Notes under the pieces: generated by a model | The model's input: only the letters and a program-made list of their open reading frames with translations | Database searches by the model: none | What the model was told of the DNA's origin: nothing | Virus record (IMG/VR): IMGVR_UViG_3300031867_000041 | Coordinates: 6,544-70,543 of that record | Reading direction: 5' to 3' (one strand) | Length of the DNA stretch: 64,000 bases | From: a virus | Taxonomy: Duplodnaviria > Caudoviricetes | Made by a program: the position numbers and the translations under genes | Shown here: in pieces, positions 1-64,000 of the stretch | Position numbering within the stretch: position 1 is the first letter of the stretch | Layout: every line of letters begins with the position of its first letter

Positions 1-1461
1 CATATCAAAATGATTTTCCTCTTTCTTTAGTTCAACAAATTCAGCCGTATCAGCAATATTTGTATAATCCTCAGAGTTAAGAATCTCCATCTTGGTAGGT
101 TCTGCTTCATACTTCTCAAGCTTCTAAGAAATAGAAGAGTAGTTTGCTCTCATTTTGTCTAGTTCTGCTTCTTCGTCAGATGTTACAAAAATAGGCTTAA
201 CAGGAATTCTGTCTCCTACAAGATTATAAACACCACCACGCACCTTGTAATTCTGCTTATATGCTTTTCCAGACCACATACCAATCATTACAACAGTTTT
301 AGAATCTTGATATATTTCACATCCGTAATAATCGTTATCTGATTCAGAATAAGTAGAATTCACAAGATCACACATTGCATTTTGAATATCCGACAAAGAA
401 AGTTCAAACTCTACACCATTTACAGAGTATTTCTTCTTATTAGAAAAGGTATTATCAGGAGTTACTTCTTCTGTATCTTTTTCTGACTCTTCAATTTCAT
501 CAAATTCTTCAACCACTTCATCAGGAGTTTCAGTAATCTGTTCGTCAACTCCTTCAGAAGCTTCTTCCTTGATTACCGGAGTTTCCTCTTCAGTGGCTTC
601 TTCGTTGGTTACATTAATTTCTTCTGTAACTTCATCGATTTTCTCTTCAAAATCCATCTCCACCGGTTCCTCCTTTCTTTGGTTTTTATCTATATTACCA
701 AGTCGCTCTACAACGACGTCAGCAATCTGATTTATAAATTCTTCTTTGTTAGATAAAATAGAGTTATTTAATTCGCTAAAATCAGCAATATCAGCCCTAG
801 AACCAAGCATACCCTCTCCAACTTCCGTTCCATCATCTCTTGACCCAAGTAAAGTCGAAGCTGATACATAAAACTTTTGAAGATCAAGATAACCATCATT
901 CGCATTATATCCCAATTCTTCAATAGACAATTCGCAGGAATTTTTGGTTCCCCCTTTTCTACGAATAATATCACAAGCTCTAGTATATTCTTCACTTATA
1001 TATGCATATGCACACACATATGTTTTATCTAACTCTTCATCATATTCAAAAAACGGATCTCCTTCATCAAAAGACCCAACTTGTTTTTCTTGATACTCAT
1101 AAAACTCGTTACCATCGCTGTCTGTTTCTATAACCATATTATGAGATTCAAAGTCCCATTCTCCATTATCCAACTAATGGATGTACGCCATAATTGGTCT
1201 GTTTTTAATAGTTGGCATAGCATCTTTAGCCGCTTTCTCAGATACAAAGCTTCCGTTTCTATTTAAGTCTAAATGGAATACCCGTATCTTTAAGCGCATC
1301 ATACCTCGATGAGCATCGTCAACATTTTCATCGACTTCGAATGTTGTTGGAATTTGAACACATAATTTATAACCAGAATCAGCAGAAGAAAACTTAGTAA
1401 GATTATTTTTCTTGAAAAACCATAACAAATCTTCCATCGAAAGCAATTTTTTCTTACGCAT
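1..1461 (-). CDS. Prohead protease/scaffold-like head protein (YonD-like), 3' end runs off the window; TAG-recoded
   Basis: ATG at 1461 after GAGGTG RBS. Track ORFs 1174..1518 and 124..1173 are in one frame, separated by a single TAG (1174-1176, ...MAYIH*LDNGEWDF...). Another TAG at 124-126 is followed by open frame to the edge. Lies downstream of the portal and has an acidic C-terminal region. Confidence 0.75.
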
Positions 1462-2671
1462 TTTCCACCTCGCATTCATCAAAAATGTGCAAATAATCAT
1501 ATAGATATCTCCAAACATACCCTCCGGCCGTTTTCAAACGGTTTCTACAAACTGATATTATATCAGCTCTATTTACGCCGGTTGCCATGGATGCGTCTTT
1601 CGGTGATGAATATTGATTTATATAATTATTATCAATTGATAGTTGTACAACTGGTTTCACTCTAATATTTTTTAAAATATATGGATTATAATCTCCACAA
1701 CGATTCCATAAAAAACCACCTGCCGATTCTTTTGTATGATTACAACACTGATTTATAATAGAATCATCAACACCAGTATATCTTTTAGCCTAACCAACAG
1801 ACAAAAAAGTATCTAACAACCTTCCCGTCCCGTTTTCTCTCTGTTCTATAGCAAAAACACAATTATCATAAGAAAACATACTGTCATTTATATCATCTGT
1901 TTTATACTTCCAAATAAAACCAAAAGCCGTTTTTTGTCCTCCATTACAACATGATTTTATGTTCGCCATAATGGTTTGTGCAGAAAATGTTTCATTATGA
2001 CTTTTGAGTATATTGATAATATAGTCAGAAGCTACATTAAGATTTTTGAAAGTATTCAATATTTTCATTCCAATACCAAATTGGACAATTTCAGAATTAT
2101 CAAAACGCTTTAATAGTTCATTTATTTCGCTTTGTGTTAATGGGTTATCAGTACGCCTCCATACATAACCACCAGAAGTGATAGACATTGGTTTTTTGTT
2201 TATCACATCAACAATACCAGAACATCCGGTTTTTATTTTTGCTTCAGAAATTGTATTATATCTCTCCAATTCATTTCCACATAAATCGTATTGTATTACA
2301 GGAACTCTTAATACAGAACAACCATCATAGTCTCCACCATCGCTATAATTATAAACAGATTTTCCATATTGTTTTTTCGACTCAACTATAATCGCATGTT
2401 CTCTATCATTCAAAATATTCAACAATTCCTTATCTGTATAACAACTATATTTTTCCAATTGTTCAATAGAAAAATTATCAACACCATACTTTTTCATAGC
2501 TTTGTATAAACCATATTTACTATATCTATCCATCTTGCTATCTTTAACATGATCAGCAAATCTTTTTTCAATAGTCTGTCTTGTTTGACCTATATAGAAA
2601 TGATTGTTGACATTGTTTGTTATTTTATAAATATATCCTTCATACATACCAGTTTCTTTATTATAAGCCAT
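1454..2671 (-). CDS. Free-standing GIY-YIG homing endonuclease with NUMOD1-like repeats (405 aa, one in-frame TAG)
   Basis: N-terminal GYIYKITN...YIGQT motif and repeated CxxxxxxxAxGxxW segments. ORFs 1790..2671 and 1454..1660 share a frame across TAG 1790-1792. Confidence 0.85.
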
Positions 2672-2811
2672 ATAATAAATTCCTCCTTTAAATTAAAAAG
2701 AGACCGCATTCCGCGGTCTCATAATTAAAATAGAAGAGGGGGTGGTAATTATCCACCAAATCTTCCTTTGCTGGTTGGGAGCATATGCCCAACATGCATT
2801 CAGCAAAATAT

Positions 2812-2985
2812 TTAAAAACGAAGGATGCTCGTAGTTTGAACATCCTTCATTCCATCCATTGAAAATGTAGTTTTATTGTTTAAAAACATCCAACGATTCC
2901 CCTCCTTCGGAAGCTCTTGAAATCCAAGTTCACGAAGCTTCTCTGCGGTTTCCTCATCAGATGTGTAAATAAATTTTTTATCCAT
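2812..2985 (-). CDS. Small hypothetical protein (57 aa) downstream of portal
   Basis: ATG at 2985 with AAGGGTGA RBS; MDKKFIYTSDEETAEKLRELGFQELPKEGNRWMFLNNK...; TAA stop. Confidence 0.7.
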   Translation of the reverse strand: MDKKFIYTSDEETAEKLRELGFQELPKEGNRWMFLNNKTTFSMDGMKDVQTTSILRF

Positions 2986-2996
2986 TTATATCACCC

Positions 2997-4508
2997 TTAT
3001 GTATCCGCTGTATCTCTAGTCCTGTCTCCAGAGTCTGTTAATTCATCGTCTGGAGTTTGTGGTCTTCCCGCTTTATCAGATTGAGTATACGAAGTAGACC
3101 ATGGAATAAACACATCACTAAGATGTAAAACAGATTCTTCTAAAAAGTTTAATGCTATTGTATCTTTTTCAGAAAAACCATTTAAAGTGTTATATGCCAG
3201 TTTTACTGGCAGACCTTTATCTCCAGCAGACATTAATTCTTCTTTATACTGTTCCTTAGTATATACAGTAACCGGAAAGAATTTAACCTTACATGGATCA
3301 CTAATAGTTAATTGTAATCTATGATTAACCCAACTTTGAATTTGGGGTAACAAAGAAGATATAGCGTACTCACTATTAGCAATACTTGCCATACGAAATG
3401 CAAATGTATTATTAATGGTTGCTCCGTTAAGCAGCTCGGCACCACCAGCAGTATTTAAAACAGTTTCAGTAGCTTTTGCAACTTTCGTAGTATCAGAAGC
3501 TGCATTATCTGGAAATGATATTTCGTTCAATTTTCCTGGAACAATCGCCGCCGACATATTCGGAGGGATAGCTTCGTCCACCATTTTATTAAAATAATCA
3601 ACTGCTAAATCAACATCAACGCGCCAGTCATCTGGGATATCTGTTCCGTCCAACGTTTCAAGCTCATACCAAATAAGCTTATATATTTCTTGCTCCGCTG
3701 CAACAGCTTGAATATCCTCTAGATCCAAAAGATTAATGATAGAATTAGACATTGGCATCAGAGGACCAATAATCGTTTCAATATCTTCACTACGATATTT
3801 ACAACATAAACTAAACTCTTCCGGCATTGGTTGCCATTTTTCTCTGGTAGATTCATAATCTCTGTATAATTGTTCAAATACTTCTGGAAAATACTCTATC
3901 AACTCTTGATGTCCACGCAAGTATGAACAATCAATGGCATAAGCAAACTCACCGGTCATATATTTACCCGTTATTCTTGCTGAATCAGCTGGCCATGGGA
4001 GAACAAAAACTCCATCGTCATCCTCAATCCAAACATTATAACTAACATCCTAAACAAAACATGTAAGTATAATTGGATAGAATTCCTATTGAAGTCTCAT
4101 TTTATCTAACTCATCAACAGTCTCCTAAAATGATTTCAATACTTTCTGTGGGTTATTTTCTTTTGTTAAATCATGATTCGGAATAACCGATCTACAATAC
4201 AAAACAAACATATTCGAGAAAAAAATACAAAGTCTAGCATATATCTACGATCTATAAAACAAATACCACGAAAGATTTCTTAATCTAGCCTCATTACCCA
4301 CAATATTTTGAAAATAACTACGCAATGTTTCTTTGTCAAAAACTCCAACATTACGAGTTGAATTTTTCGTAAAATCACGAAGTCTCTTAAAAGCTTCCTA
4401 CGATTCGGCAAATCTTTGTTTTAGAAAATCTTCATTGTATTTCTGAGCAAATTCCCTTCGCTCACTATTAGTTGGCGTCGCCTTAGACACCGTACTTTTA
4501 GTCGCCAA
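2997..4508 (-). CDS. Portal protein (YonE-like, 503 aa, five in-frame TAG)
   Basis: TTG start at 4508 after AAGGGGGTG. Frame is continuous with track ORF 2997..3959 when TAG is read as sense. Lies between terminase and protease. Confidence 0.8.
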
Positions 4509-4523
4509 TTGGCAACACCCCCT

Positions 4524-7500
4524 TTAAAACGAAGAAAACCGTCTGGCGGATCGTATTGTCAAACGGTTTACAAGATTATCATTATTTTGTTTCGGACGTT
4601 TAAGTTGGTCTTCACGCCTAGCCTACATTAAAGCGTAGCCAAGCATGCAGCAAACATAAGCACGGTCGTCATGCATTTTGTTCGCCTTTTCTGGGGTTAA
4701 TTCAAAAGAATCTTTGCCAGATTCTCTTTTTTTACGAATCATATTTACCAACTCTTCTTTGAGCGCATCTATATTAGCAAGCGCTATTTCGTCCCGCCAA
4801 TCTAATTTAATTGTTTTGGTTTTTACAGACTAAACCTTATTTAGTTCTTCTTTTAGTTTTTCTTCGAACTCCTTGCCAACAACTTTCTGTTTTTTTAATT
4901 TCTCTGTTATTTTATTTGTTTCTTCATCTAACAATTTCTAATCAATATCAAAAACAGTAAGATATCCTTTATGATCATAATTTGAAGTAAAACTAATTTT
5001 ATTCTAATTCATCATCTCAATCATTGCTTCATACATTATTGATTTAAACGCACTTGGGTTCATCATATGTAGTTTTCCTTGAATTGCATCTGGAAATCTC
5101 TTTACATATTCTTCTGAATAATCTTTATCAATAAGTCCTCTATGTTCTATTCCGGCTTTGTCAACCCAATTTTGCATAAGCATATCAGCAATTATTGGTC
5201 CACCTCCACCGGACCCAGCATCACAATAAATACCAAGTATATTATCATAATTATCAGTACCGCCATCATAGTCAAGAATCATTTGTCTTAGATATTCAAC
5301 CTAATCTGGGGTCTGCATTGGAGACTTTATCTTTTTGCCAACGTCAACAAGATTAACAAGATTTACTATACGCGCTTTCTTCTCGGTTTTTCCATCAGGA
5401 GTTGGAGAATCATAGCATTCACCAGCGAGAATGACCGAATTGTCGCGAAGTCTAGCCGGATCGTACAAAAGCCAAAATTTTTTATCACCAGTATCATTAC
5501 TATGAAGAGGTTTTCTTGTCTCCTCATTCCTTGTAATTACACCACGCTTAATAATAGCATCGGCGCCGGCTTCTGTTGTGAATTGACAATAATATTCACG
5601 CCTGGCTTTTTCTGGATTTGTCCTCATTTCAGACTCAACAGTTGAGCGAGAGAGAAGAGGTGTAATAACTTCTCCGTGAAGAGTTGGCTTAAATGCAAGT
5701 TCGCAATCAATATGAAGGACACAGTAATCTGGGTCTCCCATAATTTGACGCTTTGCGAAATCTCTATATAAAGCATAAAACTTTGTGTCTGTGCTAGAAG
5801 CAGAACTGATATAAAACTTTTGGTTTGGAATATTTGTAGCAAACGTTCTTTGACGTATTGGGTCAATCGACCTACCACTAGCATCCTTACCAGTCTTTAG
5901 GCTTTTGTTTACAATAGCAAAAGCAGAATAAACATTCATCATTTCTTCCGAAAGAAATCCAGATTCATCAAAAATAACGTTTCCTCTCATCAATCTGTTA
6001 TCTTAGAAGCTTTTTATCTTCTAATTCTTATGGTTATCCTTCCCATAAGTTCGGCATATCTTTTCACCTTCATCATTATATGGTCAGGTGGCGCTGACTC
6101 GTGGAGAGATTATATTCTATACAATAGTTTCACTCTCTATGCTCTGCCTGTGACTATGCTTTTAATCATAGCCTTCCAGTCGGGTTGGCATTCCAGCGTT
6201 CCCGTTTTCTTCAGCGCTTTAGTATTATAATCCACTTATTTCTAAGCGGCGAGGCGTTGAGGAATATATAAGTTTCACCTCTTTTTTTATCTATATTACT
6301 ATTCAGTGTCTACGTCATAGATCCATTATATACTTCGTAATTAAAGCCGTTTGACGAGTGGCTAAAGCCATCTCCGGCAGCATTCTTAATCTTTATCTCA
6401 TCTTTAAATATTTTTCCAGTAGAACCAGAAAATGTATCAATATTATCATTCGCGATCCGCTCCAGCGTTGTAAATGTCTATTCTGCCTGCGATCCAGAAC
6501 CAGATGCTATGTATGTCCAATAATTACAAAAACACATATCCTTCATCATAGTTTCCAAGTCAATGACCGTGCTATTATGTGTTACAGTATTTTTCTTCCC
6601 ACACAAAAACAGTTTTTCTTCACTATCTACTGAAATACATTTAGTTTTTACCGAATCAACTTTAACTATATTTACAATTTGCTTCCTTCGCTGTTTAGCG
6701 GGTAGATAATCTTTTAATCTATCAAGCTTTCTTGGTAACTTGAAACATGGCAGTTCTTTGCTAGGAGTAAATTTAAACCTATGCGCCTTAAATGTTTTGT
6801 CTCCACACTTTCGGTCGTATACTCCACATGTAAACTTAATCCCAAGGGATACCAATAACTTATAAAACCCATCACATATTTTTTCATGACAAACACTTTG
6901 AGTAAACTCTGCATATCCATCTTTAGAAATAGTACCATCTGTATCCATCAATCCACATAATAAATCTAATCTCTGTGACACGGAGCCATATAAGTACTCA
7001 TCTGGAATATGCTTATTCTCATATAAATTATTGGATTTTAACAACGTCACTAAGGGGATGTCATCATATCTATGTAATATTATTCGCTTATTATTCTTAG
7101 CATCATTAATAATTGATTTGATTTTATATCCGGTTTGTTCTATCGCTTTTATAATGTCATCCAAATCGGAATTGTGACATGTAATATAGCCCCCAGCAGA
7201 ACATCCATCTCCCAACCATAACCCTAATATATATGGATTTATATCATATTCTTTTTGAGGATGCATAAGTGGCAAACTCATTGGAACTGAATATCTAACA
7301 GCATGATAGTCTTTATCCCACTTATCACTGTAAGTTTTTCTATTTGGAATTAAATATGACGAAAATAACTCGCTTGTAGTTAACTCTTTTAATTCCTTCT
7401 TTTTTGAATAAACATCATAAACAGACCATATATGATCAGCATCGGCTATAATTTTCTCCTAATCAGAAAATGTAATCTCATAGCAATCATGATTAGTAAA

Positions 7501-7914
7501 AATAGGTGAAGTATTTATAACCTTCACTGGAACGCCATAATTATCAAATACATAGTCCCCAATTTGTATGTCTTCCATTGTTTTATCACCATCAGGTGTT
7601 GGAATTATTGTATCTAAGCTCAAAGCTTTACCCCATCCACGAGTTGCGACTATTAAAACATTTGGGCAATTCCAAGACCTCTAAACAGCCAAAGCCTAAG
7701 AATCAAGCAATTCTATATTAAACCAAAAATCAATACCTTTAACCGGATTGCACTAAAAGTATTTTTGCATTTCTGCAATAGCAATTAATGATTCTATTTT
7801 TCTTGAAGACATTGGATAATTTATAGGCTTGACATATATACCATAGTCCTAATAAAAATCTTTGTCATACTATAAATCAAAATCTACTTTATTCGGTGTC
7901 CATATCTGACTCAT
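4524..7914 (-). CDS. terL: Terminase large subunit (join 7914-6277, 5990-4524), with intein, group I intron and multiple in-frame TAG
   Basis: Walker A TRGWGK|ST split by the intein; Walker B VIFDES; nuclease motifs CDAGSGGGG and HDDRAY. The only in-frame stops before TAA 4524-4526 are TAG. Confidence 0.9.
5991..6276 (-). mobile_element. Group I intron (286 nt, no ORF) in terL
   Basis: 5' exon ends in U (AAA AGA GGT) and the intron ends in G (...ACAGATTG). Removal restores NIDKKRG|MRGNVIFDES in frame. Core motifs GCAGAGCATA and AAGATATGCC form a P7-like pair. Confidence 0.8.
6574..7626 (-). mobile_element. Intein (351 aa, Ala1, class 3 signature) with LAGLIDADG homing endonuclease, in the terL Walker A
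   Basis: Starts ALSLDTIIPTPDG and ends TVTHN|S. Block B ADADHIW, block F TKCISV; LAGLIDADG motifs YILGLWLGDG and LLCGLMDTDG. Confidence 0.9.
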
Positions 7915-9241
7915 CGTACACCTCCTCATCTTCATCGCTTGAGAATGGGGAATATAATTCCTTCAGATTCTATAAATCAAAAGATATGTCTAAACCTTGT
8001 TCTTCTATAAAATCTTTAAGATCAAGATTTTCTCTCAGTAACAATCTATTGATTTCTTTAAACGAATCTCTTTCTTTTCTTAGTTCCTAATTATCCACTC
8101 TCATGGTTGCAACTATATCAGACCATTCTGATTCATCCAAAGCAAGCTGTTTCATAATAGAAGCGTCGCTTATTTCTTGAACCTATTGCATACCTTTGCA
8201 TGTAGCAATATCAAAACCATTTACTTGCCCACATCGTAAATTCAAATCTTTTATTTTCTAAATTTTACCAGTCCAAGTATTCTCGCCTTTAATCGAGTTT
8301 TTGCTATTTTTAAGGGATATACAACTTTCTTTCGCAAGATTGTTAACGCTGCCAAGAATCTATGCTTTCATCTACTACAACGATTTGATAGTAGCAATGT
8401 TTTTTTCTGCGTTTCTAAAGTCTTGAGATAATTGTGCGACCATATCATCAATATTACTGGCTTGTAAAAATCCTCGCACAATACTAATTATAGAAGCTGT
8501 TCGCATCATATCATCGTTTCCTTCTTCTGACGAATCAAGAAAACCGATTAACTGCGAATATAAGAAAGGCTGATCAGATAATTTTTCTTTATCAAATGGC
8601 AAGTAGCCCAACAAACGTAACGTGTCATTTTTATTTTTTTCAAATTGTTCAATTATTTCCTAGTCTTTTGGAAGAGCATTCTCCGCCATATCCTGGAGCG
8701 ACAAAGCGCCCCCAGTATAATTATCAGAATTTCTGTAAGTCATAGTATAGTAATTAACCATCTATACATTTTTTATATATGCGGTATATACATTATTCTT
8801 TGTTTTGCCAGTAGCACCATTTGCAGCTTCCAACAAAGAAGCATCCCATATGGTTTCTAACATTGGCTTGTCAAGAAAATACATTGCGTCATCAACCGTT
8901 TGTTTAGTCGGTTGCTGTTTCTCTCCATTTACAAATGGCAAAGCTATATCCTCTGCACACTATTTACATCCATCAGTAATACCGGAGACTTGACCAGGTG
9001 CAGTCGATACGTAGAATTTATCTTTTGTTTTAACATGGCCACAATGTTGGCACGTATAAAACTTACTTCCAACACCCATAGCCTCTAGAGCTTTCACCTA
9101 GTTAGCCGGAGTCAATGTATCAAATATAGCGCAGAGCTATTCAATAGTTTTATCAATCTCTTTTAGGTTAGTAGTCTTACCTGCCTCCTTTGGTGAAAGC
9201 GGTTTCTTCTAGCCCTTTCTTACAATCTTGGTAGCAGCCAA
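7889..9241 (-). CDS. Conserved phage protein upstream of terL (YonG-like, possible terminase small subunit), 450 aa, many TAG including tandem TAG TAG
   Basis: TTG start after AAGGAGGT. CxxC pairs (CQHC, CK*C). Frame includes track ORF 8375..8614. Its TAA stop overlaps the terL start. Confidence 0.75.
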
Positions 9242-9273
9242 AACCTTTACCTCCTTTTAATCATATTTATATA

Positions 9274-9337
9274 AGCTGACGAGAAGAATCGAACTCACAA
9301 CCTAAATCAGTTGCGCTACCAACTGCGCCACATCAGC
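9274..9337 (-). pseudogene. tRNA-like gene lacking the anticodon loop and 3' anticodon strand (Thr-like body)
   Basis: GCTGATG..GTCAGC acceptor stem, GCGC-AGTTGGTA-GCGC D arm and TTCGATT T loop are intact. Only ACTGATTT remains of the anticodon arm. Confidence 0.65.
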
Positions 9338-9342
9338 AAAAA

Positions 9343-9413
9343 TAGAATATGTACGAGTCGAACGTCTCTTCTTCGTCCCAAGCGAAGTGTGCTACCGTTA
9401 CACCACATACTCT
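9343..9413 (-). tRNA. tRNA-Pro(UGG)
   Basis: Anticodon arm CTTCG-CTTGGGA-CGAAG, D loop with GG, T loop TTCGACT, paired acceptor stem. Confidence 0.8.
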
Positions 9414-9542
9414 AAAAATAAAGAACCAATGCAGGCATCAGCTCCTCTAAAAACCTCAACGGTTTTTGTTCCAAATCCTACCAACGGGAATCGAACCCGA
9501 AGTAGAAGAGTGCAATACCCTTCTACGCACCAACAGAGACTA

Positions 9543-9653
9543 TTATCTAATTGCGATTACAACCCAGAGCATTAACGACATAAAAGCCGTACTGCCAAGA
9601 ATGGCAATAACCTCTTGGGCTACATCTTTGGTGGTTTCTTTGAGAAAATCCAT
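9543..9653 (-). CDS. Small membrane peptide (36 aa)
   Basis: GGAGGTGA RBS; MDFLKETTKDVAQEVIAILGSTAFMSLMLWVVIAIR with a hydrophobic C-terminus. Confidence 0.55.
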   Translation of the reverse strand: MDFLKETTKDVAQEVIAILGSTAFMSLMLWVVIAIR

Positions 9654-9736
9654 GTCAATCACCTCCTATATAATAAACAGCGTATAACCATTAACTTAGC
9701 TGTGTCATGCTTTTGCACAAGTTTTATGGGCATCAA

Positions 9737-9961
9737 TTATCTTAAAACATCATTTATGATGTCTGCTGTTTTACATAATTCCTCTCTGGAAGTTATATCA
9801 AATCCAACATCTTTTATAAGCGCATGAGCAAGATGTAAACAAAAATGTTGAAGAAATTCGTCCTGCTCATCTGTTGTTTCTTCAGCGGAAGTATTAATTA
9901 CATTCATTACTTCATTATATTTATCTATACATTCTCTTGTGTTTTTGTAAAAATCTTTCAT
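9737..9961 (-). CDS. Hypothetical protein (74 aa)
   Basis: Track ORF with AAAGGA RBS, same orientation as the operon. Confidence 0.6.
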   Translation of the reverse strand: MKDFYKNTRECIDKYNEVMNVINTSAEETTDEQDEFLQHFCLHLAHALIKDVGFDITSREELCKTADIINDVLR

Positions 9962-9979
9962 AATATATATCCTTTTAAC

Positions 9980-10295
9980 CTCCCCGACTGGGACTCGAAC
10001 CCAGACATACCTGCTTCAAAGGCATATAACGGTTTTCCTACTACTCCATGTCACCATAGCCGACTTTCGTCGTTGTAGTCTGGACTATTTCTTCACCATA
10101 TGACATAATCACTTAGGTGTCCCCTATATAGTCTCTGTACATTTACGAAATAATCAATTTCGATTTAGCTCCTCGTTGTCTCAATATTATATTGAGAGTT
10201 TCGCGAATTAGGGGGAATTCACAATGAGACTTTCGTTCCCATGTGTCCAAATTAAGGCTGAGAGACCGGCGCGATACCAATTTCGCCATCGGGGA
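9980..10295 (-). tRNA. Intron-containing tRNA, predicted mature anticodon CUA (amber suppressor), long variable arm
   Basis: Acceptor TCCCCGA/TCGGGGA with G73; D arm GCG-AAATTGGTAT-CGC; T arm CTGGG-TTCGAGT-CCCAG. Joining exons at U|...G gives the 7-nt loop CU-CUA-AA. Confidence 0.8.
10037..10260 (-). mobile_element. Group I intron (224 nt) between anticodon positions 35 and 36
   Basis: P7 motifs CAGAGACTA and AAATAGTCC, P9 with CGAC-GAAA-GTCG tetraloop, IGS TTTGGACAC, terminal G. Confidence 0.85.
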
Positions 10296-10329
10296 TTAAT
10301 AAAGGCGTAGCCGAAGCCACGCCAATAAA

Positions 10330-10809
10330 TCAATCTTTCTTATCTGTTGTAAACATCACGCCATCTTCTTCACCAATTACAGCACGAGCAACATCTTCCA
10401 TTAGTGTAGAAACAAGACCATGCGGATCATGCAGATTGTCGTTCCAGAACTGGACGACTTCTGGCTTGAATACAACATAATTAATCGGGTTCACCATAAT
10501 TCCCTCAATGGTGGTTGCATAAGAAAATGCCGGATTGCCCTCAAAGGCCCGACGAATCATATCAACCTTTTTGGGTTCAGTGTTTGCCGGGATTACCTCA
10601 ATAAACACAGAAACATTTCCAAAATCTTTTTGCACCGGAAGAATTTCATCAAGAGCAGCAGCTTTAATTTCATTTTCTACATACAGCTTAATGTGAAGTT
10701 CATCCTCATCAAATGCTACCTTAATATCAGGATCCGCACCAAACAGTGCCTCGACCTGTCTATAGTATGTAATCCACGGTGGAGCTAACTTTACTTCTTT
10801 ATTTTCCAT
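10330..10809 (-). CDS. Conserved hypothetical phage protein (159 aa)
   Basis: Track ORF with GAGGT RBS. Confidence 0.75.
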   Translation of the reverse strand: MENKEVKLAPPWITYYRQVEALFGADPDIKVAFDEDELHIKLYVENEIKAAALDEILPVQKDFGNVSVFIEVIPANTEPKKVDMIRRAFEGNPAFSYATTIEGIMVNPINYVVFKPEVVQFWNDNLHDPHGLVSTLMEDVARAVIGEEDGVMFTTDKKD

Positions 10810-10902
10810 AACCTTTTACCTCATTATAAAAAATAGGAGAGGAGTAGTTGGCTCCTCTCCATAAACAAAGTGTGTACCGATGCGGTACTACGCTGGAGAC
10901 TC

Positions 10903-11469
10903 TTAATTCATCTTGTATTTAATAATTGCTTTTGCAACTTCATCAGTCAACGGAATGGTTCCTCTATATGTAAACTGACGAGTACCAGTTTCGTCACATT
11001 CGCAATAATAAAACCCTTTACGGTCGTTATCCCAGTCCATGCAAGATTTTAATTTAAGCTCAGTATCTTTCTCTTCTGGTACTTCTTCGTAGTCAGAATC
11101 AAAAGTAAATAACACTGGTTTAAAATTTTGAACAAAATCATTTCTTTTTGCATCAATGACAAATTTAGAATTCACTGTATCCTGAACATAACATTTACAG
11201 TCAACTGCAATATAACGTCCAGTTTTTGGGTTACATGCTTGTTCAAGATATAACGTCTTATCTGTGCCGTCAATTGTCAAGATATATTCTTTGTCATATG
11301 CAAATTTATCAACTTCTAGCAAGAATGGCTCATAACCGCTATCCATGATAAAATCTAAAATAACCTCTTCAAGCGTTTCGTTATCAGCAATCAGAGAAAT
11401 CTAGCCGTCTTCAGATATGGCGTCCATCAAGTCTGACTCCAATTCATATACTTCATCATAGTAAATCAT
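10903..11469 (-). CDS. Hypothetical protein (188 aa, one in-frame TAG)
   Basis: ATG at 11469 with AAGGAA RBS; MIYYDEVYELESDLMDAISEDG*ISLIAD... is in frame with track ORF 10903..11346. Confidence 0.7.
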
Positions 11470-11488
11470 ACGCATTCCTTTTCTTCCT

Positions 11489-12694
11489 TTAAAATTTTAT
11501 ATCATAAATACAATCAAGACCTTCTGTTTCTGATATTACACAGACAGTTTGTTCTGGTCTATTGTTTAATCTTTTTTCTATACAATACTGATCACTGCCG
11601 CTAAGACATCCAGACTGCACAACTTTTGTGTCGTAATCTGTCATTAAAGCATTTGTATGCCTGTGTCCAGTTAATATAATATTCGGCTTAATCCCAAACA
11701 TTCTACGCATATTGTCTGCGGCCACACTAAAAGAATCTTTGTCACCATGGATAGCAAAAACATTCATGTTTCTAACAGGAAATATTGCAACACTCTGTTC
11801 TATATCATTTTTATGACAAATCACATTCTTATAGTTTTGTAATTTAGCCTGTAAAAAAGGAATTAAAAGATTATCCATATTTTCGTGGGCCAAACTCTCA
11901 TCTTTCTTTGGAGTTATCCGGCTATGATTTCCTGGAGCGACATATACATTCACACATTCAAAATACTGTGAAAGTACAGCCAAGAACTCGCATACATAAT
12001 CAGTTACCGTCAAAAACTGGTCAATTAAATCTTGATTGTTCTCTATACGTAATATTGGATGTATTAATCCAGACAATAATTCCGAACAAACAACATAAGC
12101 ATCTCTTGCACCATGTCTTTTCGCAATTTCAATAACCCTGCCTAAATAATGATTCAATCGTTTGTTTAATATATCAGTATTATATTCGTTCCAAAAATTT
12201 TTAACTTCAATTCCACTATGTAAATCATAAAGCGGAATTAACAAATCACAATTACAATTATCTGTAAAAAAATCAGATTTTCCAAAATATTCTAAGGCCG
12301 TTTTTTCTCCAGCCTCGACAATTGCATTTGTGAACTGTTCTATGTATGATTCTTTACGAGCTTCTTCTCGTAATAATCTACGGTATTCATTGCGCTCGTC
12401 ACGAAGTTTTACTTTTTCTTTTTCAAGTTCGCGTCTCAATTCAACCAGTTCTTCCGCAGAATTATTATAAGATATATCTTCAAACTCTTCTTTGACCTGC
12501 TTCATTAAGGCATATTTTTTTCTATATGCAGATTCTGAATAGTATTCCGACGGATCATCTCGCAATTCTCTATTAAGTATCTCTGAAATCTCCGTCCAAG
12601 TCATATCCAAAATACCCTAATCTTTCAACGTTCCTAAACGAGCAATATATTTTAGTTCAGATTCGCCCGGAAGTCGGGCAGTAGGAGAGGACAT
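11489..12694 (-). CDS. Calcineurin-like metallophosphoesterase (YonJ-like, one in-frame TAG)
   Basis: DLH, GNH, HGD and GHRH motifs. N-terminus extends through a TAG (...LGTLKD*GILDMTW...) to ATG 12694. Confidence 0.8.
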
Positions 12695-12695
12695 G

Positions 12696-12917
12696 TTAGC
12701 CCTCCTCAAAACTGTCAGTCAGATCTTCTTCTGCCTTTGTAACAATAGATACTTCAATCGGCATTTCCTTAAACGGACTAAAACACTTTTCAATATTAAT
12801 CTCTGCCTTCTCGCCTTCAGTATTCGTGTATTTAATCACATCACCGTCAGAAGAGAGCACTCCTTTAATTGCGAAACGAGTGTTAGTTTTAGAACCATAA
12901 GTTAAATTTTTTGCCAT
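12696..12917 (-). CDS. YonK-like small protein
   Basis: Size, KGVL..D..I...E...SITxKxEE pattern and position next to the phosphoesterase, as in SPbeta. Confidence 0.5.
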   Translation of the reverse strand: MAKNLTYGSKTNTRFAIKGVLSSDGDVIKYTNTEGEKAEINIEKCFSPFKEMPIEVSIVTKAEEDLTDSFEEG

Positions 12918-12939
12918 ATTAAAGCCCTCCTTTTAATCA

Positions 12940-13551
12940 TTATAATATATCTTCAAATTGGATATCTTCTCCAATTATCTTCTTAACAACTCCCAACTCT
13001 TTGGCGCGATCTGCATGCATATACATTTCTACATCATAGTTGGTATCATAAAAATCCTCAGTCATATTTGTACGCTCAAGCACAAAAGCTTTTGTTCTTT
13101 CTTCCCAGTCAGAGAAAAAGTCCATAGTTTCGCGAGCCTTCTTTGTGCTATTGGCAATACTGATAGCGCCGTCATGTTGTAAGAACACTGAATTTTTAAA
13201 TGCAATTCGTTCATGACAAGCCAAATAAATATGATATGCGGCAGAAGCAACAAGAGATAAACCAATGCCCCATACCGGAGTTGTGCTTGCCATAATCACA
13301 TCTACTACATTTTGAGAAACAAACGTATCTCCACCAACGCTACTAATATAAATCTTTATTGGCTTACGCATTTCAACCGGAAGACCGATGTCTTCTTTAT
13401 TCCATTTGAGAATATACATAACAACATCTTCAACCATGTCGTCACTTACTTCTTCATTAAAAACAAGGATTCTATCTGCAATATATTCTCTGAATAATTC
13501 TTCATATGTACTCATCTGACTTGTGCCAGCAGTAGGTATTACAAACTCCAT
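12940..13551 (-). CDS. ClpP-like serine protease subunit
   Basis: DRILVFN, IKIYISSVGG, VASAA (catalytic Ser), LQHDG, YMHADRAKELGVV. Confidence 0.85.
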   Translation of the reverse strand: MEFVIPTAGTSQMSTYEELFREYIADRILVFNEEVSDDMVEDVVMYILKWNKEDIGLPVEMRKPIKIYISSVGGDTFVSQNVVDVIMASTTPVWGIGLSLVASAAYHIYLACHERIAFKNSVFLQHDGAISIANSTKKARETMDFFSDWEERTKAFVLERTNMTEDFYDTNYDVEMYMHADRAKELGVVKKIIGEDIQFEDIL

Positions 13552-13554
13552 ACT

Positions 13555-13887
13555 TTATACCTCCGCGAATTTCTCTATTTTCTTAAAACGCTCCTCAATT
13601 GCCGCATCAACTCTACGCTGAACTTCGCGCTCAATCATTTCATCCATATTATCTGAAGTAGCTCTTCGCTTCTTATTTTCTTCTAACACCTCTGTAAATA
13701 TATCCTGAAATTCGGGCGTATTTAAAAACACAAATACAGATCTCTTTCTATCTGGGTCTGTCTTATCTGGCTTAATATCAACAATCTACATAACTAAGCC
13801 ACGTTCTTTGGCTTTACCTAATATTCTTTTGGCAATATCATATTTTCTAACAACCTTTACTTCTTGTTCCGCATTCTGATTATTCAT
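13555..13887 (-). CDS. Hypothetical protein (110 aa, one in-frame TAG; absent from the ORF track)
   Basis: ATG 13887 after AAAGGA; MNNQNAEQ...GLVM*IVDIKPDKTDPDRKRSVFVF... Its TAA abuts the clpP-like start. Confidence 0.7.
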
Positions 13888-13923
13888 TCCTTTTTTCTCC
13901 TTATATTAATAAATTAAAAGCCA

Positions 13924-14751
13924 TTAGGCTTCTTGAAATAGATTTGCAAATAATCTGCTTGTTGCACTTCTCACATCTTCCTCTAATGTTATTGTTGCGA
14001 ATAACGGATTGCCTTTAAATGTGTCGCACATCCGAAGAAGTGGCGAGTTGACACTGCCGTTTGCAGCCTGTCTATAATCACCATCGAAAACAATTTTACT
14101 TCCTTCTCCAACACGGGTACCTATCATTCGTATTTGTTTTTCGGACAAATCCTCGGACTCATCAATAACCATCCAAGTATCTTGATAAGAAGTGCCTTTC
14201 ATATATGTAGGAATATTGAAATCCAAAATCCCTTGTTGTTTTAACTGCTCAACTTCCCAGTCTTTTCCGTCAAGCTGTTGGACAAGTGGCAACGTCCATA
14301 CTTGATTTTTCTGGGTAAAATCTCCGGGTAAAAATCCAAGTTCTCGACCTTCGCCCATTGGTTCTCTCACTCCAAGAATATGAGATTGCCATCCTTTTTC
14401 TTTAACGGCAAACAATCCCATCTGCATACACAGATAACTTTTGCCACTGCCAAATTCTCCAAGTATTGCACATACGGTAATATTCGGATTATTTAACATA
14501 TCAAGAGCACATCTTTGCAAAGAGTTCTTTCCTTTAATAAATTTAGACGGCGGAAGTTTCAAAGCAACAAACTTTTCACCATCCCAACGCATTTCACGTT
14601 CAGTTCCATCATCTGTATTTCGAATAATAAGATACTCGTTACAGTTCCAGATAGCGGTGTTAATACACGACATATACTCATTTATCTGAAATGTCGTACC
14701 TTCCACCATTTTATAGCCTTTATAGTTATTGGTATCAATCAAGCATTTCAC
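13924..14751 (-). CDS. phoH: PhoH-family ATPase
   Basis: GEFGSGKS P-loop, LGFLPG, IDESEDL, GDYRQ, RS motif. Confidence 0.9.
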   Translation of the reverse strand: MKCLIDTNNYKGYKMVEGTTFQINEYMSCINTAIWNCNEYLIIRNTDDGTEREMRWDGEKFVALKLPPSKFIKGKNSLQRCALDMLNNPNITVCAILGEFGSGKSYLCMQMGLFAVKEKGWQSHILGVREPMGEGRELGFLPGDFTQKNQVWTLPLVQQLDGKDWEVEQLKQQGILDFNIPTYMKGTSYQDTWMVIDESEDLSEKQIRMIGTRVGEGSKIVFDGDYRQAANGSVNSPLLRMCDTFKGNPLFATITLEEDVRSATSRLFANLFQEA

Positions 14752-14969
14752 CGCCCATCATGTACTTCCAGAATTTCTTGTTTCCTAAATTGTTCAAGTA
14801 GCTTCATAGATTTCGGCGCTGTAGTTAACCAATAACGTTTACCCCGTTTTTTATGAGTCTGACTACTCATGTGAACATCATTCCACCGTCCATGATCGCG
14901 CAAATAAAATGCCTCGGCTTTGCTGATTTTTAACAAATTATTTTCACTCCTAAATGTATATTTACGCAC
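14748..14969 (-). CDS. Small hypothetical protein (73 aa)
   Basis: Track ORF overlapping the phoH start by 4 nt. Confidence 0.55.
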   Translation of the reverse strand: MRKYTFRSENNLLKISKAEAFYLRDHGRWNDVHMSSQTHKKRGKRYWLTTAPKSMKLLEQFRKQEILEVHDGR

Positions 14970-15021
14970 AAAAATAAGACGGCATTAAGCCGCCTTAAAA
15001 ACAATGCGCATAATGTTTAAA

Positions 15022-15095
15022 TGGCGAGAGCCAGATTTGAACTGGCGACCTCTGGCCCATGAAGCCAGCGAGCTTCCGAACTGCTCCATCTCGCA
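15022..15095 (-). tRNA. tRNA-Met(CAU), initiator-like
   Basis: GGAGCAGTTCGGAAGCTCG D arm, 1:72 mismatch, anticodon arm CTGGC-TTCATGG-GCCAG. Confidence 0.85.
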
Positions 15096-15102
15096 TCAAT
15101 AA

Positions 15103-15294
15103 TTACGGATTATCATGAGGATTGTGACCGTTACCATGACCATTGTGATTGCCATTGTCGTAACCCCATGCGTGACCATGACCATGTCCGTGACCTGGCT
15201 CTTCTGGAATACAAGAACCACCGGAACAAGTAATGATATCTTCAAAGTCAAGTCTGATGAACTCAACCGAAGGTGCTGTATATTTTTGTTTCAT
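15103..15294 (-). CDS. 63-aa peptide with RiPP/lasso-like leader and His/Gly/Asn-rich tail
   Basis: MKQKYTAPSVEFIRLDFEDIITC-SGGSCIPEE...GHGHGHGH; GAGGTGAG RBS. Confidence 0.6.
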   Translation of the reverse strand: MKQKYTAPSVEFIRLDFEDIITCSGGSCIPEEPGHGHGHGHAWGYDNGNHNGHGNGHNPHDNP

Positions 15295-15326
15295 ACTTTC
15301 TCACCTCTAAAAAAGTGGCAACCATT

Positions 15327-15628
15327 GCAGCCGCATACAAACCATTGAGTCTATTATGCAACACTACAAAAAACTTTACTGCGGATTTTATCGAGTATTA
15401 GACTTTATTACGTAAATTTTATGGCATAAAGAACGCTGACACTTAACCGCTAAACGCTAAATGCTAAACATTGAGCTTTTACCCCACATTTGCATATAAC
15501 GCACTCATCATACAAGCGTTATATTTTCCCAATAACAGGATTCTACATCCCTGTAAAGAAAATATGTTTTGGAGCGGAGATAAGGCTCTCCGCAAGCCGC
15601 ATAAGTCTATGGTTTTCGCAATAGCTGC
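15327..15628 (-). ncRNA. Candidate ~300-nt structured RNA
   Basis: Ends pair (GCAGC...AAACCAT with ATGGTTT...GCTGC); internal hairpins; TTTAGC triple repeat; no ORF. Confidence 0.4.
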
Positions 15629-15639
15629 CAAAATTAATA

Positions 15640-16275
15640 TTATACTTCTATATAAGTAACCGAGTTGCTAATGCTCAAACGAACATCAACTTCGGCCTCA
15701 AACGCATCGATCTTAGCTTCAAGAGCCTGAATCTCTGCATATAAGTTTAGCGGGTCAACAAGCTCCCATTCGTTCTTTGCCCGGTATGGATCAGAAATTG
15801 CAGATAAATCTGCCTCTGACACTTTCTTCTCGGAGTCCTTTCCAAGGAATGTTTCGAGCATCTTATCAACCTGAGCATCTACATGATTATTTTCTTTTTG
15901 AATTCTATTGGTAGCGGCATTCCACTGAGACTTCATTGTTTGTAATTTCATTTTGTCATACATGATTGAAGTCTTGTATTCAATTGCAGCAGCTACTGTA
16001 TACTTCTTGCCACCAATCTCAACAATTGTATTGGCATTGCTATCAACAATTGCCTTTTTTAATTTGTGACGATTTTCAATCAAATCGGAAACAGACTGAT
16101 ACTCAGCCTTGGCGTTTGCCACAAAATTCTCCGTTTTAAACGATCCCACTTTGTCAGCAGATTTCTTTTTGCAACCGATAAAATCAACATTGGAAAGAGC
16201 TTTATTGATTTTCTAGTCATACAATTTCAATTCCACTAAAGCTTCGGTAATACTAATTCTTTTTGTATCAGCCAT
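15640..16275 (-). CDS. Conserved hypothetical coiled-coil protein (211 aa, one in-frame TAG)
   Basis: ATG 16275 after AAGGAGA; MADTKRISITEALVELKLYD*KINK... is in frame with track ORF 15640..16149. Confidence 0.75.
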
Positions 16276-16478
16276 AATAATCTCCTTTTAATCATTTTAT
16301 CTAAATATTTTAATCAGGAACAAGATGCCAAACCATTGGTTTATCAGTAATTACGGCAATCTGGTCACGGTAATGTATTGCAAAGTTGATAAAACATACA
16401 ATGATATGGCTTACGTTCCTTCAACAAGTAGAAAAATCCTTTTACTAGAAGAACCTCCACATTAGTTGTTATTTAATT

Positions 16479-16754
16479 TTATGCATTAACAGCCTCTTTA
16501 AAACCATTTGCGAATTTAGCACGAGGCTGATATTTTGCAGGAATATCAATAGCTTCTCCGGTTCTCGGATTTCTGCCGGTTCTGCTTTCTTTGTAGTCAG
16601 CCTTCAGTTTAAGGTCACGGAAAATAGAAACACCATCTTCATCCTTAATGTTTTCAAGAACAACCTCACGAGCTGCTACAAGTACTTCTTTTGCATCTTT
16701 CTGAGAAAGGCCAGCTTTCGTTGCAAATGCTTTAATATAATTTGTATAAGTCAT
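16479..16754 (-). CDS. hup: HU-like DNA-binding protein
   Basis: SRTGRNPRTGEAIDIPA arm motif; 91 aa. Confidence 0.9.
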   Translation of the reverse strand: MTYTNYIKAFATKAGLSQKDAKEVLVAAREVVLENIKDEDGVSIFRDLKLKADYKESRTGRNPRTGEAIDIPAKYQPRAKFANGFKEAVNA

Positions 16755-16990
16755 AATTATTTCTCCTTTTATTCATATATAGTTGTTTGTTAAAACGTCG
16801 CGACAGGGCATTTAGTCTATACCATGCCCAAAGATATAAATCCTTTTCTTCATGAAGTCCGTACTTTTTTACCGCACTCGGCAATAGCGGTATTAGGGAT
16901 GTGCATGAAATCCCCTTCATATAAGGGAAAAACGAGGTTTTTATAAAACCCTTATTCCAATTGAGTTTTATAAGTGTCAATTTTTGCATC

Positions 16991-19678
16991 CTATGCATTT
17001 TTTATAAAGCAATTAAGGAATTTATCTTTATTTGCTTGGTATAGCAAGTTGAGCATCTTACGAGTATATTTAGAAGAATCTTTGTATATATAATCATAAT
17101 TAGTATGACCTTCAAGTCCCAGACTTGTTTCTAATAGCCTATATATAGTTAGCTGACTTGTTTTTAGTTTTCTGAGTTCTTGCAGAACCTTTTCAGTTTT
17201 TTCTACAAACGGCAACATATAATCATCATCACTTTCATCATACGAAGCCATAAACTTTTTTACAAACAAATCATAGTCTTCAACTATCTTGCGTATATTA
17301 CTCATCTGGCGAGAATTTGCCATCTTACCTTCAGGTCTATCTATTAGATATTTATATGTATCAACACAATTTCGTTTATTTACACCTTGAATTTTATCAA
17401 GGCATTCTTGCAGCCAATTCATTGGACAAACCAAAGACTCATCAATTCTTTGCTTAACCTTTTGTTTTTCTTTTTTGACTTCTTCATACGGACGCTCTCT
17501 GCCATTTTTTGTGACTGAATATTTATGCGTATATTTAATGAACTTAGGATAGTCCTTATCACGATTCATACATTTTTGGGATCTAATGCGCAAGATATCC
17601 TCTCCGGCGTCCACGGAAAAAATTTTCTTGCACCCATCGATGGCCACCTGGGCAAGTACCGCGAGGATAACAGTATTATGATATAACTGCCAATATTCAG
17701 AATCATATTCACGATTTGCAACTTTCGTCCACATATAACTCTGAGCCAACTGAGCAGAATCACTGCTACCGCCTATAGCTTTCTGCGCTCCTTGCATATT
17801 CGAATCCATTCGCGCATATTCAGCCATTGTGTTATCATACGCGACACCGCTTTCTGGAATTTCATTAACAACGGTTGGGAAATCTCTGTATGCAATTCTG
17901 GCAGCTTCTACCATTTGCGGTTGATTCGTAACAAAGTTAAAATCAGAATCAAAATCCTCGCCGTTCATACGACACTGGACATCAGTATGAATACAATTCA
18001 CTGCCATAATATTGTTGCTGAATTTAAAATACTTATCCATTAAAGGATGCAAAACATTTTTAAAGTATCCAAGATTGTTTGCCGAATTATGCGGATTACG
18101 AATCCCACACAAATATTCGCCATCAGAAAACCTTGTAGTATATACTTGAATTACTCCATCATCTGGTTGCAACGTAGGATCAGAATTCCAATCTTCGCCA
18201 ACGGTATAGAGTAGAAGAGCATACGGATTTCCGCAAACAGTCAAATTGTCTCCAGATACTGTGATTTTACCCTTTCGCAATTTTGCAACATAATTGTTTA
18301 TGATTTTACTTTTATCTATTCTCCACATCCGGCTGTTTTCGAAATCATGATTCCAAGCATATAAGTCGGCAAGCATTTCGTAGTGATTAACCAGAGTAGC
18401 ATTTTTGCGCAGAAATTTTTCAAACTCATTATTATCACGCTTTAACAATTCGACATAATCTACACTTGTCTGAGCTATTTTATAAACATCCTCTTCAGTA
18501 CATGGAAGAGTATTAATCATTTGATACGACATCTGCTGAACATCGCCAAGCTTTGATGGATGATCCGTTTTCACAATACCCCAGTAACATCCGTCTTCTT
18601 TAACCTTGTCACACCAATAATTATAGGCAGACAACGGAGTGCCACCCATAAGGTCAATAAATTTCTTCCATTTAATAGCATCATCGGTAGTTATCATTTT
18701 TATATTTTTAGCCAAATGCTTTATACCGAACATATCCTCTATTTCGAAAGTGTTATAATCAATACCATTATCAGCGCAATAGTCTTTAAAGAATTTTTGA
18801 ATATATGTGCAAAATGCGCAAGCTTTAAAAAAATGATTGCGAAGCAATGCCATACCATTACACCATTCCGGTAAAGATGAGGGTTCAATTAAAGCCATAC
18901 CGTCCCAAAGAGTATTTTTGACATCAACTTCTTTGCGTTCAACGACACATTTCTTCTTTGTACATGGTTTAACCTCATAAGAATTTGTTTCATTATTAAA
19001 TACATTTGCATATGTATCATAGTCTTCGGCTTTAACAACATCTGCTATTGTGCGGAAAAAGCTATCTTGGTCCTTTAGAATTAAAACATCATCCACATCT
19101 ATATGCGTCATTCCTTCTATTGCGGAAGTAGTAAGTGGAGCATAAGCAGATAGTTCAACAATTTTTGCACCATGTTCCGGCATACGTTTGTCAATCCCCA
19201 TAGTCAGCCAATCTCTGGCTACATCATATAGTTCTTCTTTGATAAACATACATTGTCCAACTTTTGCTTTTGATGGATTCCGGTAAAGCATTTTATAATG
19301 AATTATTTCTTCGTGAACTTCGCCTGTCTTCTTATCTGTATAGCCATATGTAATCGGTACACCTTGTTCGTAGAACATGACACGAATTTCATCCTTTGAC
19401 ATTTCTTTAAATAAATGTTTTCTACTTCGGATCTTCTTTTCTAATTCGGCATATAGTTTTTCTTTTTCTTCATCACCAACAGCCTTTTTGCGCTCTGCCT
19501 TTATATGCTTCATTTCTTCTTCATAGCTACGAACTTTAAAACCAAAGTCCATACAAATCACATCTCTGGTAGATTCGTCTTTTTTATCTGTAGTCATTCC
19601 ATTTTCTTTCAAGAATCTTGTAAACAACGAATGATGGAGCATAGCGTCAGTATAATCATACCGATCACGAACTCCCAT
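16991..19678 (-). CDS. Single-subunit two-barrel phage RNA polymerase (YonO/RdRP-like)
   Basis: RNPH motif and catalytic NGEDFDSD (DxDxD); 895 aa; SPbeta-like synteny with HU. Confidence 0.85.
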   Translation of the reverse strand: MGVRDRYDYTDAMLHHSLFTRFLKENGMTTDKKDESTRDVICMDFGFKVRSYEEEMKHIKAERKKAVGDEEKEKLYAELEKKIRSRKHLFKEMSKDEIRVMFYEQGVPITYGYTDKKTGEVHEEIIHYKMLYRNPSKAKVGQCMFIKEELYDVARDWLTMGIDKRMPEHGAKIVELSAYAPLTTSAIEGMTHIDVDDVLILKDQDSFFRTIADVVKAEDYDTYANVFNNETNSYEVKPCTKKKCVVERKEVDVKNTLWDGMALIEPSSLPEWCNGMALLRNHFFKACAFCTYIQKFFKDYCADNGIDYNTFEIEDMFGIKHLAKNIKMITTDDAIKWKKFIDLMGGTPLSAYNYWCDKVKEDGCYWGIVKTDHPSKLGDVQQMSYQMINTLPCTEEDVYKIAQTSVDYVELLKRDNNEFEKFLRKNATLVNHYEMLADLYAWNHDFENSRMWRIDKSKIINNYVAKLRKGKITVSGDNLTVCGNPYALLLYTVGEDWNSDPTLQPDDGVIQVYTTRFSDGEYLCGIRNPHNSANNLGYFKNVLHPLMDKYFKFSNNIMAVNCIHTDVQCRMNGEDFDSDFNFVTNQPQMVEAARIAYRDFPTVVNEIPESGVAYDNTMAEYARMDSNMQGAQKAIGGSSDSAQLAQSYMWTKVANREYDSEYWQLYHNTVILAVLAQVAIDGCKKIFSVDAGEDILRIRSQKCMNRDKDYPKFIKYTHKYSVTKNGRERPYEEVKKEKQKVKQRIDESLVCPMNWLQECLDKIQGVNKRNCVDTYKYLIDRPEGKMANSRQMSNIRKIVEDYDLFVKKFMASYDESDDDYMLPFVEKTEKVLQELRKLKTSQLTIYRLLETSLGLEGHTNYDYIYKDSSKYTRKMLNLLYQANKDKFLNCFIKNA

Positions 19679-19769
19679 GTTTTTTCCGGCAACAGACCCA
19701 GCTTTAAAATTTTTTATTTTCCAACCATACTCGCCTATATGTCATCACCTCTTATAAAAAATCACATAC

Positions 19770-20093
19770 TTATTTTAGGTTCTTTTTCTCTCTTGCATTT
19801 TTAAACCGTTCAGCAATTGCTCGTTTTTCTTCCTCGGTGTACTCACGCGATTTGCCTGAAGAAGTTTTGCCACGAAATGAAATAAGTTTCTTTGGACATT
19901 TATATGTCTTTGAAACAATGTCTCCATCATGGTAAGCAGTATCAACAAGAGACCATTCATCTGGGTTGTTTTTAACAAGCTTATCTAGTTTTGTCATATA
20001 TGAGTAGTCACTTGTATACACAGAAGCTACATTAGTATCTGTATTAAATTGGATTACAACCTCTCGTTCATTAATCAGTGTTCTCATCATCAA
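19770..20093 (-). CDS. Hypothetical protein (107 aa)
   Basis: Track ORF with GGAGG RBS. Confidence 0.7.
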   Translation of the reverse strand: MMMRTLINEREVVIQFNTDTNVASVYTSDYSYMTKLDKLVKNNPDEWSLVDTAYHDGDIVSKTYKCPKKLISFRGKTSSGKSREYTEEEKRAIAERFKNAREKKNLK

Positions 20094-20158
20094 CCTCCGA
20101 ATTAATTTATTATAATTTGATTATACTGCTCCAATTTTTTATTGTCAACATATAGAAA

Positions 20159-21379
20159 TTAATTTAATACACTTTGAGACACTTGCTCGATCCACCTATA
20201 TAATAAGGAACGCATTCGTTCACTGGGGATGTAAATCCAAATTTCTCCACCGTCACGAATTGCCGACCGCCAAATCCATTGAAGCATTTCAGAAAGAGCA
20301 AAGCCGTTTTCATCTACATTCACACCATGGTCTTGGAAAAATCCTTTAACCATTGGATTCAAAAATATATTCACCGGATACGCGAGAGAATGTCGTTCGC
20401 GATATTCGTTAATGGCCCTGGCATTTACAAATAAATAGCATTTTGTGTAACCTTTACCTTTTAATTGAGTTTCGTAATCTTTAAAGCAAGTCCATACGTT
20501 GTCTTGAGAATTTTGTGGACGTATGTTGTTAAAGAAATTGTACAAGTTATTTTTCAGTTGTTTCATTACGGCGCTGTGCGAATTCCGATCATACCAAGAA
20601 GAGGAGAGCGCGAATTCTCCATTTCCAATCTTATTCATCTTTGGATTGTCCAGTATATGAACAAGTTCTTTATAGTTATAATAGATATCTGGAGTCGGCT
20701 CGTTGGTAAAATGGTAGTTGTCTATATTATCTCCGGTAACATGAATAAATGAATACTTAATATTATAGTAATCATAATAGTATCTTTGAATCTGAGAATT
20801 AAACATATAAGTCAAAATGTAAATGTTTTGAAATACTTTGAATACTTCAATAGGAAATAACCACATAAGCATTCTGCCACGGGCAAGAGCAAGACCGCCC
20901 AGATTACACATATTTTTTGCGTCATTAAATTTGCCGTTATAATCTTTATGTTCTGGCCTCCAAGAGAGCATTCCAGTTTCTTCATCGAAATCACAATACG
21001 TATTTAATAAATTATGGATATCATCTTCCGAGTATTTCATGTCGTGTACAACGTCTGCTACTTCATCCATTATAAGCGTGTAATTTAATACGGAACACAG
21101 TTCTACAATTTCTTCATCAAATCTCTGGAAAAGAGCATGAGTACTAACTATATTTCGACCTTGGCGAATTAATTCTTTTATGCCATTTAATTTTTTGCCT
21201 CGCTTTTTGTACGGCTCTACAAATTTTTTCTTTGGGCATTCATTCTGGTATCTTGCCACCTCGCTGTTGTACGGAGTTATAACAAGAAAACGTTGTCCTT
21301 TGCTTTCATTAATATAGTTGATTGCACTGCAAGTTTTTCCAGATCCCATTGGTTTGTCTACAATAAATACTTCTCCCAT
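20159..21379 (-). CDS. SF2 helicase-like/DEAD-fold protein
   Basis: MGSGKT Walker A, LIMDEV Walker B, C-terminal QWIWRSAIR. Confidence 0.75.
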   Translation of the reverse strand: MGEVFIVDKPMGSGKTCSAINYINESKGQRFLVITPYNSEVARYQNECPKKKFVEPYKKRGKKLNGIKELIRQGRNIVSTHALFQRFDEEIVELCSVLNYTLIMDEVADVVHDMKYSEDDIHNLLNTYCDFDEETGMLSWRPEHKDYNGKFNDAKNMCNLGGLALARGRMLMWLFPIEVFKVFQNIYILTYMFNSQIQRYYYDYYNIKYSFIHVTGDNIDNYHFTNEPTPDIYYNYKELVHILDNPKMNKIGNGEFALSSSWYDRNSHSAVMKQLKNNLYNFFNNIRPQNSQDNVWTCFKDYETQLKGKGYTKCYLFVNARAINEYRERHSLAYPVNIFLNPMVKGFFQDHGVNVDENGFALSEMLQWIWRSAIRDGGEIWIYIPSERMRSLLYRWIEQVSQSVLN

Positions 21380-21448
21380 AAATCAGAACACCTCCTATAT
21401 AAGTAGAATTTTGCAAGCTACACTGCCGTTGGCGGTGTAGCTTCACAG

Positions 21449-21795
21449 CATAGTAGTAATAATAGTTGTACTACTCTGTATAGTAGTAAAAACTATTTTT
21501 TAATACCTTGCATAGTAGTATCAACAATGATTTCACTAATTACATAGTAGTTAAAACCATTTTTAATACTCGCATAGTAGTGAAAATAATTTTTACTACC
21601 TTCAAAGTAGTAAAATTAAAACCTTGCTTGATATGAATATCATGCTATTTAGTCCCATAAAATGAAATTTATTAAAGTGGCAAAAAGTAGTAAAATTAAA
21701 ATTTCTGCCTTATAGAACAAGGGTTTCACGCGACAGCCCTTTTAAGAATATAGTAAAAAAGTAGTAAAATTAGATAGATAAAAAATAGTAGTCAC
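21449..21795. repeat. Phased AGTAGT iteron-like repeats in the non-coding strand-switch region (candidate origin)
   Basis: AGTAGT starts at 21452, 21482, 21514, 21546, 21576, 21606 (30-32 bp spacing), then 21686, 21760, 21787; AT-rich. Confidence 0.7.
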
Positions 21796-22357
21796 TACCA
21801 TGTAGCAGTAACTATTTAATTTAATATGAATTATAACAAACGAAAAATAAAAAGTCAACGAGAAAATCCTGTATAGAACAAAGTTGTTTGTATAAACATT
21901 TTGTCTTTACAGGATCTTTTTTGTCGTATATATATTTTTTATTTTTTACATGGCCGTTTCATGGAGAGTGACTTATCCACATAAGCGAAAAATATAAAAA
22001 CGAAATGATCAAAAGGTTTTATCAACTCAATGTGGAAAACCATGTGGAAAAAACCATATGCGGCCATGTCTTATAACAAAGTAGTTGTGAATAGACAACG
22101 ATTAGTTTTGCGATGGAAGTTTCGCAAAATGATAGCAGTGTGAAAGAAGAGCAGCTTAACCAAAACCAGCCGAAAATCAATGCTTTTTCGCTAAAATAAC
22201 CCCCCATTCGATCTGGAAATTTCGAAAAATGTATATTTTGCGAAACTTGCGGATTGCTATGGAGATGGTATTGTCGACTCATCAAAGGAAAAGTCCTTTG
22301 AAATATATCACATCACGCCACACACGTGGCGAGCGCAGAGCGCGGAAAGGAGTCATT

Positions 22358-22771
22358 ATGATGACAAAGAAGGAAATGCAGGAAATGATCGCACAGATGC
22401 AGGCACAGATGCAGGCACAGAGTGAGCTTATCGAAAAGCTCACCGCACAGGCAGCTGCACAGACATCCGCACGTAAGGCTTCTCCGAAACTCGTAGATTT
22501 CACAAAAGCAGACGGAACTGTCGTAAAATGCACAGCCGCACAGGCGGCCGCATGGGGCAAGTTCCGTGACGCATCCGGTGAGCGCAAGGCTGCGTTCGAA
22601 ATGAAAGCCGGATGGGCAACAAAGCGTGAGGCGTACAAGCCCTCGAAGGCGCTTGTAGACGCCATCAAGAAGGACCGCGCAAGCATCACGCGCAAGATCG
22701 CAAAAGAGCAGTACGGCTTCGTAGGTACGAAAGACGACCTCAAAGCCCTTAAGGACAGCATCTGCAAGTAA
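22358..22771 (+). CDS. Early hypothetical protein (137 aa, Ala/Lys-rich)
   Basis: GAAAGGAG RBS before ATG 22358; followed by a strong terminator. Confidence 0.8.
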   Translation: MMTKKEMQEMIAQMQAQMQAQSELIEKLTAQAAAQTSARKASPKLVDFTKADGTVVKCTAAQAAAWGKFRDASGERKAAFEMKAGWATKREAYKPSKALVDAIKKDRASITRKIAKEQYGFVGTKDDLKALKDSICK

Positions 22772-22790
22772 TTGCCGGACATCATGTCCG

Positions 22791-22823
22791 AAGCCCTCGC
22801 CTTACGGCGAGGGCTTTTTTTTT
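22791..22823 (+). terminator. Rho-independent terminator
   Basis: AAGCCCTCGCC-TTAC-GGCGAGGGCTT followed by a T run. Confidence 0.9.
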
Positions 22824-23056
22824 ATGCCTATGAGGAGACCATGAAATCACCTTTCCCAGAAGGGTGAAGGCTTTCCTACATAGGATGGCCTTGGTCGAAA
22901 ACTCCCGAACGTCCGAGGTTTGGGAGCACAACAAGAACTGCTCTGTGCGTAGGACAACCTACGTGTAAACAGTTCGCGCCGAACGACTCACGGCATTGAG
23001 TTGAGTCAAGTTTGCAGTGTACGCAAGTACACACAGCCCAGAGGAGGGGCTTCACA

Positions 23057-24040
23057 ATGGCACGTAAAGATGAGAACACAGTAGCAACAGTATTCTATGT
23101 AACCGCATGCATGGACGGCACTATCACAGGCAGATACTTCGAGAATATGAAGGACGCCATCTCATATGTACAGTATGCGAATAAGGAAGGTCATGCGACC
23201 CTTTATGTGAATGGCTGGCTTATGCCCGACATTCTGAAGGACGAAACGTTCTTCTACGCATCCGTTAAAGCCGCAAAAGACGGCAAAGTGTGGAACGAAT
23301 ATGTCCACGGATTCACCACAAAGACGGCTCTCTCCTACATGGAGTCAGACTGCCTCTGCGAAGAAGACTGGAAGCAAGTCCGTAAGGACTTCATCGAGAA
23401 CGTCCGCAAGGACATCTCCGGCGAAGTGCCGGTCACTTGTGACGAAGTACCCGACGAACTGGGCGTCGCCAGGGTTAACGACAAAGACTTGGCAGACCTG
23501 TGCGAGGAGAACGGTTTTGACGTTCTTCCGTGTGGCACCGGAGAATTTAACGAAGACGGCGAGTGTGACGAGTTCTGGCTCATCTTTGAACACGGCGGTG
23601 AAGACGAGTATTTTGAGGACATCTATGAGGACGAGTCTGACGAAGAGCCTATCCTCGTGGAAGAAGAAGGAATTAACTGGGTATACGTTCCAGAAACACG
23701 CGAGAGCGTCTTCGAATCTCCAATGCTCCATGCCATTTGGGACGCATATGAAGGCGAAGGAGTTATTTACTTCGGCAAGCCATCGCGTCTGTATGGTGGT
23801 TTTAAGATTGATGATTATGTGAGCGGTATCACAGCATTCTCACAGGTCGAAGCGGTAATCAACACATACCTTGACGACCCCGATGACATCGAGGTCAGAG
23901 ACGGTGTCATCTACCGCCGACTTAAGAAGATGCCGTTTGATGTGGCGTCTTCGGATGGTTCTCACCTTGTTCATGCTACCGGTTGGGAATATCTCGACAA
24001 GTGTGGCACTCGCTGGATCATAGAGCTTGAAGAGGAGTAA
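23057..24040 (+). CDS. Acidic hypothetical early protein (327 aa)
   Basis: GAGGAGG RBS; long ORF. Confidence 0.8.
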   Translation: MARKDENTVATVFYVTACMDGTITGRYFENMKDAISYVQYANKEGHATLYVNGWLMPDILKDETFFYASVKAAKDGKVWNEYVHGFTTKTALSYMESDCLCEEDWKQVRKDFIENVRKDISGEVPVTCDEVPDELGVARVNDKDLADLCEENGFDVLPCGTGEFNEDGECDEFWLIFEHGGEDEYFEDIYEDESDEEPILVEEEGINWVYVPETRESVFESPMLHAIWDAYEGEGVIYFGKPSRLYGGFKIDDYVSGITAFSQVEAVINTYLDDPDDIEVRDGVIYRRLKKMPFDVASSDGSHLVHATGWEYLDKCGTRWIIELEEE

Positions 24041-24053
24041 TCCTCTTCGGCTC

Positions 24054-24111
24054 TGAGCCGTCTGGGAATGTGTGTTCCCACTGATGAGTTCCAAAAGGAC
24101 GAAACGGCTCA
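24054..24111 (+). ncRNA. Hammerhead ribozyme (type III topology)
   Basis: TGAGCCGTC cleavage triplet; stem I TGGGAA/TTCCCA; CTGATGA core; stem II GTTC/GGAC; GAAA; stem III closed by CGGCTCA. Confidence 0.9.
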
Positions 24112-24227
24112 TCAGAAATATGTGGTTGACCCATTAGGGTTGCGGTTGGCAACAATGCGGTGTTGAGTTGGTCAACTGTGCGAAGATACACCGGGCTGTG
24201 AACTGCCGAATGTTCAAAACTCACTAA

Positions 24228-24251
24228 TAGCACCCATGAGGTGCTTTTTTA
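24228..24251 (+). terminator. Rho-independent terminator
   Basis: AGCACC-CATGA-GGTGCT followed by T run. Confidence 0.65.
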
Positions 24252-24280
24252 TTTCCCATATGGGAGAAAGGACGGTAACC

Positions 24281-24595
24281 ATGAAGGCTTGCAAAATTGA
24301 TGTAGAAAAAATCACCGCAACTCAGAAGAAGGCTCTTAGAAAAATCAACGAGCTTGCAAACTCCATGCTCATGGCATGGGACGAGGAATATCTCTTCGAC
24401 TTATTCTGCGAGGCTGAAGACCTTTGGAATGAGTACTTCCCATTCGAAGCCGAGCAAGCCGGTGACGACTGGTGGGTAACCAAGCGGTTTAACGATGTGA
24501 GCCGTGAGATTCGCAACCGCAGAACTTGCGGAGTAACCATCAACCTGTTTGGATGTGATGTCACTGTCAACGTCAAGGAAGGAGGAAGTAACTAA
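24281..24595 (+). CDS. Hypothetical early protein
   Basis: GAAAGGA RBS; track ORF. Confidence 0.7.
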   Translation: MKACKIDVEKITATQKKALRKINELANSMLMAWDEEYLFDLFCEAEDLWNEYFPFEAEQAGDDWWVTKRFNDVSREIRNRRTCGVTINLFGCDVTVNVKEGGSN

Positions 24596-24835
24596 TGACG
24601 GCAGGGATTGCACTTATTGTCCTATATGCAATTACTGGGTTATCCGTTGTCATCATGATGGCTATGGATTAAATTCTCTGAAATTGACTCGGACGGTTAA
24701 TCTACGGATTGCCGTCTGGGTGAGTATCAGAGATGATACGACAATCGAATAAGGACTTGGACTCGCCAAGGTTGGTAGCTGTTGGTAAGCATTAGTAACT
24801 GTTGGTAAGTATTAAATAGTCAGGAGGAAAAGACT

Positions 24836-25495
24836 ATGGCGATGATTTACGTGAACAAGATGGACAAGTATTTTGAAGCCGAAAACACGGTTTCTGAAAT
24901 CGACCTTCTGGTCGAAGCGGATGAAAACCTCTTGGTTGTGGATGCGACCAAGAAGATGGCAAGAGCCGACCGTTACCGGAAGACCTCAAAGGCGAAGAAC
25001 CGCCGGAAGGATCTCTACAGCCGTTATGGCGAAGTGAGCAACTATGCTCACCGTAACTGGTACGACCATGATCCTATGGTCAATGTCTCGCCGGTCTTTG
25101 CTGGCAACGATGAGCCGGTAGCGTACATCAAGAAGGGTAAGAAGCCCTCTTGGGAGAAGGCTATGAAGAAGGTTCAGAACCGCAAGGTTCGCTATGAGAC
25201 CTTCGCAGAGCCGATGCCAGAGGTTCCGACAGCTACCGGAGTAACCATTGATGACGAGGGCGAGGAGTTCTGGCATCTGTACGTCAAAGACGTTCCGGTA
25301 GATGTTTCTCTGTCCTATACTCACTGGGATGTGTTTTATGAGTGGAAGAGGAATGAGGCTAACCGCTTGTTGTTTGAGGAATTAGACTTGACCATGGATG
25401 TCAAATTGGCAAAGCAGAAGTTGGAACTCGCGCAGTTACAGCTTGAGATTGCCGAGTTGAAGCTTAAGACCTTTAAGCTTCGCAACAATCGCTAA
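24836..25495 (+). CDS. Hypothetical early protein (219 aa)
   Basis: AGGAGG RBS; track ORF. Confidence 0.75.
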   Translation: MAMIYVNKMDKYFEAENTVSEIDLLVEADENLLVVDATKKMARADRYRKTSKAKNRRKDLYSRYGEVSNYAHRNWYDHDPMVNVSPVFAGNDEPVAYIKKGKKPSWEKAMKKVQNRKVRYETFAEPMPEVPTATGVTIDDEGEEFWHLYVKDVPVDVSLSYTHWDVFYEWKRNEANRLLFEELDLTMDVKLAKQKLELAQLQLEIAELKLKTFKLRNNR

Positions 25496-25955
25496 TTGAC
25501 TTCTCGGTTGACCCAGCCATGGACAATGTCTGTGGCTGAGATGAGCGGAGAAATCAATAATGCTCAAGAAAGAAGGTGATACAGATGTTGCAGATAGTAC
25601 AGCTGCAAGACGGTTGTTACCGAGTAACAGTGGACTACTCCGTGGATGGCATAACCATTCATAGAGAGTGGACATTCGCTGTTGCAGAGTCAGACGCTGA
25701 ACCTCTCGAAGGTGGCGAACTGATAAGATTGGCACTTGCTAATCAGTAACAACGTCACGGTCTGAGGAGTAGTCGAAACTTGGCTACTCCTTGGACTGCT
25801 GTACTGCACAGTGAGGTTTGCATCTCAAACTACGCTGGAGTTGACTGATGTGGACGTTGGTTCTGGTGGTTATTGAGGCGTAACTGTACAATATTAAATT
25901 TCATGTTGACAAAGACGGCGAACGTGCCGTACACAATTATTAGGAGGAATGAATT

Positions 25956-26357
25956 ATGGCAAGAACGGCTAAAAACAACGATGTTACTATGAATGAGCTT
26001 CAGGAGCTGATGCTCCAGATGATGAACACGATGAACGCCATGATGGCGACTCAGCAGAGCAACACCACTACAACTGCGAAGAAGACTGCCACGAAGAAGA
26101 CCACGAAGAAGTCTGCGCCGAAGAAGACCACTGGTAAGACCGCTGATAAGACCACGAAGAAGAGCACTTGGATGTCCAAAGATGAGTTCAAGGCTCAGTT
26201 CTCTGAGGCTGACCGCATGGCATATGGCAAGATTGCAAGGGAAGTTCGTTCTGAGATGCTTGCCGAAGCACAGGCAAACGGATATTGGAGTCCGAAAGAG
26301 TACAAGGCTGAGTTCAAAGCGAGAGTAAATGCTCGTCTTGGAAAGGAGGCAAAGTAA
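25956..26357 (+). CDS. Lys/Thr-rich basic protein (133 aa)
   Basis: AGGAGG RBS; KKTT repeats. Confidence 0.75.
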   Translation: MARTAKNNDVTMNELQELMLQMMNTMNAMMATQQSNTTTTAKKTATKKTTKKSAPKKTTGKTADKTTKKSTWMSKDEFKAQFSEADRMAYGKIAREVRSEMLAEAQANGYWSPKEYKAEFKARVNARLGKEAK

Positions 26358-26358
26358 T

Positions 26359-29300
26359 ATGAGCAGATATTGCAAGGGAATTCTCATTCCGATTCTTCTG
26401 ATTGTAGCATTTATTATTGTTGGCAAGGTAGATGGGGGAGCCGAAGCTGGCTCCTTCCCAAAGACCGAGAACACCAGAGTCCAGATAGTAATAACCTTAG
26501 AAGACGGCAACACCTTTGTTGTTGCAGATTACAACAAGGACGTAACATTCAACACTTACGGCAGTGACGACCACAGACAGTGGCGTCCTGTCGGTGAGTA
26601 TTATATGTCAGTAAAATATTAAATAGGAGGTATTTAAGATGCTGTCTTACGGAATTGCAGCTATGGTGTTAATCAGTATGTTTTCCGCCAAAGGAAACGA
26701 AGTCTTCTATGCGGAAACCTTCATTGTAACCGAGGTAAAGGAAACCGTTGCCGTATTTAGATGCTATGGTGACTACAACCTCTGCTTCACTCAGCCAAGT
26801 GAAGACTGGTTCGAAGGTGACCTGGCATCTTGCATTATGACCAACAACGGAACTCCATACTGGGTATATGATGACGTTCCGTTAACTTGCAAGGCATCTG
26901 GATGGATCGAATTCGATGCCTTGACTTGCCAGTAAAGGAGATGAGCTTATGGCAAGAAAGTACTATACATCAACCATGTTCTGTGGCGAAATCATTCTGT
27001 GTCTCGACAGAGCGTATAACTCATACGAAGAAGCGAAAGCAAACACAGACGACATTTACAACGATGTCGATTGGGAAGAGTTCGATAAAGATTGGCACTT
27101 CATTGGTTCAAGTTACCAAGACAACTTGTTTAATCCATACGAAGGAGAGTGAATGATATGACGTATCCAAATAGATATGAACTTGAACCAAGGAAACGTA
27201 AACCGTATGAAGTAGCTTGTGGCTTGATTGCGGTATACGGAGCAACCAGAAAGCAGTTCAACTACAAACTCTACGGTATCAACCGAAGAGAAATGAAGGA
27301 AATCTGGAACACCGCAGAAAGAGATATGAGCGGAAAAAGCAGAGTGTGCTATTGCTGTTACGCAAGATAAGAAAGGAGCCGGAATCATGGCAGAAGAAAT
27401 CAGATTCAAAAAGGTAAGCAAAGTGGAAACTGAGATGGATACAGAAGGGAACGAGTACTTCTACTTCAACGGAAAGCATTATTTGAAAGATTTCATCCGT
27501 TGTCATAACAATCCGTGGATTTCGGATGTATTCCCGGAGTGGCTTGACGCTGTGGAAATAGAAAACTATTACAACCCTCTGGGAATCAGATATGATTCCA
27601 GAAGCGAGATGGTAATTGTTTACGAAAGCGAGGTGGCATGAAAGGTTACTACGTAGCCTGTGGTTACATGGGCTACGTTGACGGAAGTTACATTTTGTTT
27701 GCAAGTGAAAGTGAATACATTGAATATTTCAAAGAAAGGACGAATGAATGATGATTACAAAGGAAATGGCTACCGAATTCTGGAGAGACTTGATGGGAAC
27801 GCTGTGGCATGATGCAGATACAAAAGTAACTCATGGCATCATGAGTGAGTATCTTGTGGCAGACCACATGAGAATCACAACAGACAAAGCAAAAGCATTT
27901 CTTGATGCTTGTATCCGCTATGGGATTACAGAAAGGCAAGGTGGTGCTTATGTAGTGTAACTCGAAGAACTCGTAAACGTAAACAATCGCATATTAAAGG
28001 AGGACTGCAACATGAAAGAGTTAAATGTGTTGTGTAACCAGTTCAACAAGGAACATCGTGGCAAAGGAATCTTGTGTACAACTCCAAACGTTGGCGGAAC
28101 GGTAAATGTTGTACTTGGTTGTGTTCCTCTTATTCAAGGAGTGACCGAAAGAGAAGCCTTTTATGTAATCGCAGCCATCAGCAATTATGAAAAACAGCAA
28201 AGGAGATGAACAGATATGGCGTACAAAAGAAAGACAAAAGATGTATGGCGAATTGAGATTGACTATGGCTATGGAGAGTATGAGGTAGTCAGTGAATATG
28301 ACAGCTACAGAGAAGCGAAAGAAGATTTTCACGAATATTACATTCATGCAAGATCCTATAACGGAAGATGTATTCTCAGGAAGAGAAGGGAGCGGTTGGC
28401 ATGATTCGTACAGTTCCAAGAAATCCTATTGATAGATACATTGGAGAAGGTGACAGGTGTATAAGAGATAAACACGGCAAGATAATTGCTTGGTCGGCCG
28501 GAACAAGCGAAGAGGATTTGCAAAGGATTCTCAAAGAGAACCGTAACAGCTACGAATCCATTGGAATGTATGATACAGAGAGGAGAATGATAGTATGACA
28601 AAAAAGCAGAAAGAATTAATTAACGACAACCTTAGAGCATTTGTTCACAACTTTGGAGATGTTCGCATCGAAAAAGAAGATTACGGCAAAGGATTCTATG
28701 TATTCTATCCGGCGAAAAGCGAAAGCTGGATTCAGTTCTGCTATGACATCAATTACTTAAATGGATGGCTCTACGGAGTCGTTCAAGGATGCTTGAGAGG
28801 CGAGTTCCAAAAGAAAGGTGGTGAATGATATGACAAAAGCAGAAGCCGTAAAGGAATTCAAGATGTTATATGAAAATCTGTATACGAACCATGTTGACTA
28901 CTGGACGGCAGAACAGTACTGGTCGTATTACACAGATGCTCTTTGCAAAGAAGGCAAGATAACCCAGAAACAGTATAGTAACTGGAAAACACCATTTAGA
29001 TACGGAAAGCATATCTAAGAAAGGAGACGCGTAAATATGTTGAAGATTGAATTTACGACTAATGGAGCCGCATTCGAAGATGAATATGCGGAAACAACTT
29101 GGGATAAGATGTATCACAGAAACGAAGAGGTCAAACGAGTCCTGAAAAACATCTGTAACCAGTTAGACAACGGAAAGACATGCGGAGCTTGTATGGACAT
29201 CAACGGAAACAAAGTTGGTGAATGGAGTATTGATTAAGGAGGAACAAACTATGACATACGGAGAAACGGAACTGTTAGTGAAAGACCTTGAGGAAATCAA

Positions 29301-30786
29301 AAGCTTTTGTGAATACTTTCTCGACAAGAGAGTAAACGAAGTAAGAACAAGCCGTGAAGAGGTTGCAAATTGTTTTTGCAACCTCGGATTCAATGTAACT
29401 GAATGTGGAATTCGTCACTGGAGCATTGTTCGCCCAGAAGTTAAATGCGAAGAAACTGGATACGAGTTTTAAGAAAGGAATGAGGTAGTAGAAATGATGG
29501 TCCCGTGTAATTACGAAATCAACGTTGCAACTCAACCTGAAAAGAATGCAGAGTACGGCAGACATTACTGCCGGATTGAACTTGGACAGTGTTCATATGA
29601 AGAAGCGAAAGAAAAATTCAATATGTTTAATAAGAAACTTGGCGATGAATTTAGACTAACACTAATAAAAGTAACGTGTAGTTCAGAATGGATTGAATGT
29701 GAAAGTGAGGTATGAATATGAAAAGCTTTTACGACTACGTGAAGGAACACGGCAACGATGTCAAGTTTGAGTTTTCTGTGTGGAACGGCAATGGTTACAA
29801 TAGTGTTGAGTTAGAAGCCAAATTGACAGATAAAGATGAGTTTCTTCTATTAGAAGAAGGCAAAATCATTCATGTAATCGAGGATGATTGCGACTTGATT
29901 GATTACATCGAAGAGAAATACAAAGCAGAAATCCGTATCTGTGATTACTGTGGTGGAGTTATGCAGGAAGGCATGACAGACGATGGAGGAGATTTTTACA
30001 ATCACGTAGAATGTTTCGACAAAGATATGGACGAACGTTACGGCAAAGGCAACTGGAGAGGTATTCCAGAAGATGAAAACGGAGAAGTAAATGCAAACTG
30101 GCTCGGCGGTTTTTATGAATATAGAGAAGACGAAAACTCTGAATGGGAACCGGAACCAAGCTACTACACAGAATGGTATTAAGGAGGTGCAACTATGAAA
30201 GGTTTTACATTTCCATTTGGTCGTAAAGATGTCTTCGTAGAAACGGAGCGCAAAAACAAAACAGAATCACTTGCCAGTATGATTCTGAAGAAACTTGTAA
30301 ACATTGGCTATGATATACCGGATAACCCATCCACAAGGAAAGAGGTGATGTACTACTTGCAAAAAGCCGAGTGTGAAATCCACAAGCTTCCAAGCGGAAG
30401 AGAATACTACGAAATACATGGAGATAACTTTGGTGGCAAAGGCAGTTTTGTTGATGATGGTATGACAATCATTATTCGTTTGTAGAAAAGGAGAGCATAT
30501 GAATAAATATCTTGTAACATATGAAATTGAAGGCGAAATCTTAGAACCTGTAATAGAAACGGCTGTGCAGATTTTTAATAAAATGGCTATGGATGATTGC
30601 TACGATATCCGTATACTCGATCTTAAACTTCTCCAGAAGCCGGAGAACAGAGCGAATGTATTCTATCCGACATGTGAATTCTACGGAACATGGCACAACC
30701 CGAAAGATTCGCTTCGGATGGAAATCCGTAGAAAGTTTATAGACACAGATGTTGTCTATGATGTAGGCTATGCACCAGACCACTAA
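26359..30786 (+). other. Array of about 17 short, tightly packed hypothetical early ORFs
   Basis: Head-to-tail ORFs with strong RBSs, e.g. 26639..26935, 27387..27641, 28595..28828, 29712..30182, 30195..30485, 30499..30786. Confidence 0.75.
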
Positions 30787-30825
30787 ATAAATAATACATA
30801 TATAATATTAAAGGAGGACTGCAAC

Positions 30826-32097
30826 ATGGCGGAATTCAAGTACGAAGTCAAAAGAAAAATCGGCGCAATCGAGAAAGACATTGAGTTGAGAGTAGTCTCT
30901 TGGGGTGGTTACCCTGAGAGCTACGACCTCAGAAAGTGGTACACCAGCAACGGCGAAGAGAGATGCGCCAAAGGTATTACCTTCAGTGAGGATGTTGGTA
31001 AAGAACTCACCAAGCAGCTTAATAACTTCCTTATCGGAGCAAAGGTAGATGGCATCACGAGAGGCAAGTACACACTCAAGGTACAGAAAACAAAATACGG
31101 AATTGACGTAGCAACATGGAATGGCAGCTACCGTATGAAAGGTTGCACCTTTACAGAAGACGGTCTCAAGAAACTCTGGGAAGTCATGTATAAAGAGTTT
31201 ATCTCTGAGATTCTTGACGAACAGAGAGTTGAAGCACCAAGGAAAAAGAGTGTAACTCCTAAAACAGACATGGATCCAGTTGTACATTCCTTAACAAGCA
31301 TTCCGGTTAACGATTGTAACTATCCACTGAACAAAGCAACCATCGACCAGATTCGTGAGGCGATTGCTTACATGGAAGCCAATCCCAACGGACAGAAAAC
31401 ACGCCTCACAAGATGCAAAGCAAAACTCAAACAGCTTGAGAAAGCTGAGAAAGCTGAAGAGAAGCCTGTGGTTGAAGAGCCTGTCGAAGAAGAGACTGAG
31501 ACAGAAGATGTTGAAGAAACTGAAGATGTAACCGAGGAAGACGAAGTAGAGGAAGTTGTTAAACCGGAAGTAAAGAATGTAACAAAGGAAACCGCAAAAC
31601 CTGTACAGAAGAAAGCTGACATCATTCAGTTTCCGAAGACAGACAACACGGCAATCAAGAAACTTGCTCCTACCGGAGAGAACCACAGCTTCAAAGAAGT
31701 CGAAGAGAAACTCGGCGAAGAGTTGAAGCTGTTTAAGAACGATCCTGACAGCACCTATGTAATCAATGGAGTTTTAAAGGCTTGTGCTAAAGACCAGGAG
31801 CTTCTCGACAACGTGATGAGAGCTGAGAAATCTTATAAAGGTGCTATGCAGTACTTCTTCAATAAAGCAAAAGAAGGCTACTGCACCAGAATTGGCAACG
31901 TTGGAATCATGAGTGCAGAAACGGCACTGAAGTATGCTATTGATTACTTCAACAGCGAAGACAAGAAGCCGGAACTCAAGAAGAACACAAAGAAAGTTGA
32001 GAAGCCGGAAGAAACCGAAGAACCAAAAGAAACCGTAAAGAAGTCTGCACCGAGAAGAAAGAAATCCACATGGAAGAGAGGAGGAAACAGAAGATGA
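30826..32097 (+). CDS. Fusion: two PC4/YdbC-like ssDNA-binding domains, acidic linker and PcfK-like (AcrIIA9-family-like) C-terminus
   Basis: LRVVSWGG..YDLRKW...KGITF motif occurs twice; C-terminal KSYKGAMQYFF...A.KYAIDYF; lies directly upstream of a PcfJ-like gene. Confidence 0.6.
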   Translation: MAEFKYEVKRKIGAIEKDIELRVVSWGGYPESYDLRKWYTSNGEERCAKGITFSEDVGKELTKQLNNFLIGAKVDGITRGKYTLKVQKTKYGIDVATWNGSYRMKGCTFTEDGLKKLWEVMYKEFISEILDEQRVEAPRKKSVTPKTDMDPVVHSLTSIPVNDCNYPLNKATIDQIREAIAYMEANPNGQKTRLTRCKAKLKQLEKAEKAEEKPVVEEPVEEETETEDVEETEDVTEEDEVEEVVKPEVKNVTKETAKPVQKKADIIQFPKTDNTAIKKLAPTGENHSFKEVEEKLGEELKLFKNDPDSTYVINGVLKACAKDQELLDNVMRAEKSYKGAMQYFFNKAKEGYCTRIGNVGIMSAETALKYAIDYFNSEDKKPELKKNTKKVEKPEETEEPKETVKKSAPRRKKSTWKRGGNRR

Positions 32098-33593
32098 ATA
32101 AGGCAAAGAAGATTGAATTAACAAATAAATACAACACCAACAAGATTCCGCAGCTGACCGACTATCAGAAAGAATGGATCAGAAAAGAAACCGCTCATTA
32201 TATTTTCGTAACAAAAGACGAGAATGGTAATCAGAAATGTAGATGTGAAAGATGCAACAAAGAGATTGATATAGGGAAAACAAAACACAAAGCAACAGCG
32301 GTTTGCCCGAACTGCAAAAAGGGACTGACGGTTATGCATCTCTGGAGAAATCGTTTTGAAGAAACTATTGACTGGGTAGCAATACCTAAGACAATAGACG
32401 GCGAAACGCTGATGCTTCGCTATGTTATGGCACTTAGAGTTGGAACAACACTTGCAATAAATGAGGTTGCAAGAAAAGTTATCAGAACCGGACTCAAAGA
32501 AGCGTACAACTTTGAGTTGATCAATGGAGAGTGGGTAGCTCAGAGATCGCAATACTTCAGAGAGTTTTACATGTATAATAGAAGATTCTTCTATTGTGAA
32601 GTGGCAAAAATATATAAACCCCTCTGGAAGAGAGAAACAAAGAAAATCGAATGTCTTAAGTATTTCCCGGAATTTATGCAGTATGTAAATCCTTGGTACT
32701 GTGTCCATAGTGGAATGCAGTTCATTATGGAAAAAGCACCGTTTTATGAAAAGCTTCATAAAGCAGGATTAAAAGAACTTGCGGAAGATGACTTCAAAAA
32801 TTATAGCAATTATAGCGACAATAGTATTAAGTACAACAAAAAAGAAACCACATTGACAGGAATGCTTGGAATCAATAGAAGACAGTTTAACGTATTGCGT
32901 AACCATCAGACACATAAAGCGTATAAAGCAATACAACTTTTCCCGAATGCATATGAGGATTTCTTAGAAAAAGTCGTTGCGTCTGGTATACACTCAGAAG
33001 ATTTAAAAGAAATCATTGAAGCTGGTTTTAATGTAAACAAAACAATCAGCTATTTGAGTAAAACGAACTGCAATGCTCATGAATGGTTGCATTACACAAA
33101 GATAATGAAGCAATTAAATTACAATCTGGATGATAGTTATCTTTACCCGAAGGATTTCAGAAAGGAAGACAGCAGAGTCACCAGAGAATACGAAGAAAAA
33201 ACAAATGCAGAGAAAGACGCTCCGAAAAATATTCTAATTGCAAATATTTCCAAGGCACTTAGAGAAAATGAGTTTATTAAAGAATTCTTTGCAGGCTCTA
33301 ACGGCTTACAAATTCTTGTCCCGGAAACCGCACAGGACCTCAGACAGGAAGGCAGAATACTTCACAACTGTCTTAGCACTTACATCGACAGAGTCGCAAC
33401 CGGTAAAACACTTATCTTCTTTATTCGTAGGATTGATGATCCTGCTTCACCATATATTGCAATGGAATACTGCCACGGAAGAGTTGTCCAGTGCAGACTC
33501 GACCACAATGTTGCAGTAAAAGACGAGAAGATTATCAACTTTGCCGAAGCACTGGCGAAGAAGTTGCGTGAACAAAACATCTTAGCTGCATAA
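32094..33593 (+). CDS. PcfJ-like protein
   Basis: N-terminal CERC/CPNC; C-terminal EGRILHNCLSTY...IFFIRR...PYIAMEY...QCR. Confidence 0.85.
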   Translation: MNKAKKIELTNKYNTNKIPQLTDYQKEWIRKETAHYIFVTKDENGNQKCRCERCNKEIDIGKTKHKATAVCPNCKKGLTVMHLWRNRFEETIDWVAIPKTIDGETLMLRYVMALRVGTTLAINEVARKVIRTGLKEAYNFELINGEWVAQRSQYFREFYMYNRRFFYCEVAKIYKPLWKRETKKIECLKYFPEFMQYVNPWYCVHSGMQFIMEKAPFYEKLHKAGLKELAEDDFKNYSNYSDNSIKYNKKETTLTGMLGINRRQFNVLRNHQTHKAYKAIQLFPNAYEDFLEKVVASGIHSEDLKEIIEAGFNVNKTISYLSKTNCNAHEWLHYTKIMKQLNYNLDDSYLYPKDFRKEDSRVTREYEEKTNAEKDAPKNILIANISKALRENEFIKEFFAGSNGLQILVPETAQDLRQEGRILHNCLSTYIDRVATGKTLIFFIRRIDDPASPYIAMEYCHGRVVQCRLDHNVAVKDEKIINFAEALAKKLREQNILAA

Positions 33594-33609
33594 GAAAGGA
33601 GATGCAAAC

Positions 33610-36039
33610 ATGAAAAGGTACTATGATAGCAACACTGAAGAAGTATACACAGAAGATCAGTTATATGCTTTCTGGGTGCAAGATAGTCAGTTTGACTATC
33701 CGGATTTTAAAAAATGGCTTGAAGAAGCGTCCGGCAAAAACGGAACGCTTGAAAAGATTGCGGATGATTGGAAAATAAACACTCTTCGCAAGTCTGTTGC
33801 AAACGACATTTCTTGTAAGGAAATGCCCTATGATAAAGTCATTGAAGCAATGAATAAAATGGAGTTGTTTAACAAATGGACAGATTACGAAATAAACAAT
33901 CGTCCTATTGATGTGGATGGAATTGCAGATATGATAGCTGAATATTGGGAAAGCGAGGGAGAATGACATGACAACAGAAAGAGTAATGACGGCTGCATGG
34001 CTGAGAGGTATTTACTTTGATGGCAAAAAGGAATGGTTGAACTCAACCGTAGGATATGGATATGAAATCTATACACCTAACGGACATTTCTTTCAAGCAG
34101 ATACGCTTGAAGGTTTGTACAAGAAAATCATGGAATATAAGAAAGTGAGGTGAAAGAGATGAAAAAACTTTGGGCAAGAGTTGGTATGGAACTTGAGGTG
34201 ACAGACGAAGAGTACGAAAGCATTAAAGAAAAGGCTATGGGTAGAGATTACTGCTTCGATGAAGACAGCGAACTTGCAAAAAGATTTATTTCAGACGGCA
34301 AGTTAAGTGGTGAGTCGTATGTGCCTGATAACTGTTTATATGAATGGAATGAAAGGATATTTGATTATGAATAATAATTATTTAAATGGAACAGATATTG
34401 GGCTTGCAGACGTACAGATGACAACCGGAGCGTTAGAAAAGAAACTTGCTTACTGGAAAACAAATTATCCGTATGCCATTTGTGAAATCGAACGTATGAT
34501 GACAGCGCTTGAAGTACTGAATGATTTGGAAAACGATGTAGCAAATATGGAATGAAAGAAAGGTTTGATGGTATGGAGAAAGAAAAAGTTATCATCAGAA
34601 AAGAGTATGACCCGTATATGAAAATCTGGAAATACTTATGTATTTTCCCGGAAGCGTATGAAGGCAACGGTAGATTCGGATGTGTATCAATATGGAAAGC
34701 AAATGATGGTCATTGGTGGCATGAACCTTATGACGCCGGAGAAGTTGGTTATTTCTACAAATGCAAAATTGTTCATAAGAATACTCCCGAAGCAGCTGAA
34801 GCACTCAGTGGTTTGATTGAGATTTATGGTGATGGTTTCCGCATTGTAGAAAAGATGACAAACAGGTGGTAATAAAAATACGGTTTTAAGAAAGGATGTG
34901 TAGTATATGCAGAATAATGACGAACAGAATAGAGAAACATTATTGGATATTATAGCTTCTTATGTCAGAATGATTGACTTCGCTGGAGGCGATTATCCGG
35001 CTGTTGTGTTGGATGATATTAGAGCAAGTGCAGAATATGTATTGAAGAGAAACAACTACTACAAATAATAAAATACGGTTTTGATGAGAGGAGATAACCA
35101 AAATGAAAAATAGAAAACTCTATGATGCAATTACAGATTTTGCGATTGAGTATGGTTCTTTAAAATGGAACGATGAAGAAAATGTAAAAGAATTTCGAAA
35201 ACTGGTAGATATGAGCATCAAGGCCGGGAAGATACCAGAATGTAACAGAAATGAACCATCAACATGGAATAGACTTCTTGCGGCAGTTACATATGGTGAC
35301 AATCGTTTACGATTTTGTGACTAATAAAAATCATAACATTTAAAAGAGGAGGCATTGATATGACTATTAAGGCAACCAACATTCAGTTTGTAAATCCAGA
35401 AGGAAATGTAGACGAAACTCAGTTTGATACTCATGACGAACATGAACTTGCAGAGCTGTGGTGGCAGTTCTGCAAGGAGAATAACTTTATTACAGTGATT
35501 AAAGGCGAAGCAGATTGGGAAACAGGTGTATTAGTTTGATGTAAGTATTGATGAAATTTTAAATATGAGAGGTTGACTCAATGAAATTTGTATGGGAAAT
35601 GAATGAAAAGAATTGGGAAGAATTTGCGAACGCTGTTGAAAGAGAAGCGTTTAATGTCGCATATATGGCCGGAGAATATCTTGGATGCTGTAGAGTCGGC
35701 GATCTATGTTTTGACATCCGTGCATGGAACGGAGGCGAATGGGTTGGATGGGGTTTTGAATTATTCTGTGGTGGTGTTGATACTTGTTATGGTTATTCCT
35801 CAGCGGATGCGTTGGCAACCGGCAAATATAAAGATAAATATGAAGTTCCAGAAGAGTTGTTGTACCCATATGATGAAGTTGCTTACGGAGAATTTCCTAA
35901 TGCTTATGCAACATATACAATGTTAGAATTCCAGAAAGCTGCGGAAGAAATATTCGAAGAATTTATTAAAAAGCAGAGTAAGATTTATAACAAGGCTGAT
36001 CTAATAGCCAAAGCAAACGAAGAGCTTCATGAGTGGTAA
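33610..36039 (+). other. Array of short hypothetical ORFs
   Basis: 33610..33966, 33968..34153, 34150..34374, 34552..34872, 35103..35324, 35581..36039 and others, with RBSs. Confidence 0.7.
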
Positions 36040-36108
36040 GGGGGCGGTAATATTGATTGAGTAACAGGCGCTTTAGTTTAATATAAGTATTGACGAAACA
36101 AGACTTTT

Positions 36109-36720
36109 ATGAGAGGAGATACAGATATGGTAAACAGAATTATGAATGTAGCAGAAAACGATCCGATGTACAACAAACTTATGAGCGAACTTAAAGATGT
36201 TTCCGATGATAATCTTGTTATTGTTGCTAAAAGTTATAAGAACCGCAAGGACGATGCTATTAAACCGATTGCAGTTAAGAATGGAATTTACTTTTACGTT
36301 GCATACGACTTAAATGGACAGACTGCTTATTTTAATGGCGCAACTCCTGAACAGATTTATAAAGCAAAAGCAAATATGATGCGCAGAGCAAGGCTTGGTT
36401 CTATGATGTCTTTGTTATTCTCTGAAGGCGAGACTCTTGAAAATTTCAAATTCAGCGGCGACCCAATGAACGTCGCAACTCTTGATTGCAAAATGTACGG
36501 CGGTGGTCTTCTGTATTGTGAAGAGTTTCTAAAAGAGATGGAAAAGAAAATTGGTAAATATTATATCTTGCCATCTTCTATTCATGAGCTTATCTTTGTT
36601 CCGACAGATACAGCCGTTAAAGATGATTTAACATATATGGTAAAAGAAGTTAACAGCTTAGAGGTTACTGATAATGACTATCTCGCAGACAGAGCGTTCG
36701 AAGAAGAAGAGTGGATGTAA
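36109..36720 (+). CDS. DUF5688-like protein
   Basis: YYILPSSIHELIFVP...MVKEVN...YLAD motif. Confidence 0.7.
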   Translation: MRGDTDMVNRIMNVAENDPMYNKLMSELKDVSDDNLVIVAKSYKNRKDDAIKPIAVKNGIYFYVAYDLNGQTAYFNGATPEQIYKAKANMMRRARLGSMMSLLFSEGETLENFKFSGDPMNVATLDCKMYGGGLLYCEEFLKEMEKKIGKYYILPSSIHELIFVPTDTAVKDDLTYMVKEVNSLEVTDNDYLADRAFEEEEWM

Positions 36721-36735
36721 TAAATTAAATCTTTT

Positions 36736-39700
36736 GTGAAAGGAGACAATGCTATGAAAATTGGAGATATTGTAACGATTACTGTTAATCACCCAGGGGG
36801 TGTTGGTGGTTGTTTTGTAAAAAACGAAACTGGTGTGCTTACTGATTTTGATGAAGTTGCCGCATGGAAAATCTCCACAGGAATGCCAGGAACAAGCGGA
36901 TGGTGGTATGCGGAAGATGAATTCCGTCCGGCAACGGATGACGAAATTAAAGCAAGATTAAAACTTATTCTGATGAGATGAGGTGATTATATGATTAAAA
37001 CATATTGTAACAAACGGAATCCACACAAAATCATTGATGTTAAGCACACTGCTGACCGCCACTATATGTGGCGTCAGCGGATGGTGTTTGATAACGGAGT
37101 TGAAAACCATGTAGGTACAAAGAAAGGAGGCTTTTACAGACAGCACAAAGCAACTATCAATGAAGTTTTGGAAGATTACGAGGAGGTAGCAAATGATTAA
37201 GGATTTTAAAAACGGAGAAATTGTAGAAGATACATATTATGAGTTGCGCTTTTATGTTGATGAATGTGGTGGATTCGCTTTTCTGTGTGATAAGGACGGA
37301 AATGTGATTTTTAACGAGAACACAACCGAGGCAGCTATTGAGAATTATCACTGGTGTATGGAACATCCAGAAAAATTTCCCTATTATTTCAACCATGTTG
37401 TCAAACAGGTACACAGATACAGAGAACCAAACAGTGGAACTTGCCACTGTGGAGAGAAAATTGCACTTGTAAATGAGTACCTTGGAGCTTGCGAATGTCC
37501 GAAATGTGGACAGTGGTACAACCTCTGGGGACAGGAACTTAAAAATCCAGAAACTTGGAGCGATGGCGACGATTGGTAAGAAGGAGATGTGAGATATGAA
37601 AGATTATAGAAACACAATTTGGAAATCATTAACAAGCGAATGTTATTTACGGCTTTGCGAATGTCGCTCAATAAAAGAAGACCTTCCGCATTTGGTAAAT
37701 TCTGTGTGGTTTTGGTGGAGAGAAACCGGAAAAGCAGAAAGATATACAAAAGCAGATGCAGTTGTTTATATCATGGAACTGCTGGATGCCAATTCTCAGT
37801 GGGAACTTGCAGATTTGACCACTGATGAGTTCAACGAACTGAGCAGATAAATATTTGAAAGGAGATGTCTATATGGCAAACTACAGAACAATTAAAGAGC
37901 TTTCGAAGTATAAAGGATACCGCATTAGAAGATTACATAAAGATGGATTGTGGTATTACTTCGCCGGAACTTCAGACTATGAACTGGACGCAGAAACAAT
38001 CAAGGCGAGATCGTTAAAGGATATCAAAAAAATTATAGACAATATGGAATGCTATGAATTCTCCGTGTTGTTATGCGGAGGATATACGAACGGAACTATT
38101 AAAATATATGCATCAGACGAAGATACTGCTTGTGGAAAAGTATTGGAATATGTTGGCGAGACATTGAGTAAAGCGTTTCCTGAATTAGATATTGAATATT
38201 GTGTTGAGCTTGTTTGAAATGAGGTGACCATATGAATCAACCAAAAGAATATCAAGAAGTACTACAGAAGTTGTATGATGCAGCTATGAAATATCCTGAT
38301 GAAAAACTTGCGAAAGCTATTGGAGAAGTAAGAGATTTAGTTGTGGAATATAAAAATATTATTGATGCTTATGAAATAAATAATAAAAACAGCTTTTATA
38401 GAAGGGAGATGGTTCAATGAACACATGTAAAATCTGTGGTAGGACTGGAAAGTTTGGTTACGGTGTTGATAGACATGGGAACAAAATTTGTTTTGAGTGT
38501 TGTGGCGAATTGGACAAAGATCATTTGAGGCTTCTCAAGAAAAAAGAAAAAATGATTCTTTATCTCTCAAACAGAGGGATTGAGAATTGGCCTGGAACAT
38601 TAGTCATTAAACCGACAAAAAGAAAGATTGGTAAACATAATATTGCTGGAACAAGAGAAGATGTATGGTTTGATTTTGAAGGAAGACATTTTCATGGTGT
38701 TCAGTATGGTGACTTTAGTCAGATTTGTCACATTACGGTTGTACGATAAAACTCGCCTTTGATGAAAGGAGATAAAGCCAATGATCGAATGGATTCTTCA
38801 GTTGGAAGGCCAGAATATGTTACAGGTTCATTATTCGAGTGGATGTGATCGGTACATATTTCCTGATGGTTATGGAAACTATGAAACAAATATGACCCGA
38901 CCGCAGCGGAAATTTATGGATAACTCCATAAAGGTAGAAATACTTAACGCTGATGGTTGGTACAGAACATTCTATTACTGGTTAGACAAAGACAATCCCA
39001 ATAAGGCAATTATGGGGGGCAAGTAAGAATTAAAAAGCAGTTTTATGGAAATCAATAAAACCAAGTTTTAAGGGAGAGATTATATAATGAAAAACGAAAG
39101 AATGATTGTTGATAGTTTTGATGGGAAAAATTATTACTTTTTTGATTACCCGGAAGACTATGAAAGAGAAGATGGAATCGGCGCAGTAGATGTTAGTGAT
39201 GAGATTGGCTATCATCAGTGTAATAAATCTGCACTGTATGATGATATGGAAGGATATGTTGATGAATTACAGGATGAGCAGAACCTTCCAGATGGCAATT
39301 ATATTGTAACTTATTTCTACTTTAACGATGATTGCGATCTTGAACAGCGTGTTGACTTTGGTATTAGTAAAAGTGAAATTATTCAGAATGTAATTAATCA
39401 GAAATATGTCGAAGGAGCTGATTACTTTTTAACGGATCAATTTGTAAGATACTAACAAAACGACAATTTTAAAGGAGACGTTCATATGAAATTAGCTCAG
39501 AAATTAGAACTTCGACTTACCGGAGAAGAAATGGATGCCCTTGGAAAAGCAGACGAAATCCTTAAAAATATTATTGATTTGCTTATTGGCAACAAAGAAA
39601 ATGGACATACGCCCTGGCAAGATGGTCTGATAGCACCGAATTGCTTTTGGGATTTATGTCACCATGTTCATCAGATTGATGACGAAGAACTGATACCTTA

Positions 39701-40113
39701 ACGAGAAAGGAGAATGAAGATGTACGTATTAAGCATGAGAGGATGTAAGCCAACCTACTATGACGAATGTGATGTAGCGTTTAAAAAATATCTTTATATG
39801 CGAAAATACTTTTCCGGTGTTTCGCTTACAAGAATAAGCCACAACAGATTCGTTAAAGATGTCATTGTTACTAAAAGAACTATATAAATTAAAGAAAGGG
39901 TGTAAAGATATGGCAAAAGCGTTAACATATAAAGAACTTATTGAATATGCACTCAAACATTACAACAAAGGTGGTGATACAACATATGAGTGTTTAGATG
40001 AAAAAGCGTTTGATGAGTATGTTAAACTGTTTGGTCCAATAACGAAAAGAAAAGCGTTGGAAATGTTTAAACTTGATTATGAGATCCAGAGAGACAGAGC
40101 CGGTTGGTATTAA
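36736..40113 (+). other. Array of short hypothetical ORFs
   Basis: 36991..37200, 37193..37579 (CHC/CPKC), 37596..37850, 37855..38217, 38417..38749, 39087..39455 and others. Confidence 0.7.
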
Positions 40114-40366
40114 TGAGAGGAGACGAATCGCATGGCATATTTTTCAAAAGAAATATATGAACAAAAGAGTGAGTATGCTGCAAAACAAATGGCCGAGAAT
40201 GCAAAAATAAAAACGCTTACATCGCAGTAATTGATACGAGTGATAACGATCCAATCTGTGTTGCAATTATTTATCAGTACGAATTTGATTCTTATGGAAA
40301 CGAATTCGATGAAACAACATACAACGTGTGTGTAACATACAGGTCATTTTAATAAGGAGAACGCAT

Positions 40367-40894
40367 ATGAGAGATTTACAGAAAGCATTTCAGAACTGTA
40401 TCAGATTGATGGATGAGATTCATATGGACTACGGCAAAATTACAGAAGTGACAGTGAATACAAGAGCAAAGCACAGATGGGGACAGTGCAAATGCAAAGT
40501 GATTGGATTCAAATACGGTGAACCGATATATGAATACTCTATTAACATCTCTTCGTTGCTTCTTAATGAACGAATTCCGATTGAATCTTTGCAGAACACA
40601 ATTATTCATGAAATTCTTCACACTTGCCCTGGCTGTGCAAATCATGGATACGAATGGAAGAGAAGAGCTGCAATAGTAAAAAGAGAACTTGGATACGACA
40701 TCAAAAGATGCTCAAGTTTTGAGGAACGTGGTGTTGATGCGAGTTTAATTGAACAGTATAAAGCACCTAAATATGTAGTACGTTGTAAAAAATGTGGCAG
40801 AAATGTTGGCAGAACAAAAATGTGTGGCATAATCAAGCATCCAGAATTATGGAGATGTGGTGTTTGCGACGGCGAGTTTGAAAGAGTTAAGTAA
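40367..40894 (+). CDS. SprT-like zinc metalloprotease
   Basis: TIIHEILH..., HG..WK, C-terminal CKKC and CGVC. Confidence 0.85.
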   Translation: MRDLQKAFQNCIRLMDEIHMDYGKITEVTVNTRAKHRWGQCKCKVIGFKYGEPIYEYSINISSLLLNERIPIESLQNTIIHEILHTCPGCANHGYEWKRRAAIVKRELGYDIKRCSSFEERGVDASLIEQYKAPKYVVRCKKCGRNVGRTKMCGIIKHPELWRCGVCDGEFERVK

Positions 40895-40932
40895 CATAAA
40901 TTAAATATATAATAAAAGAAAGGAAGACAATT

Positions 40933-42243
40933 ATGAGAACATTTGAAGAGATGATGGAAGAAATGATGGAAAGACAGCGTAAAGCTGAACAAGAGATGGA
41001 AGAACTCCTCGCTTCTCAGGATGGTAGCCACGCAATTCCTCACACTGCCTACTTTGTAGGTGGTAAGTATCACGGCCTTTATATGACTCATGAGCAGCTT
41101 AAGTCTAAAGGCAACGGCAACTTCACTGTTCGTTGGTCTGCATTGAGCGAACACAATCCGTTGCTTGTCAATCTGGACCTTGAAGACCAGCCAATGGTTG
41201 ATGGATATTTGTCTCCCATGTGGGACGGCGGTTTCCTTCGCTACGAAACACAAGAAGTCTATGATGCAATGTTTGATTAATGAAAGAGAGGAAAATGAAT
41301 ATGAACGAAAAAATGGTTTGGGTTGGAATGTATGCCGATCAGACAAGACAGTTTACTGAAGAAGAACTGTACGTAGATAACTGGGTAGAAGTCAAAATTC
41401 CAGAATGGATTGTCAGAAAGTGGTATGAGAAAGAAAATCTTGCAGAAGAAACAGCCTATGAATTAAATATCGACATTAAAGATGCGACATTTGAACTGTG
41501 GTTAAACGAAGTATCTTATGGCGATGATACAGACGGTCTGTATGAATTTGCTGTAGCAAATGGATTTACACCAAAAGTGAAATAAGAAAGGAGACGTTAC
41601 TATGACGCTTTATGATTTACTTGTTGTTTCGGATAAAGATTTTGATACATACGACGATGTGTATGACGCAGTTGTCACAGTCGCAATTAATCTTGATGCA
41701 GTAGATGATTACGATGAGTTTTGTATTGCTCTTGTAAAATTAATAACTGTTAAAAGTATTGCTCGTGATAAAAATCCAATCTGTGACTGGTCTGATTTTA
41801 TTAAGAGAAATATGGATGTATTCCGTAGTTTTGCTGATAACTACTGGTATAAGAACAATACTGATGATGAAGATGACTTTATTTGTGAATGGATGAAGGA
41901 ATTCCATCTTCTGCTTGCCGGACACGGTGGGTGTGATGATTACGGATTTTACAAGCAGGAACTTGTAGACAAGTGTCATTAATAGGAGAAATTAAATATG
42001 ATGTACAAAGTAAAAGACCATTATAAATTTAGAAACAAACCGTATCGTGAGCTGTGGATCTATGGAGATGATGGTGATCGAATGTATTACTGTACCGATG
42101 GTTATAGAGAACAGAATTCAAAACTTAAATATAAACACCGCACAGGGTGTAAACAAATTAAGTATGGACAGTACTTTGTAGCTAAGTTCCCGGACGGTGG
42201 ACGCAAGAACATCTATCTCAGCGATTTAACTGAGTATAGATAA
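40933..42243 (+). other. Four short hypothetical ORFs
   Basis: 40933..41280, 41280..41585, 41602..41982, 41998..42243. Confidence 0.7.
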
Positions 42244-42338
42244 AAAGAAATACAACTGAATAATATGCGAAAAGGGACTGGTTAACGCTAGTCCCTTTTT
42301 GATTACTACAAACAAACATTAAAAAGGAGATTTGTACT

Positions 42339-43136
42339 ATGACTAAGAAAGAATTTTTTGCAAACTATGGAATTGAATACAGAACAAAAGATAGCAAAAT
42401 CCTTGCTCCGTGGGGACAGTGGGTACCGATGCCGTTAACATGGGGAAGCAAAACTCATTGTTATGGTTGGAGCACTCTGGCTGGCACAAAAGAGTGGGAA
42501 GTTGAGTTTAATGGTAAAACTCAGATTATGAAAGGGACTTGTCCTTGTCAGTGTGAACATTGCTATGGTTGCAATGGTAGATATGCAATGCCAGGAGTAT
42601 ATAACGCAAATGCTTGGCGTACATTTGCTGCACGAGTATTTCCAGATTGGCTCGAAAAAGCTATCACAGCTCAGATTAATTGGGGGAAACGTGGAAAACC
42701 GCTTGGATTTGTTCGTGTCCACATTACTGGAGATTTCTTTAATATGAAGTATATTCAGATGTGGAAACGTATTAAAGCAAATTGTCCAAATACTCGTATG
42801 TGGGCATACACGAAGAATAAAAAAGCAGAAAATGCATTTGATAATGTTGAAGGATTCAATATTGTCAAGAGTATTGTCCCAGGGTTTGGTATTAACTATG
42901 GTCACTGTGATTATGTAATGAATATGTATTATGCATTAAGAGAGGCAGGAATCGAAACACATATCTGCAGATGTGCAGTTGATAACAATCAGCACTGCAA
43001 CAATTGTCGTGCTTGTCAGGAACTGAAGTATGTACTTTTTCTCGAACATGGTTCTGATTACAATCCTAAAGTGGATCCGCTCTGGAATGAGTTCGTAGCC
43101 CTGGTAGAGAGCGATGAGAACAAGCGTCACATTTAA
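42339..43136 (+). CDS. Gp88-like Cys-rich phage protein
   Basis: TCP..C..CY..., VRVHITGDF, WAYTK, C..CRAC. Confidence 0.7.
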   Translation: MTKKEFFANYGIEYRTKDSKILAPWGQWVPMPLTWGSKTHCYGWSTLAGTKEWEVEFNGKTQIMKGTCPCQCEHCYGCNGRYAMPGVYNANAWRTFAARVFPDWLEKAITAQINWGKRGKPLGFVRVHITGDFFNMKYIQMWKRIKANCPNTRMWAYTKNKKAENAFDNVEGFNIVKSIVPGFGINYGHCDYVMNMYYALREAGIETHICRCAVDNNQHCNNCRACQELKYVLFLEHGSDYNPKVDPLWNEFVALVESDENKRHI

Positions 43137-43195
43137 GTAACTAAATAATATTAACAATAAATTAAATATTATATATTTGAAGGGAGAATTGCAAT

Positions 43196-43753
43196 ATGAA
43201 TACTAATATTGGATATAAGCTTTTTGAGATGGATGAAAATGGCAAACTGTATCCGCTGTTTATTGATAAAAATACTATTGTTCCAATTGGAGAATGGATT
43301 CCGGCAGAGTATCATCCGACAAAAGGTTTCGCTGCTCGTGGCGGATGGCATCTTGGAGCAGATGTGCCGGATGCGCCGTGGCTGAAGTCTTATGATGGCA
43401 CTGACAGAGGATATTACAAATCCAGATGGAAGAGAGGCAAAAGAGTGTGGTGCAGAGTGGAGTACAATGCAACTAATGATTATAATAAGGAAGTTTCTCT
43501 GCTGAAGAAAAAGTGTTTTGTTGACAAAGTGCCGGAAAATGGCTACTATTTCTTCAGAGAAGTTGGAAAAGGTGTGTGGATTATTACTTCTGATATTAGA
43601 GTGTTGGAAGTTCTTACAGAAGAAGAAAGAATTAGAATTATGGAAGAAAAAGGTTACGATGAAGTCGCTGCTTTCGCTAAATATAAGAGAACGTTTGAAA
43701 AGAGAATGAAGAAAGCTGAGAAGAAAGCAAGAAAGATGAAAAAAGTCGCTTAA
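43196..43753 (+). CDS. Conserved hypothetical phage protein (185 aa)
   Basis: Track ORF with RBS. Confidence 0.75.
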   Translation: MNTNIGYKLFEMDENGKLYPLFIDKNTIVPIGEWIPAEYHPTKGFAARGGWHLGADVPDAPWLKSYDGTDRGYYKSRWKRGKRVWCRVEYNATNDYNKEVSLLKKKCFVDKVPENGYYFFREVGKGVWIITSDIRVLEVLTEEERIRIMEEKGYDEVAAFAKYKRTFEKRMKKAEKKARKMKKVA

Positions 43754-43808
43754 GTTAAAATATTAAATAATAGGGTATTGAAAAATATGATGAGATGTGG
43801 TATAATCA

Positions 43809-44483
43809 ATGAACCTAAAGAATAAGGAAGGTGATGGCGTGAAACATTATACTTCAGAAGAACTATATAAAATGGAAAAGCCAAAAAGGCCAGAAGCGTT
43901 TGATTCGTTTCCACCTCGTTGGCATTATTCAGATTTTTGCTTTCCATTTGTGAGTATTTATGATGGAATGTTTAAAAATACCGGTGTTGTTCCATCCAAG
44001 TTAAAAACTGTGATAATTGAAAATATTGATAGCTTGTACGAAGCAGCAGCGCCATCTTTGGATAAAAGAGTAGACGAAGAAATAAGGGAGCATAAAACAG
44101 AGTGCGCACGACATCCGAGAAGTAAAATATATGGATATGACACAATGGAAGAACGCCTTCCTATTATAAGAGACTATTTCGAAGACTTATATGCATACCT
44201 TTTCATGGAAGCATTAAGAAAAGAAGTTGAGTTTGTAAGGCTAGAAACAGTAAAAGAAATTTTAGAGAAAAACATTGAGGAATGGAATAAAAAGTCTTTT
44301 ATCGAAAAACAAATAATCAAAAGTCAAAATACTGTGAAGCCAGCATGGCTAAAAGAAGGTTGGTTTGTTTATATTTTGGTTCTTATCCTGGCTTTTTTGT
44401 TCCAAGGAACAATAAGAATATGGGTGTTGGCAACGATATATTTCTTTATATGGCGAAAGATACAAATTGATAAGTTTAATTGA
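43809..44483 (+). CDS. Hypothetical protein with C-terminal transmembrane segments
   Basis: Hydrophobic WFVYILVLILAFLF...WVLATIYFFIW. Confidence 0.7.
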   Translation: MNLKNKEGDGVKHYTSEELYKMEKPKRPEAFDSFPPRWHYSDFCFPFVSIYDGMFKNTGVVPSKLKTVIIENIDSLYEAAAPSLDKRVDEEIREHKTECARHPRSKIYGYDTMEERLPIIRDYFEDLYAYLFMEALRKEVEFVRLETVKEILEKNIEEWNKKSFIEKQIIKSQNTVKPAWLKEGWFVYILVLILAFLFQGTIRIWVLATIYFFIWRKIQIDKFN

Positions 44484-44911
44484 AAGGCGGAGATATATTG
44501 AATAAGAAAGAGCGTTTAAAATATCTTTATTACTTTGTTTATTTGAAATATGCAACAAAAATGGCAATTGTATTTAAAGACGGCCTGGCAGAAGATGATT
44601 TTGGAAGTTATATTAAAGAAAGAATTGTTGAGGTCCCAAAATGTACAATTCTTAATCCAGACGAATGGTCGTTGTTCGCATTTCTACATGAAATTGGGCA
44701 CATAATGACAAATAATACAAAGATGAAAAGATGTGAACAAGAATATCTTGCAACTAAATGGGCTATTAAAGAATCAACAGAAATTGGATTTAAAGTTCCT
44801 AAAAAGTATATAACAGTATATCAAAACTATATTTGGGAATGGAGAGATCGAGGAATCAAATGTGGAGCTAAAAAGATTCCAAGTCGCGAACAGTTAACGT
44901 TGTCATTTTAA
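44480..44911 (+). CDS. HExxH metallopeptidase-like protein
   Basis: FLHEIGH...EYLA. Confidence 0.65.
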   Translation: MKGGDILNKKERLKYLYYFVYLKYATKMAIVFKDGLAEDDFGSYIKERIVEVPKCTILNPDEWSLFAFLHEIGHIMTNNTKMKRCEQEYLATKWAIKESTEIGFKVPKKYITVYQNYIWEWRDRGIKCGAKKIPSREQLTLSF

Positions 44912-44924
44912 AATTAATTGGAGG

Positions 44925-45935
44925 GTGTGTTATATGAGAGGCCGTCTTGAAAACAAAATCAAAACAGAAGCGCATATCCAGAAGAAAATTGAAGACATGC
45001 CGGAGTATATGAAAAGGTTTTATTATTCCCTCAAAAATAAATCACATACAACCAAAGAAAGATATATAAATAATGTAATTAGATTTCTTGACAAAACATT
45101 CGATGGAGATTTTCCAGAATTGGAAGAACTTAATGAGATTGATAGTTATACTGTACAAATGTATATGTCTGATATTGGATTATACGAATCCGACGGCGAA
45201 TACAAAGAACTTAAAGAATCAACACAATGTACTATATATTCTTGTTTATGTGCTTTCTTTGATTTTCTTGATAGAGAAAATTATATAATGAACAATCCTT
45301 TTAGCAATCATAAAATTGAGAGACCTAAAATAAAGGATAATTCCGTGGTTTTCTTAACTCCAGAAGAAGTTAGGAGAGTAGAGAAAGAAATATTGGACGG
45401 TACCGGAAATGCAATGAGTGTTGGCAAGCAAAGAAATTGGAAATATAGAGATTTGCTGTTATTTAGAATTCCGGTTGTTAATGGTTTGCGAGTAACGGCG
45501 TTAAGTGAAATAAATCTGGAAGACATTGATTTAATTAACAAAAAAATAACAGTAACAGAAAAAGGCAATATAACAAAAAGAGTTGACTTTGATCCCAAAA
45601 CATCAAGATATTTAAAGATTTGGCTTGATCAGCGGAAAAAGTTGTTAGGTGATGTACAAGAAAACGCATTGTTTATTTCCAATCAGAGAAAACGGATGAC
45701 CGTAAGATCGATTGAAAATGTAATTGGAAAGTACACAGAATGTATTCCAAACAAACATATCACACCTCATAAATTAAGGTCTACATGTGGTACGAACACA
45801 TATCAGCAGACAAAAGATATTTATCTGGTCTCAAAAGTCCTCGGTCATAAGACAACATCTCCGACCAAGAGATACGCAGCAGTATTTGATGAAGATATCA
45901 CAAATACAATAAATACACTTGCATCAATGTATTAA
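44925..45935 (+). CDS. Tyrosine recombinase with complete catalytic set (YopP-like position)
   Basis: GLRV, EKGN, PHKLR, LGH, TKRY. Confidence 0.9.
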   Translation: MCYMRGRLENKIKTEAHIQKKIEDMPEYMKRFYYSLKNKSHTTKERYINNVIRFLDKTFDGDFPELEELNEIDSYTVQMYMSDIGLYESDGEYKELKESTQCTIYSCLCAFFDFLDRENYIMNNPFSNHKIERPKIKDNSVVFLTPEEVRRVEKEILDGTGNAMSVGKQRNWKYRDLLLFRIPVVNGLRVTALSEINLEDIDLINKKITVTEKGNITKRVDFDPKTSRYLKIWLDQRKKLLGDVQENALFISNQRKRMTVRSIENVIGKYTECIPNKHITPHKLRSTCGTNTYQQTKDIYLVSKVLGHKTTSPTKRYAAVFDEDITNTINTLASMY

Positions 45936-45955
45936 ATAGTGTATAATGCAGATAG

Positions 45956-47248
45956 TTGAATGTGTTGAAAATTAAATATCATAAGAAGGAGGTATCAGTT
46001 ATGCGTCGCGCTGAAGCGGATCAATACATCGAACATCGTTTTGCTGGCATTTTAAAACCAAGTGCAAGGAGACAGTTCTGTGTTGAGGTCTTTGAAAAAT
46101 TTAACATACCCATTGACAGAACGATGGATATGCTGATGTTTAGACGAAATGTTCAAGAATGTAAGAACTTCGAGGTATTTGCATACGTAAGTTCGTTAGA
46201 TAAGAATAAGGTAAAAGACTTTTTTACCGAAGAGGAGATCAAATTTCTTTCCAGTGCAGACCACGAAGAAAAAGGTGTTACATTTCCAATTACATTTGAT
46301 GGAATGATTCAGATTTCAAACGATCAGTGGATTGGTGGCATTAGTCTTCAGAGAATGATGGAACTGCGTGACGCACAAATGATTAACTACCGAGAAGGTC
46401 AGCAGAGAACTCTGAAAAGAGTGATGTCTGGCGGTATTGAGACATTTCATATTGCAATAAGCAAGAACAATGTCAGAGAAATCGAAGACCTGTTCAAACG
46501 ACAGTTGTATATACCTGATGACATTACACTGAATATGCCGGTAGATGGAAGTGAATTTAAATATAATAAGACAAACCGCTCGTTAACAATTTTTTCGCTT
46601 CCTAATAATATGTTCGACATTTTGGATGCATACCATCGCTATCTTGCAATGTCAAATATACACAATCAGTTCCCAGATTTTGATTATCCTATGGAATTAA
46701 GGATTACATATTTTCCGCCAGAAAAAGCACAGCAGTTTATATATCAGAAAGACCAGAAGACAAGAATGGCAAAGAGCAAGTCTGACACTTATAATCAGTA
46801 CAGCGTGGAAAACAGAATCCTTAGAATGATTAACCAGGATCCGAATTGTTTGATAGCCGGTAAAATAGGAAGCAACTCTGAAGATATTGATATGAGCCGG
46901 ATGGCTATATTTATAAGGAAGTGGATTGTACCAAGTGTAATTCCGCAGAAAGAAGAAAATCGTATAGTATTGGAAGCAAAGACTAAACTTTTACCACGAA
47001 TTAATAAAGTAGTAAGTGAGATGCCGGAACTGATGTCTCACAGATGGACAATAAAAGAAATGTTCTGCATCATGTATACTATTTGTCAAGATAAGGTTGC
47101 AGAAAACCAATATGTTCCGGTTATCAAATATCTTCTGGAAAACTTTGGAACCGATAAAATGACAGATATTGTTTCACAAAACTATGTACGAATAAAAGCT
47201 GTCAATTCGGCAGATGAACTCGTAGAGAGGTGGAAGGAAGATGTATAA
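45956..47248 (+). CDS. DndB/ParB-like protein (YopQ-like)
   Basis: YIPDDITLN...ILDAYHR (DGQHR-like); lies between two recombinase-fold genes, as in SPbeta. Confidence 0.6.
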   Translation: MNVLKIKYHKKEVSVMRRAEADQYIEHRFAGILKPSARRQFCVEVFEKFNIPIDRTMDMLMFRRNVQECKNFEVFAYVSSLDKNKVKDFFTEEEIKFLSSADHEEKGVTFPITFDGMIQISNDQWIGGISLQRMMELRDAQMINYREGQQRTLKRVMSGGIETFHIAISKNNVREIEDLFKRQLYIPDDITLNMPVDGSEFKYNKTNRSLTIFSLPNNMFDILDAYHRYLAMSNIHNQFPDFDYPMELRITYFPPEKAQQFIYQKDQKTRMAKSKSDTYNQYSVENRILRMINQDPNCLIAGKIGSNSEDIDMSRMAIFIRKWIVPSVIPQKEENRIVLEAKTKLLPRINKVVSEMPELMSHRWTIKEMFCIMYTICQDKVAENQYVPVIKYLLENFGTDKMTDIVSQNYVRIKAVNSADELVERWKEDV

Positions 47249-48146
47249 TGCGAAAATCAAACAAGAATACCTTGATTATAAAAGGGAGACCACCCAGTTA
47301 GCGAACAATCTGAAAAACTGGTTTGATTATGCGGAATACTTTGAGGAGAAATACGACAGAGATTTGTGTAACTGGTCGTCACCGGAAATCCTTGCCTTTT
47401 GTAAATATTTGTCTACTCCAAAAATTAAAACGCTGACACTGTTTGTGAATACAATGAAGATATACACAGACTGGTGTATGGCAAACTCGTTGGTATTAGA
47501 TAATCAAAACCACTGGGTTGAAGTAGATCAGGAGTCATTGTACAGATGTATAGATACGGAAAGGCTGTCCGAGTCCTATATAACAAGAAATGAACTGTTG
47601 GAGAATATAGATAAGCTGTATAACTACTCTGACAAGTTTATTTTTCTTGGAACCTTTGAGGGAATGACAGTGCCGGAGATAGCGTCCGCAAAACCAGCAG
47701 ATTTGTATGACGGCATAATGCATTGCAAAACAAGAGATTTGACAATATCTCCAGAGTTGGAAGACATAATAATAAATACAACAACAGAAACATCCTATCT
47801 GGTATACAAGAAGAACAATAGAGACAGAGTCCGTAGTATGGAATTATGTTCCGGCGATGAGATTGTCAGAGGTTCAGAATCTAGTGGCCCAAGCGTAAAT
47901 CAGACAGTACTTGTTTCTTCTAGATTTAGAAGAGCATCGAAATATTTGGAGCTGTCTTCGAATTTAACTATGATTAATTTGAAGGAGTCCGGCAGATTTG
48001 AGATGATACGTGGCATCCTCAAAGAAACTGGAATGACGTTGAAGGATTATATCTTTAATAAAGAAGCCAGAAAAGAAATGGAAGAGCGTTACGGCAAGAT
48101 CCAGAATTTAAGTAGTTTTGTGATGGTATACAAAGACATAATATAA
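47241..48146 (+). CDS. Recombinase-fold protein lacking catalytic residues (YopR-like repressor candidate)
   Basis: MYN..IKQEYL..., DKFIFLGTFEG, LKESGR; no HxxR or LGH motif. Confidence 0.55.
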   Translation: MYNAKIKQEYLDYKRETTQLANNLKNWFDYAEYFEEKYDRDLCNWSSPEILAFCKYLSTPKIKTLTLFVNTMKIYTDWCMANSLVLDNQNHWVEVDQESLYRCIDTERLSESYITRNELLENIDKLYNYSDKFIFLGTFEGMTVPEIASAKPADLYDGIMHCKTRDLTISPELEDIIINTTTETSYLVYKKNNRDRVRSMELCSGDEIVRGSESSGPSVNQTVLVSSRFRRASKYLELSSNLTMINLKESGRFEMIRGILKETGMTLKDYIFNKEARKEMEERYGKIQNLSSFVMVYKDII

Positions 48147-48186
48147 GGCACCACGATGGGTGCCAAATAAAAGTGAAATAAATTAA

Positions 48187-48618
48187 TTAATACCTAAATA
48201 TCAAATCGTTTTGCCATGAATCAAATGCATCTGGAGAAGATGACCGTAGTTCGTTCGCAAAATTTTCATACTCTGCGAGTTTCTTCTTGAATTTCTTGCT
48301 ACGTCTAATTGCAGCTTTACGTCTTTTCTCAAAAGCTTCTTTTCGAAGAGACGCTTGAACTTCTTCTGGAGTGGGTACATGCTCTCCATGAGCAACGGAT
48401 TCTATTGTTTGGACATCTCCAGGTTCAAAGTCACCGTTTTCAATATGAGAGATAGCGTGTTTGCAAGATTCCTGCAATCTATCAAAAGAAAAACGTGCGT
48501 TTAAAAATATGGTATAAGTTCCATCTTCGTTTTTGTGGACTACTTCTGGAACTTCTGTATTGCCAAGGTCAATGATTTCAACAAAGACATCTTCGTCTTT
48601 AACAGGGATCTTCTCCAT
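48187..48618 (-). CDS. ImmA/IrrE-like metallopeptidase
   Basis: YTIFLNARFS...HAISHI..GDF; overlaps the repressor gene. Confidence 0.65.
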   Translation of the reverse strand: MEKIPVKDEDVFVEIIDLGNTEVPEVVHKNEDGTYTIFLNARFSFDRLQESCKHAISHIENGDFEPGDVQTIESVAHGEHVPTPEEVQASLRKEAFEKRRKAAIRRSKKFKKKLAEYENFANELRSSSPDAFDSWQNDLIFRY

Positions 48619-48985
48619 CGTACCGCTCCTTCTTTTTCATACCTTCTAGTGTTGTAACAAGTGCTTTTAATGTTTCTGGATTAGTACCTTTCATAGCATC
48701 ATAGAGATATCGCATATCTTTATTATCGTGTAGCTCTTGTGCTATTTCGGCTGTTTCTTCGTCAAGATAATATTTCGGGCGTTGTTTCTCATCCAGAAAC
48801 TCGACAACAGAAACACCAAGATAGTCAGCCAGCTTCTCCAGTTTGGAAACAGAAGGACTATGATGATTCATTTTAGACAAAGCACCTTTTGGGAATCCAG
48901 CGCCTTTTTCTATATCTTGGATTTTCAATCCTCGTTTATCTGCTATGATTTTAATTCTCTCGTAAATACCCATGACATACCTCAT
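48599..48985 (-). CDS. XRE-family HTH repressor (cI-like)
   Basis: IYERIK...GL.IQDIEKGAGF..G..SKM...PS..KLEKLADYLGV. Confidence 0.9.
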   Translation of the reverse strand: MRYVMGIYERIKIIADKRGLKIQDIEKGAGFPKGALSKMNHHSPSVSKLEKLADYLGVSVVEFLDEKQRPKYYLDEETAEIAQELHDNKDMRYLYDAMKGTNPETLKALVTTLEGMKKKERYDGEDPC

Positions 48986-49018
48986 AAAAATAAAAATAAA
49001 ATTTTACTCAAAAAGTTG

Positions 49019-49046
49019 TTGACATGAGCAAAAATTGGCGTATAAT
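49019..49046 (+). promoter_or_regulatory. Sigma-A promoter divergent from the repressor
   Basis: TTGACA-N16-TATAAT. Confidence 0.75.
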
Positions 49047-49157
49047 AAAATTTGGTAAGAGCAATATATAACTCACGAACTGAAACGGAAGCGTTAAAAA
49101 TAACTCACACAAAAAAGTATAATACAAGGATCACCAAAAGTCAAGGAGGGCTATTGT

Positions 49158-49415
49158 ATGTTTGACGATTTTATTAATGCTATCAATGAGGCAATTGAAA
49201 ACAACAGAACGATTTCTATGAGTATCAGTGTAAAAGATGGGAATTCATCTTACTGGGTAATTACACCAGAAGGAGTTGAGGTAGCAGAAAAAACCGTATA
49301 CATTTATCAAGGCGATTCTTATTATAATATAGAAGCAAAAGAAATTTCTTATGACGAAGCACTCGATCAGTATCTGCTCAAATCCGACTATTCTGTCGCA
49401 GCGTTTATTTTTTAA
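49158..49415 (+). CDS. Hypothetical protein (85 aa)
   Basis: AAGGAGG RBS; track ORF. Confidence 0.7.
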   Translation: MFDDFINAINEAIENNRTISMSISVKDGNSSYWVITPEGVEVAEKTVYIYQGDSYYNIEAKEISYDEALDQYLLKSDYSVAAFIF

Positions 49416-49456
49416 AAAACGCTGAAACAAAAATATATAAAATTAAATAATATGTG

Positions 49457-49485
49457 TTGACAAACGAAATTGTTTTTGATATAAT
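49457..49485 (+). promoter_or_regulatory. Consensus sigma-A promoter for the tRNA/ncRNA/CRISPR cluster
   Basis: TTGACA-N17-TATAAT. Confidence 0.85.
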
Positions 49486-49643
49486 CTTTTTAGGTTGAAA
49501 AACCGGATATCTACCGAGCAATGGGATCCGAACAATATACGAGATACCCGCCGCCGGAGATATATTTGAGAGATGGGTCGCACCCATCGGAGCCGAGGGA
49601 TACTGGTAACTCGGTAAGACGGTAAGCGGGTAGACCGTCACAA

Positions 49644-49719
49644 CCGCCATTAGCTCAGTTGGTTAGAGCGACGGCCTTATAAGCCGTGCCTGTCCTGGGT
49701 TCGAGTCCCAGATGGCGGA
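49644..49719 (+). tRNA. tRNA-Ile(UAU)
   Basis: CCGCCAT/ATGGCGG acceptor; ACGGC-CTTATAA-GCCGT anticodon arm. Confidence 0.9.
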
Positions 49720-49886
49720 TTATGCGTGGCATAATACGAGCGGTGGTTATTATGCGGATGAGTAACATGCACAGACTGGTTTGTTAATAAGCATTAAAGT
49801 GTGGTCGAAGGCCAAGACTGCCGCCAGTCGTTAATTGGAGTGCGAACTGTTCAGCCGTCGCTCCTAAAACATAACGGCAGAACTTT

Positions 49887-50007
49887 GGGAGTGTGAGCGC
49901 AGACAGCTGGTGTTAATAATTGTGTACGAAGTTATTAGCGAGTGTCGATGGCAACAGTCTGGTTACCCAGCAATCAGAAAACGAAGGTTCGAATCCTTCT
50001 GCTCCCG
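49887..50007 (+). ncRNA. tRNA-like RNA with ~50-nt structured expansion
   Basis: GGGAGTG/TGCTCCC acceptor and GAAGG-TTCGAAT-CCTTC T arm; 121 nt overall. Confidence 0.5.
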
Positions 50008-50010
50008 TTT

Positions 50011-50082
50011 CGGAACGTGGTTTAATTGGAAAAACGAGCCAGTGATGGTTATTTGATGCAGGTTCGAATCCTGTCGTTCCGA
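50011..50082 (+). ncRNA. tRNA-like RNA with 4-nt anticodon loop
   Basis: CGGAACG/CGTTCCG acceptor, GTTT/AAAC D stem, AGCCA-GTGA-TGGTT, canonical T arm. Confidence 0.6.
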
Positions 50083-50349
50083 CTATAGGTTGTTCAGGAG
50101 ACCTTCCTACGAGTGGTGGTCAGCCGTAGGTAAAAGCAAATCAAGAAAAGAAATCATTTTGACCACTGATTTCTGAGTACCGTGGCAGAAACATCGTATG
50201 AGATGGCTGCTAACAACTGATGGCATCTGGGAAAGACCGAAACGCGCGTTGCAACTCATTAATTGGTCTTACGTTTTAAGATCACGAATTTGTAATTCTA
50301 CTTGGAGAACAGAATTATTGTTACATTCTCATAAATAATTCACTCCAAA

Positions 50350-50463
50350 CGGAACATAGCTCAATTGGTAGAGCACTCATGACAAACTATTGTTAACAGT
50401 GTCTTTGTTAACAGATAACCAATAGTGAAATGGGAAATGCACGTTCGAGTCGTGCTGTTCCAT
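50350..50463 (+). ncRNA. tRNA-like RNA with a 49-nt structured anticodon loop
   Basis: GCTC-AATTGGTA-GAGC D arm; CTCAT/ATGGG stem enclosing nested hairpins; GCACG-TTCGAGT-CGTGC T arm. Confidence 0.65.
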
Positions 50464-50580
50464 TACCGAAGTATTCTAGATAAGCTTCGGAAAACACAAA
50501 GGTACTCTGAGACGGGTTATGAGCTTAAACGACCCCGGATGGTGCGCAAACAATACCATCAAACACGGCCTTTGTGGTAT

Positions 50581-50651
50581 AGGGCATTCGCCAAGCGGTA
50601 AGGCCCAGGAATTTGACTCCTGTATCATCCGTTCGAATCGGATATGCCCTG
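50581..50651 (+). tRNA. tRNA-Gln(UUG)
   Basis: GCCAAGCGGTAAGGC D arm; CAGGA-ATTTGAC-TCCTG; G73. Confidence 0.9.
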
Positions 50652-50778
50652 CTCGGATAAAAAGCGAATTTTATCCGAAACGTTAGTCACGTTAAAATAC
50701 TATCGCCGGTTTGGCAGTTCCGACAAAAACTGCCATTAAAAAGCAAGTAAACATTATAATATTAAAGGAGAACTGAAT

Positions 50779-51042
50779 ATGCAGAATGAACTTTATGTTG
50801 GCATGGTGTGCAAAGCAAAGTTTTCGGTAAGTCCAGACAGAACAATTTATAAGGATACGTGGTTACCAATACGCATCATTAAAGAGAATAAATATTGGTG
50901 GGACGCAGAAGTTCTGGAGCACGAAAGTCCGCATCCGCATTTTGGACCATCAAAGCCATATCAGATGTCCATAAACAAACATGCTCTTAAAGTTGGAGAG
51001 ATCCAGATTAAAGATATTCATACTAAAAAGAAATCTGCATAA
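50779..51042 (+). CDS. Hypothetical protein (87 aa) within the tRNA cluster
   Basis: AAAGGAG RBS; track ORF. Confidence 0.7.
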   Translation: MQNELYVGMVCKAKFSVSPDRTIYKDTWLPIRIIKENKYWWDAEVLEHESPHPHFGPSKPYQMSINKHALKVGEIQIKDIHTKKKSA

Positions 51043-51118
51043 TAAATTATCGACATGTTCTTTTTCTTTTGTTATAGACTCCTTTCTTAACGCTTGGCGG
51101 AGCGTAAAACCGCCATCT

Positions 51119-51205
51119 GCGGAGTTGGCAGAGTTTGGTTTAATGCACCGGCCTTGAAAACCGGAGATGGGAAACCATCCAGAGGTTCGAATCCTCTACT
51201 CCGCG
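51119..51205 (+). tRNA. tRNA-Ser(UGA)
   Basis: GCGGAGT/ACTCCGC acceptor, G73, loop CTTGAAA, variable arm GATGG-GAAA-CCATC. Confidence 0.9.
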
Positions 51206-51312
51206 CTAGGCATTAGTAATAATATTAATGCCGAACTCCTTTGCGCGTGGGCAAGAAATATGGTAGTTTTTCATGGACAACCGTTTGCCAGTATCGGATA
51301 AACTGGCATCGT

Positions 51313-51395
51313 GGGGCATTGGCGAAATAGGCAGACGCTTCGGACTTAAAATCCGATGACTTTTAGTCGTATGGGTTCAAATCCCATATGCCCTA
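51313..51395 (+). tRNA. tRNA-Leu(UAA)
   Basis: TCGGA-CTTAAAA-TCCGA, long variable arm, A73. Confidence 0.9.
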
Positions 51396-51404
51396 CTTCG
51401 AGGG

Positions 51405-51590
51405 AGGCTCATATCCTCTGTGCGAACATATAGTAACCATTAAAATCGCCGTAGGTTCGCACTGGTATTACCGATGGAAAGGCATTTGATTTTAGACAAA
51501 TCTCATTCCTATCGCCGTCGGAACTGTACATTGACACGTAATTGCATAACGGGAAGATGCAGATACATATTTGTTTTGTGCATATTTGCT
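51405..51590 (+). promoter_or_regulatory. Leader/tracr-like element A
   Basis: CTGTGCGAAC...GTTCGCACTGG inverted repeat; anti-repeat ATCTCATTCC at 51500-51509; ends TTTGCT at repeat 1. Confidence 0.7.
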
Positions 51591-51739
51591 GATGTAATTT
51601 GCGGATGTGTATAGAATGAGATGTAAACTAAAATCTGATGGACTGTTAACATACCCGATGTAATTCACGGATGTGTATGGAATGAGATTGGGGTAGCTAT
51701 CAGAGTATTCGTGAGGCTACAGATGTAATTCGCAGATGC
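51591..51739 (+). CRISPR. CRISPR mini-array A (2 full repeats plus 1 truncated, 2 spacers)
   Basis: 32-nt GATGTAATTYRCGGATGTGTATRGAATGAGAT at 51591 and 51657, partial at 51722; spacers 34 and 33 nt. Confidence 0.75.
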
Positions 51740-51761
51740 ACACAAAACAGAAAGGAATTAT

Positions 51762-53171
51762 ATGCAGTATACCAAAGTTACAAATTATTCATTAAAATGT
51801 AGGCTTTACCCGAATAAGACTCAGCAGAAAAAAATTGATGATATTCTATATGGATTAAGAGTTGCATATAATACGACAGCCTGGGAAATTGTCCACGGAA
51901 ATGAAAGTATTTGTGTGCCGGGTAAAAAAAATCAATCGGATTTCTATCCAGATTTTAATAAGATGTACAAAGCGGATTGGCTAGAACAATTAAGAAAGAC
52001 TCATGAGATTGTAAATGCTGTACCTCCAAACGCTCTTTCCGGTACAAACGGAATTATGTTAAACAACCTTAAAAAGTCATATGAGAATTTTCATCCAGAT
52101 ACGAATGTTCAAGCAAAAACAAGAACCGGCAAACTAAAATTTACAAAATCTGGCAAACCAGTAATGAAGAAAACCGATAAACCAGTAAAGGTTTCGTGTG
52201 ATAAATGGCAACCGACGTATTATTCAAATAAACACCCAAAGAGGTCTTTCTTTATACAGGTGGAAGCAAATCGGTTTAGTTTTCCAGAAAATTCGAAATC
52301 TGTTAAAGTTGATTTAACAAAAAATAAAGGAAATAGCTCAATGAAAGATTTTGGAGCTATGAAAATTCGTGGATGGAGATTTGATTTATTATATGGAGAT
52401 GATCAGAAATCAACATTTACAGACTGTTTTGATGATAGAAAATTAAGTGTATTTATTTCTAAAGATAATGTAGGTGATTATTATATTTCCGTGAGAATCC
52501 CGGAAGTTTGGATACCTGTAAAAGACACCAAAGAACAAAGGGAACTTGGTGTAGATGTTGGCGTTCATGATGTCGCCATAACTTCGGACGGAACTAAATA
52601 TGAGAATAAGAAATTTCTCGAAAAAGAAATTCAACATAAAAAAGCATTGAATAGACGTGTGAGCAGAAGACAAGGTTGGTCAAATATTAAATTTAGAGAA
52701 GCTCACAAAGAAAACAATGACTTGATGCCGTCGAAGAGATACGAGGAAACGAAATTAAAGTTGGCAAAACTTGATCGGAAAATTGCTAGGAGGCGAGATG
52801 ATTATAACCATTGTGTAACAAGAGATATTGTTAACAAAGCATCATTTATTGGAATTGAGTCTCTTGCTGTGAAAGATATGTTGCAAGATAAGTATATGGC
52901 CAGGGCGTTAAGTGATGCGGCTATGTACGATATATTATCAAAATTGAAATACAAAATGAATCGTAAGGGTGGGGAGATTGTTTCAATTGGCAAATGGGAG
53001 CCGTCCAGTCAGTTGTGTCATGTTTGCGGATATCAAAACAAACTAATTAAAGATACAAGAATAAGAGACTGGACATGTCCGAAATGTGGAACATATCATG
53101 ACAGAGATATAAACGCTGCCATTAATATATTAAATATGGCAAAAGCAAAACAAGAAGAAAAAACAATATAA
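51762..53171 (+). CDS. TnpB/Cas12f-like RNA-guided RuvC nuclease (469 aa), CRISPR-associated
   Basis: N-terminal LKCRLYPNKTQ; RuvC-I GVDVG, RuvC-II IGIESL, Zn finger CHVC/CPKC, RuvC-III HDRDINAA; no tnpA nearby; flanked by arrays. Confidence 0.9.
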   Translation: MQYTKVTNYSLKCRLYPNKTQQKKIDDILYGLRVAYNTTAWEIVHGNESICVPGKKNQSDFYPDFNKMYKADWLEQLRKTHEIVNAVPPNALSGTNGIMLNNLKKSYENFHPDTNVQAKTRTGKLKFTKSGKPVMKKTDKPVKVSCDKWQPTYYSNKHPKRSFFIQVEANRFSFPENSKSVKVDLTKNKGNSSMKDFGAMKIRGWRFDLLYGDDQKSTFTDCFDDRKLSVFISKDNVGDYYISVRIPEVWIPVKDTKEQRELGVDVGVHDVAITSDGTKYENKKFLEKEIQHKKALNRRVSRRQGWSNIKFREAHKENNDLMPSKRYEETKLKLAKLDRKIARRRDDYNHCVTRDIVNKASFIGIESLAVKDMLQDKYMARALSDAAMYDILSKLKYKMNRKGGEIVSIGKWEPSSQLCHVCGYQNKLIKDTRIRDWTCPKCGTYHDRDINAAINILNMAKAKQEEKTI

Positions 53172-53184
53172 TAAATTAAATCGT

Positions 53185-53373
53185 GTGAGGCTCAGATACA
53201 CTGTGCGAACTTGCAGTAATCATAAATTATCTGATAGGTTCGCACTGGCATTGGCCGTAATTAAAATGATTTTCATATCTTTAATGCAAATCATTATTGT
53301 TACGGATCACCATACGGGGTACATTTTGCTGATGTGGTAAGGAAATCTCAATCCATTTTTGTGTATTTTTGCT
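53185..53373 (+). promoter_or_regulatory. Leader/tracr-like element B
   Basis: Same inverted repeat (53201, 53238); anti-repeat TCTCAATCCAT at 53346-53356; ends TTTGCT. Confidence 0.7.
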
Positions 53374-53669
53374 GACGCAATACGTACGAGCGTATGGACT
53401 GAGAGATCCAGTAAAATCAAGGATTCCGAGATTTCGAGGACGTAATACGTACGAGCGTATGGACTGAGAGTGGTGTTGACCCTTGATATAACCGGTCCAT
53501 TATGACGTAATGCGTACGAGCGTATGGACTGAGAGGTTCGAGAAATTTCGAGGGTTTTCGAGGAGTGAAAGACGCAATACGTAAGAGCGTATGGACTGAG
53601 AGATATAGTGATATCCGTACAGTTACAAATGTCGCTTGACGCAATACGTACGAGCGTATGGACTGAGAG
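53374..53669 (+). CRISPR. CRISPR array B (5 repeats, 4 spacers)
   Basis: 32-nt GACGCAATACGTACGAGCGTATGGACTGAGAG at 53374, 53439, 53504, 53571, 53638; spacers 33, 33, 35, 35 nt. Confidence 0.95.
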
Positions 53670-53727
53670 GTATATGGTAGCAAAAGACGAGTTCTATAAG
53701 AATATATAATTAAACAAAATATGTTGG

Positions 53728-53917
53728 CGTGAGACTCAACCACGCTGTGCGAAGTATAAGCTAACACATATTTGCAAGTATGTTCGCACTGGCATTGACC
53801 GTAATTTAAATGGTTGCTGTATTTGACAATAACCATTATTGTTGCGGTAGTCATATATAATGTATGTATATTGCTCAATTCGCGGTTGAAATACGGAAAT
53901 ATTTATGTAGTTTTGCT
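53728..53917 (+). promoter_or_regulatory. Leader/tracr-like element C
   Basis: Same inverted repeat (53745, 53782), strongly similar to leader B; anti-repeat CTCAATTCGC at 53874-53883; ends TTTGCT. Confidence 0.7.
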
Positions 53918-54082
53918 GAATCGATATACACATGTATGTGAATTGAGATCCATATTCCGAGGTAGGAGAGTATGATACATCTACGAATCAATATACACAT
54001 GTATGTGAATTGAGATAATTCTATTCGCTTTCTTTTTCCCCCCGTAAGCCGAATCAATATACACACGTATGTGAATTGAAGT
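53918..54082 (+). CRISPR. CRISPR mini-array C (3 repeats, 2 spacers)
   Basis: 32-nt GAATCAATATACACATGTATGTGAATTGAGAT at 53918, 53985, 54051; spacers 35 and 34 nt. Confidence 0.9.
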
Positions 54083-54126
54083 AACTACAAATAATTGTAA
54101 TTCATCAGAAAGGAAGAAAAAACAGC

Positions 54127-55884
54127 ATGAACATCATATTAGGTTTTTTGTTTTTGCTACTTGCCATAACTGTACTAATCTATCTTATCTGTGCAGCTAG
54201 AGCAAGGGATCCGTCAGAAGATGACGAGCAGGCTGAATACCTTCGTGAATGGTATGAGAAACATAAAAAAGACATATAAAATTAAATAAGGAGTGCGCAT
54301 ATGACAACATTGATTCTTTTAGTCATCTGGATTCTGTTAGGATTGTCGTTGGTGTTTTTCGGAAGAGACCAGTATTATCTCTGGGTTGCCGAACAAAAAG
54401 AGGCAAACCGAAGACAAATGTCCGTGAACAATGTAGTTGGAGTTGATAAAAATGAAGTGTCCAATATGCGAAGCTGATATGGCTAGATGGATACAAAGTA
54501 CTCCATCTGGGCTTGTAATTAAAGACGAATGTAAATGTGGGTATTCCACTATATATTACGAAGGGATGGGCTATGGACGCAATAAGAATAATTGTATTAG
54601 TACTACTGGCAATAATCATACTCGGAGGAGTTCTGATATATAAATCGGACGATTCAGATTTTCGTTATGTTAGATGTGTAGACTGTGCAAACTGGGACGG
54701 CAAACAATGTGATCTAGATGAATCTTACTGCGGAACATTTTTCCCAGAAGATTATGAAAGCATTTTGAATATGCCGTTTTACAAAGACAAATCATGTAAC
54801 CAAAAGACCAAGACACAAATTAAAAAGGTGTTAAAAAACATCAACAAGAAAGAAAGTTGAGGTGAATATAAGTGAGACGACGAAAGAAACCCGGCAAGAG
54901 TACCGCCAAGCTAACAAAACGTGATGTGTTGTATAGGTATCTTCAGCCGGAAGATGGACTCCAAAAAATTTCTGAGTTAACGAAAGAGAATAATGGGATG
55001 TAGAAACTAAATGAGGTTTTGGATATTTGTTACGATGCAATAAAAAACTCTTTTGATTTAGACGAAGGTAATAAGTTTCGGATGTCAAAAGAAGAGGCAA
55101 TGTACTATTTGGAACCGCAGTATAGAATGATGAGAATGCTCCAGGTTTTTTCTGCTGGACGTATCTCATTGGCAGTAATTAATAACTTGATGAACACTGC
55201 AAGAGAAGCAATCGAAAAGGATATTGAACTTGAAAATATGATTCGCGACGATGTGCTTCAAGAAATTGCGGATAGTAAAGAGGAGAATGATAATGGCGAG
55301 ACCGGGTAATCAGAATAAAAAGAAAAGGTATGAAAAATATAAGAGTTCTGGTAGGAAGGAAGCGAACAAAGTGCTGAGACAGACCAAAGACGAAAAGCGT
55401 AAAGCGAGGTTTGCAAAGAAAAGAGAAGATGGTAAAGCTTATGAATATAAGCCTAATCCATACGAAAAAGGCAGTAGAGATTACAACATAGAAGCATTTA
55501 TTAGAGCAGAAAAGAATCAGAGTCATAAGACAGAGTACCAAACTGTCGTAAGTACTTTGCGGAAATTGCAAAACGATCTTGATCGAATTGCCAAAGAAGA
55601 AAAGGCAACTATGGACAAGACTAGCGGAAAGGGGAAGAGGCGCCAATCCTCTATAAATAATAACGACGCCCAGTATGAGGACATTGATATGTGAAAAATG
55701 TAATAGAGAAACTCATCGTCCATATATGTGGTGGGACGAAAGCGGATATGGATATTCCACAAAATTATGGAAATGTCGAATCTGCAATGGAATACAGATA
55801 GCGTATATAAAACAAGACAAAGGTTTAGATGTTAACGCTGACGAAAGATTTTATGAATACAATAAGTTTTATGGAGAACAATGA
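54127..55884 (+). other. Cluster of short hypothetical ORFs (membrane peptides, CxxC proteins, basic 140-aa protein)
   Basis: Track ORFs 54437..54643, 54537..54860, 55019..55309, 55251..55694, 55675..55884. Confidence 0.6.
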
Positions 55885-56516
55885 TGGAAAATTATTTTAA
55901 ACAGTTATATGACATAGATGTGAGGTCAAAAACCAAGCAGAAAAATGGACTCAATTATTTGTCATGGGCAGCTGCTTGGGCAGAAGTAAAAAAGATTCAT
56001 CCAGATGCTATCTATACAGTGTACGAAGACATTTTAAGTTTTTGCTCAGACGGAATAACACCTTGGAAGAAAAGACCATGGTTTGATGATGGCAAAACTG
56101 GCTGGGTTAAGACCGGTGTAACAATTAATGGCATTGAGCATATTGAGCAGTTGCCAATTATGGATTTTAAAAATAAGCCGATTCCGGCAGAAAATATTAC
56201 CTCAATAGAGGCGAATAAATCTATTCAGAGATCGCTTACAAAAGCTTGTGCTAGACATGGAGTTGGCTTATATATTTTTGAAGGAGAGGACCTACCTGAA
56301 GAAGCGAAAGAAGTAAATTCTCTTCAGTCAGAAGTTGTAACATTAATCAAAAAGAAATCTGAATTGTCAAAAGCAACAGCAGCAAAAGTTGCAGAGATTT
56401 GCAAAGCGGCTCTTCCAAATGAGAATGGAGATCCGAGACTTTCAGAAGATAACGAGAAGTTAAAAGAATTAAAGAAACAGTTAATGGCGGTGCGCAAAGT
56501 GCCGGACAAGAAATAA
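55881..56516 (+). CDS. Sak-like/DUF1071 single-strand annealing protein
   Basis: GLNYLSWAAAW, QLPIMDFKN, QRSLTKACARHGVGLYIFEGED. Confidence 0.85.
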   Translation: MMENYFKQLYDIDVRSKTKQKNGLNYLSWAAAWAEVKKIHPDAIYTVYEDILSFCSDGITPWKKRPWFDDGKTGWVKTGVTINGIEHIEQLPIMDFKNKPIPAENITSIEANKSIQRSLTKACARHGVGLYIFEGEDLPEEAKEVNSLQSEVVTLIKKKSELSKATAAKVAEICKAALPNENGDPRLSEDNEKLKELKKQLMAVRKVPDKK

Positions 56517-56529
56517 GGAGGAATGTGTA

Positions 56530-56907
56530 ATGGGATTTAAAATTGGCGCATATGCAAAGATTTGGGAAATTAAAAATGTTAATGGTAAAGGGTTTTATCA
56601 GGCAAAAATATCTACAAGTAAGAAAAAGAAAGACGGCAGTTATGAGACAGATTTTTCAGATTATGTAAGCTTTTCTGGAAAGGCTTCTGAGAAAGCAAAA
56701 GAGTTAAAAGGCAATGAGCGCATTCATATTTTAGAGGGCGATACCACAAAAGTTTATTATCAAGATACTGGAAAGACATATTACAATTTTACTATTTATG
56801 ATTTTGAGATTGCCGGAGCAAATAATTCGAATTCAACAGCACAGAATAATAGCAGTGCAATGAATGCTCCAGAAGTAACCGAAGATGAAGATGCTCTGTT
56901 TTCATAA
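56530..56907 (+). CDS. ssb: Single-stranded DNA-binding protein
   Basis: KKDGSYETDF OB-fold motif, acidic C-terminal tail, replication-module position. Confidence 0.75.
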   Translation: MGFKIGAYAKIWEIKNVNGKGFYQAKISTSKKKKDGSYETDFSDYVSFSGKASEKAKELKGNERIHILEGDTTKVYYQDTGKTYYNFTIYDFEIAGANNSNSTAQNNSSAMNAPEVTEDEDALFS

Positions 56908-56922
56908 GTAAGGTGAACGCTT

Positions 56923-58839
56923 TTGAATATTGAAAAAGAGTTAATTCAAAAAGCAAAAGAAAAACTAGGCGATCAGAATGCATTTCTGATCGCCGACATA
57001 CAAAAACTTAAAGGCTTTGACGAAAAGAATCTTAAAGCATTTAGTCCATTAAGAGAAGAAACTGCTCCGTCGTATGTGTATGACAGAAAAAGATTTCGTT
57101 TTAAAGACTTTGGCTCTTCGTCCTATAGCGCAGATATTATTGATGCGTTAATGGAGAAGGGCAAGACATTTCTGGAAGCTTGTCAGTATCTATTCAATCA
57201 AGCTGGCATTCAGTACTCGTTTGGAGAGATGAATGTCAGAACAAAAAGTCAATACAGATATCCACACGAAGAACCATTAAACGAACGGAATAAAGTAAAA
57301 GAGTATCTTGGCAAAAGAGCAATAAGTCCAGAGACGATTGACTACCTAGACATAAGAGAAGATGCCAATGGTAATTGCGTATTTAATTATTATGACAGCA
57401 ACGACACTCTTACTCTTGTGAAATACAGACCGGCTAGAACAGTCAACAAAGCTAATGGAGAAAGTAAAACGTGGTGTCAAAAAGACGCTGACACTTCTCC
57501 ATTGTTGTTCAACATGAACAGAGTTAATTCTGGAAAAGCTTTGCTGATTACAGAAGGTGAGATTGATGCAGCTTCTGCAATCTGTGCCGGATATCTTAAC
57601 ACGGTTTCAGTTCCTTTTGGAGCAGGCAACTTCCATTGGATTGAAGAGAATTGGGACTGGCTTGAGCAGTTTAATGAGATTATTATTTGGGCCGACCTCG
57701 ATGAACCCGGCGAAAAGATGCGCAAAGAGTGTATTTATAGACTTGGTTCTTGGCGTACAAAATATATTCTTACACCGGAGTATTTTGAAAAGGATAATAA
57801 CAAACGTATCAAATTAAATGATATAAATGAATGCCTTCAAGCTGGTGGCAAGGAATTTGTTATGAAACTTATAGGCGAAGCAAAAGATGTCCCAGTGACA
57901 TCTATCATTGACTATAGCGACATAGAAGAATTGGATATGTCTCAAGTTGATGGCATTAAAACAGGTTTGAAACCAGTAGATAATCAGCTGAATAAGTTGT
58001 ATTTCGGAACGGTAACCATTTTATCTGGAAGGCCAGGTAGTGGAAAAACAAGTCTTATTGACCAGACAGCAGCTATGGCTATGGATGCCGACAAACCAGT
58101 ATTTCTTTTCTCTAAAGAGCTTCCTCCAAGACTTTCTGCTAATTGGTTTAACACAATTATAGCCGGAAGAAGAAATCTTAAAGAAATTCAACAAAAAGAT
58201 GGCGGTTCGTATTATATAGTCCCTCAAGATATAAAAGAAAAAATGCAAGAGCATTACAAAAGCAAGCTGTTGATTTATAAGGACTCAGAACCGAATGATT
58301 TTGAATCAGTTTTGAAATCAGCAGAAGAATGTGTAAGAAAATATGGAGCAAAGCTGATCATACTGGATAATCTTATGATGCTTGACTTAAAAAGCTCTGC
58401 TGACAATTTAAACTTGGCGCAGACTGAGTTGATTAACAAACTGATTGGTTTTGCAAGTAAATTTAACGTAGCAGTTGTACTCGTTGCACATCCAAAGAAA
58501 ACAGCTGATATGACAAGTGATGTTTCAATGTATGATATCTCCGGTACATCAAATATTATCAATCTTGCCATTCGAAGTATTGGACTTCGTAGAGTGTCTG
58601 AGAAAGAAAAACAAGATATGAGATGCGAATGGGGAAAATACGATGTTGTATTAACCATTATGAAAGACAGACTGTTTGGTAGACAAGATATACAGATTGG
58701 TTTATGGTATGACATCAGGTCCAGAAGGTTTTATACGGACTACGAGGAGTACGACGCAAAATTTGGTTGGGACGACAGAAATTATTTTTCGCGTTTGGAC
58801 TATGTAGATAGATCGAGGCGTGAAGCGTTCCCCGCATAA
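56923..58839 (+). CDS. Primase-helicase (T7 gp4/Twinkle-like)
   Basis: Toprim ITEGEIDA, WADLDEPG, DINE; helicase GRPGSGKT, IILDNLM, VAHPKK. Confidence 0.9.
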   Translation: MNIEKELIQKAKEKLGDQNAFLIADIQKLKGFDEKNLKAFSPLREETAPSYVYDRKRFRFKDFGSSSYSADIIDALMEKGKTFLEACQYLFNQAGIQYSFGEMNVRTKSQYRYPHEEPLNERNKVKEYLGKRAISPETIDYLDIREDANGNCVFNYYDSNDTLTLVKYRPARTVNKANGESKTWCQKDADTSPLLFNMNRVNSGKALLITEGEIDAASAICAGYLNTVSVPFGAGNFHWIEENWDWLEQFNEIIIWADLDEPGEKMRKECIYRLGSWRTKYILTPEYFEKDNNKRIKLNDINECLQAGGKEFVMKLIGEAKDVPVTSIIDYSDIEELDMSQVDGIKTGLKPVDNQLNKLYFGTVTILSGRPGSGKTSLIDQTAAMAMDADKPVFLFSKELPPRLSANWFNTIIAGRRNLKEIQQKDGGSYYIVPQDIKEKMQEHYKSKLLIYKDSEPNDFESVLKSAEECVRKYGAKLIILDNLMMLDLKSSADNLNLAQTELINKLIGFASKFNVAVVLVAHPKKTADMTSDVSMYDISGTSNIINLAIRSIGLRRVSEKEKQDMRCEWGKYDVVLTIMKDRLFGRQDIQIGLWYDIRSRRFYTDYEEYDAKFGWDDRNYFSRLDYVDRSRREAFPA

Positions 58840-59647
58840 GGATGTGATTTATATAGAAAGCGTTTACAAAGATATATTGGATACCTTGTGGTATTCATTT
58901 TCTACTCTTCATGGGTACGAAGAATGTCCATACTCATTCTATCTGAACAAGATAGAGAAAGAAACTGGTATATCAAATTGTTATGCAGAAGCTGGTGGGT
59001 ATGGACATGAGTTGCTTGAAAGAATATTTACAAAAAAGATAACTCCGCAAGAAGCATTAGAAGAATGTATTTCAAACTTTGAAAACCGTGTGGATATGTC
59101 GGAAGGCCCAATGGACAAGAAGTTTGAGGCTCTCTGTCAGTATCTTGCGAACTTAGACACAGAAGACTTCTTTGACAAGTATGAAGTACTTGGAGTAGAG
59201 AAGAAATTCTTGTGGCAAGTAGACGATATAAACCTTATTGGTTTTGCTGACTTGATTCTTAAGCGCAAATCCGATAACAAGATTATTCTTGCCGATCATA
59301 AATCGTCAGGACATTTCATGAAAGCTGACGGTGTAACACCATTAAAGAATCAGCAAGATAATCTGAAAGCCTATAAAAAGCAAATGTATATGTATGCTGA
59401 TGCTATGCAAAAGCTAATGGGCTTTTATCCAGACATAATCGTCTGGAATCATTTTCTTGATAATGGCAAAAAGACTGTAATTGAATTCAACAAAAGAGAC
59501 CTTGGTACGACTATCAGATGGGTCAAAAGAACTGTTGACAAAATCAAGAAAGACGAAGAATTTAAAAACAAAAAGTCATATATGATGTGCAACGTATTGT
59601 GTAACTATAGAAAAACTTGTGAGTACAATTTGGATGACGAATCATGA
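58820..59647 (+). CDS. PD-(D/E)XK (Cas4/RecB-like) exonuclease
   Basis: ECPY, GFADLI, ADHKS, YMY, C...CNYRKTC. Confidence 0.8.
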   Translation: MKRSPHKDVIYIESVYKDILDTLWYSFSTLHGYEECPYSFYLNKIEKETGISNCYAEAGGYGHELLERIFTKKITPQEALEECISNFENRVDMSEGPMDKKFEALCQYLANLDTEDFFDKYEVLGVEKKFLWQVDDINLIGFADLILKRKSDNKIILADHKSSGHFMKADGVTPLKNQQDNLKAYKKQMYMYADAMQKLMGFYPDIIVWNHFLDNGKKTVIEFNKRDLGTTIRWVKRTVDKIKKDEEFKNKKSYMMCNVLCNYRKTCEYNLDDES

Positions 59648-62600
59648 ATAAAAATTATACGATTTTACATTTGCATAGTATGGATTCAAATCCATATAGT
59701 GGGCTTGAAGTTGACTCCGTAACAAGATTTGAGGATTATATACCGAAGATTAAAGAGTGCGGAATGAAAGCCGTTGCTTTCACAGAACACGGTAGTATGT
59801 TGCATAATGTAGCCAAAAAACAGTTGTGTGAGAAAAACGGTATAAAATTAATTCAGGCCGAAGAGTTTTATATAACAGAGAAACATGACGAAGAAAATCC
59901 GGTAAGAGATAATTATCATTGTCTGTTGTTTGCAAAGAATAAAGCTGGAGTAGAAGAGTTGCTTCAGCTTTCAACCATAGCATTCGAACCGGATCATAAA
60001 TATTATAACCCAAGAATATCATTAGAGGAATTGGAAAACACTTCTGACAACATCTTGGTTTTGACCGGATGTGTAGCCGGCATGCTGTGTAAAGGTACTC
60101 CAGAAGTACAACAAAGGTTTTCTGATTTCATAATGAAGAACAAGCATCGCGTCTGGTTGGAGATTCAGCCGCATAACTTTGATTTACAGAAAAAATACAA
60201 TCAGTTTCTTGTCAAGCAGTCACAAAAGTACGGACTTAAATTAATTGCTACCAGTGATATCCACGCTTTGACGGAAGACCATTTGCTTGGTCGTAAGATA
60301 ATGCAACAAGCTAAGTTGAAAGAACCATTCACTGACGAAGATGGTTGTAATCTTTTATTCCAAGACTATGATAGTATGGTCGATTCTTTCTGGCAACAAG
60401 GTGTAGTTCCTAAAGAGATTTTTCTGGATGCACTAGAAGAAACAAATAGATTTGCTGATTTGATCGAAGACTATGAATTAGACTATAGTAATAAGTATCC
60501 AAGAAGACAGAATGCAGAAGAAGAATTTAAGAGAAGAATCAAATCTGGAATTAAAGAACGTGGCATAGACAAGCTTACAAATTACAAAACGGATTATGTG
60601 CCACGTATCAAGGAAGAATTTGAGACCTACAAAAAGAATGATGCCATTGACTTTATGCTGCTCGATTCCGATTATAAGAACTGGATGAGAGAGAATAATA
60701 AGCATTACGGCCCATCCAGAGGATCCGTCTCTGGAAGTATCATAGCATATCTGCTGCATAATACAGATGTTGACTCGATTAAATATGACTTGAATTTCTC
60801 CAGGTTTATGAATCCAGAGAGAGCAAGTCTAGCAGATATTGATACCGACATATATGATGACGACAGATATCAGGTTAGAGAGTATTTCTTTAGCAGAGAC
60901 GATTTGTACTGCTGCAACATTCTAACCTACAACACAATCAAAATGAAAAGCGCTATTAAAGACATAGGTAGAGCGCTTGGATATACTCCGGCAGAAACAC
61001 AAGAGTTGTCAAACCAAGTTATTACCAATGACAAAGGCGAAGAGGTTTTGCCACAAAAAGTAATTGAAGAATATCCAGAGTTGTACAAGTATGTAAAGAT
61101 TGTAATTGGGACGATTACATCTCTTGGAAGACACGCCGCCGGAATTGTGTGCAGCCCTATAGATTTAGGAAAAACATTTGGAACTCTTCACATCAAATCC
61201 GATCCAAGACCAGTAAGTCAGATAGACATGCATGAGATTGATTCGCTTAACTTTGTCAAGATGGACTTGCTTGGGCTAAACGCTATTGGTCTTATTGACC
61301 AAGCGTGTAAACTTGCAAACATTCCGTTTAGAACAATGGATAATACTGATATGAGCGACGAAAAAGTTATCCGTTCAATTTCGGAAGATACAACAATGAT
61401 TTTCCAGTTTGAATCTGGTTTTGCAAGTGATTGTTTAAAAAGGATGTTGTCCGAAAAAACTCTTGCCAAGATTAAAGAAAAGAATCCAGATGTATCCTAT
61501 TTGGATTTGTTTAGTATGGTTAACGGAGTTATTCGTCCGGCCGGTGAGTCTTTTAGAAATCAAATGCTTTCTGGAGAATACAGAGATAATGGCAACGAGG
61601 CTTTGAACAAATTCCTTGCGCCAACACTTGGATATCTGACATACCAAGAGCAGATCATAGACTTCTTGCATGATTTCTGCGGATTCACAATGGGACAGGC
61701 TGATATTGTCCGAAGAGGTTTTGCTAAGAAGAGCGGAACTGACAAGTTTATTCCAATAATAAAAGATGGCGGATATTTACAAGATATTCATGGAAATAAA
61801 GATGACAGATATATAAAAGGTTTTGTTAAGATCGCACAAGAAAAATACTCTATGTCGAAAGAAGAAGCGGAGCAAGTTATTATTTATTTTCTAAAAGTCA
61901 TAGATGATGCGAGTTCATATCTTTTCTCAAAGAACCATGCTGTTCCATATAGTGCGATTGGTTTGTTTATAGGCTGGCTGAGATACTACTATCCTTTGGA
62001 GTTGTTTACTGCTGCCTTGAATATCTATAAAGACAATGCCAAAAAGATGAGTAATATTATAGCCTATATCAAGTCCAGAGGCATTCAGATAAAGCCAATA
62101 CGTTTTGGGAAATCTCGTTCCAGTTACTTTATGGATAAAGATGAGAATTGTATTTATCAAGGTATAGAATCTATAAAAGATTGTAGTGAAGACATGGCGG
62201 AAGATTTGTTCGCTCTTGGTGAGAAACACTATGATAATTTTATAGATTTATTAAAAGATATCAAAGACACAAGTGTTAAGAAAAACCAGCTGGATATCCT
62301 GATTAAGCTCGAATACTTCAGAGATTTCGGAGATGTTGGATATCTGCTGATGTGCAGAGATATCTTTGATAAATATAATGGCAGGTCACAGATCAGAAAA
62401 GATGCTGCTTTTGAAGACAAGATTGATTTCGATCTGCTTAGAGAGTGCTCCAAGAAAGAAACTCCTAAGATGTTTACTGGCCTTGACGCCGATAAACTTG
62501 TAAGCAGTCTTGTGGAACAGGTCCCGAAATTCACGACTCCTTTAAAAACAAAGATTATGTATCAGGATGAGTTGTTGGGATTTATAAATATCATAGACAA

Positions 62601-62877
62601 AAAATATAAGAGCGTATGCTATGTAACTGACATTTCAACAAAATATACGCCGAAAGCAAGCTTATATGCTTTGGCAAACGGTGGTATTATACAAGTAAAA
62701 ATTCCAAAGAAGGACTTTGATAAGAATATGTTCGTCAAAGGTGACATCATAAAGATTAAGCCATACGGTTACAACAAAAGACCAAAGAGTGCATTGGTTG
62801 ATGGACATTGGGTCAAGTCAGAGACAGAAACAGAGTGGTGGCTGTACGATTATGATGTTTTGGATGATTTGGAATAA
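59644..62877 (+). CDS. dnaE: DNA polymerase III alpha subunit
   Basis: PHP domain (HLH, TEHG), SRGSVSGS, DIDTD, GRHAAG, KMDLLGL, YLFSKNHAVPY. Confidence 0.95.
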   Translation: MNKNYTILHLHSMDSNPYSGLEVDSVTRFEDYIPKIKECGMKAVAFTEHGSMLHNVAKKQLCEKNGIKLIQAEEFYITEKHDEENPVRDNYHCLLFAKNKAGVEELLQLSTIAFEPDHKYYNPRISLEELENTSDNILVLTGCVAGMLCKGTPEVQQRFSDFIMKNKHRVWLEIQPHNFDLQKKYNQFLVKQSQKYGLKLIATSDIHALTEDHLLGRKIMQQAKLKEPFTDEDGCNLLFQDYDSMVDSFWQQGVVPKEIFLDALEETNRFADLIEDYELDYSNKYPRRQNAEEEFKRRIKSGIKERGIDKLTNYKTDYVPRIKEEFETYKKNDAIDFMLLDSDYKNWMRENNKHYGPSRGSVSGSIIAYLLHNTDVDSIKYDLNFSRFMNPERASLADIDTDIYDDDRYQVREYFFSRDDLYCCNILTYNTIKMKSAIKDIGRALGYTPAETQELSNQVITNDKGEEVLPQKVIEEYPELYKYVKIVIGTITSLGRHAAGIVCSPIDLGKTFGTLHIKSDPRPVSQIDMHEIDSLNFVKMDLLGLNAIGLIDQACKLANIPFRTMDNTDMSDEKVIRSISEDTTMIFQFESGFASDCLKRMLSEKTLAKIKEKNPDVSYLDLFSMVNGVIRPAGESFRNQMLSGEYRDNGNEALNKFLAPTLGYLTYQEQIIDFLHDFCGFTMGQADIVRRGFAKKSGTDKFIPIIKDGGYLQDIHGNKDDRYIKGFVKIAQEKYSMSKEEAEQVIIYFLKVIDDASSYLFSKNHAVPYSAIGLFIGWLRYYYPLELFTAALNIYKDNAKKMSNIIAYIKSRGIQIKPIRFGKSRSSYFMDKDENCIYQGIESIKDCSEDMAEDLFALGEKHYDNFIDLLKDIKDTSVKKNQLDILIKLEYFRDFGDVGYLLMCRDIFDKYNGRSQIRKDAAFEDKIDFDLLRECSKKETPKMFTGLDADKLVSSLVEQVPKFTTPLKTKIMYQDELLGFINIIDKKYKSVCYVTDISTKYTPKASLYALANGGIIQVKIPKKDFDKNMFVKGDIIKIKPYGYNKRPKSALVDGHWVKSETETEWWLYDYDVLDDLE

Positions 62878-62901
62878 TAATGAAAGGGTATTAAATTAAA
62901 T

Positions 62902-63630
62902 ATGGACTTTAAAGAGATTTTAAAAACATTTGAAAACAAAGACATTGAGAAGTTTGCGGAGGAGTGTTTAAAAAACGCTCCTCTGTACTGGCACGAAGTA
63001 GCTGCATCCAGTACTGGCAAGTATCATCCGCAATATGCACTCGGTCAAGGAGGTCTGGTAAGACATACAATTGCGCTTGTCAGAATTTTAAACCACATGC
63101 TTGCTGTGGAATCTTTCGCAAAGCAGTTTACATCACGAGAACGCGACTTGCTTCGCGTTGCCGGAATTGCGCACGACATGATGAAGAGTGGAACACAAGA
63201 GGATTACGAGAAAAACAAATATACAAAGTTTGACCATCCTATTCTGGCCGCGAATATGATCCGCGAAATGGAAGGACTCCCGAAAGAAGAGATTGAACTT
63301 ATTGCTCATGCAATTGAGTCTCATATGGGAGAGTGGAACACAGATAAACGAAGCCCTGATGTTGTGCTTCCGAAACCGACGGATAAATATCAGATAGTTT
63401 TACACTTGGCAGACTATCTCGCAAGCCGTAAAGATATTGAAATTCAGTTTGACAATGTTGAAGAAGTAAAAGAAGAGCCATTGCCGGATATTAATACATG
63501 GAAGTTTGATTTCGGAAAATATGCCGGTAAAACAATTCCAGAAGTAAAGGCCGAGAATCCTGGCTATATTCACTGGGCCAAAGAAAACATGAGAAAAGAA
63601 CCCGCCAGGACACTACTTCAGCAGATTTGA
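62902..63630 (+). CDS. HD-domain phosphohydrolase
   Basis: GKYHP, RHT, AHD..K, HP, SHMG, HLAD; C-terminal FGKYAGK. Confidence 0.85.
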   Translation: MDFKEILKTFENKDIEKFAEECLKNAPLYWHEVAASSTGKYHPQYALGQGGLVRHTIALVRILNHMLAVESFAKQFTSRERDLLRVAGIAHDMMKSGTQEDYEKNKYTKFDHPILAANMIREMEGLPKEEIELIAHAIESHMGEWNTDKRSPDVVLPKPTDKYQIVLHLADYLASRKDIEIQFDNVEEVKEEPLPDINTWKFDFGKYAGKTIPEVKAENPGYIHWAKENMRKEPARTLLQQI

Positions 63631-63639
63631 GGTAATATT

Positions 63640-63810
63640 ATGAATCCTGTTTTACTATTATATATTTTTATAGCTGCTTTCATTATTTGGATACTCTTGT
63701 CGAAACTTTTTATAAAAGTCGGCGGGATAGTAAAGGATAAAACAAAAAATATCCAAGATATTATTAACGAAGATGATCAAATTAAGGAGGTCAAAAATGA
63801 CAAAGGGTAA
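63640..63810 (+). CDS. Small membrane protein (56 aa)
   Basis: GAGG RBS; hydrophobic N-terminus. Confidence 0.6.
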   Translation: MNPVLLLYIFIAAFIIWILLSKLFIKVGGIVKDKTKNIQDIINEDDQIKEVKNDKG

Positions 63811-64000
63811 AGTTGGTGCTATTGTTTCTGGTGTTATTATTCTATTACTGTTGATTACTGGGCTTAAATGTATGGAAAAAGTTCCGGCTGGATATGTTGG
63901 AATTATTTATAGTATGAATGGAGGAATTTCAGATACAGTCCTTACACAAGGATGGCATATGGTATCTCCGACTAAAGATGTTACCTTATATTCTGTTGGC
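63797..64000 (+). CDS. SPFH/prohibitin-domain membrane protein (partial)
   Basis: TM helix followed by KVPAGYVGI...G...QGWH.VSP. Confidence 0.75.
   Translation, partial: MTKGKVGAIVSGVIILLLLITGLKCMEKVPAGYVGIIYSMNGGISDTVLTQGWHMVSPTKDVTLYSVG

Follow-up and report, generated by a model that had tools for sequence, protein, structure and literature searches.

The 64,000-nt stretch of viral DNA analysed here (the window) carries on its minus strand an amber suppressor tRNA gene, tRNA(CUA), that is split by a group I intron belonging to the classical clade of bacterial tRNA introns, and this intron is most likely a mobile, constitutively splicing passenger. Joining of the two exons between U35 and A36 gave a canonical 92-nt class II cloverleaf in ARAGORN, with the anticodon CUA and a long variable arm, the insertion thus falling at position 35/36 of the anticodon loop (CUCU|AAA). 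The initial annotation had described a tRNA body with anticodon CUA, interrupted at this very site by a 224-nt group I intron, and that description was borne out by the Rfam match, by the enumeration of legal joins and by homologues with and without the intron.

Exons and splice junction

Between the two strands of the anticodon stem (CCGGU at positions 27-31 and ACCGU at positions 39-43), a 7-nt loop can be formed in six ways. Only one of these joins, CUCU|AAA, leaves a U before the intron and a G as its last base, and the earlier claim that no other join with a 7-nt loop does so held when all loop positions were checked. The stem itself contains a C27-U43 mismatch. The gene was invisible to ARAGORN in its normal mode. 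In intron mode, the program returned the correct span (9980-10295) but misplaced the intron (anticodon 'agg'), and in L047 it fused adjacent tRNAs into false introns. A rule-based junction finder was used instead, a looser variant of which passed many spurious joins and was dropped.

The 3' boundary of the intron was placed with the aid of its relatives. Their introns end as GUAGU-A-N-G| (AAG, ACG or AUG; n=10), three bases past the P9 helix, and the window reads GUAGU-A-G-G|; the last G of the window intron is therefore 10037, and it is this homology of the 3' ends that settles which of the two final Gs is used. From the sequence comparisons, we infer that the window tRNA(CUA) is spliced and that its junction is CUCU|AAA.

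Architecture of the intron

The Rfam model RF00028 (Intron_gpI) matched positions 10058-10270(-) over its full length (model positions 1-253), scoring 56.0 bits, above the cut-off of 50; the E value for the window as a whole was 1.6e-11. The minimum free energy (MFE) fold of the intron recovered P3-P6, P8 and P9. P2 is capped by a GAAA-type loop, P3 is formed by UCCCC/GGGGA, P4 includes one G-A mismatch, P5 and P6 comprise 8 and 6 bp, respectively, and P8 is extended. Neither P7.1/P7.2 nor P5abc is present, as judged by eye from the Rfam alignment and the fold, and the IC3-like label rests on that judgement.

Within P1, the 5' exon and the guide sequence form the pairs U35-G13, C34-G14, U33-A15, U31-A17 and G30-C18, interrupted by a C-C mismatch at C32. 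The core of this helix (UCU/GGA, consisting of the U35-G wobble, C34-G and U33-A) is kept in all of the CUA members, including the 10 related CUA-tRNA introns. The initial annotation had the guide sequence pairing with both exons. The pairing with the 5' exon stands, whereas P10 (AAA with UUU) is possible in the window but is not conserved in the relatives, and it was dropped for that reason as evidence for the junction.

In an RNAalifold analysis of 11 sequences, 38 consensus pairs were obtained, of which 26 showed compensatory changes, including the tRNA anticodon stem that is formed across the intron. Compensatory changes were found in P2, P3, P4, P5 and P8; P7 and P9 are invariant and hence uninformative on covariation. 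With its Rfam score, the U-G wobble in P1, the terminal G and core helices that covary, the element has the features of a group I intron and is predicted to be self-splicing. A sensor RNA near the intron was sought, and no riboswitch family was detected in the window at the gathering score, nor in positions 5500-10400 at E values up to 0.1.

A second group I intron is found in the phage record, outside the window, at G000:C1:2413-2677 (-) (L001:1501-1765; 80.9 bits). It carries an insert between P7 and P3', which marks it as a different type from the tRNA intron.

Table 1. Coordinates of the split tRNA(CUA) gene, its intron and the neighbouring features (window positions)
Feature	Position	Strand	Basis or remark
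Split tRNA(CUA) gene, whole span	10295-9980	minus	cut by 224-nt group I intron
tRNA(CUA) 5' exon, 35 nt: acceptor UCCCCGA, 4-bp D stem, CCGGU (5' strand of anticodon stem), C32 U33 C34 U35	10261..10295	(-)	sequence; joined exons give a cloverleaf
Group I intron, 224 nt, no ORF, compact tRNA type (IC3-like, by eye), P1-P9, three-way P9 junction; begins CAGCC, ends GUAGUAGG	10037..10260	(-)	Rfam, MFE fold, alignment
Internal guide sequence GGACAC; P1 with exon GU(C)UCU, U35-G wobble at 5' splice site	10243..10248	(-)	Rfam alignment, P1 table of 11 family members
P7 5' strand GACUAU, part of invariant CAGAGACUAUAUAG core	10128..10133	(-)	invariant alignment columns
P7 3' strand AUAGUC, followed by clade motif CAGACUAC	10083..10088	(-)	invariant in 11-sequence alignment
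P9 domain: helix ACUAC/GUAGU closing two hairpins with GNRA loops (GAAA, GUGA), then A-G-G	10040..10079	(-)	fold; five P9 pairs all invariant in alignment
Terminal guanosine (omega G), third base past P9 helix	10037	(-)	homologous position in relatives
tRNA(CUA) 3' exon, 57 nt: A36 A37 A38, ACCG(U), long variable arm (8-bp stem, loop UUGAAGC), T arm CUGGG/CCCAG, acceptor UCGGGGA, discriminator G	9980..10036	(-)	sequence, ARAGORN cloverleaf, variable-arm fold
Terminator-like GC hairpin GGCGUGGC-UUCG-GCUACGCC	10304..10323	(-)	8 nt upstream of tRNA; same hairpin before tRNA in L005, L003
Upstream ORF, 159 aa, no TAG, synteny anchor	10330..10809	(-)	homologues in sister contigs
First large recoded gene downstream, 455-aa protein, 13 in-frame TAG including a tandem pair	7889..9256	(-)	homologue alignment
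Portal gene, 5 in-frame TAG	2997..4523	(-)	PHROG 2739, E 1.9e-77

TAG recoding and gene context

The record is a 70.5-kb linear viral contig, which is about 41% complete. No internal in-frame TAG was present in the genes upstream of the tRNA (in order of transcription) or in the plus-strand genes, while the genes downstream of tRNA(CUA) contained 13, 8, 5 and 5 such codons. Read-through of TAG joins the minus-strand ORFs into full genes for the 455-aa protein, the large terminase, the portal and a GIY-YIG endonuclease.

In the alignment of the 455-aa protein with 75 homologues, Q was the commonest residue at 10 of the 13 TAG sites and was invariant at two of them. Similarly, among 103 portal homologues, Q was commonest at four of the five sites, and at site 158 it was found in 102 of the 103 sequences. 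Over the two genes, Q thus predominated at 14 of 18 TAG sites, and on the strength of this predominance TAG is taken to mean Gln in the packaging and head genes of this phage.

The large terminase is encoded by two ORFs, 6211-7962 and 4524-6002 (-), the first of which carries a Hom_end/LAGLIDADG (intein-like) insert; no group I intron between these ORFs was detected by Rfam in positions 5500-8000 at E values up to 0.1. An 895-aa RNA polymerase-like gene upstream of the suppressor stops on TAG at 16991-16993 (-), and suppression of this codon would add 13 codons, to 16952.

No second CUA tRNA was found in the 70.5-kb record; a further suppressor may be located elsewhere in the genome, given the incompleteness of the record. 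Since the only CUA tRNA of the record is split, the decoding of TAG by this gene would, from its anatomy, depend on splicing. The initial annotation placed the gene inside a late operon, just upstream of the TAG-dense genes. Its position at the border between TAG-free and TAG-rich genes was confirmed, and co-transcription with the upstream genes is presumed, with a terminator-like hairpin standing between them and the tRNA. The accompanying suggestion of a temperate phage finds its only hint in a single tyrosine recombinase gene.

Several other RNA elements were observed in passing. A type III hammerhead ribozyme is located at 24055-24110 (+) of the window (Rfam RF00008, 51.3 bits, with the cut-off at 48.5). 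A 64-nt tRNA-like RNA at 9274-9337 (-), directly following tRNA-Pro, scored 36.7 bits with the Rfam tRNA model and has acceptor, D and T arms but lacks a normal anticodon arm. A 114-nt tRNA-like gene at 50350-50463 (+) scored 41.4 bits, and ARAGORN in intron mode assigned to it a 42-nt insert in the anticodon loop and the anticodon GUG; this insert does not belong to the group I introns. Among related contigs, L011 encodes a ROOL RNA upstream of the portal region (2019-2607 (+); RF03087, 307 bits), and the 161-kb contig L039 contains two closely spaced group I introns downstream of the portal (17096-17374 and 17499-17761 (+)).

Homologues with and without the intron

An intron-less tRNA(CUA) occupies the same slot in the sister contigs L005/L008, L003 and L004, where it directly follows the homologue of the 159-aa ORF. 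In L005/L008, this homologue is 99% identical to the window ORF and the portal is 98% identical; the DNA homology ends 2 nt before the tRNA and restarts 4 nt past it, and the tRNA body differs. The nearest intron, in L124, is 77% identical by blastn (71% over the tree alignment), and it splits a class II tRNA(CUA) that is homologous to the intron-less tRNAs of L003 and L005, which read GACUCUAAAUC across the site.

The Lak-B phages provide a parallel. In Lak-B1/3/6/9, tRNA(CUA) is split at the same site by an intron, first matched by blastn, whose core is 79% identical to that of the window intron; in Lak-B1, a class I tRNA is cut by a 245-nt intron, again at CUCU|AAA. A different, intron-less tRNA(CUA) is found in the same place in Lak-B2/4/5/7/8, and L181 holds the split counterpart of the intron-less Lak-B2 tRNA. 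Despite its homology, the Lak-B1 intron was not called by Rfam at E values up to 0.01 and was caught by blastn and the motif. Lak-B1 (L331, MK250020.1 around 291436) also carries a second intron of the clade, in a tRNA-Leu(UAA)-like gene, with an apparent further group I core just upstream.

Five metagenome contigs encode an intron-less class II tRNA(CUA) whose 21-nt anticodon arm is identical to that of the window, including C27-U43, which indicates that this arm works without an intron. A metagenome scan for the spliced junction returned no intron-less allele of the window tRNA itself, but only Ser-like class II tRNA(CUA) genes sharing this anticodon arm. When viral contigs were searched for exact copies of either exon or of the exon-intron border, there was no match. 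The intron-less tRNA(CUA) genes of the metagenome contigs L334-L338 fall into three sequence types and combine a serine-type D arm with a long variable arm and G73; they may be TAG-to-Ser suppressors.

In two further contigs (L108:773-1004 (+) and L166:8919-9151 (-)), a related intron that ends in A rather than G (GUAGUACA|AAC) interrupts tRNA(CUA) at the identical position. Either these introns have lost function or their 3' splice site is an unusual one.

With regard to the survey of related phages that had been proposed as a check, the same intron type splits tRNA(CUA) in relatives, and sister phages carry an intron-less version. As the same slot is filled by different tRNA bodies, both in the sister phages and in Lak-B, the whole tRNA(CUA), with or without its intron, seems from these comparisons to be swapped between phages as a cassette. 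Co-conversion of the exons during intron homing would produce such an exchange.

The intron clade and its tRNA hosts

The motif extending from P7 to P9 was found at no fewer than 119 viral and 120 bacterial loci, including that of Anabaena. With the rule-based junction finder, the host tRNA was resolved for 44 of the viral introns (anticodon UAA in 24, CUA in 10, GUU in 5, UUU in 2, and UAU, UGU and CAU in 1 each), a sample in which the share of CUA is biased, since it was drawn with a motif from suppressor introns. Among 60 resolved bacterial hosts, the anticodons were UAA (31), CAU (21), CUU (4), CCU (2), GGU (1) and UCU (1), and CUA was absent. The clade of the window intron also occurs in phage Leu, Asn, Ile, Thr and Lys tRNAs.

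The CUA-tRNA introns, including that of the window, represent seven distinct sequence types (at least six besides the window), among them that of Lak-B1/3/6/9. In a quick maximum-likelihood tree, they fell into two well-supported clades, each of which was nested among Leu(UAA) introns: the introns of the window and L124 clustered with 12 Leu(UAA) introns (98% SH-aLRT), and the seven other CUA introns grouped together (99%). By this nesting, suppressor tRNAs are judged to have acquired introns of the Leu(UAA) type on two or more occasions. The Leu target CUU|AAAA resembles the suppressor target CUCU|AAA, which would make jumps between them plausible.

Related introns in L207 (around 1934, +) and L125 carry an ORF for an HNH endonuclease, and the P9 region of the L207 intron nests a tRNA-like sequence.

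Charging and the variable arm

By textbook identity rules, the class II body, the 8-bp variable stem and G73 of the window tRNA(CUA) suggest a serine acceptor, while the TAG sites call for Gln. Under such rules, U1-A72 and G73 fit recognition by GlnRS, whereas the class II arm and C2-G71/C3-G70 do not, and this comparison serves as a lead only. In E. coli, class II tRNA-Tyr amber suppressors that carry such changes wrongly receive Gln.

The loop of the variable arm (9997-10020 (-)), UUGAAGC, is identical in the window and in L005 (6514-6605), although the stems differ. The corresponding loop is UCUGAUG in L003 (6511-6598), and its place in L124 is taken by a GNRA loop. The motifs U-UUG-A and U-CUG-A resemble the anticodon loop of glutamine tRNA and might attract GlnRS.

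A probable passenger intron and alternative explanations

In the mechanism that we favour, the primary transcript would decode nothing, and the ribozyme would have to act first. It would cut after U35, by means of the P1 U-G wobble and free guanosine, and the exons would then be joined after the last G of the intron, to give the loop CUCUAAA. The intron itself probably derives from a tRNA-Leu(UAA) intron, and we assume that it would splice constitutively. A passenger intron is favoured by the intron-less sisters, by the presence-absence polymorphism in Lak-B and by the occurrence of the clade in sense tRNAs.

The initial annotation had gone further and proposed a splicing-gated switch of the genetic code. 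According to that proposal, the intron is kept because slow or conditional splicing delays the suppressor, and hence the terminase, portal and head proteins, thereby adding an RNA lock on top of late transcription. The dependence on splicing is real, tRNA(CUA) lies exactly at the border between standard-code and recoded genes, and control by a ribozyme over the maturation of suppressor tRNAs has been proposed for a parallel case in the literature (PMC10879173). Among recoded phages, split tRNA(CUA) genes also recur in no fewer than seven sequence types, versus none of the 60 resolved bacterial hosts of the clade; however, bacteria hardly have suppressor tRNAs, so that their absence would be expected anyway, and the source of the motif biases the viral share. 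The regulatory part of the proposal, or any limitation of rate, is not supported: no sensor RNA accompanies the intron, which belongs to an ordinary Leu-type clade that occupies sense tRNAs as well, and the sister phages, in the same slot, and Lak-B2/4/5/7/8 manage without it. Late timing, moreover, is expected from the position of the gene in the late block. We thus consider a splicing-gated switch rather unlikely. It is likewise unlikely, in our estimate, that splicing proceeds slowly or conditionally within infected cells (with guanosine nucleotides, Mg2+ or pre-tRNA folding as the limiting factor, for example) and so times the readability of TAG, the repeated capture of Leu-type introns having been selected.

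Two other explanations concern the state of the gene and its product. The gene could be a decaying or silent copy, in which splicing has been lost or the tRNA stays uncharged, with TAG read by a suppressor in the missing ~59% of the genome. Such an account would suit a fragmentary record, the mismatches in P1 and the anticodon stem, and the defective-looking relatives ending in A (L108 and L166), but we hold it to be quite improbable: the window fits every invariant column of the 11 aligned sequences, its intron helices are intact, three further sequence types of intron-less tRNA(CUA) share the C27-U43 arm, and a suppressor is present in the syntenic slot of every close relative. It is scarcely credible that another join yields a sense tRNA, either with GGA (Ser), after U33, or with a Leu-like UAA and a shifted stem. 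The former, which the initial annotation had named as the outcome that would overturn it, demands an intron ending in A, and the latter a 3-bp stem, even though the exon repeat UCUCU permits a second P1 register at U33, the class II body and G73 are as in tRNA-Ser, and several alternative joins pass ARAGORN. The relatives fix the last G three bases past P9 and the 5' site after CUCU, and CUCUAAA is what the intron-less homologues read.

Comparison with known systems

One well-known regulated group I splicing gate is reportedly the c-di-GMP-II riboswitch-controlled intron of Clostridioides difficile (described by Lee et al. in 2010). That intron needs an adjacent aptamer, and none was detected beside the window intron.

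Recoding of late genes has been described in phages, and the window conforms to what is seen in phages that recode TAG to Gln (Borges et al., doi 10.1101/2021.08.26.457843; Peters et al., PMC9523058) in having a phage-encoded tRNA(CUA), TAG-enriched late structural genes, early genes in the standard code and a suppressor that adjoins the recoded block. Unlike the suppressors of those phages, the window gene is split by a ribozyme and hidden from standard tRNA finders, and its product is a class II tRNA with a long variable arm. Phage suppressor tRNAs are thought to switch on stop-codon recoding, yet a TAG suppressor was identified for no more than about 40% of the TAG-recoded genomes (Borges et al., doi 10.1101/2021.08.26.457843). 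As tRNAs split by group I introns escape the standard finders, they account for part of this gap. No publication on a phage suppressor tRNA with a group I intron turned up in full-text literature searches.

The Lak megaphages offer a concrete case. Devoto et al. 2019 (PMC6784885) describe 'enigmatic' Lak tRNA introns, which are short, unclassed and located in Tyr, Phe, Gly and Thr tRNAs, and their table lists Sup-CTA for only some of the Lak B genomes. By their coordinates, the Sup-CTA genomes include the intron-less B2, B4 and B5, and the split CUA gene is not evidently listed in the part of the listing covered; the Sup-CTA cell of B1/3/6/9 in that table is empty, yet the split gene is present. 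Identity of the split gene with the intron-containing 'Tyr(GTA)' tRNA of Devoto et al. was ruled out, as the supplement shows a different, short intron.

A close known relative is the tRNA-Leu(UAA) intron of cyanobacteria, plastids and many bacteria (IC3; 'Leu.3Ug' of Williams 2020, doi 10.1101/2020.01.27.920355), which belongs to the same clade by core motif and tree. Both introns lie in the anticodon loop, are compact (about 200-250 nt) and lack an ORF, and both have the P1 U-G wobble, the terminal G and a 3' exon beginning with AAA. They differ in that the host here is a stop-codon suppressor rather than a sense tRNA, that the window site (35/36, after loop base 4) lies one base 3' of the Leu site (34/35, CUU|AAAA), and that the guide sequence is changed to GGA(C/G). 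An old clade of tRNA introns has thus gained a new host and a new insertion site, CUCU|AAA. In the survey of bacterial genomes by Williams (2020, doi 10.1101/2020.01.27.920355), 21 classes of bacterial tRNA introns are distinguished; as in Arg.5Ug, fMet.2Ug, Ile2.5Ug and 17 further classes, the mature anticodon loop of the window tRNA would arise only after self-splicing. A CUA host was found for none of the 60 bacterial introns sampled here with a resolved host.

With the window intron, a ribozyme reaction becomes part of the route to a changed genetic code. A parallel is found in the theta (HDV-like) ribozymes, which lie beside phage suppressor tRNAs and for which regulatory and 'always on' readings have both been discussed (Kienbeck et al. 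2024, PMC10879173). In both systems, a self-acting ribozyme is required for the maturation of a suppressor tRNA in recoded gut phages. However, cleavage by theta ribozymes falls outside the tRNA, in its 3' trailer, whereas the window intron lies inside the anticodon, such that ligation of the exons is required as well.

Follow-up and report, generated by a model that had tools for sequence, protein, structure and literature searches.

Organization of the locus

The window analysed here, i.e. the whole stretch of 64,000 nucleotides taken from the IMG/VR virus record IMGVR_UViG_3300031867_000041, contains a TnpB-type gene accompanied by three scaffold/mini-array modules on the same strand, one upstream and two downstream of the gene (Table 1). 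The whole virus record spans 70.5 kb and is estimated to be a 41%-complete fragment, in which the nuclease gene is present in a single copy. A preliminary description of this DNA, made from the sequence alone, had reported a 469-aa TnpB-type gene with an intact RuvC triad and zinc finger and without tnpA, and this gene was indeed found. The same description had noted the absence of cas1/cas2, which holds for the whole record: neither Cas1 nor Cas2, the cas products searched for, nor a Y1 TnpA was found in its 70.5 kb. The flanking phage genes, the source in a virus record and the homology of the protein also support its view of the locus as a compact, phage-borne, TnpB-derived, type V-like system.

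Table 1. Features of the locus, with coordinates in the window.
Feature	Position	Strand	Description	Evidence
tRNA-Leu(UAA)	51313..51396	+	last gene of co-oriented tRNA cluster	ARAGORN, Rfam
Scaffold A (tracrRNA/omega-RNA-like, predicted)	51400..51590	+	conserved element from ~51402	alignment, consensus fold, pair counts, duplex energy
Mini-array A	51591..51753	+	2 full 32-nt repeats, 2 spacers (34, 33 nt), degenerate third repeat	
Putative tranC gene, 469 aa	51762..53171	+	TnpB-derived RuvC nuclease, D265/E366/D449, CxxC..CxxC zinc finger	
Scaffold B (predicted)	53183..53373	+	conserved element from ~53185	alignment, consensus fold, pair counts, duplex energy
Mini-array B	53374..53703	+	5 32-nt repeats, 4 spacers (33, 33, 35, 35 nt), possible fifth guide	
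Scaffold C (predicted)	53727..53917	+	conserved element from ~53729	alignment, consensus fold, pair counts, duplex energy
Mini-array C	53918..54082	+	2 full repeats, 2 spacers (35, 34 nt), altered terminal repeat	

The three mini-arrays, with their 32-nt repeats and their spacers of 33-35 nt, every one of which is different, lie where they had been described, and the earlier count of eight spacers is correct. The repeats end in ...TGAGAT or ...TGAGAG. Those of array A start at 51591 and 51657, with a degenerate third at 51722 that merges into the ribosome-binding site of the nuclease gene. Array B has repeats at 53374, 53439, 53504, 53571 and 53638, the last of which is intact and is followed by a possible ninth guide of the locus. 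In array C, repeats at 53918 and 53985 are followed by a third at 54051 with an altered 3' end, in which the 3' pairing strand is broken (TTGAAGT). The tRNA-Leu(UAA) gene ends 3 nt ahead of stem 1 of scaffold A, so the 5' end of this scaffold could be set by tRNA 3' processing; scaffold B starts 12 nt past the stop codon of the nuclease gene. Promoter-like and terminator-like sites are no commoner in the locus than in shuffled sequence.

Assignment of the nuclease

The 469-aa protein matches the Pfam families OrfB_IS605 and Cas12f1-like_TNB, and scores 191 bits with the NCBIfam model guided_TnpB (cut-off 100) and 209 bits with IS200_TnpB, below the cut-off of 425. Residues D265, E366 and D449, as well as C419/C422/C439/C442, are unchanged across 24 homologs. 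D265 aligns with the aspartate of the GLDVG motif in LaTranC (D253 in full-length numbering), an enzyme that is inactive with D253A. By sequence, LaTranC is the closest solved protein (E 7e-77), followed by ISDra2 TnpB (6e-36) and Cas12f (6e-8 at best). It is also the closest solved structure when an AF2 model of the protein (pLDDT 87) is compared with Foldseek, with a TM of 0.77/0.75 at 34% identity; the TM is 0.59 for ISDra2 TnpB and 0.52 for Cas12f.

As judged from sequence and the modelled fold, the predicted nuclease belongs to the published TranC family (Jin et al., Cell 2025, doi 10.1016/j.cell.2025.09.004, as cited in PMC13565253). It is an effector of the TnpB lineage with an intact RuvC triad and zinc finger, it is nearer in homology to a characterised TranC than to the TnpB or Cas12 references, it adjoins an array without tnpA or an adaptation module, and its guide is predicted in silico to be split into a tracrRNA and a crRNA joined through an anti-repeat. 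The possible new TnpB-to-Cas12 transition proposed earlier was thus not borne out, the best match of the protein being a member of a known family. Cas12f (type V-F) was also considered as a class and rejected: it matches weakly and through the C-terminal TNB/RuvC part alone (E 6e-8 to 1e-6), the TM is ~0.5, and there is no Cas1/Cas2.

Scaffolds and their pairing with the repeats

Directly ahead of each of the three arrays lies a conserved element. The preliminary description had recognised it at all three places, with a length of ~185 nt (exactly 189 nt here), and had called the copies leaders; the consensus fold, covariation and duplex energies indicate that they are tracrRNA/omega-RNA-like scaffolds, which form base pairs with the repeats. 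The whole record has three copies of the stem-2 motif of the element, all at this locus. In scaffold A, stem 1 (51400-51418) presents the loop CTCAT (51408-51412), which pairs with ATGAG at the 3' end of repeat A, and the further parts are stem 2 (GTGCGAA..TTCGCAC), stem 3 and an anti-repeat at ~51535-51547. Similarly, the loop CTCAG of scaffold B (53191-53195) pairs with CTGAG of repeat B, and the loop CTCAA of scaffold C (53735-53739) with TTGAG of repeat C.

Applied unprompted to 17 cassettes from 12 loci, RNAalifold pairs the scaffold loop (columns 13-17) with the 3' end of the repeat, and the anti-repeat with its 5' half. The consensus fold contains three repeat-scaffold contacts, i.e. 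the 5' hairpin loop, a short helix and an 11-bp anti-repeat; they replace anti-repeats picked by eye at ~51500, 53345 and 53875, which had no support in the alignment and were rejected. In these 17 cassettes 90.3% of the cells are paired, versus 35-47% when the partners are slid, and 32 of the 42 pairs show compensatory changes on both sides. None of 500 shuffles matched the observed pairing values, a control that is not a probability because the cassettes are phylogenetically related. Complementarity of loop and repeat is kept in 14 different forms, 13 with the full 5 bp and one (in L008) with just 4 bp, including CTCAT/ATGAG, CTCAG/CTGAG, CTCAA/TTGAG, TACTC/GAGTA, TTAGC/GCTAA, TCCAT/ATGGA, CTCGC/GCGAG, TTCAA/TTGAA and CCCAA/TTGGG. 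The predicted pseudoknot before the guide may resemble that of the TnpB omega RNA. An Rfam search gave no family for scaffold or repeats, with E values of up to 1 admitted.

Each of the three window scaffolds is calculated to form its most stable anti-repeat duplex with the cognate repeat: -18.2 kcal/mol for scaffold A with its own repeat versus -14.8 and -8.6 with the others, -19.6 versus -10.2 and -10.0 for scaffold B, and -17.9 versus -11.1 and -15.9 for scaffold C. Counted by alignment columns, scaffold C fits repeat B (17 of 20) and its own repeat (16 of 20) about equally, and cross-pairing between the modules is only partly excluded. The pairing data argue that the predicted scaffolds have co-evolved, each with its own repeats.

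Relatives and duplication of the modules

The tri-cassette layout, for which the preliminary description had proposed a search among homologs, is kept in a relative with 77% identity (L001), whose arrays have heterogeneous repeats and odd spacer lengths. Two cassettes are present in L003, L007 and L019, and L006 has a single guide, with one scaffold, one repeat and one guide and without an array, so that the relatives carry three cassettes, two, one, or a single guide. Multi-cassette layouts recur, from repeated local duplication, and the three paralogous modules of the window fit the earlier view of them as duplicated, diverged guide cassettes. The 20 proteins linked to arrays group in a single clade (support 100/100), all 19 array- or scaffold-linked relatives are on phage-like or short contigs, and the position of the locus in the phage genomes varies, being within tRNA clusters or next to a cro-like gene.

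Relatives obtained by profile search are at most 43% identical. No close relative was found among GenBank phages, where the best matches (30% identity) are annotated as transposases, or by a single-protein pattern search of IMG/VR. In 185,579 species genomes one of 80 matches is full-length, which indicates that the gene is not a spreading IS. As a separate observation, Cas8c gave no match in the MAG holding L090, and likewise none in control genomes.

Searches for spacer targets

The proposal that the spacers might match phages or mobile genetic elements found no confirmation, as no protospacer was obtained for any spacer tried. Array B gave only chance matches (E ~1) by blastn against 50,697 GenBank phages. 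Exact 23-25-nt seeds had no target for spacers B2, A1 and C1 in IMG/VR, for B4 in JGI metagenome contigs, or for A2 in the 185,579 species genomes, nor had the iteron-like TTTCGAG pattern of spacer B3 in IMG/VR. Within the window, no self-target came up with as many as 8 mismatches allowed, and the spacers of 20 loci match neither the loci of the other fetched relatives nor the window outside the arrays.

Interpretation and alternative explanations

We consider it probable that the locus is a phage TranC system in which what was once a single omega/reRNA is now divided between a scaffold (tracrRNA) and crRNAs from the arrays, carried by three paralogous guide modules. Homology, architecture, covariation and recurrence in relatives are the basis of this explanation. 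Each module would consist of a 189-nt scaffold joined directly to its mini-array. Nucleotides 4-14 of the repeat would pair with the scaffold anti-repeat, nucleotides 21-24 with the short helix just past stem 3, and nucleotides 26-30, right before the guide, with the 5' hairpin loop to form a pseudoknot. Since no gap separates the scaffold from the first repeat and spacer, all of these together may make a natural single guide, and the later repeat-spacer units would need the scaffold in trans. Once the RNAs are expressed and processed, the protein with its scaffold and crRNA would cleave DNA at sites where a match to the 33-35-nt spacer lies beside a 5' motif, and might thereby act against other phages or mobile elements. 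The modules would have arisen by local duplication followed by drift with compensating changes, such that each scaffold would now favour its own repeats.

The same machinery could instead serve homing or gene drive, with guides that cut co-infecting related phages lacking the locus or the allele, and recombinational repair that copies the locus in, as an extension of the ancestral role of TnpB in element retention. The TnpB ancestry of the protein, the variable places of the locus in tRNA clusters or beside a cro-like gene, the absence of an adaptation module, and the small, slowly decaying arrays, with the irregular repeats and spacers of L001, are in line with such a role. However, the spacers hit neither the relatives' loci nor the window itself, and nothing distinguishes homing from plain exclusion of competitors; we regard homing as improbable. 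That the locus is an ordinary IS200/IS605-type TnpB element, whose 'arrays' are decayed tandem copies of the right end without guide function, is hardly credible. Pfam and NCBIfam do assign the protein to the TnpB superfamily, and L006 has an omega RNA-like single repeat and guide, but there is no Y1 transposase, the IS200_TnpB score stays below its cut-off, the gene occurs once, and a scaffold past the stop codon feeds arrays whose spacers are unique and regular in length. In addition, 19 related loci retain arrays, with spacers that differ between them.

The dimensions of the arrays suggest another alternative, namely virus-borne mini-CRISPR arrays or RNA decoys that use host type I-C machinery, the TnpB gene being an unrelated insertion sequence remnant. 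Both the 32-nt repeats and the 33-35-nt spacers are as in type I-C, the repeats of relatives read GTCGC...GTGGATTGAAAT, and that of L010 shares 25 of 32 positions with a published Bifidobacterium repeat of this form, one-residue-longer versions of which are typed I-C in the same table. We nevertheless judge this alternative very unlikely. The repeats covary with a scaffold that always adjoins the nuclease gene, the scaffold/array and the protein travel together across the 100/100-support clade, the nuclease gene is intact and conserved, and in place of the GC-rich hairpin of I-C there is a stretch that complements the anti-repeat. The window repeats agree with the I-C example at just 16-17 of 32 positions (8-10 of the last 12), and the full pattern of a type I-C array, i.e. 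GTCGC, a GC-rich hairpin and GTGGATTGAAA(C/T) with I-C cas genes, was rejected for them.

A type I-C connection might also enter the history of the phage TranC system itself. Under a speculative scenario, to which we give rather little credence, the arrays descend from or mimic type I-C, and a host I-C Cas1-Cas2-Cas4 loads TTC-flanked spacers in trans; the phage duplicates the modules, and compensatory drift of the pseudoknot and anti-repeat makes them partly orthogonal and shields the nuclease gene from deletion by direct-repeat recombination. If true, guides could in this way diversify without phage-encoded adaptation genes.

Significance

TranC systems have been presented as extant intermediates on the way from transposon TnpB to type V CRISPR effectors, a transition whose key step is that one guide RNA becomes two, a tracrRNA and a crRNA. 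One phage clade here displays the stages side by side, from a single contiguous guide (L006) through a scaffold with an array to two or three duplicated, compensated modules. The covarying tracrRNA/crRNA pairs, a natural set for one 469-aa nuclease, may help to define which RNA contacts matter and to design orthogonal guide scaffolds. The locus also raises the testable question of how arrays without cas1/cas2 gain spacers; the repeats of relatives are I-C-like, and the TTC PAM of LaTranC is among the PAMs (TTN, CTC) reported for a type I-C system. If the spacers target other phages, the locus would join the cases in gut viromes of RNA-guided weapons carried by phages.

Comparison with known systems

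The type I-C arrays resemble those of the window in their 31-33-nt repeats and 33-37-nt spacers, and in the repeat 3' end ...GGATTGAAAT of relatives L010-L019; a 5' TTC/TTN PAM has been reported for type I-C, and the 5' motif of LaTranC is TTC. They differ in their hairpin, which is absent here, in that the window repeats have drifted to ...TGAGAT/...TGAGAG, in that the record lacks cas1/cas2, and in the pairing of the repeats with a TnpB-type scaffold.

ISDra2 TnpB with its omega/reRNA (PDB 8h1j, 8exa) shares the RuvC/zinc-finger core (E 6e-36, TM 0.59/0.75), a guide 3' of a structured scaffold and probably a guide-adjacent strand in a pseudoknot, and the relative L006 keeps its plan of one scaffold, one repeat and one guide. 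In contrast to it, the phage locus has no TnpA and no transposon ends, its scaffold lies outside the ORF, and arrays supply multiple guides, for which the scaffold is proposed to act in trans. A pseudoknot of like kind is named, in the accessible text, in the guide RNA of Cas12p, another TnpB-derived nuclease.

Several miniature type V effectors of phages, i.e. CauTranC9 (preprint 10.64898/2026.03.27.714800), the Cas12p 'hacker' (preprint 10.1101/2025.01.20.633832) and Cas-lambda, are likewise nucleases of small size, TnpB-like or Cas12, that have arrays but no adaptation module, and according to the accessible text they have been proposed to act against competing elements. They belong to other protein clades (TM ~0.5 for Cas12p, ~0.45 for Cas-lambda), and the text accessible for the three contains no description of several diverged tracr-plus-array modules.

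The closest system is LaTranC/TranC (Jin et al., Cell 2025; PDB 9jfo, 9jfp, 9jfq), which has in common with the locus a TnpB-derived, monomer-sized RuvC nuclease, an adjoining short CRISPR array with repeats of ~32 nt and no adaptation genes, and a guide split into tracrRNA and crRNA, here predicted from sequence. Repeats of 32-36 nt are reported for TranC clades 3 and 11, which the 32 nt of the window fit. DNA cleavage with both CRISPR RNA and reRNA-type guides is a TranC trait, to which the contiguity of the first repeat with the scaffold is the sole pointer here. On the other hand, the phage protein is ~34% identical to LaTranC and shorter (469 aa vs 574 aa), stopping about where the C-terminal extension of LaTranC (~95 aa) begins; the locus is phage-borne, and of its three scaffold-plus-array modules, all of which have a compensated repeat of their own, one lies upstream of the gene. 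One survey kept solely effectors lying upstream of their array. The enzyme family is thus already known, and what is new is the multi-module layout, which is undescribed in the accessible TranC literature, with the possible exception of Jin et al. 2025.

Nuclease and putative guide modules of the window

The tranC gene of the window (TranC, transposon-CRISPR intermediate) encodes a 469-aa TnpB-type nuclease and is confirmed to be accompanied by three modules, A upstream and B and C downstream, each of which consists of a mini-array of 32-nt repeats and 33-35-nt spacers, no two alike, and a conserved element of exactly 189 nt upstream of the first repeat. The preliminary description was accurate as to the ORF, the three arrays, the repeats, the distinct spacers and the upstream element, and its spacer tally also stands; to this can be added only a possible ninth guide, downstream of the intact last repeat of array B. 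The IMG/VR virus record around the window (70.5 kb, linear class, estimated 41% complete) carries genes for a DNA polymerase, a primase-helicase, an exonuclease and an integrase, and many tRNA genes.

The nuclease scores 191 bits against the NCBIfam 'guided_TnpB' subfamily (cut-off 100) and 209 bits against the IS200_TnpB model, under the cut-off of 425. When all solved structures were searched by sequence, the top match was the characterised LaTranC (PDB 9jfo/9jfq; E 7e-77), followed by ISDra2 TnpB (E 6e-36) and Cas12f (6e-8 or weaker). An AlphaFold2 model built from 24 homologs (pLDDT 87) also retrieved LaTranC first in a structure search (TM 0.77/0.75, 34% identity), with TnpB (0.59/0.75) and Cas12f (about 0.5) at lower ranks. 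The family alignment shows no variation at D265, E366, D449 or the four zinc-finger cysteines. The LaTranC counterpart of D265 is the D of GLDVG, which becomes D253 once the 5-residue shift in numbering from one deposited chain to the other is allowed for; the LaTranC D253A mutant is inactive. The name TranC was introduced by Jin et al. (Cell 2025, doi 10.1016/j.cell.2025.09.004, as cited in PMC13565253) for TnpB lineages that have gained CRISPR arrays and whose guide is divided between a tracrRNA and a crRNA. The kind of system had been recognized in the preliminary description, but its main claim, a possibly new TnpB-to-Cas12 transition, has been overtaken by the literature, since the window nuclease groups with this published family by both sequence and structure.

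Features of the window and of loci of related nucleases (L numbers)
Feature	Location	Strand	Remarks
Nuclease ORF, 469 aa	51762-53171	+	matches OrfB_IS605 and Cas12f1-like TNB domain
Array A	repeats 51591, 51657; degenerate copy 51722	+	degenerate copy extends into ribosome-binding site of nuclease gene
Array B	53374 to 53669	+	five repeats
Array C	repeats 53918, 53985; terminal copy 54051	+	3' end of terminal copy altered
Spacer B1	53406-53438
Spacer B3	53536-53570
Spacer C1	53950-53984
153-aa ORF	53417-53878	-	wholly over array B and scaffold C; most likely spurious
Group I intron	10058-10270	-	Rfam, gathering score
Type III hammerhead ribozyme	24055-24110	+	Rfam, gathering score
tRNA cluster, window	49644-51396
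tRNA cluster, L006	2246-2979, 4650-4967
tRNA cluster, L008	1759-2966
tRNA cluster, L172	1290-2645
tRNA cluster, L003	1521-4119
Single guide, L006	4590-4738		one scaffold, one repeat, one 28-nt guide; no array
Array C, L001	2642-2912		18- and 25-nt spacers among 34-nt ones
Short scaffold, L010, L011, L013, L014 (more distant subclade)	about 4480-4520		about 55 nt shorter; continues directly into diverged first repeat, no separate anti-repeat segment; later repeats type I-C-like (GTCGC...GGATTGAAAT)
Lysogeny-switch setting, L170	138-4293
Lysogeny-switch setting, L171	509-4287

Predicted pairing of scaffolds with repeats

Seventeen cassettes, each a scaffold with its first repeat, were taken from the window and from 11 loci of relatives, aligned, and folded with RNAalifold unconstrained, the 5' hairpin stem being added afterwards as a pseudoknot for the pair counts. 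A hairpin GTGCGAA...TTCGCAC is strongly conserved, stem 3 covaries, and three contacts between scaffold and repeat are predicted: repeat nt 4-14 with the anti-repeat (11 bp), nt 21-24 in a 4-bp helix, and nt 26-30, immediately 5' of the spacer, with the 5'-hairpin loop (5 bp). Standard pairs occupy 90.3% of 712 cells, falling to 35-47% after a shift of the 3' partners by 1-3 columns, and 32 of the 42 pairs have changed on both sides; none of 500 shuffles matches the observed value on any measure, a count that is not a probability, as the cassettes are phylogenetically related. The loop/repeat contact is the clearest, with CTCAT/ATGAG in A, CTCAG/CTGAG in B and CTCAA/TTGAG in C, and TACTC/GAGTA, TTAGC/GCTAA, TCCAT/ATGGA, CTCGC/GCGAG, TCTAT/ATAGA, TTCAA/TTGAA, CCCAA/TTGGG, AGAGT/GCTCT and TCTGT/GCAGA in relatives. 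From the consensus fold and the covarying contacts we infer that the 189-nt elements are tracrRNA/omega-RNA-type scaffolds, and the covariation indicates that the internal differences among repeat types A, B and C are the counterpart of those in their own anti-repeats.

By predicted duplex energy, the anti-repeat regions of all three window scaffolds favour the cognate repeat: -18.2 kcal/mol against -14.8 and -8.6 for the other two repeats (A), -19.6 against -10.2 and -10.0 (B), and -17.9 against -11.1 and -15.9 (C). Strict orthogonality is not claimed, because this preference is moderate and a cruder alignment-column count does not separate scaffold C's own repeat from that of B.

Related loci and their evolution

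The loci compared comprised 11 metagenomic homologs (of many), 10 IMG/VR contigs and one MAG contig. The tri-cassette layout recurs in L001, a 77%-identical relative with entirely different spacers. One upstream and one downstream module are found in L003 and L007, two tandem downstream modules in L019, an upstream module in L172 and L012 (the latter with the remnant of a scaffold downstream as well), and a downstream module only in L004, L008, L009, L010, L011, L013-L018, L170, L171 and L090. All 20 proteins linked to an array or a scaffold are recovered as a single clade in the protein tree (100/100), to the exclusion of the three ordinary phage TnpBs compared; the multi-module loci are scattered inside it. 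The scaffold tree places window A with L001 A, joins the B and C modules of the two phages in a second group, and makes the two L003 modules mutual nearest relatives; local duplication of modules has therefore happened several times. The odd spacers of L001 array C and the heterogeneous repeats in several arrays (L001 B, L004, L009) look more like the outcome of gradual decay or recombination than of recent Cas1-Cas2 insertion. Among the 80 matches listed from 185,579 species-representative genomes only one relative was full-length, found on a MAG contig of 4 kb, and the clade therefore appears essentially phage-borne in the data examined. While the RNA-guided TnpB-derived family itself is known, the multi-module architecture with its compensated tracrRNA/repeat sets and a module upstream of the gene, the repeated independent origin of this architecture, and the gradation, inside one phage clade, from a single guide up to three modules are new as far as the literature was checked.

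Genomic setting and possible expression

The window locus follows a co-oriented tRNA cluster, whose tRNA-Leu ends 3 nt 5' of scaffold A, and in several relatives the tranC locus lies within such a cluster or at its end. A tRNA ends 22-35 nt 5' of the nuclease start codon in L006 and L008, and another, with anticodon UUA (a predicted ochre suppressor), starts directly after the single guide of L006. As tRNAs abut both scaffold A and this guide, co-transcription with tRNA processing at the locus borders is plausible, and such processing may set the RNA ends. On the temperate-phage contigs L170 and L171 the homolog lies immediately after the cro-like HTH gene of the lysogeny switch, opposite a CI-like repressor and an integrase or resolvase, and hence may be expressed with early or immunity genes. 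In a consensus promoter scan of the locus, promoter-like sites were no commoner than in shuffled sequence.

Proposed function and likeness to type I-C arrays

Most likely, the protein would load the scaffold of a module together with a crRNA from the same module's array and cleave DNA under RNA guidance. As its repeat is contiguous with the scaffold, the first unit of each module is a natural single guide; later units would depend on scaffold in trans. The DNA cleaved would presumably be that of competing elements; that the cuts serve homing is a live alternative. No protospacer was found for any spacer tried; the searches covered the window, the fetched loci of relatives (with arrays of 20 loci), GenBank phages, IMG/VR, JGI metagenome contigs and species genomes. 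Spacers B1, B3 and C1 share TTCGAG/TCCGAG motifs, of which B3 holds three copies of this type at 10-nt spacing, and may derive from a single target region with iteron-like repeats; a search of IMG/VR with the B3 pattern did not find such a target.

Published type I-C repeats have the form GTCGC-hairpin-GTGGATTGAAA(C/T), with 33-37-nt spacers and a TTC/TTN PAM, and the LaTranC PAM is TTC. The repeats of L010, L011 and L014 start with GTCGC and end with GGATTGAAAT, while those of L013-L019 are similar at the 3' end only (...ATTGAAAT). The L010 repeat agrees at 25 of 32 positions with a Bifidobacterium repeat of I-C form (untyped in the source table, its 33-nt versions being typed I-C), the window repeats at only 16-17 of 32, including 8-10 of the last 12. 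The I-C-like repeats of the relatives and the TTC PAM of LaTranC would fit arrays that descend from I-C arrays or that still draw on I-C adaptation; neither is proven, and we consider such a reading rather improbable. A role for the arrays with the type I-C system of the host instead of the adjacent protein is unlikely, since their repeats covary with the scaffold and the hairpin present in published I-C repeats is missing from those of the window.

Follow-up and report, generated by a model that had tools for sequence, protein, structure and literature searches.

How one compact nuclease is matched to three short CRISPR arrays, and through which bases each guide-RNA scaffold recognizes its own repeat, is the question raised by this locus of a tailed phage (Duplodnaviria; Caudoviricetes). 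The window analysed here is a stretch of 64,000 nt from IMG/VR record IMGVR_UViG_3300031867_000041, and all coordinates refer to it. TranC nucleases represent the stage at which the single guide RNA of a transposon became a tracrRNA and a crRNA; they can be guided by a CRISPR RNA or by a single right-end RNA and carry out RNA-guided DNA cleavage. Our findings indicate that the locus is probably a phage-borne system of the TranC type, in which a nuclease recently derived from TnpB is accompanied by three paralogous guide-RNA cassettes with both scaffold-repeat contacts conserved. The initial annotation of the locus had assigned the anti-repeat function to a 10-11-nt element in each leader; our analysis corrects this assignment in favor of a loop pentamer and a long anti-repeat.

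Results

Organization of the locus and its relatives

The predicted TranC-type (TnpB-derived) RNA-guided nuclease is encoded at 51762-53171 (469 aa), with cassette A upstream of the gene, cassettes B and C downstream, and all features on the same (+) strand. The leader is 189 nt long in each cassette, and arrays A, B and C contain three, five and three repeats of 32 nt with spacers of 33-35 nt. Cassette A opens 3 nt after the end of tRNA-Leu(UAA) (51313-51396; ARAGORN, Rfam tRNA match), the last of a cluster of five tRNAs. Its first hairpin (P0, 51400-51418) is followed by a conserved stem-loop, GTGCGAAC ... GTTCGCAC (51420-51462), that is 97% paired and nearly invariant across the family, by a long variable hairpin in the minimum free energy (MFE) fold, CCGATGG ... 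CCGTCGG (51471-51521), in which 7/7 stem-base pairs covary, and by the long anti-repeat that we term canonical (51523-51548). Array A (51591-51753) consists of repeats at 51591 and 51657, spacers of 34 and 33 nt, and, at 51722, a degenerate repeat that reaches into the nuclease gene's ribosome-binding site. As the initial annotation had noted, cassette B comes directly after the nuclease stop codon (53169-53171): its first hairpin spans 53183-53201, its canonical anti-repeat 53309-53330, and array B (53374-53669) holds five repeats (53374, 53439, 53504, 53571 and 53638) separated by spacers of 33-35 nt. In cassette C the first hairpin lies at 53727-53745 and the canonical anti-repeat at 53850-53882 (core 53850-53877), and array C (53918-54082) has repeats at 53918 and 53985, a degenerate repeat at 54051, and spacers of 35 and 34 nt.

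More than 1,500 homologous loci were found, and close relatives were drawn from the protein database and from contig look-ups; a single-protein scan of IMG/VR returned no close relative, and a metagenome scan returned distant TnpBs only. The same three cassettes are present in L002, whose protein is 77% identical, while L004, L017 and L167 have two each, and a single cassette, located downstream of the gene, is present in L006, L012-14, L087, L168, L169, L171 and L172. In L007, L010 and L011 the first unit is closed and omega-like and is followed by an array. Cis units exist in more distant relatives, where a short loop joins the anti-repeat to a half repeat.

The nuclease

The protein matches the Pfam families Cas12f1-like_TNB (1e-19) and OrfB_IS605 (1e-14), and among NCBIfam models it scores above the cut-off for guided_TnpB and below it for IS200/IS605 TnpB. 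Its best solved relative is LaTranC (9jfo; profile E 6.5e-122, single sequence 7e-77), with ISDra2 TnpB next (1e-56). The RuvC acidic residues D265, E366 and D449 and the zinc-finger cysteines C419/C422/C439/C442 are invariant in 32 relatives and align to the LaTranC motifs. Since the HMMER alignment to LaTranC breaks into three separate stretches, the strongest being the C-terminal 150 residues, the nuclease forms a branch distinct from LaTranC. Across the 70.5-kb record, which is about 41% complete, the nuclease gene is single-copy and no match was found to Cas1 or to a Y1 transposase (Y1_Tnp).

Covariation of scaffold and repeat

The initial annotation had proposed covariation across homologous loci as the check on its pairing, and we carried this out on an alignment (A3) of 23 homologous cassettes from 15 loci, in which three rows are out of register at the 5' end, with the sole effect of lowering the counts. 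Sliding the partners by 1-3 columns and 500 shuffles served as controls. The whole structure is 91% paired, against 33-45% with slid partners, and 0/500 shuffles matched any of the five covariation measures. The first hairpin (helix 1) is 86% paired over the 23 cassettes. The pseudoknot helix, formed between the loop of this hairpin and repeat positions 26-30, is 93% paired, with changes on both sides in 5/5 pairs. In the window the loop pentamers are CTCAT (51408-51412) in cassette A, CTCAG (53191-53195) in B and CTCAA (53735-53739) in C, facing ATGAG, CTGAG and TTGAG of the respective repeats; together with CTCAC/GTGAG, TTCAA/TTGAA, TTCAC/GTGAA, TACTC/GAGTA, TTAGC/GCTAA, TCTAT/ATAGA, TCCAT/ATGGA, CTCGC/GCGAG and CCCAA/TTGGG, twelve pentamer/repeat combinations occur, and the pseudoknot strand thus tolerates at least a dozen sequences.

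A second contact is made by the long anti-repeat, at leader offsets of about 122-150, which by covariation pairs with repeat positions 2-24. Its core is 87% paired over the same cassettes, with double changes in 9/10 pairs, and covariation is likewise seen where it extends to repeat positions 21-24 (one pair, for instance, has CG:10 and UA:10); repeat position 25 is never paired in this analysis. The middle of the helix is only 68% paired and may be left unpaired in the mature complex, since the repeats within the array of L006 vary at these positions. Duplex folds of the canonical anti-repeats in the window give -17 to -20 kcal/mol: -17 to -18 for A and for C, each with repeat positions 1-25, and -19.6 for B with positions 3-25. 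Both the loop pentamer and the canonical anti-repeat match their own repeat best in 3/3 cassettes. In A, B and C alike, divergence of the repeat has been accompanied by divergence of both contacts, and each scaffold therefore fits its own array best. This bears out the broader view of the initial annotation that the leaders are tracrRNA-like scaffolds with an anti-repeat matched to their own array, that the matching covaries across homologous loci, and that one nuclease is supplied with three variants of scaffold and repeat.

In its sequence anatomy, the predicted scaffold of each cassette is about 150 nt long and comprises the first hairpin with its 5-nt pseudoknot strand, the GTGCGAA/TTCGCAC stem-loop, the long variable hairpin and an anti-repeat of 22-30 nt. 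A T-rich leader stretch of about 40 nt, which includes a conserved junction motif, separates it from the mini-array. The repeat would be recognized in two parts, positions 2-24 by the long anti-repeat and 26-30 by the loop pentamer. The latter pairing, located just 5' of the guide, would give rise to the guide-pseudoknot-stem core common to TnpB and Cas12 guides. A hairpin internal to the middle of the repeat was considered and rejected, as its registers differ among cassettes and covariation favors the extended anti-repeat pairing. MFE folds differ among cassettes A, B and C, and the pseudoknot is beyond what such a fold can represent. An Rfam search of positions 49000-55000 (E<=1) returned tRNAs only, with no omega-RNA, tracrRNA or CRISPR-DR family, and a scan for promoters and terminators performed no better than on shuffles.

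The 10-11-nt elements

The coordinates and sequences given for these elements in the initial annotation are exact, as is their complementarity, which is perfect for A, has one mismatch for B and one G-U pair for C. Element A, ATCTCATTCC (51500-51509), sits in the 3' arm of the long variable hairpin, complements repeat positions 23-32, and is the exact reverse complement of GGAATGAGAT at the end of repeat A2 (51679-51688), matching repeat A1 at 9/10 positions. Element B, TCTCAATCCAT (53346-53356), is located downstream of the canonical anti-repeat and upstream of the first repeat and pairs at 10/11 positions with ATGGACTGAGA, which is present in 5/5 B repeats. Element C, CTCAATTCGC (53874-53883), pairs with GTGAATTGAG of two C repeats and overlaps the 3' end of the canonical anti-repeat, where its AUUC (leader offsets 150-153) doubles as the canonical partner of the GAAU that opens repeat C.

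Chance expectation was estimated from 500 dinucleotide-preserving shuffles per leader, scored by the energy of the duplex formed with the final 12 nt of the repeat; counting of G-U-permissive runs was dropped as too noisy in T-rich leaders, and Watson-Crick runs and duplex energies were used instead. The score was reached by 0/500 shuffles for A and for C, with p=0.02 for B, whose longest perfect Watson-Crick run is 5 nt (p=0.5 on the run measure). These results place the complementarity above chance for A and C and make it marginal for B. The extra complementarities to repeat positions 21-32 are real, and they are specific to the phage studied: in 20 cassettes of relatives no element exceeds chance, the lowest p values (0.022 and 0.026) being about those expected from 20 tests, and none does in L002 with its three cassettes. 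Because the elements lie at offsets 99 (A), 162 (B) and 146 (C) in leaders of equal length, their positions are not homologous. Elements A and C pair best with their own repeat. The view of the initial annotation that changes in the repeats are followed by the anti-repeats fails for B, which binds repeat A no less strongly than its own (-12.8 versus -12.2 kcal/mol) and whose mismatch falls on exactly the base that distinguishes repeat B; it is the loop pentamer CTCAG, not the element, that compensates this base.

Because their target bases overlap those of both conserved contacts, the elements would compete with these contacts. They are most likely not required for guide function, and may be by-products confined to this lineage or, at the very most, an alternative pairing with a modulating role. 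A function is still conceivable, given that significance in 3/3 cassettes is not easily explained by accident. One such function would be a lineage-specific regulatory layer, in which the alternative pairing ties up the pseudoknot strand together with the last anti-repeat pairs of a repeat and could delay or tune guide assembly, bias cassette use or aid processing of the precursor. Each element does span the junction of the two contacts (repeat positions 21-31), its duplex (-11 to -15 kcal/mol) exceeds the 5-bp pseudoknot alone (-5 to -7 kcal/mol), and all three cassettes of this phage have one at a significance not seen in relatives. However, neither the position nor the presence of the elements is conserved, element B shows no specificity for the repeat of its own cassette, and element A is already buried in a hairpin that is stable in the MFE fold. 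We regard this reading as unlikely. We hold the same reserve toward an 'anti-pseudoknot' switch, in which a second, longer complement in each scaffold controls when, and from which cassette, guides load onto the TranC nuclease; were this improbable proposal true, it would represent cis-encoded control over the loading of a single nuclease from three mutually best-matched cassettes.

The initial annotation went further, treating the elements as the functional anti-repeats, which pair in cis with the first repeat to give a natural single-guide RNA. The complementarity that beats shuffles in the window, the preference of elements A and C for their own repeat, and the adjacency of scaffold and array on the same strand, uninterrupted by any terminator-like site, are all consistent with this model. 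Yet strong covariation gives repeat positions 26-30 to the loop pentamer and 21-24 to the end of the long anti-repeat, the elements occupy non-homologous columns (with A inside a hairpin arm), and B and C are placed on the 3' side of the canonical anti-repeat, which is not the order that a continuous duplex would need. Coupled with the uncompensated mismatch of element B and the relatives' cassettes, L002 included, in which no element stands out from chance, this makes the model very unlikely and leaves a cis single guide that depends on the elements unsupported. The elements fail the covariation comparison that the loop pentamer and the long anti-repeat pass.

Discussion

Our findings favor a phage-borne TranC-type system that recognizes its repeats through the pentamer and the long anti-repeat. 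That the cassettes are instead ordinary IS200/IS605 TnpB transposon ends, with omega-RNA copies and 'arrays' that are chance or decayed duplications, is barely credible: the NCBIfam scores do favor guided_TnpB, with the IS200/IS605 TnpB model below cut-off, a scaffold does follow the stop codon as an omega-RNA would, and L007, L010 and L011 do open with a closed omega-like unit, but 15 loci have regular 32-nt repeats in up to 13 copies, with a period of 64-70 nt (mostly 67-68) and unique spacers, the single-copy gene has no Y1 transposase beside it in the record, and the nearest solved relative is a CRISPR-associated TranC. The TranC features found here are protein similarity, the RuvC motifs and zinc finger, an array, an anti-repeat scaffold and a guide-proximal pseudoknot.

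Searches for spacer targets gave no match within the window or among 50,697 phage records (E<=1) and, for three spacers, no exact 23-mers in IMG/VR. Because no target was found, we infer activity and biological role: by analogy with LaTranC, the nuclease would cut DNA, and its RNAs would be made, processed and loaded in the same way. LaTranC is described as a TranC (transposon-CRISPR intermediate; PDB 9jfo/9jfp/9jfq; Jin et al. 2025, Cell 188:6283), and its guide is compared here at the level of secondary descriptions, as is the likeness of the helices. By those descriptions both systems have a compact TnpB-like nuclease adjoining a short CRISPR array of 32-36-nt repeats without adaptation genes, a tracrRNA between gene and array, and a guide from a split right-end (omega) RNA with stems, a pseudoknot/triplex region and a scaffold of about 157 nt. 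Unlike LaTranC, the system reported here is phage-encoded and surrounds one gene with three cassettes, each made of a scaffold and an array; the repeats, pentamers and anti-repeats of these cassettes have diverged in concert. The closed unit followed by an array in L007, L010 and L011 may be a hint, at the level of sequence, of dual guiding by a CRISPR RNA and a single right-end RNA.

The guide-pseudoknot-stem core and a scaffold that begins at the 3' end of the gene are shared with the omega-RNA of ISDra2 TnpB (PDB 8h1j, 8exa), in which the loop of stem 1 base-pairs with nucleotides -6 to -2 and stem 4 is the counterpart of the repeat:anti-repeat stem of Cas12f (PMC10097598). The position of the scaffold downstream of the gene is the usual one for a TnpB omega-RNA, and omega-RNA ancestry, as initially proposed, is upheld by our analysis. 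In the TnpB omega-RNA the equivalent of the long anti-repeat duplex is stem 4, and in the Cas12f guide it is the repeat:anti-repeat stem 5. In contrast to ISDra2, the last stem is here split into an anti-repeat and a repeat about 40 nt apart, and an array comes next; transposase and transposon ends are both absent, and the protein can be aligned to TnpB only in its C-terminal half. As in Cas12f (type V-F), e.g., Un1Cas12f1 (PDB 7c7l), the tracrRNA is encoded between gene and array and a spacer-proximal pseudoknot (repeat:anti-repeat 1) is combined with a distal duplex (repeat:anti-repeat 2, stem 5), though protein similarity to Cas12f is weak and confined to the RuvC/zinc-finger C-terminus (E about 1e-9).

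The step by which a transposon guide was split is visible here in natural variation, from a closed omega-like unit with an array to, in closer relatives, a stem opened into anti-repeat and repeat, and some loci provide two or three diverged cassettes for one nuclease. Covariation yields a base-by-base map of the repeat positions that the scaffold must match, 2-24 and 26-30, which is of direct use in the design of compact guides, or of mutually selective guide sets, for small editors.

The repeats of L007-L017 also resemble those of type I-C systems, being 32 nt long with spacers of 33-35 nt and ending in GGATTGAAAT, as do the type I-C repeats of Bifidobacterium at their 3' end (PMC4521832 Table 1). 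In contrast to type I-C, the locus has no type I genes, and the repeats in the window have drifted from GGATTGAAAT to GGAATGAGAT, GGACTGAGAG and GAATTGAGAT. The ending shared with type I-C repeats is, in this family, the pseudoknot strand.

Results

Downstream of a cluster of five tRNA genes (3' end at 51396), three paralogous cassettes on the + strand surround a nuclease ORF encoding 469 aa (51762-53171, +), which bears out the initial annotation's proposal of three scaffold variants for one nuclease. Each cassette opens with a conserved 5' module of ~87 nt, continues through a stretch that varies more, and ends in a conserved T-rich junction motif with its array. A profile search with the 5' module recovers exactly three copies within the window, and in cassettes A, B and C alike the first repeat begins 189 nt from the start of the module. 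The arrays contain 3, 5 and 3 copies, respectively, of 32-nt repeats with spacers of 33-35 nt, and arrays A and C have a degenerate terminal repeat.

The nuclease carries Cas12f1-like TNB and OrfB_IS605 Pfam domains and is assigned by NCBIfam to the guided TnpB family proteins. LaTranC (9jfo; profile E 6.5e-122, single sequence 7e-77) is much its closest match among solved structures, followed by ISDra2 TnpB (E about 1e-56); Cas12f matches at the C-terminus only (E about 1e-9). The RuvC acidic residues and four zinc-finger cysteines are unchanged in 32 relatives. Neither Cas1 nor a Y1 transposase was found in the parent 70.5-kb IMG/VR virus record, which has an estimated completeness of 41%. 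The system is a phage-borne, multi-cassette TranC, a new example of an already published kind.

Pairing between scaffold and repeat was counted helix by helix over 23 homologous cassettes (alignment A3), and two contacts stand out. The first is a pseudoknot: the scaffold begins with a hairpin of 5 bp and a 9-nt loop, and a pentamer in that loop pairs with repeat positions 26-30, ending 2 nt short of the spacer. Even with three rows of the alignment out of register, the pseudoknot helix is 93% paired with changes on both sides in 5/5 pairs. The pentamer/repeat pairs are CTCAT/ATGAG (A), CTCAG/CTGAG (B) and CTCAA/TTGAG (C) in the window, and further pairs are CTCAC/GTGAG, TTCAA/TTGAA, TTCAC/GTGAA, TACTC/GAGTA, TTAGC/GCTAA, TCTAT/ATAGA, TCCAT/ATGGA, CTCGC/GCGAG and CCCAA/TTGGG. 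The second contact is a long anti-repeat, immediately 3' of a long variable hairpin, whose partner is repeat positions 2-24. In its core (repeat positions 2-11) pairing reaches 87% and 9/10 pairs show double changes, its middle is looser (68% paired), and repeat positions 21-24 covary clearly with it; repeat position 25 is paired in no cassette. For the whole structure 91% of cells are paired, versus 33-45% when partners are shifted by 1-3 columns, and 0/500 shuffles matched any covariation measure.

In the window these canonical anti-repeats lie at 51523-51548 (A), 53309-53330 (B) and 53850-53877, extending to 53882 (C), and form duplexes of -17 to -20 kcal/mol. For anti-repeat and pentamer alike the best match is the cassette's own repeat in all three cases, so that the leaders are indeed fitted to their own arrays. 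In the ISDra2 omega-RNA, the loop of stem 1 pairs with nucleotides -6 to -2, and stem 4 is the counterpart of the Cas12f repeat:anti-repeat duplex (PMC10097598). The guide-pseudoknot-stem core is the same in the window cassettes, in agreement with the omega-RNA-like ancestry proposed initially.

The initial annotation had placed this fit in three shorter leader elements, whose positions, sequences and complementarity are exactly as it described. Element A, ATCTCATTCC (51500-51509), matches the final 10 nt of repeat A2 as an exact reverse complement and repeat A1 at 9/10 positions; element B, TCTCAATCCAT (53346-53356), pairs at 10/11 positions with ATGGACTGAGA, found in 5/5 B repeats; element C, CTCAATTCGC (53874-53883), can form a duplex with GTGAATTGAG of the C repeats that includes one G-U. 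Against 500 dinucleotide-preserving leader shuffles, scored by the energy of the duplex with the 3'-terminal 12 nt of the repeat, none was as strong as observed for A or for C, whereas element B reached p=0.02 with a longest uninterrupted Watson-Crick run of 5 nt. The complementarity is therefore real, but weaker for B than had been implied.

These elements occupy non-homologous alignment columns (leader offsets 99, 162 and 146), and their partner, repeat positions 21-32, is shared with the anti-repeat end and the pseudoknot. The long variable hairpin contains element A in its 3' arm; B and C are located 3' of the canonical anti-repeat and 5' of the first repeat, an order that does not fit one continuous duplex with the same repeat. 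Element C overlaps the 3' end of its canonical anti-repeat, and the AUUC within it has a second partner in the GAAU opening repeat C. No second complement of this kind was found in 20 cassettes from other loci, including all three of L002, the 77%-identical relative; the lowest p values there (0.022 and 0.026) are at the level expected from 20 tests.

The annotation had also held that the elements change along with the repeats, which fails for B. Element B is fully complementary to GGATTGAGA, with which repeats of the relative L006 end; the B repeat carries C in place of a T of that ending, a change compensated by the loop pentamer (CTCAG) but not by element B, which pairs at least as well with repeat A (-12.8 kcal/mol) as with its own (-12.2 kcal/mol). 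Leader B also holds, at 53325-53342, TTTTGCTGATGTGG, similar to the junction motif plus the beginning of an A-type repeat and possibly a relic of an internal duplication between canonical anti-repeat and first repeat.

The nuclease has >1,500 homologues in the protein database, of which the contigs of the closest were examined together with IMG/VR relatives. The module-plus-array layout recurs in these loci: three cassettes in L002, as in the window; two apiece in L004, L017 and L167; one downstream of the gene in L006, L012-L014, L087, L168, L169, L171 and L172; and one upstream in L170. The 13 repeats of the L006 array (L006:4621-5404) keep their first 9 and last 12 nt constant and vary in the middle 10-14 nt, which suggests that the scaffold constrains the repeat ends only. 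In a 50%-identical relative, a full scaffold and one repeat-like unit are followed by a single guide (L005:4399-4625), and no array was detected in that locus. This unit is flanked on both sides by tRNA-like sequences, each preceded by a similar 22-nt motif (L005:2884-2905, 4629-4650).

Discussion

Our findings assign the match between leader and array to the canonical contacts. Covariation across homologous loci supports the cassettes but not the 10-11-nt elements, because the canonical contacts covary while the elements are non-homologous, absent in relatives and, for B, non-specific; as the matching bases, they would moreover compete with the conserved contacts. Elements are nonetheless carried by 3/3 cassettes of this phage, and they are more likely lineage-specific by-products than a modulating alternative pairing, which we consider improbable.

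At the 3' end of the scaffold in L007, L010 and L011 (33-43% identity) is a short closed hairpin; a 3' half-repeat and a spacer come next, and then an array of full repeats. Judged from its sequence, this first unit is a complete omega-like single guide. In the branch of the window the stem is opened, with a gap of ~40 nt from anti-repeat to first repeat. The two could still fold together in cis around a large loop, as MFE folding predicts for A and C, though not for B. Spacers beyond the first would require the scaffold in trans.

A promoter/terminator scan gave no signal above background. Only 3 nt separate the 3' end of tRNA-Leu from the first hairpin of cassette A (51313-51418), and the degenerate last repeat of array A extends into the nuclease gene's ribosome-binding site. 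A single transcription unit may thus comprise the tRNA cluster, the nuclease and all three cassettes. The 5' end of scaffold A may be set by tRNA processing.

Because no spacer matched the window or the phage collection, and no exact 23-mer of three spacers occurred in IMG/VR, we can only infer the biological role; the likely candidates are competition among phages and competition against other mobile elements. The repeats of the distant relatives L007-L017 (e.g., L017:4105-4136) are 32 nt long with 33-35-nt spacers and end in GGATTGAAAT, an ending shared with Bifidobacterium type I-C repeats (PMC4521832 Table 1). For a phage record without Cas1, spacers could conceivably be taken up by the type I-C adaptation module of a host, and in that event the conserved junction motif TTTGTGNATTTTTGC, just 5' of the first repeat, could serve as the leader site for integration. 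Repeated TTCGAG/TTTCGAG motifs occur in both spacer B1 (53406-53438) and spacer B3 (53536-53570), hinting at a repetitive target as their source.

Follow-up and report, generated by a model that had tools for sequence, protein, structure and literature searches.

Three guide-RNA cassettes (A, B and C) surround one TranC-type nuclease gene in the 64-kb window, the whole stretch of DNA analysed here, which comes from a large gut phage. The explanation that best covers the whole locus, with a probability of roughly 0.6, is that these are TranC guide cassettes whose leaders double as type I-C CRISPR leaders and would be loaded by a type I-C system of the host. In each cassette a ~190-nt 'leader' precedes a mini CRISPR array, and the nuclease ORF sits between arrays A and B with cassettes on both sides of the gene (Table 1). 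The arrays are short, with 2–4 spacers each, and regular, unique 33–35-nt spacers alternating with 32-nt repeats at a period of 65–67 nt. The last repeat of array A is degenerate and overlaps into the ribosome site of the nuclease gene, and the repeat of array C at 54051–54082 is degenerate at its 3' end. All three leaders contain the palindrome GTGCGAA..TTCGCAC (GTGCGAAC/GTGCGAAG ... GTTCGCAC), which extends from 171 to 129 nt upstream of repeat 1 in each, and in all three TTTGCT directly abuts repeat 1. An initial annotation of this DNA had noted the palindrome (at ~130–170 nt), the TTTGCT junction and the 32-nt repeats, and all of them are found in each cassette. The 87-nt leader core forms a three-copy repeat family in the window, and the locus is flanked by tRNA genes and small ORFs. 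A scan for sigma-70 promoters gave no score above shuffles, and no Rfam family matches the repeats or leaders; a genuine I-C repeat also falls below threshold.

Table 1. Coordinates of the nuclease gene and of the elements of its three cassettes, numbered from the first letter of the window.
Feature	Position	Strand	Details
Cassette A, stem 1 hairpin	51400..51418	+	loop CTCAT (51408-51412) complementary to repeat nt 26-30 (ATGAG)
Cassette A, I-C-type leader element = putative scaffold stem 2	51417..51464	+	palindrome GTGCGAAC..GTTCGCAC; R1 38.9 bits, E 1.6e-7; aligned with I-C leaders
Cassette A, anti-repeat (partner of repeat 5' half)	51537..51548	+	RNAduplex -10.5 kcal/mol; family-wide cognate vs non-cognate test
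Array A	51591..51753	+	repeats 51591-51622, 51657-51688, 51722-51753; spacers 51623-51656, 51689-51721
TranC-type nuclease P0001, 469 aa	51762..53171	+	RuvC D265/E366/D449 and CxxC..CxxC zinc ribbon conserved
Cassette B, stem 1 hairpin	53183..53201	+	loop CTCAG (53191-53195) complementary to repeat nt 26-30 (CTGAG)
Cassette B, I-C-type leader element / putative stem 2	53200..53247	+	R1 37.9 bits, E 2.8e-7
Cassette B, anti-repeat, weak (4+4 bp)	53318..53330	+	
Array B	53374..53669	+	5 repeats of 32 nt: 53374, 53439, 53504, 53571, 53638; 4 spacers, 33-35 nt
Cassette C, stem 1 hairpin	53727..53745	+	loop CTCAA (53735-53739) complementary to repeat nt 26-30 (TTGAG)
Cassette C, I-C-type leader element / putative stem 2	53744..53791	+	R1 37.1 bits, E 4.5e-7
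Cassette C, anti-repeat	53859..53882	+	RNAduplex -10.3 kcal/mol
Array C	53918..54082	+	repeats 53918-53949, 53985-54016, 54051-54082; spacers 35 and 34 nt

Judged by its sequence, P0001 is a TnpB-derived, LaTranC-like TranC nuclease. It contains the Pfam domains OrfB_IS605 and Cas12f1-like_TNB, its best solved relative is LaTranC (PDB 9jfo; E 7.3e-77 over residues 5–467), and across 26 homologues neither the RuvC D/E/D residues nor the zinc-ribbon cysteines vary. Cassettes with the same leader and 32-nt repeats adjoin the homologue genes (43–77% identity) in other phage-like contigs, and the same cassette type lies beside a more distant homologue (35% identity) in a MAG contig; the linkage of cassette and nuclease is kept in every relative examined. 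Viral contigs searched with the nuclease protein gave no match and 201 genomes of the order Lachnospirales no close homologue, while a protein-profile search of genome contigs was dominated by generic TnpB, with L051 as the only true relative. Scanning viral contigs for the palindrome pattern returned chance matches only, in GC-rich contigs; megablast and blastn of the locus and arrays against the phage collection gave no match for arrays A, B and C or for those of L046 and L007.

Read as RNA, the leader is above all a putative tracrRNA/omegaRNA-like scaffold, in which a pseudoknot-forming hairpin (stem 1), the palindrome and the anti-repeat follow one another. This reading stems from the complementarity between the stem-1 loop and repeat nt 26–30, together with its covariation. 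The match is an exact 5/5 Watson–Crick in 14 of 16 cognate cassettes, one of the remaining two being paired via G-U and the other at 4/5, whereas 1 of 228 non-cognate loop–repeat pairs matches. Twelve different 5-mers take part in this covariation, and none of 20000 permutations gave a count as high as that observed. Within the window the variable loop base is T, G and A in cassettes A, B and C, with A, C and T at the corresponding repeat position, and for cassette A the long-range pairing is also recovered in the MFE fold. Across the family, the anti-repeat duplex averages -12.2 kcal/mol for cognate and -9.1 kcal/mol for non-cognate combinations (0/5000 permutations as extreme); within the window cognate pairing is no better than non-cognate and that of cassette B is weak. 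Because the anti-repeat energies lack cognate specificity there, the idea that the three window cassettes are orthogonal was dropped.

A further pairing, a hairpin at repeat positions 7–12/17–22 with compensatory changes, had been put forward in the initial annotation. The positions do pair (5/6 in A, 6/6 in B and 6/6 in C, counting G-T), but the compensatory changes carry little weight: over 16 related cassettes 68/96 positions pair in register, and shifting the 3' arm by 2 still leaves 66/96 and 60/96, as purine/pyrimidine alternation lets the segment pair in any even register. The argument from compensatory changes in this hairpin was therefore rejected as evidence. The earlier suggestion that the arrays feed the phage's own nuclease fares far better, given the LaTranC-like protein and the covarying scaffold–repeat pairing, and we are confident that the cassettes serve this nuclease. 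Interference by it is a well-supported prediction; the cassettes are presumably transcribed and their RNAs processed, with putative transcript ends.

Read as DNA, the leaders are very probably true homologues of type I-C leaders. We built a covariance model (R1) from 14 genuine I-C leaders only, all adjoining cas1c-cas2. In the window it matches exactly three sites, which are leaders A, B and C (37–39 bits, E ~1e-7), the next, unrelated match having an E of 0.37. It also matches all 12 array-bearing cassettes of the relatives, while the single-repeat unit L010 does not reach a match at E<=1. On 0.8 Mb around 79 generic TnpB genes R1 gave 0 matches, and on five whole genomes one match each, the I-C leader. 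Of the 25 matches inspected in 151 fresh Bacillota genomes, 20 lie 167–183 nt upstream of a GATTGAAAY-type array, where the repeats end in GATTGAAAY or a one-base variant and are mostly GTCGC..GTGGATTGAAAY; one other inspected match precedes an array with an unrelated repeat. These Bacillota matches have cas2 just upstream in 17 cases, 16 of which have cas1c too.

The comparison with real I-C loci extends to position and junction. In verified loci (cas3-cas5c-cas8c-cas7-cas4-cas1c-cas2) the palindrome sits right behind cas2 and starts 169–172 nt upstream of repeat 1, and the 171 nt of the window compare with 167–172 nt in most Bacillota I-C loci. The window and I-C elements align without gaps, with GCGA..T.C.C invariant, and the last 20 nt of the window leader, TTTGTG-N6-TTGCT^G (^ marks the leader–repeat boundary), match Firmicute I-C leaders. 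The window leaders have their junction in common with B. halodurans I-C, where it reads GATTTTCGCT^GTCGC (PMC6519985), and with I-C leaders of the order Lachnospirales. I-C leaders are known to carry subtype-specific motifs 100–200 bp upstream, and integration is affected by the distance of these motifs from the repeat (10.1101/2023.05.26.542337). Real I-C loci bear out the I-C features given in the initial annotation: their 32–33-nt repeats end in GTGGATTGAAAT/C, and their leaders contain this palindrome together with a ..TTGCT^G junction. The assignment of the window leaders and repeats to the I-C kind, made in the same annotation, agrees with R1, with these loci and with the shared spacing and junction. 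This repeat end, however, is only partly present in the window: its repeats are 15–18/32 identical to the I-C repeat GTCGC..GTGGATTGAAAY (z 3.7–4.5 against shuffles), with just 8–10/12 at the 3' end, where the relative L048 has 12/12.

No cas1, cas2 or cas4 is found in the 70.5-kb record, and cas3-cas5c-cas8c-cas7-cas4-cas1c-cas2 is absent beside the arrays. As the record represents only ~41% of the genome, the remainder could still encode adaptation genes. Given the I-C-type leader, the repeat and spacer lengths and a record without these genes, new spacers would most likely be inserted by host I-C Cas1-Cas2-Cas4, and loading by these proteins in the present day is plausible, at odds slightly better than even. 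In L011 and L046 the leader-proximal repeats are identical (six of them in L011) and the distal ones diverged, which fits insertion at the leader end; L046 also contains a duplicated repeat–spacer unit, and related cassettes have wholly different spacers. No spacer turnover was seen, identical contigs and cassettes recurring across different samples. No cas1c is seen in the one bacterial MAG that contains a related cassette, though MAGs often lose such loci.

Searches of the phage collection, viral contigs and metagenome contigs found no protospacer for any window spacer, including exact scans with five of them (three in viral contigs, two in metagenome contigs). Conversely, 190 I-C spacers from the fetched I-C loci had only chance matches of 13–20 nt to the phage and its relatives. 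The L011 array partially matches (29–31/35 nt) a gene that is conserved in Latilactobacillus phages and in satellites of Streptococcus; since the flanks differ between the matches, this was not taken as a protospacer and no PAM was drawn from it. In published work, LaTranC was assayed with a 5'-TTC PAM (10.1101/2025.09.28.678669), OsTranC3 gave TTC in bacterial depletion (10.64898/2026.03.27.714800), and the cutting site of I-C Cas4-Cas1-Cas2 is GAA, which is complementary to TTC (PMC6519985).

A mechanism can be proposed on this basis. In the helper RNA, the stem-1 loop would form a 5-bp pseudoknot with repeat nt 26–30, two bases ahead of the spacer, the palindrome would form stem 2, and a long stem 3 followed by the anti-repeat on the 5' half of the repeat would complete the scaffold. 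This scaffold would hold the repeat-plus-spacer RNAs while the nuclease cuts matching DNA, most likely that of rival mobile elements. As DNA, the same leader would act as a type I-C CRISPR leader, the counterpart of the element behind cas2 in genuine loci, and host I-C Cas1-Cas2-Cas4 would select TTC-flanked DNA, TTC being the PAM reported for LaTranC and OsTranC3; the I-C integrase is assumed to tolerate the drifted window repeats. For the phage itself we infer cleavage, the PAM and adaptation in trans. A bolder version is less likely than not. Here the 42-nt element would be bifunctional, docking the host I-C integrase as DNA, at whole helical turns from repeat 1, and folding into stem 2 as RNA. 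The whole TranC clade would descend from a fusion between a TnpB guide RNA and an I-C leader and array that had been captured, and would live parasitically on the I-C adaptation of its hosts. Some relatives, L048 among them, could then load host I-C crRNAs into the phage nuclease, as their loop TTCAA can pair with the I-C handle TTGAA in its unaltered form.

The likeness to I-C could also reflect ancestry only. The TranC clade would then have arisen once, when a TnpB gene with its guide RNA acquired an I-C leader and array by capture; its role as stem 2 would be the sole reason for keeping the palindrome, and phage arrays would be static or change by recombination or unit duplication, with no host loading. 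Because the palindrome lies within the putative tracrRNA, RNA-level selection alone could conserve it, and the duplicated L046 unit, the identical arrays in different samples, the 2–4 spacers per array, the drift of the repeats from the I-C consensus and the MAG without cas1c all fit. We nevertheless consider this account the less likely one. The leader–repeat junction and the 32-nt repeat length have been retained too, and for neither is an RNA role obvious. Palindrome-to-repeat distances fall into classes of 149/160/171/182, about one DNA turn apart, suggesting a DNA-level constraint, although the classes were set after viewing the data and the cassettes are related. The entirely different spacers of related cassettes and the six identical leader-proximal repeats of L011 also speak against ancestry alone, and the sole broken palindrome arm occurs in the single-repeat L010.

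Use of host effectors, which the initial annotation had raised in the form of Cas5d/Cascade, is improbable. Host Cas5c would process the arrays and host I-C Cascade-Cas3 would be loaded, the nuclease gene being incidental; the I-C-like repeat length and leader and the central hairpin in arrays B and C would suit this, yet in every relative examined the cassettes accompany the nuclease gene. Moreover, the 3' handle, the part that Cascade keeps, matches the I-C consensus at only 8–10/12; it varies from array to array (A, B and C), and its changes track those of the helper-RNA loop. Virus-borne mini-arrays that have no cas genes of their own and draw on the Cas proteins of the host were reportedly described by Faure and by Medvedeva in 2019. 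Like the phage arrays they are short and viral, with host-CRISPR-type repeats and probably aimed at rival elements, whereas the phage has its own effector and helper RNA and would borrow adaptation at most. Least probable is an ordinary IS200/IS605 TnpB element with an omegaRNA, its 'arrays' being decayed transposon ends: TnpB-type domains are present and L010 with its single repeat is omegaRNA-like, but the record contains no TnpA and a single copy of the nuclease gene, the cassettes flank that gene on both sides with 65–67-nt periodicity and unique spacers, and the leader element is absent at generic TnpB loci.

The three-cassette system, with its I-C-type leaders, has close parallels. TranC is described as a transposon–CRISPR intermediate (LaTranC, PDB 9jfo/9jfp/9jfq; Jin et al., Cell 2025, via PMC13565253, 10.1101/2025.09.28.678669 and 10.64898/2026.03.27.714800). 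As far as the accessible text of these sources goes, it shares with the phage system a compact TnpB-like RuvC nuclease of ~470 aa, a gene-adjacent array unaccompanied by adaptation genes, ~32-nt repeats in short arrays, and a guide composed of a tracrRNA-like scaffold (stems 1–3) and crRNA, the phage RNAs being predicted by covariation; TranC is also found in phages and gut Clostridia. The same accessible text leaves I-C unmentioned and calls the arrays 'unknown subtype'. The phage differs in having three cassettes per gene, each with its own repeat variant and matching scaffold loop, and a scaffold containing the I-C leader element at I-C spacing. I-C arrays (e.g. B. halodurans, PMC6519985) resemble those of the phage in their 32-nt repeat with a G..GC 5' end and a ..GGAnTGAnA. 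3' end, 33–35-nt spacers, the 42-nt palindromic leader element ~170 nt upstream and the T-rich ..TTGCT^G junction. In contrast, the phage arrays have no adjacent cas3, cas5c, cas8c, cas7, cas4, cas1 or cas2, their leader has an extra 5' hairpin, long stem 3 and anti-repeat, and the repeat 3' handle has diverged. The Cas12r-CRISPR of Thermus Lalka phages is likewise a compact type V system that is carried by phages and lacks adaptation genes. In repeat length, spacer length and PAM it is similar to host I-E, and its authors propose in-trans host adaptation (10.64898/2026.04.20.719267). It differs in its nuclease lineage, in having no tracrRNA and in resembling host type I-E rather than I-C, and leader-element homology is not reported for it (10.64898/2026.04.20.719267).

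Compact type V/TranC systems are without adaptation genes, and this locus gives a testable answer to the question of how they gain spacers. The 12 naturally covarying loop/repeat 5-mers also constitute a variant set for the design of non-cross-reacting guide scaffolds. The helper-RNA gene would double as an I-C leader, in which the element itself, its spacing, the junction and the repeat length of I-C are all retained, and the published TranC PAMs match the I-C PAM. This suggests that the clade may have originated when an I-C array was joined to a TnpB guide RNA.

The source record, a 70.5-kb IMG/VR virus with an estimated completeness of 41%, contains three leader-array units (cassettes A, B, and C) on the + strand, downstream of a tRNA cluster. 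In each, a conserved leader of ~190 nt precedes a mini array whose 32-nt repeats are separated by 33–35-nt spacers. The final repeat is degenerate in arrays A and C, consistent with leader-to-array polarity on this strand. In array A this repeat extends into the nuclease gene's ribosome-binding site, and the array and gene may therefore share a transcript. TTTCGAG motifs are repeated in both spacers B1 and B3, as though both targeted a sequence reiterated within a single element (iterons?). The window also holds many tRNA genes, two odd tRNA-like matches, and two Rfam matches above threshold.

Coordinates of features in the window and in related or compared contigs
Feature	Sequence	Position	Strand	Remark
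tRNA-like match	window	9274-9337
Group I intron	window	10058-10270		Rfam
Type III hammerhead ribozyme	window	24055-24110		Rfam
tRNA-like match	window	50350-50463
Array A	window		+	3 repeats; upstream of the 469-aa ORF
Last repeat of array A, up to ribosome-binding site	window	51722-51761
469-aa ORF (P0001)	window	51762-53171
Array B	window		+	5 repeats; downstream of the ORF
Spacer B1	window	53406-53438
Spacer B3	window	53536-53570
Array C	window		+	3 repeats; downstream of the ORF
Array with decayed repeats	L048	3860-4345
Single-repeat cassette	L010	4387-4660
Duplicated repeat-spacer unit	L046	4003-4132
Spacer with phage match	L011	4985-5019
Four I-C leader elements	G610 contig C3	125-136 kb

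The encoded nuclease, P0001, combines OrfB_IS605 and Cas12f1-like TNB domains. Its closest solved structure is LaTranC (9jfo; E 7.3e-77 over residues 5-467), with ISDra2 TnpB next, and the RuvC residues D265, E366, and D449 and the zinc-ribbon cysteines are unchanged across 26 homologues. The 70.5-kb record contains no TnpA and a single copy of P0001. TranC nucleases, the 'transposon-CRISPR intermediate' class, derive from TnpB and use a guide RNA split into tracrRNA and crRNA (PMC13565253; 10.64898/2026.03.27.714800). The locus belongs to this kind.

A protein search returned 1516 homologues, and contigs were retrieved for eight with 43–77% identity to P0001. Most of these loci are phage-like, with RecT, SMC-like, anti-Pycsar, and RNA ligase genes. 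Leader and 32-nt-repeat cassettes flank the gene on one or both sides in seven, the exception being L010, which has one repeat; a ninth locus (35% identity) lies on a Limiplasma MAG contig, and the set used for comparison comprised 16 cassettes. This persistent linkage, together with predicted pairing between the leader-encoded scaffold loop and the repeat, supports the initial annotation's proposal that the arrays feed the phage's own nuclease. In L010, a 50%-identical homologue is accompanied by a full scaffold and its single repeat within a tRNA cluster, an arrangement resembling an omegaRNA with one guide. In L046, spacers 1 and 2 are identical, a duplicated repeat-spacer unit.

Every leader has a hairpin at its 5' end, with a covarying stem (GTGT/ACAC, GCGTG/CACGC, GGCGGG/CCCGCC, and others) and a loop 5-mer complementary to repeat nucleotides 26-30. 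The loop/repeat pairs are CTCAT/ATGAG in A, CTCAG/CTGAG in B, and CTCAA/TTGAG in C, and those of relatives include CTCAC/GTGAG, TACTC/GAGTA, TTAGC/GCTAA, TCCAT/ATGGA, CCCAA/TTGGG, TTCAA/TTGAA, and TCTAT/ATAGA. With 12 distinct 5-mers, an exact 5/5 match occurs in 14 of 16 cognate versus 1 of 228 non-cognate pairs, and none of 20000 permutations attained the cognate count. The TnpB omegaRNA pseudoknot and the Cas12f repeat:anti-repeat-2 pairing have this same geometry. An anti-repeat ~40–60 nt upstream of repeat 1 is matched to the repeat's 5' half (mean duplex energy −12.2 kcal/mol for cognate versus −9.1 for non-cognate pairs; 0/5000 permutations that low), pairing strongly among relatives and weakly in cassette B. 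An RNA containing both partners necessarily includes the palindrome (stem 2) and the long stem 3 lying between them, in agreement with the stem1-stem2-stem3 order and 157-nt scaffold reported for the LaTranC sgRNA. Judged from these pairings, the leader is a predicted gene for a tracrRNA-like helper RNA of the phage nuclease.

The leaders were also said to mimic those of type I-C CRISPR, and this is upheld. In all three, the GTGCGAA..TTCGCAC palindrome runs from 171 to 129 nt upstream of repeat 1, with TTTGCT directly abutting the repeat. At the B. halodurans I-C locus, GATTTTCGCT stands before the leader-repeat junction and GTCGCACTCTTCATGGGTGCGTGGATTGAAAT after it (PMC6519985). Among arrays with this type of repeat end drawn from Lachnospirales-order genomes (two loci confirmed as cas3-cas5c-cas8c-cas7-cas4-cas1c-cas2), the palindrome lies immediately 3' of cas2, starting 169, 169, 170, 172, and 189 nt upstream of repeat 1, and the junction is of the ..TTGCT type with G beginning the repeat. 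Actinomycetota I-C loci, located via cas1c, carry it as CGCGAAC..GTTCGCG at 177–192 nt. Two unpublished genomes, G436 and G292, support none of the conclusions. Alignment of the phage elements with those of I-C loci is gap-free; GCGA..T.C.C is invariant, and the flanking pair changes from U-A to C-G.

A covariance model (R1) trained on 14 I-C leaders only matched exactly the three leaders in the 64-kb window (37–39 bits, E 1.6e-7 to 4.5e-7; next unrelated match, E 0.37) and 12/12 array-bearing cassettes of relatives. L010, the sole cassette with a mutated palindrome 3' arm (TTCACAC), is also the only one without a match at E<=1. Around 79 generic TnpB genes (0.8 Mb) there were zero matches, and five whole genomes gave one apiece, at the I-C leader. 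Of 151 freshly sampled Bacillota genomes, 22 had matches; 20 of 25 inspected matches lay 167–183 nt upstream of an array whose repeat ended in GATTGAAAY or differed from that end by one base (mostly GTCGC..GTGGATTGAAAY), and one preceded an array with an unrelated repeat. cas2 was just upstream in 17 of the 25, with cas1c in 16 of those. One Bacillota contig (G610 contig C3) bears four elements within 11 kb; two of these were inspected, with no array detected in the 420 nt downstream. These results mark the element as a hallmark of I-C leaders, held by the phage in three copies at I-C spacing, and by sequence the scaffold gene appears to double as a genuine I-C-type leader.

The repeats follow type I-C less closely. 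Compared with those of B. halodurans (PMC6519985), the Lachnospirales-order arrays, and the Actinomycetota loci, the claimed resemblance holds for the 32-nt length, whereas sequence is less faithful (15–18/32 identity, z 3.7–4.5; 8–10/12 at the 3' end). The repeat hairpin at positions 7-12/17-22 is present (5/6 pairs in A, 6/6 in B and C), but the argument from compensatory changes fails its control: over 16 related cassettes, in-register pairing is 68/96 versus 66/96 and 60/96 after a 2-nt arm slide, since purines and pyrimidines alternate along this segment. A possible use of the arrays by host Cascade fares poorly, as the repeat handle varies between the three arrays and shifts together with the phage scaffold loop. 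This points to selection on the handle from the phage nuclease, and use by Cascade is unlikely. In the relative L048, repeats end in a perfect I-C GTGGATTGAAAT; its array, identical in L049 and L050, has decayed repeat 5' halves and irregular 13–33-nt spacers. Since its scaffold loop TTCAA complements the unchanged I-C handle, pairing with host I-C crRNAs would be possible in principle for this clade.

How, then, would spacers be acquired? No cas1, cas2, or cas4 is present in the 70.5-kb record, which represents 41% of the estimated genome, and the remaining ~59% could hold them. I-C leaders are reported to have subtype-specific motifs 100–200 bp upstream, and the integrase is guided less by repeat sequence than by leader motifs and the distances at which they lie (10.1101/2023.05.26.542337). 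In L011 and L046, leader-proximal repeats are identical and distal ones diverged, as expected if units join at the leader end. LaTranC was assayed using a 5'-TTC PAM (10.1101/2025.09.28.678669), OsTranC3 showed TTC in bacterial depletion (10.64898/2026.03.27.714800), and for I-C Cas4-Cas1-Cas2, prespacer trimming occurs at GAA, which is complementary to TTC (PMC6519985). A parallel idea, adaptation via host I-E, was proposed for Thermus phage Cas12r (10.64898/2026.04.20.719267). Together these make it plausible that host I-C enzymes load spacers in trans, as initially proposed, and this is the best reading of the locus. Element-to-repeat distances over the 16 cassettes fall into classes of 149, 160, 169–173, and 182–183 nt, steps of ~11 nt or about one DNA turn, which is suggestive only, being noticed post hoc among related cassettes.

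A phage collection yielded no protospacer for any spacer of the window, nor did exact scans with five of them (three in viral contigs, two in metagenome contigs), and I-C spacers of the retrieved loci did not match the phage. Identical cassettes recur in different samples with no spacer turnover seen, and cas1c was not detectable in the sole MAG with a related cassette. One L011 spacer matches (29–31/35 nt) a conserved gene for a DNA-binding protein in Streptococcus satellite phages and in Latilactobacillus phages; this gene is probably homologous to the real target.

The later TranC papers covered here (including 10.64898/2026.03.27.714800) call the arrays of unknown subtype and do not mention I-C. 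Overall, the initial sequence observation is confirmed and its interpretation partly supported. What is distinctive about this phage locus is the presence of three cassettes around one gene, together with a scaffold gene that, by sequence, would double as an I-C-type leader.
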